Assembly (NCBI GenBank): GCA_900128395.1 | Contig: LT649284.1 | Coordinates: forward strand, 1 to 46,026 | DNA from: Stramenopiles sp. TOSAG23-2 | Lineage: Eukaryota | Length of the DNA stretch: 46,026 nucleotides | Direction of reading: 5' to 3' | Shown here: positions 1 through 46,026 of the stretch, piece after piece | Position numbering within the stretch: the first letter of the stretch is position 1 | Layout: each line of letters opens with the position of its first letter | Program-made: the position numbers and the translations under genes | The notes under the pieces: model-generated | Databases searched by the model: none | What the model was told of the DNA's origin: nothing | The model's input: only the letters and a program-made list of their open reading frames with translations

Positions 1-430
1 TACGACTGGCCGGCACAGTAAAAATTATATCGGGATTACCCTACTTGTAAGTCCTTGTGTACGTTGATCTGCCGTTAGGCCATTTAGTGTGCTTTTCAGT
101 GGGGATGTTTCAATCGATAGCAGGTATATACCATTATATAGCGATTAAATTAAATTAAATTAAACTAATATCGATAGATATGTCTAGATCGATCGATAGA
201 ACGTGCGAACCGCAGAAGAAAGGTAGAAAATATTTTAATTTAAATGAACAACAAGTGTGAATACGAAGTTACAAACGAAAATAATAAGTTTGACACGAAT
301 TGCAAGCAAAAAAAAGTTCGTGGAATAGTAATTTTTTGAAATTTTTTTTGTAAATTAAAAAAATCATAATTTAAGAATAATAATAATTTATTAAAAGCAA
401 TATTTTTATATCAAAAAAAGTAAATAAACG

Positions 431-1157
431 ATGAATATATCAGGATTAAGTATACAAGCAAATAGTGCACCAACACGACGATCAAGTAGTGGTAGTAATA
501 GTTCATCCTCCTCCTCATCTTCCAGAAGACGAAGAACAACAACTAATAGCAATAGTAATAGTAGGAATGCATCATCGAACCGAAGAAGAGGACCTAGTAA
601 CGATACTGCATATGAAGGTAAAATGAGCAGTAATGATAATAAAATGCCTAACGGAAATGCATCTGAACAACGTAAAAAAGGTGGTGTCGATGAATCCAAA
701 TATGTATTATCCGAAGGACATGAACATTTCACACACGATACCAATAAATTTGGTTATCGCAAAACGAAAGAATGGGAAAAAGAAAACCGCCCAAAAGCAT
801 GTGGTGTTAGCCGTGCTAAATATTGGAGTGAAGAAGTTGAAAATTTATTTCGTATACAAAGTGTTGGTTGGAGAGATTTATATGAATACATTGCAGTACA
901 TGGTGAACCGGAAATATGGTTAAGCAATGGTTTTATATCAAAAGTTTATGTAAGTAATACAGCATTATTTCTTTAATTATTATTATCGATGAATCAATAA
1001 CTAACAATATATATATATATATATATATTTGTAGGTAAAAGCAACTGGTTTTATTACATATTGGGGTGAAACACGTGAATGCCCAAATAATAAATTGCAC
1101 TTAGTGAAATTATTTAAATATCAAACTGCTGTTGAAGGAAAGGAATGTAAAAAATAA
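431..1157 (+). CDS. MEIG1: MEIG1-family (meiosis-expressed gene 1) protein with low-complexity N-terminal extension; exons 431-949 and 1035-1157
   Basis: PKACGVSRAKYWSEEVENLFRIQSVGWRD...EIW..NGFISK matches the MEIG1 core. Removing the GTAAGT..CTAAC..TAG intron (950-1034) continues the frame as VKATGFITYWGETRECPNNKLHLVKLFKY, matching the MEIG1 C-terminus. Confidence 0.85.
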
Positions 1158-1610
1158 ATATGTATATCATATGATATATACGTACACGTAGTTGTGTGTG
1201 GTGGATTGATACGTGTAGGATGGTTGTACAACTCTACAAAGGTGATTTTTTATGTAGATTGCAACAAGGTTTTGATGAATTGATCATTTGGTGGAGGTGT
1301 AGCACATCAACACATACACACACATACATGCAACATGAATTGAATGCTTTACAATAAGCTATATGGAAAACTAAAATGAAAAAAGACTCTTTTCAGTGTA
1401 AGAAAGGCAGAAGGCAAAGGAGGACACAAAAAGAAAAATATGTAAAAAACTCTTCCCCGGTGCAAGAGTGTTATGATAAAACAAAAAGAAAATATTAAGT
1501 GTAAACTAAGAATGAGATATATAATATACTGAAAAGTAAAACACCACACTCCACACTCCACACTCCACACTCCCTCCGTTCTCCATATCTCCATATTCCC
1601 CTTTCTATCA

Positions 1611-2717
1611 TCATAAATCTTTCAATGCTTCATTATAAACATCATAATATGCATCTTGTATGAAGAAATAAAAATAATATTTACGTTTACCATTTAAAAT
1701 ATCTTCCTTTCGAATTAATTTCAACGTCGTCTTGGATTCAATCAATTTTTGCCCTGCAATAGTAATATAGAAATAATAATACGTGTTAACAAATTGCGAG
1801 ACATTCTTTTTTGTAGAGGAAGGGCGTGGTATGGGGTGATAAATTTTACTTACGATCACTTGTATGACTTATTAAAATAAATGAAGTTTTTGTTATTTTT
1901 GTAATTGAATTGAGTAAATTAATTATATTTGTTGGTAATTTATCAATCGTATCATCATCATCAATACCAGTCAACATTGCATCTAATGTACCTTTATCAA
2001 TAGTCACATCGAATGTATCAACATCAAACAATTCCCTGATATTATTATTTACCTATATGTGTACACATGTATACAATATATATTTGTTAGTATGTTGTGT
2101 ATAATAATTTGTTAGAGGAGTTCATCCATATAATAATTATCTTGAAAATAACGTACATGTATATATTTAATTAATGGTTGAAATTTCATTTCCATATTTA
2201 CAATTCGTTGATTCATTAATTCTATAGCACTATTAGCAATATCAACACCTGTTACAGATCCATACCCATCGAATACTAATGATTCCACTAATAAGGATGC
2301 ACCACATCCTATGTCTAATATATTCAATGGATTATTGGTTGTTGATTTTGGTAAATATTTTTCAAATAATGGTTTTAAATGTTCTTTATAACTGACAAAC
2401 CATTCATTACGGTCGTTCGGTTCGATTAATCTTTCATATCGTTGTTCCCAATATTCTTTTGATGAGTAAAATGTAGATGTTTTATCTTCTTTTGTATTTT
2501 CCTTCTTCTTGTTGGTACTTTTACGGTTAAACCGTTTATTTTTTTTTCTACATATTTCACAATTTGCTGAATCATGTTCGACGGTTAGATGTATACACGT
2601 TCGACGTGTATGTGGGCCTAAACAATATTTACATTTTAATATAGGTGATGTAGACGTGATGATATTTTTTTCGGGCGAAGACGAAGCAGTGGTGATATGT
2701 ACAACAGCAGATGTCAT
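1611..2717 (-). CDS. Class I SAM-dependent methyltransferase, EEF1AKMT4/METTL13 N-domain-like; exons 2717-2157, 2052-1854, 1753-1611
   Basis: Motifs YSSKEYWEQRY, EWF, ILDIGCGAS, VTGVDIA and FDVTIDKGTLDA. Two GT-AG introns join the three ORF-track fragments in frame. Confidence 0.85.
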
Positions 2718-3230
2718 GTCTTTGTCTTAACGATGAGTATACCAACGATGATATATATATATATATATATATAACAAAGATATTAATTCTTTTTCATATG
2801 TACACTGCACTTTTCCCTATTTCTTCACACCTATATTATGTTATGTGTTATTATTGATTTTATCTTTTTGCTTGGCGACTCTACTACTCAAGTGCTCAAC
2901 AACAACAACAACAGCTAATAAAACTTAAAAATTAAACTACTAAAAAAAAAATGAATGACCAGCAGTGCACTACTATAACTATAGACTTTCTTAGTTAATA
3001 TACAGACTTTTCGTCTTAGTAGTAATAATAGTAAGATATATACATATATATATATATATATACGTCGTGTACAAATACTATAGCATAAGTGTGTATATAC
3101 AAGATACACGCCTACGATATTATAAACTCTAGTTCCGTATGAGAATAAAGTGTATATTGGTTTGATAAATATATTATTATTAGGTAAATTTAAAATATCT
3201 TAGTCCAAGTCACCATTTGACAAGAAAACA

Positions 3231-5185
3231 ATGGCAGCTTTATTAAACCAAGATAATGCCGATAATAACAAGAATGCCAGCATTAATGGATTTGAAGATG
3301 ACATGCTTATGCTTTTCATTAACCCAACGACCAACGAAGTACACGAAGAATATAGGAAACTAGTACAAAATTACAATGAATGCAAAGAAGAAAAAGATTA
3401 TGCATCGTGGGTTATTCAAGTGGAGAAACAAATTGAAGAAAATCCATTTCCACTTATTCCTCTATGTCAAACATTAAGAACTATTGCAACAAAATTTAAA
3501 TCAACAACGACAGAACATTTAGCGGACATAACATTTGAGAAAATGTTGAATAAAATACCAACAATTAAATATTATCTAAAGCATGTACTTGATTTTGATG
3601 ATCTTTTGCATAAACCAAACAACGTATTTCATAATTTTTATGATGGTGGAAGAGGTGCTGAATTAGGCACTATTAAATATATGGCAGAGAAAACAAGACG
3701 CAATGGACGTGAAGTTATTGTTATTGATCCTCCCGATAGAAAAAGACACGATGGGCTTAACAAACATTACAACAATATTATCAATAAACTACAAGGCAAA
3801 AAGTTTCGGACGGATCGTATTGAATGTGTTGCCAAGTATGTATGCACTGCAATGGGTGGAACTAACGTTAATACAAATGATGTTGATAATCATATTGAAA
3901 AATTACGCAGTTCAACAAATTTTAGTACATTAGTTGGTGAAGTTTTATTAGGTTCAATTGAACTCGGTGTATGTCGCCATCGTTCTATTTTATTTAAATG
4001 GTTGTGCGACCACCCTGAAATAAACATACCAACACGATTAATACGTGGAGATTTAAGTGATGGTGGTCATGCATGGAATATATGTTTAATTGATAAACAA
4101 TATTTTCTAGTTGATGTGATGAATTTTTCATATACATCAACAAATCAATATTCTACTTTATTAATTGCAAATAATAGTAATAACGCCGCTGCATATAAAC
4201 GTACAGGTGGAAGTTTAGGTTTAGAAAGTGTTCGTGGTGGGTTGAGAGGAATTAATAGTACAAAAGATTTAATGCCAATTAATTATCATAGAAAAAATGG
4301 GGATTATATTGGTGATGGCACATTTGGAAAGGTTTATAAAGTGCGCCCAAAAACTAATCAAAATAAATCATATGCATTAAAGGAAATCGAAATTGCTAAT
4401 GCAACGCAGCGTAATAATGCTCTATTAGAGGTTAAAATCTTACAATGTGTTAATCATCGAAACGTAGTAAATCTAAAAGCGTCCTTTGAAGATGAAACTA
4501 GGGATGGTGCAAACGCTTTATATGTCTTATTAGAATTAGCAGAAGATAGTTTACAAGGTAAATTAGACAAGCATTTTAATCTGAAAAAACTTATTGATAC
4601 AAAACAAGTTGCTAAATGGCTACATCATATTGCACTTGGAATGGCATTTTTACATGAAGAAAATCGCAAGTTAGGTAAAGTCCAACGTATTTTCCATCGT
4701 GATTTAAAACCCGGTAATATATTGATATGTGCAAATAATGTAGCTAAAATCACTGATTTTGGTGTTAGCAAGTTATTAGAAGAATCACAACAATCACAAT
4801 TAATGAGTACACAGGGCACTCCAGTGTTTTGGTCTCCAGAATTAAATAACAGAAATTTTACTAGAGGTCATAAAGTTGATAATTGGGCTTTTGGTGGCAC
4901 TATTGGATATTGTTTAACAAATGAATGGCCACATCGTAGTGTAGAAAAGATGTATTCAGACAACCATTTCAATATAGGTAATAAGTTTAAACATACAATT
5001 ACTAATCAAAAAATATATAACGGATTAGTAAATGTCTTTAAATCATGTGTTGGCAATACATCGTGTGGTACTAAAAAGAAATGTGAACAAAATGTGAAAG
5101 AACGCAAAGAATTTAAAGAAATTGAAATTCAATTAAGAACAATATTATTTGATAATATAAAACGAAAAAAAGTTAATAATAATAA

Positions 5186-5222
<37 letters not shown>

Positions 5223-5786
5223 GTTAAAAAAAAGAAAGTGCAGGTTGATAAAAAGATTGCGAAAGATTTGTATAAGAAATATAGAAAAGAATTTCCAAAA
5301 GGTACGCCAATAGTATGTGCATGTGAAAAAGGACGTTTGGAGGATGTGAAAGTATTGATTACAGGCTATAATGATGTGAATGGTAGTAATGGTAATAATA
5401 ATAATAATAATAATATGACATTGAAAGAATACGTGAGTCAACTTGGTAAAAGTAGTGATGGTCGGGAATATACACCTTTAATGAAAGCTGCAATGTACGA
5501 ACATTTCCAAATAGTTAAATATTTGATTGAACGAGGTGAAGCTGATCCTAATATTACAGGTAGTTATGGAAGGAATGCATTACATTATGCAGCAAATTAT
5601 AACAAAAAGGATACAAAGTTGATTGAGTTCTTATTAACTAATATGCCTCTTAATAGCATTAATAAGAAGACCATCTACGGGGACACTCCCCTGGACAAGG
5701 CATATTTATATAATGAAAGTCCAATTCAACAAAAGAAGATTGATCTTATACGTTCAAAAGGTGGAAAACGGAAGAGTGAATTATAA
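3231..5786 (+). CDS. EDR1/CTR1-type transglutaminase-like domain + Ser/Thr kinase + C-terminal ankyrin repeats (intronless)
   Basis: GVCRHRSILFKWLCD..IPTRLIRG..GHAWN..LVDVM (EDR1 domain); GDGTFGKV, ALKEI, HRDLKPGN, DFG, GTPVFWSPE (kinase); TPLMKAA, NALHYAA, GDTPLDKA (ankyrin). Confidence 0.9.
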
Positions 5787-6262
5787 AAAGAAATAAAAGA
5801 TTTGATTAAAAAACAAAAGTTAAATCGTTAAGTTTATACACAAAAGTATTTAAAATTGTTTTTTTTACAATTCCCACACATTTATTAATCGTTCTTGTTC
5901 ACAAACCTTTCTTGTTGATGTGTAGTAATAATTTTTTCTATTTTGTTTTCGTTGTTTTCGTTTGTCGTTATTATTTCAAATAATAATTCAAATAATAATA
6001 ATAGAACATACATCAGTGACACAAAGAACGAGATCAAAATTGAACAGACAAATATCATATTACCAATACAATCAAGCAGAAGTATTACCAATTATCTTCT
6101 CAACCATTATTTTGTCGGCCACACCGTTTCCAGTCTCTGGTGTACATTTAAGTATACATACGCGAAATAAAAAGTTTTAAAATGAAGAAATTATTCAATA
6201 ATATTTTAAATAAAAGAAACAATTCAAATAATCATGTAAATTGTCATAATATTAAAAAAAAT

Positions 6263-7355
6263 ATGTTATCACTCTTGTTGTTGCTTATAGCACTTACATT
6301 GACAACGTTTCTTCCACACGCAAATGCAAAGAAAGTATATACTACATGCCAAGAGTGCGTAAAGCAAAATCGATTAGGATGGTGCCCTATCCGTCGTAAA
6401 TGGTATGTAATTAACTCCAAAATTCCAAACAAAATAAATTCACCATGTATTCCATTATCATTCACACTAACAACAACAACCACCAACATACCCATCCACT
6501 CCACCCACACACACGCAAACCCAATCAACACCACAACCACACACAATCAACAGTGGCGGATTTGCAAATCAAAATTGTCGCAACGATCATACCGATACGA
6601 TGGTACCCGTAGTAAAAGAAGCACGTGATAATTTACTTGACATTTTATCAACATCAGAAAAGCATACTATAATCTTTGCATTTACAGAAATCTATGAAGG
6701 TGATATTAAACATAACAATCGTTTAGATGAATATTTAGAATTTTCATTGCAATTTCCATCGTATAAAGAATTATTATTTTTAAAAATCAATTGTACCATG
6801 TATCGATCCACTTGCAAGGATGTCTTTGTACAAGAAACAACAACAACAACAATTCATGGTATGTATTTATTTCCTGAACATGTTGTCCATTCCAATGAAT
6901 CATATACATTACAATTTGAATTTCAAAATACAATCAATGTCATCAATATATTAAAAACATTACGTGGTACATCGGAAACATTTAATAACTTAGCATCTGA
7001 TTTTACACGACAAAAATTCATGCGTTCCCATCAACAAAAACAACAACAACAACAGCAAAAAAGTGATGATAGTAAAGATGATGAACATATGATTTTAGAA
7101 GTTGCATTGAACATTATTGATAAAACAGAGGAATGCATTCAATATCAAACTACAATTGATTTATGTAATCGATATATCAAATGGATGAAATATTTTATAA
7201 CAAAAGATTCAAATGATTTAGGTTGTATAAGTGAAGCATTAAATGATGCAAATAAAAAATTAGGGGATGGGATGATTAATAGTAAACAAGATTATACAAT
7301 TGCAAGAGTTGAAATCGATATTTTAAATGCATTTGTTAAACCATTGTTTGGTTGA
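6263..7355 (+). CDS. Secretory-pathway protein: signal peptide, small Cys-rich (PSI-like) domain, thioredoxin-like region and ERp29-C-like helical domain; exons 6263-6402 and 6554-7355
   Basis: Hydrophobic leader MLSLLLLLIALTLTTFLPHANA. TCQECV..LGWCPIRRKCGG..C is completed by splicing the GTATGT..CAG intron (6403-6553). The C-terminal YIKWMK...EIDILNAF resembles the ERp29 C-domain. Confidence 0.6.
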
Positions 7356-7762
7356 TCGAAGGTGTTAACGTGTATGCCAATTCGTAATTCAATGTAAATC
7401 TTCTGGAGGATCATTCAATTGGTTTGTATATATATATAAGTGTGAAGGCAAATGCAAATTTTATATTCAGCAAAAATGGACTTCTCATCACTGATGAAAC
7501 AAAAATCGATCAAAACGATCTGAAGAGTTGACATTGATTGTAGTCAATGCATTTGGTTTGGTTGTGTGTGTGTGTAAAAATTATTTTTCAAATTTTTTGT
7601 CGGTCGTCGGTGTGTTTTGAAATTGTTTTTTCTATTGAAAATTTTATCACTTTTTCCCATTTGAATTCTCATTGAAATACTATCATATGAAATATATATA
7701 TTCATTCGTACAAACAGAATATCAAATAGAAATAACAAACAGAAACACAAACAAACACAACG

Positions 7763-9445
7763 ATGACAACGATGATGAACGATTACATACGTGATATGTT
7801 ATCAACATATTTCAATTTTAATACGACAAATATCAAAGACCATATTATTATATTTGTTATTACGATATTAATAATAAATGCAACTACATTTATATATGTT
7901 ATTAAAATATTATTAACGACAAGACCATTACCAATAACAAGTGAAAATGGGAAACGTATATTAAAACCATATGGATCAACATATGGTAAGAATTACTTTG
8001 CATATTTCATGGCATATATTGCTAAATTACGTGAACGTAAAAAAGCATATAAAATGTCATTGAAACAATTGGAAGCATTTCATAAACCAGATATACATAA
8101 ATATTGGAATGAAAGTTATTATTTTAACGGTAGTGAAAGTGGTACGAATAATCGTTTTATATCACGTATAAGTCGACATGGTTTAAATGCAAAGGAAATG
8201 TATATCGTATTAATACTAGATTTAAATGGTTATGGTATCTTATCATTGGAAGAAGATCATGTGCCAGTTGTAAGGAAGAAGAATAAGAATGACGACGACG
8301 ATGAAACCGACGAAGATAATACAAATACAAATTATATTTATGAAAATCCATCAGGATTGAATTTAACATATACCTGTATTGAACCAATGAAAAAATGGCG
8401 TATTGAATATAAAGGTATGTTAACACAAGGATATAAATCACCAGAGGAGAAGAAAAAAGAAGACAACAATACCAACAACAAACAATATGTTGAAATTGAT
8501 TTAACATATACAAATCAATCTGATACATTTTGGTATATGCGTGATGAAAATCAAATGACATTAGCTAAAAATTTAAGTGAAGAACCATGGGGGTATTCTT
8601 TTTTTAAATATTGTTTGGAACGTTCACATAATCATTGTCATATTGAAACATTTGGTAAGTATATATATATGTATGAAATTCACTTTAACATAAACTACCA
8701 AGTTATTTTTCTGTAAAGTAGTCATAAAAAATATATTTGTTGTCCCTATTTGACCTATATATGTACTAACAACAACAACATTTAAACATATATATATATA
8801 TATACAGGAACATTAAGTGGACATATTAAAATGGGTGATGGTCATGGACATAAATTTATAAAAGATTATACATTCAATACCTTTCGTGATCATAGTTGGG
8901 ATATACGTAATTGGGCTGCAATTGATTCAATGTATATATTATTAATATATTTCAATGAACCATTACGTATTAACAATGTAGAATATGATTATTTTGATTT
9001 AACATTAGTTGATATGCCAGGTAATATTAATGGTGTACAAAGTTTTACAACTGGTTATTTCAGTTCAAAACATGGTACGATTAAAAATTTACCAATATCA
9101 CATGCAACATCAATACGTGAATTACCAATACAAATGAGTAAAAAATATAAAAATGAATCTGGTCATCCAACACGTGAACCATCATGTACAAAAAACAATA
9201 TTATTGATATTCATATAAATGATCAAACCATGATACAAATGACTATACAATGTAAAGGTATTGATTTAAAACGACGTGGTATGTATTTTCCAGATAATGG
9301 TCGTTTTCATTTATTTGAAGATAATATTACAAAAATCATTATTGATGATTTTGCAAATGGATATGGCATAACTGGTTATGGAACAAGACAAATTGGTTAT
9401 CGTGCAACTGAAAATGTTGATTTATCAGGAGGTGGCGTTGGTTGA
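7763..9445 (+). CDS. Membrane-anchored uncharacterised beta-barrel protein (AttH/tocopherol-cyclase-like fold suspected); exons 7763-8654 and 8808-9445
   Basis: N-terminal TM helix; motifs WNESYYFNG, CIEPMKKWRIEYKG, HIETFG and RDHSWDIRNW. The GTAAGT..TACTAAC..CAG intron (8655-8807) joins the two ORFs in frame. Confidence 0.6.
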
Positions 9446-9687
9446 AAATGAAATTTGTTCGGTCTCTCTCTCATCATAGATTTTCACTATATATATATAT
9501 ATAAAACAATTTAAATCGGCACGTAATTCATGTCGTCCAAGGTGGTGATGATGTAGGTGTCATCACGTTGTCAGTTGTCACGCGTTGTCACGATTTAATT
9601 TCATATTAGACATCAGACATCAGACATCATTATAATCAGACATATCAGGTATTAGAGAGATGTTTTTATTAAGTACAACATATATAT

Positions 9688-10205
9688 GCATTTACCATAT
9701 ACACAACATCTAATATGTTAGTCTACTGAAAAACACGCCTACCAACTTCTCCTTTACATTCAGCATCAGCATCATTACAGGATCACAGCATTACATCAGC
9801 GCCCTGAAAAATCAGTCCAATGTGGAGACGTAGTCAAATCGAACAAATTTGACCTGTGACTCCTTGTACCAATATTTATATTGGATTTTATATCGGTAAA
9901 AAATAATATTATAATAGTCTTCAATTGATATAATATTACTGTTTATATTATTATTAAATTATGTAATATCATGTTAATATTAATACATGTATTATCGGAT
10001 ATTTGTACATAAAAATGTATTTCTTTGTACCTTGAAGAAAGATCCATTTTTTAGTTATCTTATCTCTATATCGATATTACAGGTAATAGTTCAATATCTT
10101 GTAATTTTTACAATAGGTTTTTTGCTTTTTGCGAAGAATATTGGTAGGCGTGTTTTTTATAGTCTAATGTATTTTATATATTGTGTATATGCTATATGGA
10201 ATGCA
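9688..10205. repeat. Degenerate ~60 bp inverted repeats enclosing ~400 bp (MITE-like)
   Basis: AAAAACACGCCTACCAA (9729-9745) is the exact reverse complement of 10141-10157, and imperfect complementarity extends outward about 40-45 bp. Confidence 0.5.
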
Positions 10206-10444
10206 AAATGAACTTTCAGATATACACTACTAAGTATTATACTTAAATACAGGATGTTATTTCTATTTCTGTACTTGTAAAATCGATGTCCCAAATTCCA
10301 AATTCTTCTTCTTCATCAAAATTCATCAAAATTCATCAAAAATAAGACTGGAAACAAGAGTTGATCAAGGTATAGGTTGATGCATGTAATATACAAAACA
10401 AAGAACAGAAATCAAAACAATTCAATTACGAGATATATCTATAC

Positions 10445-12894
10445 ATGCAATTGCAACGTTGTTTATTGAAAAATAAACATATTAATTATTTCTTCTTTCA
10501 ACAATTTCAAAAAAAAAATAAAAACTACGAACAATTATCAATATTCATTAATAATAAAACAAAACAACGTATTAAAAATAATAATATAGTAGCAATACGA
10601 AATTATTTAACAACTAATACATATAGAAACAACACATTAAAACCACGTATTATTACTACCACGAATATAGTCAATAATAATACGAAAGAATCAATTACAA
10701 AACTACATTACAATAATAATAATAATAATAAGAAGAAGAACGGATTATCCATTGTTCCGTCTTCTGTTATTTCTACTAATAGTAGTCGATCATTTCATAC
10801 AACAAAAAACAACAACATGTCGAATACATATCAAATACCAAATGGACGTGAACAATATCAAGCAACATATGAAAAATCAATGTCACCTGATTATTGGGCT
10901 GAATTAGCATCCAAAAATTTTCATTGGGAAACACCATTTGATAAAAATAATGTTTTATCATATAATTTTACAAAAAGTAAAGGTCCTATTTTTATTAAAT
11001 GGTTTGAAGATGGTGAAACCAATATATGTTATAATGCAGTAGACCGGTGGGCAAAACAATTTCCAGATAAAGCTGCATTTATTTATGAAGGTAATGATGG
11101 TGAATCACTTACATTATCATTCAAAGAATTGCAAGACAAAGTATGCCAAGTAGCAAATGTATTACGTGATACCTGTCATGTGAAAAAAGGTGATCGTGTA
11201 GCATTATATATGCCAATGTCATTGGAATTACCAATTACCATGTTAGCATGTGCACGTATAGGTGCAATACATAGTGTCGTCTTTGGTGGTTTTAGTGCAG
11301 AAGCATTAGCAAGTCGTATTATTGATTGTAAAGCAGATGTATTAATAACTGCAGATGCCGTCATGCGTGGTACGAAAGTTATCAATTTGAAATCAGTTGC
11401 CGATGAAGCAATGGATAAATGCAACGATGCTATTAAACATTGTGTAGTATTAAAACGTTTAGGTTCAAAAGCACCTGCAAATTGTCAAACAATGAAACAT
11501 GGTCGTGATATTAATTTTCATGATGCAATGAATCAAATGTCAACTACATGTCCAATTAGTTGGAACAATGCGGAAGATCCATTATTTATTTTATATACAA
11601 GTGGTAGTACGGGGAAACCAAAAGGTGTTTTACATACAACAGGTGGTTATATGGTATGGACACATACTACATTTGTAAATGTATTTAATTATGAAGGAAA
11701 TCCAAATGATGTATTTTGGTGCACTGCAGATTGTGGATGGATTACTGGACATAGTTATTTAACATATGGACCATTACTTGCTGGTTGTACTTCAATTGTA
11801 TTTGAAGGTGTACCAACACATCCAACACCAAGTCGATTTTGGGAAGTATGTGAAAAACATAAAGTATCTCAGTTTTATACAGCACCAACGGCGATTCGTT
11901 CATTAATGGCAAGTGGTGATGAACCAGTATTAAAACATGATTTATCCTCATTACGTATTTTAGGTACAGTGGGTGAACCAATTAATCCAGAAGCATGGAA
12001 TTGGTATGATCGTGTAGTGGGAAAAAGTAAATGTCCAATTGTCGATACATGGTGGCAAACGGAAACCGTACGTAAATTCTATTCTCCTAAACTTAAAAAA
12101 GATATTCTCTCTCTAACACGTCACTCATTCATCGTCACTCATTCATACGCTACGCTCCACAGGGTGGACACATGTTAACCCCAATTCCATATATGTGGGA
12201 ATTAGAACCAGGTAGTGCAACATTACCATTTTATGGTGTTGAACCTGCATTGATGGATCCAACTGCATCTACACCAACGGAAGTGGAAGAAGAAGGACAT
12301 TTAACCTTTAAACGTCCATGGCCTGGTATTATGCGAACGTTATGGGGTGATCAAGAACGTTTTGAAAAAGTTTATTTTTCAGAATTTGATGGATATTATA
12401 CAGCTGGTGATGGTGCTAAACGTGATTTAAATACTGGTTATTTAACCATTACAGGTCGTACCGATGATGTGATGGTAATAAGTGGCCATAATATTGGCAC
12501 GGCAGAAGTAGAAAGTGCATTTGTTGCGCATCCAAATGTTGCAGAAGCTGCTGTAGTTGGTATTCCACATCTAGTGAAAGGCAGTTCAATTTATGCATAT
12601 GTTACTTTAGTTGATAATATTCAAGGTGATAGTACAGTTATGGGTGAATTGAAAAAAGCTGTAAGTGATGAAATTGGTGCATTTGCACGTCCAGATACGA
12701 TACATTTCACAAGTGGCTTACCAAAAACACGTAGTGGTAAAATTATGAGACGTATTTTGCGTAAAATTGCTAACGAGGATTCATTTAAAGCGGTGTTAAA
12801 TGATAGAAGTGAATTAGGGGATACGAGTACGTTGGCAGAACCTGAAATTGTAGATGAATTGATTGTTGGGAGGAAAAATTTAGCGAGTTTGTAG
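10445..12894 (+). CDS. ACS: Acetyl-CoA synthetase (AMP-forming) with a probable mitochondrial presequence; exons 10445-12067 and 12163-12894
   Basis: LYTSGSTGKPKG, FWCTADCGWITGHSY, GTVGEPINPEAW, DTWWQTETGG (completed across the intron 12068-12162) and LPKTRSGKIMRRILRK. The N-terminus is basic, acid-poor and contains SRSFHT. Confidence 0.95.
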
Positions 12895-13113
12895 TAAAAG
12901 TATAAAAGATCATTTGAAAATTTCGAACAAGAAGTGTGGTTGTGGTGTGTGGTGTTACAAAACATGTAACATGTGTAGTGAAAAGTGCAAAAAATAATAT
13001 TTGCAATCCAAATTAATTTTAATAATCGTGTGTGTATATAGTAATTAGTAAAATTAAAAAATATACTATATATAGGAGTTTGTAGTTGGTAGTATATAAA
13101 TATATATTAATTA

Positions 13114-15135
13114 TTATGTCCATATCTCCATCCCTTTCACTTGTTGATACCCGTTTGATCCATCTCTTTTATATTGTTCTATAGCATTTAATTGTGATAT
13201 CATATTATCACTAAGTTGATTATTAGATAGGTACAAGTACTTTAATGTATTGTTTGTTTTTAATACATCAATAATACTTTGTATTCCACCATCATCAGTA
13301 ATATTATTATTAGATAGGTACAATCCCATTAATGTCTTGTTTGTTTTTAATCCTTCACCAATACTTTGTACATTAGTAATATTATTATTATCTAGGTACA
13401 ACCACTTTAATGTATTGTTTGTTTTTAATCCTTCACCAATACTTAGTACATCAGTAATATTATTATTACGTAGGTTCAATGTCGTTAATGTATTGTTTGT
13501 TTTTAATCCTTCACCAATACTTTGTACATTAGTAATATTATTATTATCTAGGTACAACCACTTTAATGTATTGTTTGTTTTTAATCCTTCACCAATACTT
13601 AGTACATCAGTAATATTATTATTACGTAGGTTCAATGTCGTTAATGTATTGTTTGTTTTTAACAATTCACCAATAGCTAATGCATCGTCATCTGTGAGAT
13701 TCCTTCCACCCAAATATACTTTCGTCTTCCCATCAAATTCAATTTTCCATCTCTCCAAATTTTTGAAATGTTGAAAATTACAACCGATATTAATTATACC
13801 TATAATCTGATCTGTTGTTGGTCGTTCTTTTGCCTCATATTTCAACATACTTTCGATTATATCTTTACCTCTATGTGATATATTTTTTTTATTGTATACC
13901 ATAATCTCCCTTCGTTGAGGCGAATGCCAGTTAGTACCTGCTAGAGGTATACAATTAAATAAAGTAACAAACAAAACCATTCCTAAACTATAAATATCAG
14001 CTGCCGTCGTATAAGTTCTCCCATACACTGCCACCTGCACCTCTGGCGCAACATAAGCTGGTGTATGTACAATTGTTTTTGCTTTTGATACATCCGTATT
14101 TTCTCTAGCAAATCCAAAATCAACTAAATACACTGTCCCATCTTTACGAATCATAATATTCTCAGGTTTAATATCACGATGCATCATATTATTTGAATGC
14201 ATATCATTCAAGATATTTACAAGTTGCATAAAAAAATCTAAAATAGCTTTCTCATTTTTAACGACGCCTTCGCCATCGTACCAATTAAACTGATTGTTAC
14301 ATATAGCATCAAATAAATCACAACCTTCAATATATTCTTGTACTTCATAAATGCGAGTATATTGTATTGTAACAATTTGATTTTGACCTTTTCTAACTTG
14401 TTTTGTCAGACCTTGTTCTACAAAATGATCTTCAATTTTCGGAATACCAGGTACATTACATGCAAGCCCTTGTTGTAAGGCTATAGTTTTCATAATACGA
14501 TCTTTGTGAGACGGCTTTAAGTTGTCGTATATTTTCATAGCACATGTTTCGCCTTCCGCTAATTTATAACATTTATGGACCGTGCCTTGACCACCGCTAC
14601 CTAATTTTTGATTTAAATCATAAATATATTTTTTATGCATATTGTTATGTACTTTTGCAAATTGGTTGATTTCATCCCATGTTCGGTTGGTAGCCGCATT
14701 TTTCGACTTACTATCAGAACGATAAATATACACACCTTTTAGTTTGATATCATGAAAGTAAATATCAACTGGTATATCAGTATTTTTGTTTTTTACAATT
14801 AACTCTCCTGGTTTTTCAGGAGGTATTGCTAATTTGTAATATTCATCTTTATTACTACGCTTAGAACAAACAATTTTCATTTCTTCGCTTGTATTTTCAT
14901 TTTTCACGTAATACTCAAATTGATTGATTTTGTTAATTGATGAAAACAAATGAGTTTTAGTGCATAAATGCAATTTTGCATTAACTGCAACAGGTTGATT
15001 CAATATCCTTTGTTTTTCATCCTTTGCTATACGCCCACCTGTTTTGATGGAAGTCAAGGTAAAAATAATTTTCTGTCTTTTTGATGATGATGAAGAAGAG
15101 GGGGCAAACGATGGTCGTTTTACTAACGACGACAT
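13114..15135 (-). CDS. Ser/Thr protein kinase (CAMK-like) with C-terminal 26-aa RI-like leucine-rich repeats (intronless)
   Basis: LGSGGQGTV, AMK, HRDIKPEN, DFG, TPAYVAPE; repeats LKTNNTLxxLxLxNNNITxV. The likely ATG is at 15135 (MSSLVKRP); the ORF is open to 15243. Confidence 0.9.
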   Translation of the reverse strand: MSSLVKRPSFAPSSSSSSKRQKIIFTLTSIKTGGRIAKDEKQRILNQPVAVNAKLHLCTKTHLFSSINKINQFEYYVKNENTSEEMKIVCSKRSNKDEYYKLAIPPEKPGELIVKNKNTDIPVDIYFHDIKLKGVYIYRSDSKSKNAATNRTWDEINQFAKVHNNMHKKYIYDLNQKLGSGGQGTVHKCYKLAEGETCAMKIYDNLKPSHKDRIMKTIALQQGLACNVPGIPKIEDHFVEQGLTKQVRKGQNQIVTIQYTRIYEVQEYIEGCDLFDAICNNQFNWYDGEGVVKNEKAILDFFMQLVNILNDMHSNNMMHRDIKPENIMIRKDGTVYLVDFGFARENTDVSKAKTIVHTPAYVAPEVQVAVYGRTYTTAADIYSLGMVLFVTLFNCIPLAGTNWHSPQRREIMVYNKKNISHRGKDIIESMLKYEAKERPTTDQIIGIINIGCNFQHFKNLERWKIEFDGKTKVYLGGRNLTDDDALAIGELLKTNNTLTTLNLRNNNITDVLSIGEGLKTNNTLKWLYLDNNNITNVQSIGEGLKTNNTLTTLNLRNNNITDVLSIGEGLKTNNTLKWLYLDNNNITNVQSIGEGLKTNKTLMGLYLSNNNITDDGGIQSIIDVLKTNNTLKYLYLSNNQLSDNMISQLNAIEQYKRDGSNGYQQVKGMEIWT

Positions 15136-15968
15136 TGTTTTATAATTTTGTTTTTGTCTTGTGTAATATTCGTTATATTTATATATGATTCTTTTATTTG
15201 TATATGTTTTTCTTTTTTCTTTTCTTTTTTCCTCCCTCAACATGTTTATCGATGTTTACATGTAATTTTCTTAGTTTTAATTATTATTAAATCTTCTAGA
15301 TAAAAGATAAAAGTGGAAGGTCCCGTATTGGAATAATTCATGTACCATAATATGCCAATTTCAATAAAATAACATTTATCTTCGCTATCAAGCCGGGCAA
15401 GGTAAATATAAATATTGACAATATCATAGCATTTAATGAAGTTTCCTGATGGTTTTCTAAGTACAATATATGGTATAGTTAGCTATAATATCATCTACGA
15501 CTATATTACTGTCATTTTAATTTTCCAATAAGATAAAAGGATTAGTACTTGTCAAAAATCCTTTACGAGTTAATTGTTAATACCCCTTGATCGGCAATTT
15601 ATAATGAAACATAATGTATATTATTAAGCATAGGGGTGGTTTAATTGTGCAGAGGAGGCATTTTAGACGGCAAATTGATATAGTTAGGAGTAGGGTTTGG
15701 TGTTTGTCTTTCGAGTTAAATAGCATGGGAATATCATAGCAGGGCAAGATACTAATACATTTCTCGTTGAAATTCAAGGTAGCAGGTACATACCACTACG
15801 AAACCAATGTCTCCTGTCTCCAAAATACATATATCAATAGAAAACATATAGAATACACAGATACATATGGGTAGATATATCCAAATAGAAGAAAAAAAAC
15901 AAAGAAAAACAAATCTAAAACAAAGAAAACATACCCCAAAACAATTATTAAAAACAACAAATACCAAA

Positions 15969-16787
15969 ATGTCAAACGTTGAAGAACAAAAAGCCCCTGA
16001 AGTGGCTCATGAAACAAAACTCGATGTTGAATCACCACCAGAAATTAATCCTGGCGCAATTATTATTGCTGAACATGATGTTCAACCATATCAAAGATAT
16101 CGTGATGAGATGTCTCGCAAAAAAAGTAAACGCGTCAAAAAAGAAAAAGTTGGAAAATTTGTAAAAGCGTTTAAATATTTTTCATCTTGCTTCCGTGGAA
16201 AAAGTAAGGGTATACCTCAAATTCAATTTGAAGAAGCGAAAGATATGTTTATTAATTCGCACAATGCATTAGAAGAAGCCATTCATTCAGCATTTCAAAA
16301 AAATACACAATTGCAAGTAGATTGTGAACGTGAGATGAAGTTATTACGTAAGGAATGCCATGACGCAGTGGAAGATATGCAACAAGAAGTTGAAGCAACG
16401 AAACAAGATTGTGAACGTAAAGTGAAGTCGTTGCGTAAGGAATGCCAAGATCAAGTGGAAGGAATGCAACAAAAAGTTGATGCGATGCAACAAGATTGTG
16501 AACGAGAAGTCAAAGCTATTGCTGACGAATTTTATCGTTCGGTCCAAAAGTTCAAACAGCTTGTAAAGGAGACCCAAGATGATTTGCGTTCTGTTACATC
16601 AGCGAATGATGTCGTTTCAAATTCACTTGCTACGCGATTAATTGAGCTAGAAAATGGCTTAAAAGAAAGTTGTTTCTTGAAATTTTGCATGCAAGACCAT
16701 GCTCTTCCAGAGACACTTCCAGAATTTGAATCACCACAATTACAACAAGCGCGACATGTAATTCATTCAATTCGATGTCGTCAATAA
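15969..16787 (+). CDS. Hypothetical coiled-coil protein with 29-aa internal repeats
   Basis: Long ORF with diverged repeats DCERxxKxLRKECxDxVExMQQxVxAxxQ. The AT-rich leader before ATG 15969 looks like UTR. Confidence 0.65.
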   Translation: MSNVEEQKAPEVAHETKLDVESPPEINPGAIIIAEHDVQPYQRYRDEMSRKKSKRVKKEKVGKFVKAFKYFSSCFRGKSKGIPQIQFEEAKDMFINSHNALEEAIHSAFQKNTQLQVDCEREMKLLRKECHDAVEDMQQEVEATKQDCERKVKSLRKECQDQVEGMQQKVDAMQQDCEREVKAIADEFYRSVQKFKQLVKETQDDLRSVTSANDVVSNSLATRLIELENGLKESCFLKFCMQDHALPETLPEFESPQLQQARHVIHSIRCRQ

Positions 16788-17156
16788 TATAATTGATAAA
16801 GATTGTCAACGCCTTGTCGCGATATTAGCAGTAAAAAATTAGCTCCACAACTCCACAACTCCGCATGGATGCTTATGGCTAAAGTTTCTCCAAAGCCTAG
16901 ACAATGTCGGGGAGTTGCTAAATACTATCTGCGTGTATTTTTTACCTAAAAAATTATTTAAAAATCACGCGTCGTAAATAATGAATTTTTTTTTCGTAAA
17001 TGCTAACGCGTAAAATGCGTGTAAACGTTTTTTATTCCTACTCATAATTGCTACTCTCCAAATGGAAAAAAACTCTGTGTACCTTATCCTTGCTGCTGTA
17101 CACTTTTATTTTTACCAAAAACCAATGCCAAACGTCTTAATTGTTTTTTACAAAAC

Positions 17157-19421
17157 TCACATCACCACCTCTTCCTCCTCATCATAATTATCAACTTCAT
17201 CCTCCTCCCCACCCCCCGTTTCCTTCGCATTCGTCAATTCCAACACTCGACAATCCAACAACACAAGATCTTCCATAATTATCTTTTCCTCATCACCACC
17301 GTCACCACTTTTACCACCACCACCACCATTACTACACAGATACCCTTCAACACTCCCCCCCGGCATAAAATGATTTGGTAAAAACGTCGAATGTTTCAAT
17401 CCATTTGTATCGATTGCACCAATAATTGATAAATACGTAACCACCACTTCAGAACAAAAATAATTTGAATTTTGATCATACACCACCGTCTTTTGTTGTT
17501 GTGAAGAATTATAATTATTATTATTATTATTCTCCACCTCATTATTACTACTAACACCATCCTTCGTCGTAAATCCATTACTAACATTTTTAAAATATTC
17601 TAATAAACTAAATGAATATGCATTTCCTTTAATTGTTTTTAAAAATTCAATACCAGCATCCATTTTCGATTCTTTAATAGTAAAATGTTTTAATCGTCGT
17701 ATGGCAATTTTATCAACATAACCAGCTAAATAATATCCACGCAAACGTCCAAGTAATGAATACGTATTGACACCTTCTGCACTACTTGCTTCTAATATTT
17801 TCAATCCACTCATATGTGAATCTCGTACAACAACACCAATATGATCATATTCACTATTAATAGCCATACGTGTAAAACCACCAGACATATCACTACATTT
17901 AAAACAAATTATATCACCAACATTTACAAAATGTTTCAATTGAGAAATATGGATAACTTGTTTTCCATCTTCATTTGCACGACTAGCATTAACAACACCA
18001 ATAAATTCTAGTAATTCTACTGACCCAGATGCCCATGAGTGTCGCAATAATGCATTCATATATTTTTGATATGTCTTTATTCCATTATTATTATTGTCTT
18101 TTGTCAACGATGGTAACGTAACTATTTTCTCGCTTGGATGTATCTCACAATATTCATTAAATTTTTTACATAATTTCTCATGAAATTGTTTAAAATGATT
18201 TGAATGATACAATATTTTCCAATTCAAGGAACTATGAAAAATATGCAATTCATGACGTAAACATGGCTTTTTAAATACATCAATCGTTTTAATAATATTC
18301 ATATTACAAAACGTTAATCCAAATGGCAATTCACTGCAATGTATTAATGATAGATACAATGTACCCGTTCCAGTATTACTGATGTGTTCTAATGTAGATT
18401 TTTCATCAATTAACCAGGAATTTGGATGATCTGAATCGATAAAATCATTATTTATATCGATTTGATAACGAAAAATATATGCATCTTCCCCATTATCAAT
18501 TATATTTTGTAATTTTACATTTGGATGTATATGTAGTTTTTCAATTGCACTTTTGTTTTCTTCTTGTTGTGCCTCTTGTTGTGCCTCTTGTTGTGCTTGT
18601 TGTTGTTGTTGCAATAATATTAATGGGTTAATAACTTCGGTTGCTACATAATTCGAAGCAACAGGTTGTTGTTGCTTATAATTACTTTCACCGTTTTTTT
18701 TCACAATTAATTGTTGAATTTCAATAAAAATTTGTTGTTTTAAATTATATAATGCAAATAATGTACTATCCTCGATTGGTATATCAATAATACCTGAATT
18801 ATCTGGTAATTCCACTTTACATATATGTACAGTACTTAATGATTTAGCGTTTTTTACATTATATTTGCTAGTATTATTATTATTAGTAGTAGTAATTGAC
18901 AATGGCGATGAGATGGAGCCATAGATACCATTATCATATTGACGTATTTTACCATTTAATATTTGCTTAGTATTTATTATATCATTTGTTATATTTGTAT
19001 TATCAATATTGTTATTACGAAAATATTTTTCAAAACGCGTCATATCTTTATCATTGGATGTGAATATTTTATATACAATATTTGTTTCATCTTTTTCAGA
19101 ATCAATTACCAACATGTTTCGTTCATTTTCTGTACGTGCTAAATCATGATTATATATAAAATTAATATTTCGTATTGTATTTAAATCAATTAATTTCAAA
19201 TTTTTATTATTATTATTATTATTATTATTTGAAATTTGTTCATAAGATATATTGTTTCTATCTTTTATTTTAAACATAGAATAATTGATTCGTTTCTTCC
19301 AAAGTTTCGACATGTTGTTTATTAACATGTTTGTAATATTACCAGTTGTATGCACAGATACTTTACAATAATATTCACCAATATAATTTACATTAGTATT
19401 CTTATTCTTTTTTTTCATCAT
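17157..19421 (-). CDS. PX-like domain + permuted papain-like amidase (YaeF/YiiX, NlpC/P60 superfamily)
   Basis: GDIICF...YDHIGVV...ILEAS..EGV...Y...YFCSEVV gives the His-before-Cys permuted order. WKILYHSNHFKQFHEKL...LPSL...YMNALL...LLEFIG resembles a PX domain. Confidence 0.75.
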   Translation of the reverse strand: MMKKKNKNTNVNYIGEYYCKVSVHTTGNITNMLINNMSKLWKKRINYSMFKIKDRNNISYEQISNNNNNNNNKNLKLIDLNTIRNINFIYNHDLARTENERNMLVIDSEKDETNIVYKIFTSNDKDMTRFEKYFRNNNIDNTNITNDIINTKQILNGKIRQYDNGIYGSISSPLSITTTNNNNTSKYNVKNAKSLSTVHICKVELPDNSGIIDIPIEDSTLFALYNLKQQIFIEIQQLIVKKNGESNYKQQQPVASNYVATEVINPLILLQQQQQAQQEAQQEAQQEENKSAIEKLHIHPNVKLQNIIDNGEDAYIFRYQIDINNDFIDSDHPNSWLIDEKSTLEHISNTGTGTLYLSLIHCSELPFGLTFCNMNIIKTIDVFKKPCLRHELHIFHSSLNWKILYHSNHFKQFHEKLCKKFNEYCEIHPSEKIVTLPSLTKDNNNNGIKTYQKYMNALLRHSWASGSVELLEFIGVVNASRANEDGKQVIHISQLKHFVNVGDIICFKCSDMSGGFTRMAINSEYDHIGVVVRDSHMSGLKILEASSAEGVNTYSLLGRLRGYYLAGYVDKIAIRRLKHFTIKESKMDAGIEFLKTIKGNAYSFSLLEYFKNVSNGFTTKDGVSSNNEVENNNNNNYNSSQQQKTVVYDQNSNYFCSEVVVTYLSIIGAIDTNGLKHSTFLPNHFMPGGSVEGYLCSNGGGGGKSGDGGDEEKIIMEDLVLLDCRVLELTNAKETGGGEEDEVDNYDEEEEVVM

Positions 19422-20520
19422 TTTCACTAAATAAGTATTGATAATCCAAAGAAGAAAAATGAAAATTTACAATTATTAATTTCACAAAAAAAAAATAAAA
19501 AATAAATATTTCTTTTTTCTCACTACAAATTTGTTCAAGTTCCAATTACGGCAGAAACAAAATGTTGCAAACAATGTATCATACAATATATATATATACT
19601 ATAAAAAACAAAAAGACGACAATCCGATATGTATAATTTGATTCTATATAATATGTGCATATTGGTCTTTTTGCACGTTGTTTTCAAGTTTAAGGTAGAA
19701 TAATTTTCCAAGAATTCTGCCTAAAATTGGAAATCTCCTCCTATCAAATGACAACGTTGTACTTGAAAGGGAAATTAGAATAACAGGAAAAATACTATCA
19801 AGTCATCAAGTTCAAATATTTGTACTTGAAAGGGTAATTAGAATACTGAAATTCCTGTAGTTGCGTTTCTCTTTTTGCTTTTATTTATTTTAAAAATTAT
19901 AAAAGCCCCAAACTGGCAAAAACAAAAAATCACCAAAAAAAAGAAGGGGCTTTTACGCTTTTGCACCTTTTGCAAAAGTAAAAAGAGAGAAATTATTGAT
20001 TATTTTATGAATTGTATTTTCTATGGTGTACAATGGTAAAAAATAGTGCATAATGTAGTGATGTAGTGATTATTATAGCGGTAAAATATCGGGTATAAGT
20101 TAACTAACGGTGCGCACTCCAACCATGTAATTTTACATAGGGGTGACAAATTGATCATAGGCATATAACATTTTACACTTAAATATACCATTATATAAGT
20201 TGAAAAAAGAAGATCATTTAATCACACCTACTGTCTCCAACTCTTCTTTGCGCCTTTGCGGTTCTTTTGTTTTTCGGCAGTATTAGAACATTAGGTTATA
20301 CAAACAAAATAATAAGATAGTAATAGCATATAATAGTAATAATAGCATAATAGTAGTAGCAACTACTACTTTAACTTCAACTATTATTATTATTATATAT
20401 TATTATATATACATATATAGACTAACTGAATTGACCCTTCATCTAAACACACATACACACGCAAACAAATATACATCTATATATTTTCAGCTGATATATA
20501 ATAGACTCATATCGTGCAAT

Positions 20521-21903
20521 ATGAGTTTACAACTTACCGGCCGTGTGGAAACGCCAATGGCGAAGCGTAAATACAAAATACCAAAAGCAAAAAAAAGAGA
20601 GAAAAAAAAAGATGTTAATGATGTTACAGTCGGTACATTATTAAAAACAAGTCATATACGTGAGACTGGTAAATTAATGGATTTATTAACAGACGCAATT
20701 TTACGACGTGTAAAGAAAAATTCAAAAGGATTTGCTGATATATTTGGTAATTTTCACAAAGATCCTATGACTGGTACATCGTATATGAGTTATGATAGCT
20801 TTTGTAAAAGTTGTATCAATGTATTACGTCTACAGTTTACCAAAGCAGAATTAAAACAGTTGTTCAATGCAATAGATAAAGATAAAAATGGTAAGTATAT
20901 ATAGTACATAAATACTATAATGGTAACGATTCTGATGGATAACGTATCTCCTTAATGATCTCCTTAAATCAAGTATATATACTAACATAATATACATACA
21001 CAAATATATCTCATAGGAAAACTTGATTTCCAAGAATTCTCAAATTTAATTGCATCACACCATACACATATATTACGTTCTATTGACCATCAAGCAAAAG
21101 GGCAGTTGCGTAAATCACAAGCACAAACATTGCAAAAATTACGCCAAAGAGGTGCAAAGACTGTATCTAGTAGTAAATCAAATGGACCCGTTCAATCAGG
21201 CCATGCGCATGGGCATCGCTTGAATGTTGCAGAGCTTAAATTGCATTTAAAAGATGTCATTTGGGAAAAAACACAAGGCGATAAAAGTAGAATCAAACGT
21301 CTATTTAGAAACTTTCAAGATTCATTAGTACGAAATGGTATTACATTTCAAAGTTTCGTATATGGATTACAAACATGTGGTCTTCGTTCCATAACACAAG
21401 AAGAAGAATGGGCATTGTTCAATACGTGTGATAAAGATGGAAGTGGAATCATTAATTTAAAAGATTTCATCAAAGAATTTAGAACACAGAAAAAGCCAAA
21501 AAGCAAAACACATTCTACAGATTTATTTAAAAAAGAACTTGATAGATTTATTAGCAAAACGAAAGAACAACATGTTAATAACAGAATGAATATGAGTAAA
21601 CGAAAAAGTAATCGTAAATCACAATATAAAGTATTTACTAAAAGTCCATCTAATATTTCATTAGAAGAAACAAAGACAAGATCAAATGCAAGTATGAGTA
21701 GAGGCAATAGTATCAGTAGTATTACATTGGATGGATCATTAGCTGGATCGATTGAAACGACTAGTAGTGCATATAAAACAAATCGTTCATCCTACAAACC
21801 ACGTGTATTTTCCATGCCAAAACTGAGTCGGGCATGGGATATCGACAAATCAGAATCATTGTATAGTGTTAAACAAGCACCGTTTGGTAGTCGATGCATG
21901 TAG
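20521..21903 (+). CDS. EF-hand calcium-binding protein; exons 20521-20890 and 21017-21903
   Basis: DKDKNGKLDFQEF is formed across the intron 20891-21016 (GTAAGT..TACTAAC..TAG); a second canonical loop is DKDGSGIINLKDF. Confidence 0.85.
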
Positions 21904-22646
21904 AAAAAAAACTTACACGAACATGTGTCAGGAGAGAGAGAAAAAGGGGAGGACGGGAATACTATTATGTGTGAAATGTACATCTGAGGTATATGTTATA
22001 TATAGTGTTCCATGTTTAGAAAGAAGAAATTTAAACGCATTTTCATTGTAAAGAAGTCTTCATAAAATTTTCAATGTTTTATTAAAATATAAAATATATA
22101 ATTCAGAATAATTTTAGTTTTTCCTCTTTTTTCTCTCCTTACCAGGGTTTCTTTTCTTTTCCTTTGTTATACCACATCAAGAACATGCTCATTAAACGAT
22201 CAACGAAAAATATTAAAATTGGATTTTATGTACAATTAGTCTGGTACCAAATTATGGCTATATTTGATAGGCATAAGTACAACATGTATGTAATCTACTA
22301 TGAAATAGGATAAATGGCATTTTGATGAACAACAAATTTTTAATGTTAATTTTAGTCAGAATGGTCAAAAATGTGTCTAGGTGTCTAGGTACAGTATTGT
22401 CCTATTTATAGACTATAAGCTTTAAACAATAAATAAAAATCAATTTTTTCAATTAATCTCGTGTGTACATTATATACTTGTATAAACATCATATAAAAAG
22501 CCACACTACGCACTACACGCACGTTTATAAAATGAATTTATTATTGGCCACCTTCAATCTCTGCCTTTAAACGATCTAATAAAGGTGATTTAGCTGGTTT
22601 CTTACCAATTTCCAAGCACTACACGCACGTTTATAAAATGAATTTA

Positions 22647-25339
22647 TTATTGGCCACCTTCAATCTCTGCCTTTAAACGATCTAATAAAGGTGATTTAGC
22701 TGGTTTCTTACCAATTTCCAAACGTCTTAAATTTTCTTCTGTTAATCTACCTTCCAATTCTTCTGCTTGTAATTCTAACAAACTTTTACTAGTTTTTTGT
22801 TGTTTTGGTATCGCTCCCCATCCCATTTTCTTTGCAGGAGCTGCAGTTGCATTATCTTTCTTATTGTTATTGCTTTTTTTAACTTTTTTACTTTTATTAA
22901 CATTGTTATTATTTTTGTTATTGTTACTATTATCGCTATTGCCATTTGTTTTTGCTGCTGTCTTATTCTCCGAGGATGAAGCAACGTTATTGCCAGTAGA
23001 GGAAGATGATGAAGAAGTTTTGGTTGTTGGTGCGATGCCTAAATTAGCAGCTAAATTGCTTCCAAACATACTGTTACTACCATTGTCTTCCACACCTTCT
23101 TTTTTTGGTGGGTTCCAATGCCTTGCAACGTTGTCTCCAACGTTTAATTGAATGAAATTCTTTTTCAAATCTTGTAATAAATCCGACGTCAAACCATCCA
23201 AACTATCAATATCTTTTGCATGATCATCCCCAATAGCTTTGACAATATTGAATATTTCCATTGCTTTGTTGCTTAATGCACCGACGACACCTTCATCTTG
23301 CTCAATATATTGCGCCAATTGACTCTTTGTTCTTTCCAATTGTGAAACAACATTTGTTAATCCTAATGTTTTCATCGAAGCAATTTCTTCCGTCGTTTTC
23401 ACAATTTTCTCTTTGTTTTCCTTCACGCGTGTACGCATTAATGTCAAACATGTCAATTCCATTCGTGTATAACTCAATGCCGTGCGCAAAACATCATTTG
23501 AACTTTTGCTGATTGCATTGGCACCACCAGCTTTTTGCAATGCCTTTGCTAATCTGTCTTGCACTATCTTTGCACCTTCATTTCCATCTCTCGATTGTTT
23601 CGCTAATTCTTCATCGAATTCTCTGAAATCTTTTGCAATTTTAGATTGACTTTCCGCACGTCTTAAATGTACGGCCATCCCTTTGTGCTCGTTATCTAGT
23701 TTGGTCAATTTTGTTTCCATTTCCATATTGATGGCCTCTTTACGTGCAGTAACGCTTGATTTTGTACCATATAAAACATCTAATTCCCCTTGAACGCTTT
23801 CCAATTGTTGCATTAATTGTTTTTTCTTATCCTCCAATGTACTAATTGCATCATTAGCTTGTTTTTCCTCTTTTTCTAGTGGTTCGATTTTTGATTTATT
23901 TTCCGCACGCAATTTATTCAATTGTTTTTGTACTTCCTTTGCCTCTTCACCTTTTTGGTTGGATTCATTGATACGTTCAACGGACATGCCTAATGATTCT
24001 AAAATTCGCGCATCGTTTTTTTCATTACGAGCGGAAACCATTTGATTCTTATTACTACCATTATTACGTGTATTGTTCAAATTTGCACTACCAACTGCCT
24101 TTGCTAACCTTGAAGTATTTTTACGAATTAAATTACCTAAAACAATTCGTTCACATGCTAAATCACGTCTACGAAACGTATTTGCAATATTTTCATCACC
24201 ATTGTCGTTCCCAAACTCATCAGCAGCAACCACATTGGCTTGCATATGATCTTGTAATTTTTTCAAATCTTGTGGTATTGATTCTACTTGATCACCATAT
24301 TGCATAAATTCACTTAAACGTGATGATAATAAATTGGAATATCGTTTCACCACTAAACGCCATTCATCCTTATCCAAACTTAAATCTTTCAATGCTGTGA
24401 TAAATGATTTTAAATTAAACATGATCAATTTGCTTAACTTGTCTTTAAAAATGCATGATAATAATTTTGCCATTAAATTTATATCATTGGAAGATGATTG
24501 CTTTGTAGGTAAATAACGATCTGTTAAATAATTTTCCAACAATTGTGAAGCTGCTTTGCAACGAAACAATTCGATTAAATCATCTGGAAATTGCATACAC
24601 CAACGTGTTAATACTTCCATGACGGTACTGCATGGTTTCATTTTAGTAGCTGCTTCTAAACGATCTGCAATACTCGGTTCTTTATCGTTGTTACTATTAT
24701 CGTTTTGTTGTGTTTTTTTCGAATTATTATTATTCGAAACATTTTCCCAACCTTCATTATCAGCAGTATTGTTGTTGTTGTTGTTGTTATTGCTTGATGA
24801 AGAAGAAGCTGCACGTACTTGTTGATGATTTGTTTTATTGTTGTTGCTGCTGCTGCCATTGTTATTATTACTTTTGTCATTACTATTACTACTATCATCA
24901 ACATTGCTATTTTCTCCACCATCAACTGTTTTGCCATCTAGCTTTGCTTTTACACTTTCATAATCATCGTAACGTTCCCCACTTGTAAACATACTATCTA
25001 AACATTGATCAATTTTGGTAGAATCATATCCTTGTTTCATTAATTTTTGTTTCATTACAAATGCTGGGTTGTTGTTCAAGACACCGTTGCTACTTTTATT
25101 CGCAGCATTTTTTTTATTCTTATCACTTGATTTCTTTGATTTCTTTTTTTTCTTTTTTTTTTTACTTGTCGTTGTAGTAGTAGTTGACTTTTATTCGCAG
25201 CATTTTTTTTATTCTTATCACTTGATTTCTTTGATTTCTTTTTTTTCTTTTTTTTTTTACTTGTCGTTGTAGTAGTAGTTGGATTTTTATTTCCTTCCTC
25301 TTCATCGTCAAATCCATAAAATGCATTATTGGTTGACAT
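22647..25339 (-). CDS. Large coiled-coil, low-complexity hypothetical protein (frame broken by a 95 bp duplication at 25092-25281)
   Basis: An 810-aa ORF plus the upstream MSTNNAFYGFDDEE start. Collapsing the duplication restores one frame. Confidence 0.7.
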
Positions 25340-25580
25340 GATGTTTGTTATAGGTGATGATAATAATGGTTGTAAAAATAACTATTATTTTTTCTTGGTA
25401 CTTTAAAACAGAAAAAAAGGCAACACGCTCGGTATATATATCTCTCTCTCTCTGTGTGTTTATGTATATATTGTTATGTATTATGGTATATTCCAATATC
25501 TTTCGTTGTCGTCTATTCCTCTGCCCTATGTTGCAACCAACTGATGAAAGGTATATATATATGTTATTATTATTGGTCAA

Positions 25581-26033
25581 GGAGAGAGAGAGGTGTGGTG
25601 AGATTCCCGACGGAGGTGAAATGGCCCATAGAATAATCGTGTGGAAACAATATCAACACTATTGACACCATACCGATAATATATTAGTAAATATCCATAC
25701 AAATAAAAATCAACACACCACAAGGAGATCAAAGGAGAGGTGGTGGTGAGATTCCCTACGGAGGTGAAATGGTCCATTTAATATATGTGTGGAAACAATT
25801 ACAAACAAATATATACCATACCGAGAATATATTAGTAAATATCCATACAAATAAAAATTAACACCACAAGAGATCAAAGGAGAGGTGGTGGTGAGATTCC
25901 CTACGGAGGTGAAATGGTCCATATAATCATCGTGTGGAAACAATTACAAAATTATTGACACCACACCGATAATTTATTAGTAAATATCCATACAAATAAA
26001 AATTAACACCACTAGGAGATCAAAGGAGAGGTG
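25581..26033. repeat. Three diverged tandem copies of a ~145-148 bp non-coding unit
   Basis: The core GAGATTCCC(G/T)ACGGAGGTGAAATGG(C/T)CCAT starts at 25600, 25748 and 25893, and TATTAGTAAATATCCATACAAATAAAAAT occurs in each copy. Confidence 0.9.
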
Positions 26034-27056
26034 AAAATTTTCCTCCTCGTTCCAAAATATATCGATAATAGCTACTATACAAATAGAAGGTATCACAAGC
26101 CTAGAAAATCTTCATTTTTAATTATATATTCAGGAAAACTGTTTGGAATTTTTTTATTTTGGTTTTATACTATTTTGTAATCTGGATATATGTATTTATT
26201 TAATGGTTATATCGTATAAATGTATGTATTATATAATATTTTGTATATGTGGATATTCTTGATACGGTTCAAGTGTTCAAGTGGTATTGGGAAGATCTTG
26301 ATCAAAATTCTGTGGCTGTGAGGTTTTTTAATTTATAGAATCCGGCCAAAATGTGTTATATGTTAGTGTATCTCTGGATTGTGCGATTCTGGATTCTGGA
26401 TCTGCCACCTCTATTCTCTATCATCCTCTAATCCTCTATCCTCTATCCTCTATCCACATATCCACATATGGGAGAGCTTGGAATTCTGTTACTGTATTAT
26501 ACAAACACACGTCTTTATTTTATTACATCATGGAAATCTGACGTCATCATCATGAGCATAGCATTACAACCTTCGAATTACAGAATTACATTAAACTACT
26601 CAAACCGACTGTTTAGAGTCGGATATGAACAATAATATCCGATAATTAAATAATAAATAATATATATAATTAAGTATATTTGATGTTTATTTTTAGATAG
26701 TAAAATTCCTGAAATGTTATCTATTTTTTAATGCGAAATCCATCGCACGCTGTTTAATTAATTTGTTCTCGTTTCTAATTAAGGATACATGAATCCAATC
26801 TTCATCGAAGAAATTATATTCATATATAAAGTATCGCCATATTATACAACTACCTTAACTAAAATTTCAAACATAGATTGTTGTGTGATGTTTATAAAGG
26901 GATCTCAATCAACGTTGAAAAGTAATAATTTAGTAGTTCAATATATATATATTATATATATCAAGAATTACATTGTGAAAACATAAGTGTTTGAAATAGG
27001 ACGGGGGGGGTGAAAAGAAAATAAAAAGTAGTCTGAGAAAAAAATATTAAAAAAAT

Positions 27057-27104
27057 ATGGCATCATCATCATCATCATCATATAATAATTTAAAAAATGA
27101 GACC

Positions 27105-27140
<36 letters not shown>

Positions 27141-28619
27141 CAAACAACACGTAGGTCTACTGCAAATTCAATTTCTACATTAGATGAAAATGAAATGTTA
27201 TTTACTGAAAAAGAATTAGCAAAAGCAAATGGTGCTTGTTATTCACGATTTTGGAAACAATGTCCAACAAAATGTTTACCATTATGTTTACCATGTAATT
27301 GTTTATTACATCCATGTAGGAAAGCTGTATCCAAAGATAAAAATCGATATGAGGAAGGTACCTATTCGTTAGATTTAGTATATTTATTTCCACGTTTAAT
27401 TATATGTGGTTTCCCAGCTGCTGGCATGGAACATATATGGAGAAACCCACGGTTGGAAGTTAAGCGATTTTTAGAAGAAAAGCATCCAGGTAATTATTTT
27501 ATGTTTAATTTTTGTGTTGAACCAGGTCGTTGTTATCCACATGAAATTTTTAATAATCGTGTACAACGTTTTCCATATAAAGATCATAATGTACCGCATA
27601 CAAAAGTATTATCGCGTTTTTTATTTACTGCGAAAAAATGGTTAGATAAGGATGAAAAACATGTAGTAGTATTGCATTGCAAAGCAGGGAAAGGCCGTGC
27701 TGGTATGATGTCCTGCGCATTGATGTTGCATATGGGATGGAAAGGAAATCCAAAAGAGGTATTGAAATATTACGATGATAAACGTGTATGGAGAAACAAA
27801 GCATTGACGGTACCATCACAAATACGATATGTCCATTATGCGCAAATGGTTAGTGAAAAAGTACAGGAAGGGTTGATATTGGAAGATTTAAATGGTACAT
27901 TGGATTCCATTACCATTGGCCCGAAGGATACGGTATCGCCTATGAATATTAAAATCCATTTGCAAAACGATTGCATTGGAAATACGAAATTGTTATACGA
28001 TACGAAAGATAATAAAAATTTACATAATAATTTAAATGTAAAGACAAAAGGTAATATTAAAATCACATTGTTTTTACCAAATGGTAAGAAATGTGGACGT
28101 TTTTGGTTAAACATGGCATTTGAACCAGGGACAACAGTCACGTTTTACAAAAAAGATATCGATAAAATGTCAAAAGATTGTAAAAATGATAAACGTTTTC
28201 CAAAAGATTTATTTGTACGTATTGATTTTAAAAATATTGGTAATGCAATTGAAATGGGACAAGTCAATCCATTAATACAAAGTCAAATAAATAATATAAA
28301 TAATAATAAGGAAGTTGTAAATAGTAATGTAAATGGATCAACAAATGCATCATCATCACCACCAACAACAACAACAACAACAACAAGTAATAATGTGGAG
28401 AAAGAAGCAAATGATATAAATAACAAAAAAATAAATGCAGCGGAAGAAGGAGTGGTAGAGGTAAATGTTAGATTAGAACGTCTAAGTGCACCACAAACAT
28501 TAACTCATACAACATTGACACGCCCAATGATTACTAAAAATATCATTACTACTAATAATAATAAGAAATTACAACAATCCAAACCAGAAACACCAAAAGC
28601 ATTGAAACAAATGAAGTGA
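27057..28619 (+). CDS. PTEN: PTEN-family phosphoinositide phosphatase with C2-like domain
   Basis: VSKDKNRY..LDLVY..RLIICGFPA, RNP..EVKRFL, PYKDHNVP, HCKAGKGRAG (CX5R) and TVPSQIRYVHY. Confidence 0.9.
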
Positions 28620-28936
28620 GATTTGAACGAAAAGAATTATTTAATTAGAGGAGAGTGTATAGGTTATTAGGTGTTATGAATGCCCGCTGGTGGAACTGCC
28701 CATGGGATTATGTGTCGTGCAGTGCCGTTGTGGTGCAATTTAGTAAAACCCTGTTTAGGTAAATATTATTTTATTTGATGTGTAATTTATATCTCTATAT
28801 ATCATACAGTTTAATGTTCCCTGCTGCATACCTTTTTCCTTGTTCCTTGTTTGAGACGATCCTATATATATAGTTTTGAATGAATAGAGAGAGAGATACT
28901 ATAAGAAAACAAAACAGATATATATATATACGCAAC

Positions 28937-30156
28937 ATGGCATCTTTAGCCACGAATGACAATGATGATAATAATGAGGATCAGTTAAAACCACCTACAA
29001 TAACAAGGCAACGGTCTACTAACGCAGCTACGTTGGAAGCATTACAAGAAAAACCAGAACGGACAATTATCGTTGGTATATTAGTTTTACCAGCTGGAGT
29101 GGAATCTGCATGCGGGATCATGTTAAATATGTTTCAATATTTGGATATTAGATCATTATGCAATGTGAAACGATCATCTTTGATACAACAATGTAGAAAA
29201 GCATTTGGATCAGATGATTTTGAACGTGTACGCGATGTAGCTTTGAGGCTTGATTATGAAGGTAGAAGAAGTATAAATGAGTTGATACTTTCACATCCAG
29301 CGAGAAGACTTTATTTATTAATTGAAAGATATAAACGAGAGTTTCCACGTGGTACACCTATCGTATGTGCATGTCGATATGGACGTATGAATGATGTAGA
29401 ACTATTTGTTTCTCTTCATCCTTTTCACAAGTATATTACTAATCGTGATGTGAATGGCTACAGAGATGATATGACATTAAAAGAATATGTGAATCAAGTC
29501 GGTCAATATAGTCGTGGTTGGGAATGGACACCTTTAATTGCAGCTGCAACAAACGAACATTTCCAAGTAGTTAAATATTTGATTGAACAAGGTGAAGCTG
29601 ATCCTAATATTGCAAATAGTGTTGGATGGAATGTATTGCATTGTGCATCATGGCGTGACAGAACGACTATTGATTTGATTTCCAAGTAGTTAAATATTTG
29701 ATTGAACAAGGTGAAGCTGATCCTAATATTGCACGTATTAGTGGTGGAATGAATGCATTACATTATGCAGCATGTAATAACAGAACGACTACTGAGTGGA
29801 TTGAATTGTTGTTAACGCATATGAATCTTGATAGCATTAATAAGAAGAACTGCGGGGGATACACTCCCCTGGACTTGGCATATCTTAATAATGATAGTCC
29901 AATTCGCCAAGAGATCATTGCACTTTTACGTTCAAAAGGTGGAAAAGCAAATNNNNNNNNNNNNNNNNNNNNNNNNNNNNNNNNNNNNNNNNNNNNNNNN
30001 NNNNNNNNNNNNNNNNNNNNNNNNNNNNNNNNNAATAATGATAGTCCAATTCGCCAAGAGATCATTGCACTTTTACGTTCAAAAGGTGGAAAAGCAAATA
30101 ATATTGATGAAAATGGTAGATATGTTAATGTAGGACCATTTGGAGACGATTATTAA
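28937..30156 (+). CDS. F-box-like/ankyrin-repeat protein, paralog B (assembled as a chimera of variants, with an N gap)
   Basis: Near-identical N-terminal half to 30641-31621; ankyrin motifs TPLIAAA, NALHYAA and YTPLDLA. The frame breaks at ~29678 and there is a gap at 29953-30033. Confidence 0.75.
29953..30033. other. Scaffold gap (81 N) flanked by a duplicated ~65 bp sequence
   Basis: Run of N; AATAATGATAGTCC...GGAAAAGCAAAT occurs on both sides. Confidence 0.98.
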
Positions 30157-30640
30157 AATAGATTAAAAAATTTTATAATAAGTATGTTTCTCTTGTTAAA
30201 TAATTTTATACAGATGATATGTTTGATTAAAGTGATAAAATGCATACAATTTCCTTCCCTCCCCTTTCATCTTTTTCATCCAAGAAAGTGTGTGTGTTCG
30301 GTCCCTCGTCTTCTATATATAGTCTTTGTTGAATGAATGATGTGCATTTGATTAATATTTAATATAGATAGAGATGATAGCAGGAAGGAAGGGGAAATAT
30401 ATATATATATACCAATACAACACATTCTTCTTCTTTAAAGTCTGTAGTAAAATCAGAAAATAAAAGAAAGATCAACATTATATTGTTCAAATATACATAT
30501 ATACATTTATATATTTTCGTATATTTTGGAAAATATAAAAATCACCACATCGACAAACAAATATTATATTATTATATTATAACTAAAGAAAGTACAAATT
30601 ATAAAAACAAAACAGACATATATATATATATACGTATAAC

Positions 30641-31621
30641 ATGGCATCTTTAGCCACGAATGACGATGATGATACCGTTGTTGATCAGTTAAAATCACTC
30701 GCAATAACAAGGCAACGTACAACTAACGCAGTGACGATTGAAGCGTTACAACAAACACGGGCACCACCACCAATTAAGATTGGTATATTAGTTTTACCAG
30801 CTGGAGTGGAATCTGCCTGCGGGATCATGTTAAATATGTTTCAATATTTGGATATTAGAACATTATGCAATGTGAAACGATCATCTTTAATACAACAATG
30901 TAGAAAAGCATTTGGATCCGATGATTTTGAACGTGTACGCGATGTAGCTTTGAGGCTTGATTATGAAGGTAGAAGAAGTATAAATGAGTTGAGACTTACA
31001 CATCCAGCGAGAAGACTTTATTTATTAATTGAAAGATATAAAAGAGAGTTTCCACGTGGTAAATATAAAAGAGATAATATACCAATACCTATCATATGTG
31101 CATGTGAATACGGACGTATGGATGATGTGCAATCATTTGTGAATCTTCATCCTTATCACAAGTATATTACCAATCGTGATGCGAATGGCTACAGAGATGA
31201 GATGACATTGAAAGAGATGGTGAATCAATTCGGTATCGATAGTGAAGGTGGTGCATTAGAATGTACACCTTTAATCATAGCTGTAACATGTGAACATTTC
31301 CAAGTAGTTCAATATTTAATTGAGCAAGGTGAAGCTGATCCTAATATTACAGATAGTGATGGGCAGAATGCATTATATTATGCAGCAATTCATAACAGAA
31401 AGAATACTGAGGTGACTGAACTGTTATTGGAGCATATTTCTCTTGAGAGCATTAATAAGAAGCAGTCCGGGGGATGCACTCCCCTGGACTGTGCATATTT
31501 TAATCGTGGTCCAATTCGTTTACAGATCGCTGCACTTTTACGTTTAAAAGGTGGAAAATCAAATTGGTTTGATGCAAATGGTATAATGGTAGGAGATGGT
31601 AATGGTGATTTAAATCATTAA
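30641..31621 (+). CDS. F-box-like/ankyrin-repeat protein, paralog C
   Basis: LPAGVESACGIMLNMFQYLDIRTLCNV resembles a degenerate F-box; ankyrin motifs TPLIIAV, NALYYAA and CTPLDCA. Confidence 0.8.
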   Translation: MASLATNDDDDTVVDQLKSLAITRQRTTNAVTIEALQQTRAPPPIKIGILVLPAGVESACGIMLNMFQYLDIRTLCNVKRSSLIQQCRKAFGSDDFERVRDVALRLDYEGRRSINELRLTHPARRLYLLIERYKREFPRGKYKRDNIPIPIICACEYGRMDDVQSFVNLHPYHKYITNRDANGYRDEMTLKEMVNQFGIDSEGGALECTPLIIAVTCEHFQVVQYLIEQGEADPNITDSDGQNALYYAAIHNRKNTEVTELLLEHISLESINKKQSGGCTPLDCAYFNRGPIRLQIAALLRLKGGKSNWFDANGIMVGDGNGDLNH

Positions 31622-31985
31622 AAAAAATATTTTTGTTGATTTCGTTGATTAAAGAGTTTACTAAAAAAACATAAAATATATATATATTGTGTGCACACAC
31701 ATGTATTTATACAGAGATTCCTTTGGGCCCCGATCCCTTGTCTCAAAGTCTATATCTGTATGTTTATTTTTAGTTTAGCACTTTACTGACTAATGTATAT
31801 TATAGGATGAGAATATCATTACAATATAGACATAGACATAGCATTATGAACAAATTAGGGTTTTAAATTTTTTTAACTTGTTACTTGTTACACTATAACT
31901 TATTGATAGTATAATAATAATATAAATGTACACACGAAATACGAAATAGAAACTGACCTTATAAATCCTTAAATTACAAAAGCAT

Positions 31986-32213
31986 ATGTCAAAGGAAGAT
32001 GCTGCATGTGTGTGGAAGTGTTATACACATTCACAAACAGAGACATGGTTAACAACAACACCAAAATCAATACATAGCACAGGTTTACAAAAAGGACCGA
32101 AAATTTGTATGGGGTGTGGGTGCACACACACAAAAAGTGCAACATATGCATTACATCATATACAAAAGTGTAAAGGGTTAAGTGAATGTTCATACATTAG
32201 CAACAATGTATGA
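31986..32213 (+). pseudogene. Possible BED zinc-finger fragment (hAT transposase-like remnant)
   Basis: VWKCY...ICMGC...ATYALHHIQKC fits the W/aromatic-CxxC-HxxxC BED pattern. No catalytic domain follows. Confidence 0.4.
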
Positions 32214-32364
32214 ACAAGGTGACACTATTTGTACTACTGGCATTAAACAGTACTACAAAGAGTGTACATCTTTGCAGGCAACAATAATATTCTCATATTT
32301 ATTGGAACCAATTATATCCCCATGGCAAATTTCTCTCTTTTAACCCATTCCTCTTTTGTTTAAA

Positions 32365-32429
32365 TGGTGGAACATAATCGTTCTCCCATATGAACGTTTT
32401 TTTTATGGGAGAATGATTATGTTCCACCA
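32365..32429. repeat. 26 bp inverted repeat with a 13-nt loop (hairpin)
   Basis: TGGTGGAACATAATCGTTCTCCCATA / TATGGGAGAATGATTATGTTCCACCA: 25 of 26 pairs are Watson-Crick and one is G-U on the + strand. Confidence 0.9.
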
Positions 32430-32598
32430 GTATACATGTATTAGAACTAGTAGTACCACCAACCGGTTTAACAAATATTTAGTCCATAATTCCTCTAATC
32501 GCAAACATGGCAAAACAGGTTTTGTCAAATCTAGGTATGTCCACACATAAATAATTGTTAATATTTTACCTCATTAGCATTCACTACTTTAATATTAT

Positions 32599-32994
32599 TT
32601 ATTTTTTTCTCTTTTTCTTAGCATTAAACTCTATCCTTAGGTTTTTATCTCGTTCAAATTGGTCCACCATTGCATACGATCCCCTATTTGAAGTTGATTG
32701 TCTTTTTGGACGAGGTGTTCTAGCAGCTGCAGCTACTCGTGCTTGTTGTGCTTTCTTCTGTGCTCTTTGCGCTCGTTTTTTCGCTTTCAATTCTTGTTGC
32801 CGTTTTCGTTCCTCTTCTAAACGACGATCTTCATCTTCTTGTTCCTTTTTCTTTCTTTCTTCTTCTTCTTCACGTTTTTTTGCAGCAGCTAATTTTTCTT
32901 CTTCTTCACGTTTTTTCGCAGCATTTCGTGCAACAGCAACACCAGCTTGTCTAATACCAGATAACATATCATTTTTGAAGGCAAGCCTCAACAA
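32599..32994 (-). CDS. Charged alpha-helical (E/K/R-rich) hypothetical ORF, possibly the last exon of an unresolved gene
   Basis: 131-aa protein-like ORF preceded closely by a CCACAG acceptor-like site. No family recognised. Confidence 0.4.
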   Translation of the reverse strand: MLRLAFKNDMLSGIRQAGVAVARNAAKKREEEEKLAAAKKREEEEERKKKEQEDEDRRLEEERKRQQELKAKKRAQRAQKKAQQARVAAAARTPRPKRQSTSNRGSYAMVDQFERDKNLRIEFNAKKKRKK

Positions 32995-33883
32995 CTGTGG
33001 ATATTATATCCCATGTAATTTCGGAAAGCTTCAATAATGGAATCATCACAGGAGTTCAAATGTATACCAAATCACACCTATACAAACTATATAAAAATGC
33101 CGTTGAAAAGTCTAACAACAACAGAAAAGGCAATCCATTCAACAATGATAATGATGATAATTTGTCTTTAGCTTTGCTAACACATCATCTATTGCAGAAC
33201 AACATTTTACATAGGAATCATTTAAAGCTAGTCAAGCTACTACGAATTGGCGAAGAATTGGCCCAGAAAACAATTTAGCAGTTAAAAAAGGGAAACTAAT
33301 TGAAGAAAAATTGGACCAATTAATCAAAAAGTACAACAAAGGTTCTACATAAAAATATACAATTACTATATATAATAACAACTAATCGCTGTGTTAAACT
33401 ACAATCATGGCATCATTTACAAAGACATATCCAAATGGTTCAAACGACTGGTAGACCAAATCTACAGATACGTACAGTTCTTGAATATGAACAGAAAGCA
33501 GAATCAGTCGTTATATGATTATACTGTATCGTTAAGAGGAAAACTGCAGTATATGAATAGTAAAACCTGGACAACTGGACTATATTATAGTTTATTCAGA
33601 TTTGCTGGTATCTGAAGTGTGAGCCATCTTTTTCATGTTCCTAGCAGGGTTGCAATGCTATTCCTATGCTAATGCTCCTCTTCATAAATCCATCATATTT
33701 CCTTCCAGGAGACAAAAACATATATCTCTCTATCTCCATATCTATAATCTATATATACCACATAGATCTATATAATGTATATGTATACATATATAGATAG
33801 ATACATCCATACACTCACACATAATATAATTAAATAAAGTTTTCTTGTACACACACACACACATATATATATATACTACAATC

Positions 33884-35386
33884 ATGGCATCAACAAAGAC
33901 ATATCCAAATGGACAACCAAAGCCATTTTCACCACGGCGTATTGCATTATCGCGTGGGGTATTTGCTCATAATTATATCCATACCAATCTTAAACGACAT
34001 GATATTAATAATACAACAACAAATAATCAAACTGATAATGTTACGTTGAAATCGTATGTTGATTTAGCAGATGCATATGCAGCAATTGTAAGTAGACATC
34101 TCCTACGAACATCTCCAACGAAAAAAAACTTGACGCAATAAACTAACACTATGACATACATACATACATATCCATACATAGGGACAATATGAAATAGCAG
34201 AGGAAAAATATCGTAGTGCATTAACTGCATATAATGGATCAATTCATACAGCATCTATCATTTCACGTTGTTTATGTGGAATGGGAGCTGTTTGTACAGA
34301 TACAAGTAGATTTGATGAAGCAAAACACTATTTATTATTAGGATTAAAATTTTTAACAGCTGCAACTGAAACTGCTACAAATGCAAAAATAGCACGTGAA
34401 CAAATGGAAGAAACCATGATTAATGTGAATGATATCATGGAAAATATAAATAAAGATTTAGATGATTGGAAATTTGCTGATTTAATGAAAGCACGTACAT
34501 ATGGACATATGGCTGAATTATGTCGTGCAGAAGGTAATATATCTGGATTGATATCATGGAAAATATAAATAAAGATTTAGATGATTGGAAATTTGCTGAT
34601 TTAATGAAAGCACGTACATATGGACATATGGCTGAATTATGTCGTGCAGAAGGTAATATATCTGGATTAATATTGTATTTAAATAAAGCTATTGATACGA
34701 TGTCCATGTTAGAAAATGGCAATGAATTAGAAGCATATGCAGGTGAATTAGGTAATGAATTATTACAATTTTATTATCAATTAGGTACTATTTACATCAA
34801 TCAAGGTTTATGGAATCATGTTATAATTACATATGAATCTGCATTAGAAGTTGTAAAGAAACAATTAGGTACCGATAGTGTTGAATGTGCGGAATGTTAT
34901 TTACAAATTGGACGTGCATTGGAGGAAATTGATATAGAAAACAAAAACCATTTCAATGTAAAACGTAGTTGTAAAGTACTGCATCATGCTGGTAAAATAT
35001 TTGAAAAACAATTTGGTAAAGGACATATACGTACAGCTGCATGTTATGAAAAATTAGCAAAATTAACAGCAGCAGGTAATGAAACAGATTTAGATTTAGC
35101 GGCATATTATAGTAAAAAAGCATTAGATTCCGCAGAAGCTGCATTATTATTAGATCCATACAGTGAACAAAGTAGTATTGTATTATCACGATGTATTACA
35201 CGATATGCAAATATTAAATTTAAACGTGGCCAACCATGTAGTGCATGTGCATTGGGAAGCGAAGCGAGTATGTCCTTACGATATGCACAACCGGAAAATA
35301 ATATTGAACATTCAAAGATATTTGCAAATAATGCAAGGATGTGGAGTGAATTGCCAAAATTCAATTATTATCCAGCAAAACCGTGA
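33884..35386 (+). CDS. Tetratricopeptide-repeat protein (kinesin-light-chain-like TPRs); intron 34088-34181; frame broken by a 119 bp duplication
   Basis: YYQLGTIYINQG...YESALEVVKKQLGTDSVECAECYLQIG, FEKQFGKGHIRTAACYEKLA; GTAAGT..ACTAAC..TAG intron. Confidence 0.85.
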
Positions 35387-36315
35387 GGAGTGGAGGAGAC
35401 GAGGAGGGGTGTTGTGAGAGGAGTGCGTGGAGAGTAAGAGAAGGGGAAAAGGATGTGGAGTGAATTGCCAAAATTCAATTATTATCCAGCAAAACCGTGA
35501 GGAGTGGAGGAGACGAGGAGGGGTGTTGTGAGAGGAGTGCGTGGAGAGTAAGAGAAGGGGAAAGGAGTGCGGAGAGTTATTATCAACCACTATCCCCAGG
35601 GATATTTATTAAGTGATTAAGAGTGAGGTACGGATAGTGTCCAAAAACTAAAAATCTAATGAATAATAACATTTTTAACTCTGCATTAATGAAATTGTTT
35701 TTTACACTGCTTGCACTGACTGCTACACTAAAATAAAAATTCGTACGCGCTCTCGTACATGTCATATGTGGCCTCTATGATTGTTCCGTCTGAGTCATGC
35801 ACACATTTATCTACAATCATTCAAATACAATATAAATTCCATGTTTAATAAAATCTCTCTCAAGTCTTGCATGTATATGGGTTTTATATTTAATTACCCT
35901 CTTTGAACATAAACAAGTCCATTAATGAAATTGTTTTTTACACTGCTTGCACTGACTGCTACACTAAAATAAAAATTCGTACGCGCTCTCGTACATGTCA
36001 TATGTGGCCTCTATGATTGTTCCGTCTGAGTCATGCACACATTTATCTACAATCATTCAAATACAATATAAATTCCATGTTTAATAAAATCTCTCTCAAG
36101 TCTTGCATGTATATGGGTTTTATATTTAATTACCCTCTTTGAACATAAACAAGTCCATCATTGATCATTTTTTACATTGTATTGTACATGATTGAATTCA
36201 CTTTTTTAATATAAGATATATAATGTGGCATGTACATTGTATATAACATCATATAACATTTCTGTTTATTGATTAATTAATTAATTGCATCCTTCTGGTT
36301 TATTACTACCTTGAA

Positions 36316-36405
36316 ATAAAATCTCTCTCAAGTCTTGCATGTATATGGGTTTTATATTTAATTACCCTCTTTGAACATAAACAAGTCCATCATTGATCAT
36401 TTTTT
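36316..36405 (-). promoter_or_regulatory. Candidate SECIS element in the GILT 3' UTR (duplicated copy at ~36084-36173)
   Basis: On the minus strand: ATGAT (ATGA = 36393-36390), helix GGACTTGT..ATGT pairing with ACATGCAAGACT, unpaired AAA, apical mini-stem GGGT/ACCC, then TGAG (36330-36327). Folded by eye; the ATGA-to-AAA spacing of 17 nt is longer than canonical. Confidence 0.4.
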
Positions 36406-36651
36406 ACATTGTATTGTACATGATTGAATTCACTTTTTTAATATAAGATATATAATGTGGCATGTACATTGTATATAACATCATATAACATTTCTGTTTA
36501 TTGATTAATTAATTAATTGCATCCTTCTGGTTTATTACTACCTTGATATAAACTACATACATGTGATAGTAATTGCGACGGATCTTCCATTGGTTTTCCA
36601 TTTACAATTACCCATGGTGTTCCAATTTTAGATGTACCTAATTTGAATTAA

Positions 36652-37515
36652 TTAATTGCATCCTTCTGGTTTATTACTACCTTGATATAAACTACATACA
36701 TGTGATAGTAATTGCGACGGATCTTCCATTGGTTTTCCATTTACAATTACCCATGGTGTTCCAATTTTAGATGTACCTAATTTGATTGTTTCCATTGCAT
36801 TAAATTGATCTACACGATGCCCTTCGGTACCAGATTCACATTGGTTTAAAATATTTGCATCAATTTCAACTGCTTTTGCACATTCATCAACAGCACTTCG
36901 TTCTGCATTATTCATACCTTCAAAACATATTAGAAAATCTAAATATTTAGTTGGATAATGTTTTATTGCACAACCTTCCAAACGATTTGCCCAACATTCA
37001 TCCACTCCATGTTGACATAATATTTCACCATTAAAACAATTTGTTTCATTTTCGTTGATGTTGTTAGAATTTTCACTACATTTATTTATCCAACAATCCA
37101 TTCCTTTCTCTTTATCAAAATTAGGTGTATTGCATACATTGTAATATGCATTACCCCATGGATAAAATGTGAAATTCATAATGTCCAACACACCTTCTGC
37201 GTTGATTGTCTCATTTAATCCACCAGCGACAAAATTGTCGCATTCTGGTCATAATGCTTCTCCATAAAATTGGACTTGTACTAAATCCTCATTATTATTA
37301 ATATTATTATTTAATGTTGTCATTGCAAATGATGTATTAACAGCGACAAAATTGTCGCATTCTGGTCATAATGCTTCTCCATAAAATTGGACTTGTACTA
37401 AATCCTCATTATTATTAATATTATTATTTAATGTTGTCATTGCAAATGATGTATTAATAATAATAATACAACAATATGTTGCAATAACAATATTTTGGCA
37501 TATATTATATTTCAT
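36652..37515 (-). CDS. GILT: GILT (gamma-interferon-inducible lysosomal thiol reductase) family protein with an in-frame UGA at the active site; probable selenoprotein
   Basis: Signal peptide from ATG 37515, VQVQFYGEAL-TGA-PEC, then FYPWGNA, the GILT signature CQHGVDECWANRLEGC and TPWVIVNG. Confidence 0.9.
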
Positions 37516-37804
37516 GGTTGTTGTATTCTCAATCTGTTAGATGTATTATACGATAAAATCTAACAAAAATATCTTGATTGTGTTTGTTTTCCTGTTTTTT
37601 TATATATTTGTGCCTCTCTATGTACATCCCCCCGCCTACTATTCAACAATAGTAGTTTTAGTTTTGTTTATGGAAAAAAGTGCAACTTTAAAACTTACAT
37701 ATATATATTTGAATATTATAAGTGTGTATAAACAGAAAGGAGATATATATTAATATATATATAATTGAAATTTTGAAAACATATCATACATAATACAAGA
37801 TAAT

Positions 37805-37840
<36 letters not shown>

Positions 37841-37900
37841 TTACATTTACAGTACATTCACGATATATACATACATATACATATATATTTAAAGACAGAG

Positions 37901-38889
37901 ATGTATAGTGATTTAGATAATGCTCATGAAGGACAATCATTAAATAATGGTTCACCTTATGATAATAATAATAATAACGGCATGAATCCAAATTTTCCAA
38001 CAAATAAATTATTTTTTGGAATGAAAAAAACTGCTTTGGTGAAATATGTATGGACGTGGAATACTGGGATGTTATTGCCATTTTTTATTAGTGGATGATA
38101 ATAATAATAATAACGGCATGAATCCAAATTTTCCAACAAATAAATTATTTTTTGGAATGAAAAAAACTGCTTTGGTGAAATATGTATGGACGTGGAATAC
38201 TGGGATGTTATTGCCATTTTTTATTAGTGGATGTGCTACTGCAGGTGGAGAATTTCCAGGTGGTGTAGTATTTTCGTTTATATTTGTTACCTTCATTGCA
38301 ATTGCCGTATCACTATTTGGCTATCAAATTATGTTAAAGCCAGAATTTCGAAGTGATGAAAGATATGGCATGTTATTAGCATCTGTATTTTTTATGACTA
38401 TGTTTTCATTTAATGAAGCTGTTGATGCTGGGAGTTTTAATAGAAATTTTTACCAATTGCTTGGGGTCAATCTGCCAGCTGTACGTGCAACAATAGCATT
38501 TGCTGTGTTTTTATTTCTTGGATATTTAGTAGCATTATTTATGCTATACAATTGGAAAGAGGAACTAGAATGGAATGATGGATCTTCTTCACGTAATCTA
38601 TCAGATCTAGGAAGATCCTTTGATTCAATACATATCGATAATGGTGTATTTAGTAGCATTATTTATGCTATACAATTGGAAAGAGGAACTAGAATGGAAT
38701 GATGGATCTTCTTCACGTAATCTATCAGATCTAGGAAGATCCTTTGATTCAATACATATCGATAATGGTGATAATGAACGTAACATATCCGTACCAGATA
38801 TGAATCCTAATAACAATATCAACAGCAGAAGCCAAGCTGTTGGTAATAACAATGTTGCAAATGATGAATATTTAGAAACCGAGCTGTAA
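37901..38889 (+). CDS. Four-TM membrane protein of unknown function (frame broken by two duplications)
   Basis: Four hydrophobic segments. Collapsing the 136 bp and 124 bp duplications joins the three ORF fragments. Confidence 0.7.
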
Positions 38890-39331
38890 ATGATAATCTA
38901 TGCATAAAAAAAAAATCAAAATTATATAAAAAATGAAATCAATTGTCCATCATATCTCTATATAAGAATACTGGATACTGCTGTGAGAGATACATACACT
39001 GCTTGATGCTTGAAGCTGCTGAGTGCTGAGTGCTGAGATAAAAATGGAATGTATACATTAATATTTATAAAATGAAATATTTAACTACACAGACAGAATA
39101 TCCATAATTTTAGTGTTTACGTTTTTAAAATACAACACACGGCTCTCTCTCTCTACACTATACAATATCTAGATATTATATATATGTCATCACATGTCAT
39201 AAAGTCCACTATCTAAAGCCACACTCTCCTCCTCTCTTCAAATCTTCAAATCTTCATAACACATATTACACTCTTCAACACACTTTTCTCTCAAATTTCT
39301 TAAACAATTTCTTTGGAATCCTTATTTTTTT

Positions 39332-40610
39332 TTAATTGGATACAACAGAAGATAATAAAAATTGTTTCAAATCCATTGTCATGATGTTAAATCCTTCAAC
39401 AATTGGGTCATGAAATAAAAATCCTATAATTGGTGCTAAAGGTCCAGAATTTATATCATAATGTCGTATTAAAATATCATTATTTTTTTTTCGTCTTTTA
39501 ACTTCCATACGGGTCATGAAATAAAAATCCTATAATTGGTGCTAAAGGTCCAGAATTTATATCATAATGTCGTATTAAAATATCATTATTTTTTTTTCGT
39601 CTTTTAACTTCCATACATCTTCTGGTTTTTAAAATATATGGTTGTAATTGTATAGGAACCATTTGATAGGCCCAACAAATTCGTGAATTTTGTGTGATTT
39701 CTAAAAATTCAAAATTTAATATCATATTATTTTTGATATTTGTAAATGGAACACGTAAATTGACTTTTAATATAGCACTATCGCCGGCAACAACTGCTGA
39801 TGCAGTATTTTCAGCACTACTACTACTACTGATGGTACTACCATCATCATCATTATTCCCATCCTTAATGACATGTACGTCATATGTAAATGTATTCCAA
39901 TTTTTGTAATTTGGAAAGTCATACATCACATCATAAACTTTCTCCAAAGTCATTGTATTGCCATCATCTATACCAATTACAGTCCATTTGGTATGGATAT
40001 TGATTTCGTATGGCATCAACAATTTAATATATATAAACAGAAAGAGAAAAAAATAAAAAAATCTCTTAAAACGTTTTTCTCTTCCTATGATTGGTGGGAT
40101 CAATTCTTCAGTAGGTGATGAATATTCTTTTGGATCATATTGATTCGGTCCATTTGGAAAATCTGGATTTTGCAAATAATAATCAAGTGTACGATCAAAT
40201 GCTACTTGTTTTGAATACAATGGTACATAATTTAAATCTTTACGAGATGCAGATCCAGTGGCAGAAAAACTTAAACATGTACCTTGAACAGCTTCACGTG
40301 TAAATAATAATTGTTTTGTGCCTAGATTACATATTTGTAATATATTATTAATCGTTTCAACTGTCGCAGCTATTGGATACATTAATAAATATGGTAAACC
40401 AATTGTTGGAACTACATGTCCTTTTGCTTTTAAATACGGCTCACTGAAACGAAAAAAATTTGTTACCGGTGTATCATCAACAGCAAAATAAATTTTACCA
40501 TTTGATTTATATGGATTTGTTATTAATGTTTTTAATGCACACATATGAACATGTGCTACATTACCAGCATAACATCGTTGAAAAATAGATTCTCCTAATC
40601 CAATTTTAAT
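39332..40610 (-). CDS. 5'-truncated 3-beta-hydroxysteroid dehydrogenase/NSDHL-like C-terminal half + TM helix + SRPBCC (START-like) domain
   Basis: KIGLG...YAGNVAHVH..A...GKIYF..DDTP...KDLNYVPLYS (extended SDR C-half); LEKVYDVMYDFPNYKNWNTF (SRPBCC start). The Rossmann N-terminus is absent. Confidence 0.7.
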
Positions 40611-40630
40611 AGAAAATAATATTACCAAAC

Positions 40631-42985
40631 ATGAATATATTTATCATATTAACAATAATAACCATCATTTCTCTCCAACGAATCGAAGCCTTTGACGTAG
40701 CGACAGTGAAATGGGGAAAAGAACCGATAAAAGTTAGTAGCACTGGACCAGACTCCACATTACCTAATTTTTTTTTCATGGCTGGTGGAGAGGAAGGTGG
40801 AAGTATGTTTGATGGGTACGGGTACACCGGTGGTAAAGGGAATCCATCCCCATATGTACCACCTGATGGTTGTCCTGATGAAATATTTGAAAATACAATG
40901 AAAGATGAGCGAGTGCCACAACTCCCATGGGCATTACAAGAATCATGGGGATGTGAAAGGAAACCAACGGAAGTCGATGCTATTATAATTGAAAATGATT
41001 ATTTACGTGCTGCAGTTACACCTCAATGGGGTGGAAAAATTTGGAGTTTATATAATAAAAAATTGAAACGACAAGTATTTTACAATAACCCAGCACATCA
41101 ACCAGATAACATTGGATATAGAAAAGCATGGACATCTGGTGGATGTGAATGGAATTGGGCACCTGGAAAGATTGGACATTCCGTATTTACGGAATCACCA
41201 GTCTATACAGCTATCATTCCAAGTGACAAAGGTAATATAACACGTGTATGGGAATATGATCGACAAAATAATACCGTATGGTCCGTTGATATTTTAATTA
41301 TTGATGATGTTTTATTTGCACATCCAAAAATACGAAATCCAACCGATGTAGAAATTCCAGGTTATTGGTGGACATGCGTTGCTATGCCAGTAACGGATAA
41401 TACACGTATAATTACACCAGCGGAAGCAAGTTTAACACCATGCACACCATGGCCTGCAGGTGCATGGACTAATCCAAATACTACATTTCGTGGAAGTAGT
41501 CTTGGTACATGCAGGGAGGAAGATACGTGTGCATGGCAACAAGATATGTCATGGCTTGGTAATATTCCACATCCACATGATTTTTTCATGATGATTTCAC
41601 CAGAAAAAGTACCATACATCACACATGTTACCGATGATGGTTTTGCAACCATTCATTCCCATCCAAAAAAAATGAAAGGAACGAAATTTTTCACCTGGGG
41701 ACAATCTGGAATGGGCGCATTTCAACAAGATTTCATGTCTGCATCTGATTATGAAAATCCAAAATGTGATAAACCATATTATGATCCATATTGCGAACAT
41801 TATGAACATGAAGGCCGTTATACGGAATTGCAGATTGGACCGGCACCATCACAAATGCATACATTTCCAATTGGTAAAAATTCATCTTATGAATGGACGG
41901 AATGGTTTAAATCATGGAATAATGGAGATATTAGTAAACTTCATTCATCTCATTATAACGATGCGGTTGATGAGGTCAATAAATGGATGGATTCAAAAGA
42001 AGGAATGTCGCAAACTGAATTGGATGAAATTGACCAATTTATGGAGCAAATGGCTGATGTGAAACCTTTGAAAGAAAATATTGTCTATGAAGGTATGCCA
42101 TGGGGTGGTTTACGTGAAAAATTAGTTGGCCAACCAATCATTGCAAATGGTGCAACGCCATTTTTCCCGCCAAAATATACAGAGGAAACACGTTGTTGGT
42201 TAGATTTAATCGTTAATGGTACATTTAGTGAAGAGACGCTACAATTAAACCCAATTAATTTTGAAATAAGTGATGAATGGGTTGCATTACTACAAAAATC
42301 TATTGCAAATGGACATTCAACATGGTTGCATTATTTATTTTTAGGTACAGTTGATTTGGAAAAAGGAAATGCCAAAAGTGCACGAGAGCTATTCATTAAA
42401 TCATTTACGTTAAAAAAAAGTGTTCATGGTGCAAGAAATCTTGCAATATTTTCAAGTACAAAAACTGAAGCGATTGATTATTACAAACAGGCATGGGATA
42501 TATGGAAAACTCTGGATCCAAACGTTGATGTTGTAGTAGAACGATTAGGTGCAGATCTTACTAGTGAATTTGCAGGTTGGTTAGTTGGAAATGAAGAGTG
42601 GGCGGAATTAAATGCACTGTTGAACGATATAAAATCGAATGGTATCTCTTCATCAATGAAAGAGAATTTTTTAAACCAAGATAAATTATTGCATGCACAA
42701 GCTTGTATAGCAAATCAAAATAAAGATTATGATACAGCAATTAAAATCTTAACCAAAAATTGCTTTCCTACATATGGATCGTTAAGAAATGCCTTGATTC
42801 AATTATGGTTTGAAGCCAATGTCATAAAAGCAGAAACAAAGAAAGGCAGTTCATTGTCCGTATTAGAAACTGTACATTTAAGAAGAGAACTTGGATGTGG
42901 CGGTGATTCCGAAACAACTTTATCCTATAAAAATAATTGTATCAGGGGTCCACCGAATCTAGGATATGCTTATGGTCGTCTATGA
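40631..42985 (+). CDS. Secreted DUF5107-domain protein with TPR-like C-terminus (intronless)
   Basis: Signal peptide; IIENDYLRAAVTPQWGGKIWSL...FYNNP...AWTSGGCEWN, RVWEYDR, YWWT, GTKFFTWG and YTELQIG are typical of DUF5107. Confidence 0.85.
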   Translation: MNIFIILTIITIISLQRIEAFDVATVKWGKEPIKVSSTGPDSTLPNFFFMAGGEEGGSMFDGYGYTGGKGNPSPYVPPDGCPDEIFENTMKDERVPQLPWALQESWGCERKPTEVDAIIIENDYLRAAVTPQWGGKIWSLYNKKLKRQVFYNNPAHQPDNIGYRKAWTSGGCEWNWAPGKIGHSVFTESPVYTAIIPSDKGNITRVWEYDRQNNTVWSVDILIIDDVLFAHPKIRNPTDVEIPGYWWTCVAMPVTDNTRIITPAEASLTPCTPWPAGAWTNPNTTFRGSSLGTCREEDTCAWQQDMSWLGNIPHPHDFFMMISPEKVPYITHVTDDGFATIHSHPKKMKGTKFFTWGQSGMGAFQQDFMSASDYENPKCDKPYYDPYCEHYEHEGRYTELQIGPAPSQMHTFPIGKNSSYEWTEWFKSWNNGDISKLHSSHYNDAVDEVNKWMDSKEGMSQTELDEIDQFMEQMADVKPLKENIVYEGMPWGGLREKLVGQPIIANGATPFFPPKYTEETRCWLDLIVNGTFSEETLQLNPINFEISDEWVALLQKSIANGHSTWLHYLFLGTVDLEKGNAKSARELFIKSFTLKKSVHGARNLAIFSSTKTEAIDYYKQAWDIWKTLDPNVDVVVERLGADLTSEFAGWLVGNEEWAELNALLNDIKSNGISSSMKENFLNQDKLLHAQACIANQNKDYDTAIKILTKNCFPTYGSLRNALIQLWFEANVIKAETKKGSSLSVLETVHLRRELGCGGDSETTLSYKNNCIRGPPNLGYAYGRL

Positions 42986-43750
42986 TCTAAATTTGATACT
43001 CCCTGTGCGTATGAAAAAACTGTATACTTCGTATTATGTAATTTTTTGTGTGTGAATGATGTAGTGCGTGAAAATTATGGTCGTCTATGATCTAAATTTG
43101 ATACTCCCTGTGCGTATGAAAAAACTGTATACTTCGTATTATGTAATTTTTTGTGTGTGAATGATGTAGTGCGTGAAAATGTGTGTGAACAAAGTGGCGA
43201 ATGAAGTATGAAGTCATGAAAAGGCTATAAAGTTACGTATGAAACACGAAATAATTAAAAAATACGTGAGTACGTTTCGTACTACGTTTAAAATACGAAT
43301 TTTTATATCATATGACATACGAATTCGTAGGTGTAAATGTGAAAGAGAGAAAAAGAGAAAAGAGAGGGAGAATTAAAATGTGGTGAAAAATGGTAAAACA
43401 TGATGTGTGTGTGTGTGTATTTTGTGTTATCATGTTATGCATGTAATCTGTAATCTGCATAAAAAAATTACGAAAATAAAAGAAACGTTTTTCATTCTCA
43501 GGTAAATAAAAATTATTTTTTTATTTTTTTTTATATAATATTTTCATATCATACTTTTCATTTATTAGACATATGATATTAAATACTCGTATCATTCCCT
43601 TAATATATTGTAATATTTACCCCCGAAAAAACACTTTTATTTGTGTGGCTACTGGCTATTAAAATCACGTGGTTCATTTTGTTCGATGCCTTTCAATACT
43701 TGAAGTACATCATTATATTCAATTGATGAGACTTCGACATTTTTGTGTGG

Positions 43751-46026
43751 CTACTGGCTATTAAAATCACGTGGTTCATTTTGTTCGATGCCTTTCAATA
43801 CTTGAAGTACATCATTATATTCAATTGATGAGACTTCGACATTAAAGTTTAGATTTGTCAACGACTGCCATTCGAATACACTAGACTGCTTTTCATTTGC
43901 TCGAGAGTCGGTGTTATACCATAGATTATCAATATTTTCTAAATTTACCCCACCACTCCTAGCTTTATGTGCAACATTTAATGTTGCTAAGAAAAAATGC
44001 TGCCAATTGTCAGTATGCAATGCCAGGATATTTTCCTTACACATTCGTCTCATTAATGCTAAACATGTCACAGCACTATAAGCGGCTGGATTCCCAGTCT
44101 CTTGTAAAAATTTCAAAAATGAGTATACTCTTTGAAATGATGGAATATGGCTCCCAAATGACGAGTTCACATTTCTACCATTTGTTAAATACTGCATGTC
44201 ATCCGTCATTTTAAACTGTCGATATGCAGTGATACGAGCCAAATTATTTGGATCTTGTAGCATATCATAATAACAAACTGCAACCGCATACCAAAAATGA
44301 TCAGAGCCTGTATCTCTTGCGTTTGCAGGCCTTACCAAAGCTCCTTCGTCACCCACAACAACTAATGTTGTTGTATTTGTTGATAATGCCTCGCTATCGG
44401 TCGTTAAACGACTTAGTCGCAGCGAAGTGAGTCTTTCCTCAGTAAAAATAATCAATTTTTCATACCACGCCTCAAAACTTTTCAAACTTTCCGGACAAAG
44501 CCAAATGCTTTCAAACCCGAAATTAATTTCAAACCCATTATGTGGTAAATGAGTGTGTGGATAAATTCTTAGAAACTTTGCTTTTTTTAACTCCGCTATT
44601 AACTCGGGATAAGCAGAACCAGAATTGAAAGCAATGCGGCTCTCGTATTGTTTTAACTGTCCATTTTCAAAGAGTACAAAATAATGCCGCTTGAAGATGT
44701 GACTAGTAGTACTCTGTTTTCTAGATGGGTTTGAGTGCTGGCGAATCATCCACCCTTCAACAATGCTACGTTTCTTAGATCGGCTTCCCTTAATTTTGCG
44801 CTTTCGGTTTATCGTGCGAGTTTTTTTCTTTTCTAGATGGGTTTGAGTGCTGGCGAATCATCCACCCTTCAACAATGCTACGTTTCTTAGATCGGCTTCC
44901 CTTAATTTTGCGCTTTCGGTTTATCGTGCGAGTTTTTTTCTGTCTTTGACTCCCCAAAATATTATTACCAAATGCTTTAGAACGCCATGGACTCGAAGAA
45001 ACATTATTACGAGCATTTCCACGTTCAAATCTATTCATACCAGAGCTATTAGCAAGACTATTATCAAAACTTTTTGTTTCAATCGACGGAACATTCATCA
45101 TGAGACTATATGCCCCTCGAGACTCATGATATTTCAAAAAATCAGAATTTAATCCTAGCCATTCATCGCTTCCATTGTATCCCATTCCATCGAAATGCCT
45201 CGACGGCATGTCCTTTATATATACATTGTACGAGTCAACATCGTTCAATGATGATTGAATATCATTCACTGCACCTTTACCAAATTGACGTGGATTTACT
45301 TCACTCACATCTTTACGATATTCTGGATCACCAGTACGCTGGTATCGACCACGATTCAAATTACCAATTATATTACGTAATTTATTGTACCAATCCATAA
45401 ATATATTACCACCACCTTCTGGACATATCGTTGTCACTTTACCTGATGATGATACCAATTCTATACCACGTCCATCGCCTGGTAAACCTTTCTTTGTTAC
45501 CATACGCACACCAACAATATCACGTAAATTTATCTCACCTTTTGCATTGTTTTTTGATTTATTACCATTGTAAAATTTATCACTACTTGCATCATCACGA
45601 TGGAAATACAATATACTATTACGCCACAAACTCAAAAATTGACGTTTCCATTTACCAAATATACCATATCCACCACGACGCTTGATCCATCCTTTATGAC
45701 TCAAATTATCACGCGTACGTAAAGACGATTTTGGTACATGCATACTAACACGCATACCTGCTTTCGATACATTCCTTGTATCACCAATATTATTGACTGA
45801 ATTCATTGGACCTGACACATCACTTACTTCATCATTATCAAACATACCAATATTATAATCTGATGATTTACTTTCATCCAAATCCCATACATCAACATTG
45901 TAAGAGTCAACATCGTTCAATGATGATTGAATATCATTCATTGTACCTTTACCAAATTGACGTGGATTTACTTCACTCACATCCTTACGATATTCTGGAT
46001 CACCAGTACGCTGGTATCGACCACGA
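43751..46026 (-). CDS. Multi-PH-domain protein with a C-terminal cyclin-Y-like fold (5' end outside the window; frame broken by a 112 bp duplication)
   Basis: HKGWIKRRGG..KWKRQFLSL..LYF..KGEINL..W and VEGWMIR..FKRHYFVL..LKQY..W (PH domains); LHTDNWQHFFLATLNVAHK...FEWQSLTNLNFNVEVSSIEY (cyclin Y-like). Confidence 0.75.

Follow-up and report, generated by a model that had tools for sequence, protein, structure and literature searches.

An ankyrin gene family of a marine protist with hypervariable codons at the ligand-contact face

Ankyrin genes in the window

The window, i.e. the whole 46,026-nucleotide stretch of contig LT649284.1 from Stramenopiles sp. TOSAG23-2 that was analyzed, carries related ankyrin modules in three genes. 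Gene A (3231-5786) encodes an EDR1/CTR1 peptidase-like domain, a protein kinase domain and the ankyrin module, gene B is interrupted, and gene C is intact. Pfam Ank_2 was matched with E-values of 9.8e-21 for gene C, 3.5e-28 for gene A and 3.2e-11 and 2.1e-10 for the B1 and B2 parts of gene B. The features are arranged as follows.

5268..5786, + strand: C-terminal ankyrin module of gene A, with repeat 2 from 5538.
28937..29689, + strand: first frame of gene B, with the N-terminal domain, ankyrin repeat 1 and repeat version B1; ends at the frame-shift stop.
29563..29680, + strand: additional tandem unit of 118 nt within gene B; the first 53 nt equal 29681-29733 and are followed by the divergent B1 variable part.
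29681..29952, + strand: gene B continued in the shifted frame, with version B2 and ankyrin repeat 3 (P0004).
29953..30099, no strand: scaffold gap of 81 N (29953-30033) and a 66-nt exact copy of 29887-29952 (30034-30099), an unmerged contig overlap.
30100..30156, + strand: C-terminal end of gene B up to the stop codon.
30541..30640, + strand: leader 5' of the gene C start codon, the sole flank with residual similarity among paralogues.
30641..31621, + strand: gene C (P0002), an intact member of 326 aa with N-terminal domain and ankyrin domain, from the open reading frame and Pfam Ank_2.
30773..30940, + strand: F-box-like stretch of gene C, aa 45-100, from sub-threshold Pfam matches.
31064..31078, + strand: hypervariable loop before the N-terminal capping repeat of gene C, codons 142-146, entropy 2.4-3.5 bits; missing from many members.
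31235..31291, + strand: hairpin and helix 1 of gene C ankyrin repeat 1 (model helix 210-216), entropy up to 3.6 bits; hypervariable codons 200, 202, 204, 208, 213, 216 and 217.
31352..31393, + strand: hairpin and helix 1 of gene C ankyrin repeat 2 (model helix 244-251), the cassette of the preliminary description; hypervariable codons 238, 240, 242, 247, 250 and 251.
31463..31507, + strand: hairpin and helix 1 of gene C ankyrin repeat 3 (model helix 281-287); hypervariable codons 275-277, 279, 284, 287 and 289.
31565..31597, + strand: C-terminal hairpin of gene C, hypervariable codons 309, 316 and 319, with model strands at residues 310 and 316.

Gene B as it stands in the window is broken or misassembled. 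Its frame shifts because the length of the 118-nt unit is not a multiple of three, and this unit is missing from the equivalently placed genes of the related loci L001 and L002. Since 66 identical bases flank the N gap, the assembly of gene B is unreliable. The 29680/29681 junction is bridged by none of the listed public Logan contigs, which shatter in the conserved framework; in run X1 positions 29624-29665 were uncovered, which is uninformative. No other locus carries the variable part of B1 or of B2, the best other matches being 85% and 92%. Mutually exclusive splicing of B1 and B2 was dropped as an explanation, as no usable frame-keeping GT..AG pair was found and the family is intronless. 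A contig from an RNA library spans 28967-29147 with one mismatch, which is no proof of transcription. Copies of gene C in L001-L003 share 97-99% nucleotide identity.

The preliminary description of this DNA had listed four versions of one repeat, and these were recovered with the anchor motif GAA/GAT-GCT-GAT-CCT-AAT-ATT at 5538 (A), 29594 (B1), 29713 (B2) and 31331 (C). The element ACTCCCCTGGAC, reported there as shared by three copies, occurs in A, B2 and C; it encodes T-P-L-D and falls within 31463..31507 in gene C. The listed codon sets TAT/GTT/GGT/GAT, AGG/TGG/ATG/CAG, AAT/TGG/TGT/ATT, TAT/CGT/AAT/CAT and GAC/TAC/TGC were all found, while GGT/AAT/ATT/GAT is ambiguous because B2 has one additional codon there (CGT ATT AGT). 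Likewise, the N-terminal block shared by genes B and C does contain 7 differences, over a length of 240 nt (29097-29336) and not the ~280 nt first given.

Family members and their N-terminal domain

At least 344 family proteins were found at E <= 0.001 among 2410 candidates screened, and the best 120 of these 344 share 55-99% identity. Members consist of a conserved N-terminal domain of ~130 aa followed by a short DARPin-like ankyrin domain; in P0143 the ankyrin module is also fused to a RING finger. At the DNA level 68 loci were retrieved, and 12 sources carry tandem arrays of 2-3 family copies each, in the same orientation and spaced by 1.2-1.6 kb. All family copies examined are complete genes, each having a start of its own and the conserved leader; no promoterless or truncated donor arrays occur among them, and 52 of the 53 full-length copies lack an internal stop. 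The family is intronless and often arrayed in tandem, and its host is an uncultured marine protist. Our literature search returned analogues only and no paper that describes this ankyrin family. A search of viral contigs with two N-terminal peptide patterns gave 74 matches, 0 of which were confirmed as relatives.

We read the N-terminal domain as a probable divergent F-box. Across 40 members, PF12937 was matched in 25 at E <= 10, below threshold and with a best E of 0.0017, and PF00646 in 16 with a best value of 0.04; no member reaches the gathering score and gene C itself has no F-box Pfam match. The stretch concerned carries the motif LPxG.E....I......L(D/N)I(R/K)(S/T)LCNVK.SSLIQQ. Of 18 distant homologues, 0 showed an F-box at E <= 0.01, and a PDB profile search with the domain returned chance-level rows only (E 0.15 and 1.5). 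The best named ESM Atlas match is 'F-box' with a score of 0.84, below the trusted level. A first AlphaFold run gave pLDDT <50 for residues 1-120, and a second model covering residues 36-140 reached a mean pLDDT of 87.4. With the latter, Foldseek found nothing at E <= 0.001, 5 of its 14 weak rows being Skp1-bound F-box proteins, and VIA-align gave a best Z of 4.9 and no significant match. From this domain, together with the RING finger fusion of P0143, we infer that the family proteins may act as substrate receptors of cullin-type ubiquitin ligases.

Variation and selection at the ankyrin surface

Across the collected family the pattern exceeds chance by far. In an alignment of 121 proteins, entropy is <0.5 bit at most framework columns and >2.8 bits at ~20 columns. 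Hairpins and first helices of successive repeats hold these hypervariable columns, and second helices hold none. An AlphaFold model of gene C shows paired helices in the ankyrin part (residues 121-326, pLDDT ~85-98), and a fold search with this model yielded 497 PDB matches at E <= 0.001, with DARPins as the best. Among themselves the three repeats of gene C differ at most residues; it is from gene to gene that conservation is high. Binz et al. reportedly randomised in 2003 positions 2, 3, 5, 13, 14 and 33 of the 33-residue DARPin repeat. The hypervariable columns of repeat 2 correspond to repeat positions 1, 3, 5, 10, 13 and 14, i.e. 4 of the 6 DARPin library positions are hypervariable and the other two, 2 and 33, are mildly variable. 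Residues at the hypervariable positions are frequently Tyr (16.6%), Asn (10.3%), Arg (9.3%) and Trp (9.1%), with Glu at 5.1%, and are depleted in Ile (0.7%), Lys (2.1%), Leu and Pro.

At the codon level, 48 aligned paralogues use all four bases at codon positions 1-2 of the hypervariable columns. The third base is mostly fixed, e.g. T in 46/48, C in 38/48 or G in 36/48 at given columns, and the fixed base differs column by column. As evidenced by the third-base departures, this fixation results from low neutral divergence. Of the non-modal third bases in hypervariable codons, 152 change the amino acid and 45 do not, and synonymous departures are equally rare in hypervariable codons (45/773) and in the framework (215/4711). 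It follows that mutation is not locally elevated. Overall synonymous codon mismatch is 0.108, compared with 0.483 expected from family codon usage, and it is 0.03-0.065 around the hypervariable codons. Outside the genes, by contrast, the paralogues are unalignable: identity is at the shuffled level in all 100-nt bins but one, the leader bin at -100..-1, which has a median identity of 0.51 vs 0.41 shuffled.

Codon models place positive selection on the surface. For 15 positions set in advance from DARPin design, omega is 7.4 (lnL -1870.5 vs -1899.3 at omega = 1; 2*deltalnL = 57.6), and for hypervariable codons chosen after the fact it is 20.7. The ankyrin framework has an omega of 0.57 and the N-terminal domain (codons 45-140) one of 0.27. 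Median pairwise pN is 0.58 at the post hoc hypervariable codons and 0.44 at the pre-set DARPin positions, while the framework shows a pN of 0.104 and a pS of 0.134. Entropy, omega and synonymous conservation are column-wise results and hence independent of phasing.

These results bear out part of what the preliminary description had read from the four versions in the window. A mostly fixed third base and variation at the ligand-contact face, in hairpins and first helices and including DARPin positions 3, 5, 13 and 14, hold across the family, and the proposed diversifying selection is seen in the omega of 7.4. Its reading could be checked by dN/dS and by asking whether variation is spread evenly in a larger alignment; dN/dS is >1 at the surface and the framework is near-invariant, which leaves the reading unrefuted. 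A natural ankyrin binder repertoire that varies at its ligand-contact face is thus supported.

Origin of the diversity and comparison with known systems

We favor, with a probability of about 0.7, an inherited ankyrin repertoire under diversifying selection, which exchange among paralogues homogenises and shuffles. The C-terminal module of gene A, like genes B and C, is part of one very large family, in which diversity would be germline-encoded, with each gene standing for one binding surface. Its hypervariable part is the concave ankyrin face, built from five hairpins in succession plus helix 1 of each of three repeats; positive diversifying selection on point changes at ~20-30 surface codons would both make and keep the diversity. 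Paralogue exchange, by gene conversion or unequal crossing-over, would keep the remaining coding sequence near-uniform, synonymous sites included, and the same exchange would carry repeat-sized pieces from gene to gene. The proteins may recognize fast-evolving foreign or non-self proteins and may have an immune role, as the preliminary description had suggested.

Exchange is the likely homogenising force, as suggested by mosaic patterns in the aligned sequences, yet recombination is the weakest component of this explanation. The four-gamete test is failed by 53-66% of framework site pairs whatever their distance, framework linkage r2 drops from 0.18 to 0.03, and association among hypervariable columns is lost past ~3 codons. 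Identical one-repeat signatures in otherwise different genes were found in 2, 1 and 3 pairs, against null values of 0, 0.08 and 0. Between L022 and L028 the neighboring genes are 99.5-99.7% identical and the family gene diverges over a block that reaches from near -140 nt as far as the stop codon. In L009 and L013 the flanks are 98-99% identical and four codons differ at 3/3 bases with adjacent codons unchanged; stepwise point substitution fits these whole-codon differences poorly. For the L009/L013 and the L001/L002 differences we found no exact donor among 585 proteins and translations, in which some of the 274-290 segments were garbled by column trimming. Frequent conversion also predicts signatures common to donors and acceptors, but 47-48 of 52 repeat signatures are unique, a point against it. 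All related DNA comes from short-read assemblies, and since the family framework repeats nearly exactly, chimeric contigs could mimic mosaics, four-gamete failures and 'replaced' genes, so that part of the exchange evidence could be of this kind. Direct selection on synonymous sites could also have frozen the framework. Genes A and C, at 48% protein identity, use the same codon at 73 of 86 identical residues vs 44.1 expected, an observation that bears on this alternative.

The preliminary description had also pointed to DGR-like targeted mutagenesis, in which a reverse transcriptase copies an invariant template with adenine-specific errors and AAY codons become NNY. Similarly to DGRs, the family combines a constant framework with diversity at the first two codon positions, where all bases are used over a mostly fixed third base, and Asn is frequent at several hypervariable columns; the framework is near-identical down to synonymous sites, with homogeneity rising along the gene in the 3' direction. 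Consensus A is not over-represented among the variable sites, however. Consensus-A sites are variable in 44/138 cases (32%) and non-A sites in 87/249 (29-47% per base; Fisher p = 0.58), which leaves 94 invariant consensus-A sites, and A accounts for only 34% of variable sites. Nor are the codons restricted to NNY, whose fraction is 0.64: 36% of hypervariable codons have A or G as third base, and Trp (TGG) and Glu supply 9.1% and 5.1% of the residues. As had been noted from the window alone, neither a reverse transcriptase nor a template repeat was seen there; searches for RVT families found none in the 24 window ORFs scanned or among 105 ORFs of >=230 aa in the flanks of related loci, and the only copies of the module in the window are the four coding ones, with no additional template-like copy. 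The variants are moreover separate, stable loci, and gene C keeps 30/30 hypervariable codons unchanged across four other assemblies. We rejected the mechanism on adenine specificity, on reverse transcriptase and template in the window and the flanking ORFs scanned, and on the NNY restriction, and leave it next to no chance.

The stability of gene C bears differently on a programmed process other than a DGR, namely regulated copying of cassettes by gene conversion, from one member to another or into copies that are expressed, as in antigenic variation or VLRs, with diversity partly somatic. Gene C with 0/30 codons changed and other same-position loci with 29-51% nucleotide divergence within hypervariable codons give an all-or-none pattern that such copying would produce, as it would the 3/3-base replacements at four codons between L009 and L013, the repeat-sized signature swaps, the additional partial cassette in gene B, and the L022/L028 block that stops exactly where paralogue homology ends. 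Chimeric assembly can yield identical patterns, however, the copies are all complete genes rather than truncated or promoterless donors, and neutral third-base change is not raised in the hypervariable codons; we judge regulated copying very unlikely. A protist immune recognition arm with dedicated replacement of whole codons or small patches at set places of the scaffold, the DNA around them being left identical, is likewise a long shot; the frozen framework might then serve e.g. as homology guides for templated repair instead of being just a side effect of ordinary gene conversion. Still more doubtful is the absence of any adaptive diversification, with a surface as unconstrained as that of other ankyrin families, whose apparent excess of changes is owed to saturation, assembly errors and AT bias in codon usage. 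The framework omega of 0.57 is fairly high, a genome of 30% G+C lowers the ceiling for synonymous differences, and DARPin library sites are said to have been picked for their variability in natural ankyrin repeats. Yet the pre-set positions reject omega = 1 (2*deltalnL = 57.6 at omega 7.4), synonymous mismatch is 0.108 where family codon usage would allow 0.483, open frames are kept in 52/53 copies, and a composition of 16.6% Tyr, 9.1% Trp, 0.7% Ile and 2.1% Lys is far from AT-biased drift. The same evolutionary mechanism could also act on non-pathogen targets, in self/non-self recognition (mating, kin or fusion) or in the turnover of the cell's own fast-evolving proteins. Very different versions at one position amid neighbors of 99.5-99.7% identity resemble allorecognition loci, and fungal ANK/WD/TPR receptors of the same regime include heterokaryon-incompatibility genes (PMC4986451). 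Allorecognition usually involves a few highly polymorphic loci and not hundreds of paralogues, however, and we regard such targets as unlikely.

If the favored explanation is true, the theme of diversified repeat receptors, familiar from the NLRs of plants and fungi, the F-box families of nematodes and the VLRs of lampreys, reaches free-living marine protists, about whose defenses against viruses and parasites next to nothing is known. Dyrka et al. (2014, PMC4986451) describe NLR-type receptors of the HNWD/het-e kind in Podospora with near-identical ANK, TPR or WD repeats, and ascribe their rapid diversification, as a proposal, to concerted evolution and recombination. The present family shares with them a repeat scaffold that is almost identical in sequence. 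In the fungal receptors the conserved units are repeats inside one protein and alleles vary in repeat number, whereas here conservation is between paralogous genes and repeats within a protein do not show >85% identity. At E <= 0.01, P0001-P0004 gave no match to a NACHT or NB-ARC family of Pfam; what is constant in the ankyrin family is a small F-box-like domain, and the host is a marine protist.

A second likeness is to the F-box and MATH-BTB adapters of nematodes and plants, which form large tandem families (Thomas 2006, as cited in PMC8120010; Ma et al. 2021, PMC8120010). According to PMC8120010, their docking domain is under purifying and their substrate domain under positive selection, and degradation of pathogen proteins is proposed as their role. 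The ankyrin family resembles them in its arrays of 2-3 genes and in the step from an omega of 0.27 in the N-terminal domain, where docking is putative, to 7.4-20.7 at the surface. Its variable part is a three-repeat ankyrin module in place of the FTH, FBA, LRR, WD40 or kelch substrate domains of the adapters, and the adapters show no framework in which frozen synonymous sites surround individual hypervariable codons. Such a framework, as present here, would offer an extreme and tractable case of concerted evolution and diversifying selection acting on neighboring nucleotides, and it carries a warning, as short-read assemblies of such genomes will misjoin family genes.

DARPins have a near-constant consensus framework and, in the hairpin and helix 1, surface positions that are randomised (PMC8683736). 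The protist family would be a natural counterpart of these designed libraries, with hundreds of inherited genes, one scaffold and Tyr/Trp-rich surfaces, each surface probably joined to a ubiquitin-ligase docking domain. Unlike DARPins it is natural, a product of evolution; positions 1 and 10 and the capping hairpins vary too, and its surface residues are biased to Tyr, Trp, Arg and Asn. The family thereby represents a ready set of naturally selected ankyrin paratopes.

Ankyrin-module genes and their relatives

The window is eukaryotic, with 30% G+C, and includes a MEIG1-like gene, PTEN, an LRR kinase, GILT and acetyl-CoA synthetase. Using gene C as a tblastn query, we found the ankyrin module four times: once each in genes A and C and twice in gene B, where B1 and B2 are two versions of repeat 2.

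Gene A, 3231-5786 (+): EDR1/CTR1 (ARMC3) peptidase-like, protein kinase and ankyrin module, the module from 5268
Gene C, 30641-31621 (+): 326 aa

Runs of Asn and Ser precede the module of gene A. All four repeat versions, with their codons, match the preliminary description, except that one codon column is ambiguous, B2 having an extra codon; the seven differences reported between the N-terminal blocks of B and C were recovered, over 240 nt rather than ~280 nt. In gene B, which is not intact, a 118-nt tandem unit (29563-29680) consists of 53 nt repeated exactly and then the divergent B1 variable part. It shifts the frame and is absent from the same-position genes of two related assemblies. At 29953-30099, a scaffold gap of 81 N and, after it, an exact 66-nt repeat of the sequence preceding the gap mark an unmerged overlap of two contig ends. 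Contigs of public runs break in the conserved framework of the family, and among the pieces listed none spans the gene B junction (29680/29681). Directly 5' of the ATG in B, C and relatives, the leader is conserved and includes a TA microsatellite (…AACAGACATATATATATATA…CGTA(T)AAC; 30600-30640 and 28890-28936 in the window), the TA run differing in length from copy to copy.

Among 2410 candidates, 344 relatives of gene C were found at E <= 0.001, the best 120 of them with 55-99% identity, and a scan of metagenome contigs yielded 68 family loci. The genes are intronless, often stand in same-strand arrays of two or three spaced 1.2-1.6 kb apart, and neighbor ordinary housekeeping genes (tubulin, TOR, aldolase, phosphoglucomutase, proteasome ATPase). 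No internal stop occurs in 52 of 53 full-length copies. With oomycetes as the nearest named relatives of an adjoining phosphoglucomutase (52-54% identity), the host is probably an uncultured marine stramenopile, a placement based on this one gene. A MEIG1-like ('Meiosis_expr') ORF in the window (431-976 (+), 2.9e-15) and an IFT139/TTC21-like gene at a related locus, L008, suggest that the organism is flagellated. The acetyl-CoA synthetase-like gene (10445-12894 (+)) is divided into two ORFs overlapping by 7 nt, 10445-12178 (ACAS_N and AMP-binding) and 12172-12894 (AMP-binding_C), a split that could reflect a frame shift, a short intron or a sequencing error.

Hypervariable positions and selection

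An alignment of 121 proteins displays a sharp two-state pattern, in which most columns are nearly invariant and about 20-30 are hypervariable with an entropy of 2.4-3.6 bits.

Hypervariable alignment columns
First group: 142-146
Repeat 1: 200, 202, 204, 208, 213, 216, 217
Repeat 2: 238, 240, 242, 247, 250, 251
Repeat 3: 275-277, 279, 284, 287, 289
C-terminal: 309, 316, 319

In the AlphaFold model (pLDDT about 85-98 for residues 121-326), whose best structural matches are DARPins, these columns map to five successive hairpins and, in all three repeats, to the first helix; none falls in a second helix. The hypervariable residues are rich in Tyr (16.6%), Asn (10.3%), Arg (9.3%) and Trp (9.1%) and poor in Lys (2.1%), Ile (0.7%) and Pro (0.1%), a make-up that AT-biased drift would not give. 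Selection was analyzed on 52 codon-aligned genes, or 48 or 46 once near-identical orthologues were dropped.

Median pairwise pN and pS, and omega (GY94, fixed tree; caveats: recombination is at odds with a single tree, hypervariable codons approach saturation and the codon frequencies of the model are simple)
Hypervariable columns, chosen after the fact: pN 0.58; omega 20.7
15 DARPin library positions, chosen beforehand: pN 0.44; omega 7.4
Ankyrin framework: pN 0.104, pS 0.134; omega 0.57
N-terminal domain: pN 0.109, pS 0.237; omega 0.27

At the positions selected in advance, lnL was -1870.5 compared with -1899.3 when omega and kappa were fixed at 1. The diversifying selection first proposed from the sequence was thus not refuted by omega, which is above 1 at binding positions and below it in the framework, nor by pN and residue make-up. 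The third base is, as had been noticed, largely fixed in a column-specific manner (e.g. T in 46/48, C in 38/48, G in 36/48). Departures from the modal third base occur in 197 of 773 hypervariable codons, 152 of them nonsynonymous in context and 45 synonymous. The synonymous fraction, 45/773 (5.8%), equals that of the framework, 215/4711 (4.6%); therefore the neutral rate at hypervariable codons is not raised and the excess is limited to amino-acid-changing differences, which points to selection and not to local hypermutation. Mutagenesis by a diversity-generating retroelement, also suggested earlier, was rejected. Variable sites show no preference for consensus A (44/138 consensus-A positions variable compared with 87/249 other bases, p = 0.58), and codons ending in A or G make up 36% of the hypervariable ones. 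Scans of 24 window ORFs and of 105 ORFs flanking related loci revealed no reverse transcriptase, and the window contains no template-like extra copy of the module. Gene C is stable: four other assemblies carry 30/30 hypervariable codons unchanged, the rest of the gene differing by 0.6-2.8% from the window or between assemblies.

A frozen framework and probable exchange between paralogues

The paralogues are old, as their 300-nt flanks are identical only at the shuffled level except for the 100 nt 5' of the start codon (0.51 vs 0.41). Nevertheless, codons for the same residue mismatch at 0.108, against 0.483 allowed by the codon usage of the family, and the mismatch is lowest (0.03-0.065) in codons 196-255 and 286-326, exactly where hypervariable codons sit. 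Rare codons such as CGA, GGC, TAC, GAC and ATC persist in 44 or more of the 48 genes, and gene A, with 48% protein identity to gene C, matches its codon at 73 of the 86 residues that the two have in common (44.1 expected).

Several observations suggest that exchange between paralogues has homogenized this framework. When 176 informative framework sites were paired, the four-gamete test failed for 53-66% of the pairs, whatever the distance, and r2 fell from 0.18 to 0.03 with distance; among hypervariable columns, association is gone beyond about 3 codons. Of 109 non-redundant proteins, pairs alike in one repeat signature and unlike in the others number 2, 1 and 3, compared with 0, 0.08 and 0 after column shuffling; one such pair of family proteins, P0017/P0056, has repeats 1 and 3 in common and differs at 5/6 positions in repeat 2. 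Between genomes whose neighbor genes are 99.5-99.7% identical, same-position family genes diverge by 4-5.5% in the framework and 31-51% in hypervariable codons. At L009, L013 and L018, loci from other assemblies, three different gene versions lie between a NIPA-like transporter and tubulins of 99.5-99.7% identity. The block diverging between loci L022 and L028 begins about 140 nt 5' of the start codon and ends at the stop codon, the exact extent of homology between paralogues.

Short reads underlie every assembly compared. Repeats such as the framework of this family tend to yield chimeric contigs, and gene B of the window shows trouble of this kind. The mosaics, the 'replaced' genes and the failures in the four-gamete test could partly be artefacts of assembly. 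Donors for exchanged pieces were looked for and none was found, for the L009/L013 differences among 585 sequences. These two loci, with flanks 98-99% identical, differ at 11/25 hypervariable codons. At four of these every base differs and the adjacent codons are untouched, a pattern poorly explained by stepwise substitution or by a single conversion tract. This whole-codon replacement is the main support for a dedicated mechanism swapping codons or small patches at fixed scaffold positions, which we consider very improbable.

N-terminal domain, putative function and known systems

The N-terminal domain is confined to the lineage of the family (64 matches in 1.84 billion representatives), and its partner, wherever visible, is an ankyrin domain. 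It appears weakly F-box-like, with an F-box-like motif, PF12937 matches below threshold in 25/40 members and an ESM Atlas lead, 'F-box', at 0.84; its model (pLDDT 87.4) gave no significant fold match. Elsewhere the ankyrin module is fused to RING, MYND (zf-MYND), lipase (lipase_3) and kinase domains. The modules might, at slightly less than even odds, be interchangeable recognition units that hand the proteins they bind over to ubiquitin ligases or kinases.

In the literature searched, no description of this ankyrin family was found. Among known systems, it most resembles fungal NLRs whose ANK, TPR or WD repeats are highly conserved, in which the concave face of the ankyrin repeats is likewise under selection and concerted evolution is likewise proposed (PMC4986451), and nematode and plant F-box adapter families with an adaptively evolving substrate-binding domain (PMC8120010; Thomas 2006 as cited there). 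In contrast to these, the present family shows conservation between genes and not between repeats of one protein, a small constant head, a codon-scale contrast of frozen and saturated sites, and a different host.

Two further proteins were observed. A 784-aa ORF in the window (40631-42985 (+)) combines DUF5107 (1.7e-20) with a weak SIX1 SD domain match (2.9e-07), an unusual pairing for a protist. Beside a family member at locus L032, a protein very rich in TPR repeats (6262-8058 (+); TPR_12 3.4e-176) that carries a MIZ/Nse-type zinc finger at its N-terminus may also be a recognition protein built on repeats.

Follow-up and report, generated by a model that had tools for sequence, protein, structure and literature searches.

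A GILT-family gene of a marine eukaryote in which the catalytic CxxC motif begins with an in-frame UGA, very probably read as selenocysteine

The GILT gene and its neighbours

The stretch of DNA analysed here, which we call the window, has a length of 46,026 nucleotides. Its minus strand contains a reading frame which extends from an ATG at 37515 to a TAA at 36654-36652 and which, if TGA is translated as selenocysteine (Sec, U), encloses the sequence VQVQFYGEAL-TGA-CCA-GAA-TGC. The features of this gene are as follows.

36652..37515, minus strand: GILT coding sequence; the assembled form has 287 codons and a stop, with 39 of the codons belonging to an artefactual repeat
37441..37515, minus strand: N-terminal hydrophobic segment MKYNICQNIVIATYCCIIIINTSFA, recognized by eye in the translation and conserved in the metagenome loci L002 and L003
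37366..37368, minus strand: TGA codon 50, first position of UPEC (37368-37357), as read from the sequence; this copy lies outside the coverage by contigs of sequencing runs
37249..37251, minus strand: TGA codon 89, second copy, with UPEC at 37251-37240; the sole TGA copy with independent contig coverage
36652..36654, minus strand: TAA stop codon of the GILT gene, as read from the sequence

An earlier note on this DNA had placed the start of the frame at ATG 37515 and the TGA at codon 50 (37368-37366), and these coordinates are correct according to both sequence and translation. The note had also stated that the list of open reading frames misses the N-terminus of the gene. This is indeed the case: plain ORF finding breaks the gene into an ORF of 49 amino acids (37366..37515) and an ORF of 179 amino acids (36652..37191). 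Translated with TGA as U, the assembled frame gives 287 residues with U at codons 50 and 89. In the single-copy reading, which contains the 117-bp unit described below only once, the protein matches the Pfam family GILT (PF03227) with an E-value of 3e-20 and a score of 73 bits, the cut-off being 22.4. The cysteine framework of the GILT domain is present: in an alignment of 20 sequences, the cysteines C87, C101, C108, C115, and C123 are invariant, and C138, C153, C167, C215, and C227 are nearly invariant. The segment MKYNICQNIVIATYCCIIIINTSFA is probably a signal peptide, judged by eye. The metagenome loci L002 and L003 encode an uninterrupted GILT orthologue of 244 amino acids with a single U, and the true protein of the window is predicted to comprise about 248 residues and a single Sec. 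The gene has no intron, since with the duplicates left aside the RNA contigs and the DNA are colinear.

Several neighbouring genes were inspected as well. An acetyl-CoA synthetase gene (10376-12894, plus strand) falls into two frames which overlap, 10376-12178 and 12097-12894; the cause is presumably a short intron or a fault of the assembly. Homologues of the synthetase include metagenome proteins at 80%, 68%, and 64% identity; named homologues reach at most 58% identity and come from such different groups as green algae, a moss, a cryptophyte, and bacteria. A common module whose C-terminus is ankyrin-like (FPRGTPIVCAC...GR..DV ... HFQVVKYLIEQGEADPNI) occurs in three genes on the plus strand (3204-5786, 28880-30156, and 30605-31621). 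Two of the three are paralogues lying next to each other, one gene also encodes a fused protein kinase domain, and the middle one contains a run of N and a duplicated end. The protein kinase gene at 13114-15255 (minus strand) possesses C-terminal leucine-rich repeats (LKTNNTL..L.L.NNNITD), which correspond to a 78-bp tandem array at 13219-13675. No tRNA gene was found in the window.

Assembly duplications

The GILT gene and the sequence behind it are affected by the following duplications, for which no strand is assigned.

37224..37457: exact tandem duplicate of 117 bp, 2.0 copies, 100% identical, resulting from unmerged overlapping assembly blocks
36083..36785: two further exact artefactual duplications (139 bp, two copies, 36507-36785; 232 bp, two copies, 36083-36552), which repeat the end of the coding sequence and the start of the 3' UTR

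These are part of a more general pattern. Between positions 22510 and 44941 of the window, two-copy tandem arrays recur every few hundred bases: 11 of them are 100% identical, with periods of 102-236 bp, and another two are 99% identical. A run of N is located at 29953-30033. Several genes are cut by duplications, for example at 34430-34673, 37959-38233, 38523-38770, and 42970-43180. An intergenic 145-bp tandem repeat at 25588-26033 (3.1 copies, 88% identity) looks real, unlike the exact two-copy arrays.

A comparison by blastn with three loci from other assemblies, L001-L003, showed that at every block boundary of the window the position in the locus steps back by about 100-240 bases, a pattern typical of overlapping pieces that were placed one after the other. 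The three loci carry the GILT motif once and do not contain the 117-bp duplicate. Contigs of individual sequencing runs give the same picture. Where the window has 150 letters across the 117-bp repeat, the X1 contig has 33 and the X5 contig 30; each of these contigs contains one copy of the unit. Moreover, the contigs of X1, X12, and X5 join position 36274 to 36646, skipping 371 bases, and the X3 contig joins 36506 to 36646. The 117-bp duplicate, the second TGA, and the 39 extra codons are an assembly artefact. The earlier note had described the TGA as being repeated at 37251-37249 within a 117-bp duplicate; the repetition is present in the assembly, but the duplicate itself is artefactual according to L001-L003 and the X1, X5, and X3 contigs. 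Consequently, the gene contains a single TGA and not two. The false tandem duplications of this assembly would mislead any annotation of the region.

The TGA at the catalytic position

The position of the TGA within the domain was determined by aligning the protein with GILT sequences. UPEC comes to lie over CGAC of the solved GILT structure 6nwx (EAL-U-PEC over ESL-C-GAC, E-value 2.6e-24), such that U coincides with the first Cys of CxxC; it also aligns with CPNC of the database homologues P0008 and P0018. A search for homologues with TGA or Cys in the same column, which had been suggested as a check, yielded 73 related metagenome loci. In 51 of them the codon is TGA, in 17 it is TGT or TGC, and the region of the site is absent in 5. 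The assignment proposed in the earlier note, namely that TGA replaces the first Cys of the GILT CxxC, is thus in agreement with the structure as well as with the 17 Cys loci. Among the 64 loci matched by one pattern, the number of distinct sequence contexts is 43 for TGA and 12 for Cys.

All 51 TGA loci have [FWY][YF][GSA]E-x-x before the TGA and, in the same frame, PxC and the GILT domain after it, with UPVT in place of this pattern in L045 and L049. The motifs found are UPEC, UPGC, UPMC, UPAC, UPPC, and UPVT. In L045 and L049 (LVYGEAGUPVTR) there is no resolving Cys three residues past the Sec. The TGA-carrying loci stem from many organisms which differ widely in G+C content, and three of these loci terminate in poly(A).

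This conservation has to be weighed against the plainest reading of the letters, according to which translation ends at the UGA and the product, if there is any, consists of the downstream 175-179 residues, started from an internal Met or GTG and devoid of signal peptide and CxxC. Exactly this piece is what ORF callers deliver: the public call P0002, which is 99% identical, comprises 175 amino acids and begins with MNFTFYPWGN, i.e. past the U column, and 14 other homologues are truncated as well. It also speaks for termination that a SECIS element was not proven by the Rfam, folding, HMM, and covariance-model searches described below. However, FYGEA-x before and xxC after the TGA are conserved in frame in the 51 TGA loci and match both the Cys forms and 6nwx, and a piece without signal peptide and active site would not work as a GILT. 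The truncated calls themselves are the artefact to be expected at a Sec codon: of the 19 homologues found by protein search, 15 begin past the U column, two have W, and two have C at this position, and the large number of late starts is expected because gene callers stop at TGA. The orthologues P0003-P0005 have 68-71% identity. We therefore regard termination at the UGA as very unlikely.

A second reading is that TGA is a sense codon throughout the organism, coding for Cys as in Euplotes or for Trp, which would make the motif a plain CPEC or WPEC. The two database homologues printed with W at this column would fit, as would the AT-richness of the genome, a common trait of lineages with variant codes. 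Yet in L004, the locus matching P0006, the codon behind the W is TGA, and the TGA loci come from many organisms of very different G+C content. Within the window, the ends of 22 long frames were checked: TGA terminates 7, TAA 10, and TAG 5. The frames ended by TGA are those at 7355, 9445, 28619, and 42985, which had already been cited as ordinary stops arguing against a reassigned code, and in addition those at 35386, 38702, and 17157 (minus strand). This check of frame ends agrees with the absence of a code reassignment. One of the genes terminated by TGA is the neighbouring TPR gene; in L002, its orthologue has the same last residue and, in our reading, likewise a TGA. Genes of up to 860 codons are free of in-frame TGA under the standard code, and no internal TGA was found in any other credible coding frame of the window, the remaining TGA-containing frames being antisense or non-coding junk. 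A sense TGA is exceedingly unlikely; the DNA belongs to a marine eukaryote which is rich in A+T (G+C about 30%) and uses the standard code.

The visible faults in the assembly of the window (an N run and 13 near-exact tandem duplications of two copies each) might raise the suspicion that the TGA arose by an error in sequencing or, recently, by a nonsense mutation in a decaying pseudogene. This is extremely improbable given that the TGA also occurs in L001-L003 and in the contigs of one RNA run and one independent DNA run, that 48 further loci have it at the homologous codon, and that the remainder of the frame is open and conserved.

The evidence from independent assemblies is as follows. L001-L003 are 97-98% identical to the window and carry the TGA. 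At 37249-37251, the contigs of X1 (DNA), X5 (DNA), and X3 (oligo-dT RNA) contain no alternative letter, the coverage extending over 36646-37283; X1 is possibly the source run of the window itself, and X5 is another DNA run. The X3 contig, with a length of 773 nt, spans 36395-37283 minus the artefactual duplicate and leaves the TGA unchanged. A poly(A) contig of X12 covers the coding sequence up to 37240 as well as the 3' UTR; as it ends 9 nt short of the codon, it is silent on the TGA. RNA contigs from two studies extend out of the coding sequence into the 3' UTR, although contigs from RNA libraries can hold DNA and do not prove transcription. The stretch is present in marine or seawater metagenome runs of 13 studies, and six rows are RNA.

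Taken together, the position of the TGA, the relatives, the independent assemblies, and the genetic code leave in practice no room for an error of sequencing, for a pseudogene, or for a reassigned code. As far as sequence comparison can tell, the gene is very probably a genuine selenoprotein gene, in which UGA is recoded to Sec at the nucleophilic position of the GILT CxxC.

3' UTR and SECIS candidates

After removal of the duplicates, the 3' UTR comprises about 540 nt and ends at the convergent TPR gene. Two registers of a putative SECIS element were considered, which are mutually exclusive.

36080..36176, minus strand: SECIS candidate (c), AUGA core at 36161-36158, 3' GA at 36097-36096, starting about 120 nt past the stop in the true downstream context
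36158..36201, minus strand: alternative SECIS register (b), GUGA core at 36201-36198, 3' GA at 36159-36158, cores UGAA/UGAU, assigned by eye

Candidate (c) forms an imperfect helix of 13 pairs, with AAA 17 nt past the core and a GGG/CCC mini-stem. It falls within the RNA contigs of X12 and X3; the core of its identical second copy, which is artefactual, is located at 36393-36390. The published SECIS consensus consists of the core UGAN/KGAW, helix 2, and unpaired A's (PMC3753652). Measured by this consensus, the cores of candidate (c) are UGAU and UGAG, and the 3' core UGAG departs from KGAW (PMC3753652). Candidate (b) fits UGAN/KGAW, but has a G instead of the usual A ahead of UGA; a scan for GTGA paired its GUGA core with another 3' GA (36137) and did not confirm this register. 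Strains differ at 36186-36187, a site just upstream of (c) and in the loop of (b): two bases are omitted in X5, and X12 has a C>T exchange. L002 likewise does not contain the two bases.

Several relatives have similar elements (AUGA-Y-RG ... Y-N-GA) 50-250 nt past their stop codons. With a relaxed scanner, SECIS-like hairpins were found in 11 of 37 3' UTRs of TGA loci, compared to 8 of 185 shuffled sequences (Fisher p 2e-5), 2 of 37 reverse complements (p 0.012), and 1 of 5 Cys loci. A second descriptor, which picks the element of the window too, gave 7 of 36 UTRs of TGA loci versus 7 of 360 shuffles, 1 of 36 reverse complements, and 0 of 4 Cys loci. Both descriptors are insensitive, as they miss elements of L006, L007, L010, and L011 which are convincing by eye; the relaxed scanner additionally misses those of L004 and L017, and the second descriptor misses that of L035. 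Elsewhere in the window, 16 ATGA sites pass the relaxed scanner and 9 sites pass the second descriptor.

Other searches did not single out the element. The first, strict SECIS scanner proposed no candidate in the UTR of the window and very few in the relatives. The Rfam SECIS models gave no match in 35500-37600, in 36060-36300, or in 20 homologue loci. As a control, the canonical-looking element of L035 reached only 15.6 bits on SECIS_1, the gathering threshold being 35, and the Rfam negative therefore says little. The folding energy of candidate (c) is no better than that of shuffled sequences (z 0.62; 148 of 200 shuffles fold at least as well). A MAFFT alignment of the candidate elements of 10 relatives was out of register at the 3' end, and in an alignment of five sequences only three helix pairs were in register. 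In a search with an nhmmer profile built from the candidates of five relatives, the element of the window ranked 11th-12th, with E-values of 15-17. A covariance model based on L019 and L022 matched only its two seeds among 41 loci; in the window it produced 36 matches at chance level, none of which was located at candidate (c). The window's own SECIS candidate is thus weakly supported.

Proposed mechanism

The predicted product is a GILT-family thiol reductase of the secreted or lysosomal type with about 248 residues, in which U-P-E-C would arise from recoding of the single UGA. Recruitment of the Sec machinery would fall to a 3' UTR SECIS, probably the element which begins about 120 nt past the stop. 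As in other oxidoreductases of the UxxC type, the selenol or selenolate of the Sec may then attack substrate disulfides, after which the selenenylsulfide would be resolved by the Cys at +3. The CxxC motif of GILT serves to reduce disulfides of proteins within acidic compartments, and the pKa of Sec is far below that of Cys. Owing to this low pKa, the nucleophile of the enzyme would stay reactive in acid lysosomes or phagosomes.

The frequency of TGA among the relatives invites a more far-reaching proposal, which we make tentatively and with more doubt than confidence: the Sec form may be the prevailing form of GILT in marine protists (51 of 68 loci covering the site, 43 distinct contexts) and may have been kept since the selenol stays reactive at lysosomal or phagosomal pH. 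It would then be hidden almost completely by public gene calls that are truncated at the UGA and, in this AT-rich lineage, may use an off-consensus SECIS (AUGA-Y...Y-GAG) with a long helix 2, which standard models miss.

Comparison with known systems

A Sec-containing GILT has been described before. Zhang and Gladyshev (2008, PLoS Genet, PMC2398784) introduced it from the Global Ocean Sampling metagenome as 'a new eukaryotic selenoprotein family', with three sequences, one of them with a SECIS, and no known host. Like those sequences, the gene of the window is eukaryotic, originates from marine plankton, and has an in-frame TGA which replaces the Cys of homologues; in the ocean data, one sequence has a eukaryotic SECIS in its 3' UTR (PMC2398784). 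The gene of the window belongs to the same family. Unlike the ocean reads, it sits in a 46-kb nuclear contig together with its neighbours. Named algae complete the picture: GILT is listed among the least widely distributed Sec proteins of algae, next to families such as PDI_a, DSBA, SELENOW, SELENOT, and SELENOH (PMC7539508), and a 'GILT superfamily protein' is named among the selenoproteins of Aureococcus anophagefferens (PMC5917014). The statement in the earlier note that Sec-GILT is listed in a few algal selenoproteomes is right (PMC7539508, PMC2398784, PMC5917014). The gene of the window shares the Sec form of GILT with the algal and Aureococcus cases (PMC7539508, PMC5917014), but in contrast to these its organism has no close named relative; the best named matches of its acetyl-CoA synthetase have at most 58% identity.

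Since Sec-GILT has already been published, the novelty of the gene is low, and it does not change what is known of selenoproteins as such. A literature search found no biochemical study of a Sec-GILT. What the window adds for this family, first seen as anonymous ocean reads, is a place in a genome with its neighbours, evidence from transcripts, and near-identical copies on three contigs from metagenomes. It also makes evident that public gene calls for Sec-GILT are routinely truncated at the Sec codon, as 15 of 19 database homologues start past it.

With the GILT protein IFI30 (PDB code 6nwx), the protein of the window has in common the Pfam GILT domain, the conserved pattern of cysteines, and the place of the active-site motif (CGAC versus UPEC). 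The C-terminal 124 residues align with an E-value of 1e-19, and the N-terminal third shows low similarity (16 bits). It differs from 6nwx by the Sec at the first active-site position and by an Asn-rich insert, SENSNNINENETN.

In thioredoxin-fold selenoproteins of the UxxC/CxxU type, Sec replaces the nucleophilic Cys, and the resolving Cys is located three residues on. The GILT of the window resembles these proteins in that it has a predicted Sec in place of the nucleophilic Cys, followed by the resolving Cys; unlike the general UxxC/CxxU selenoproteins, it belongs to another family, and its compartment is presumably acidic.
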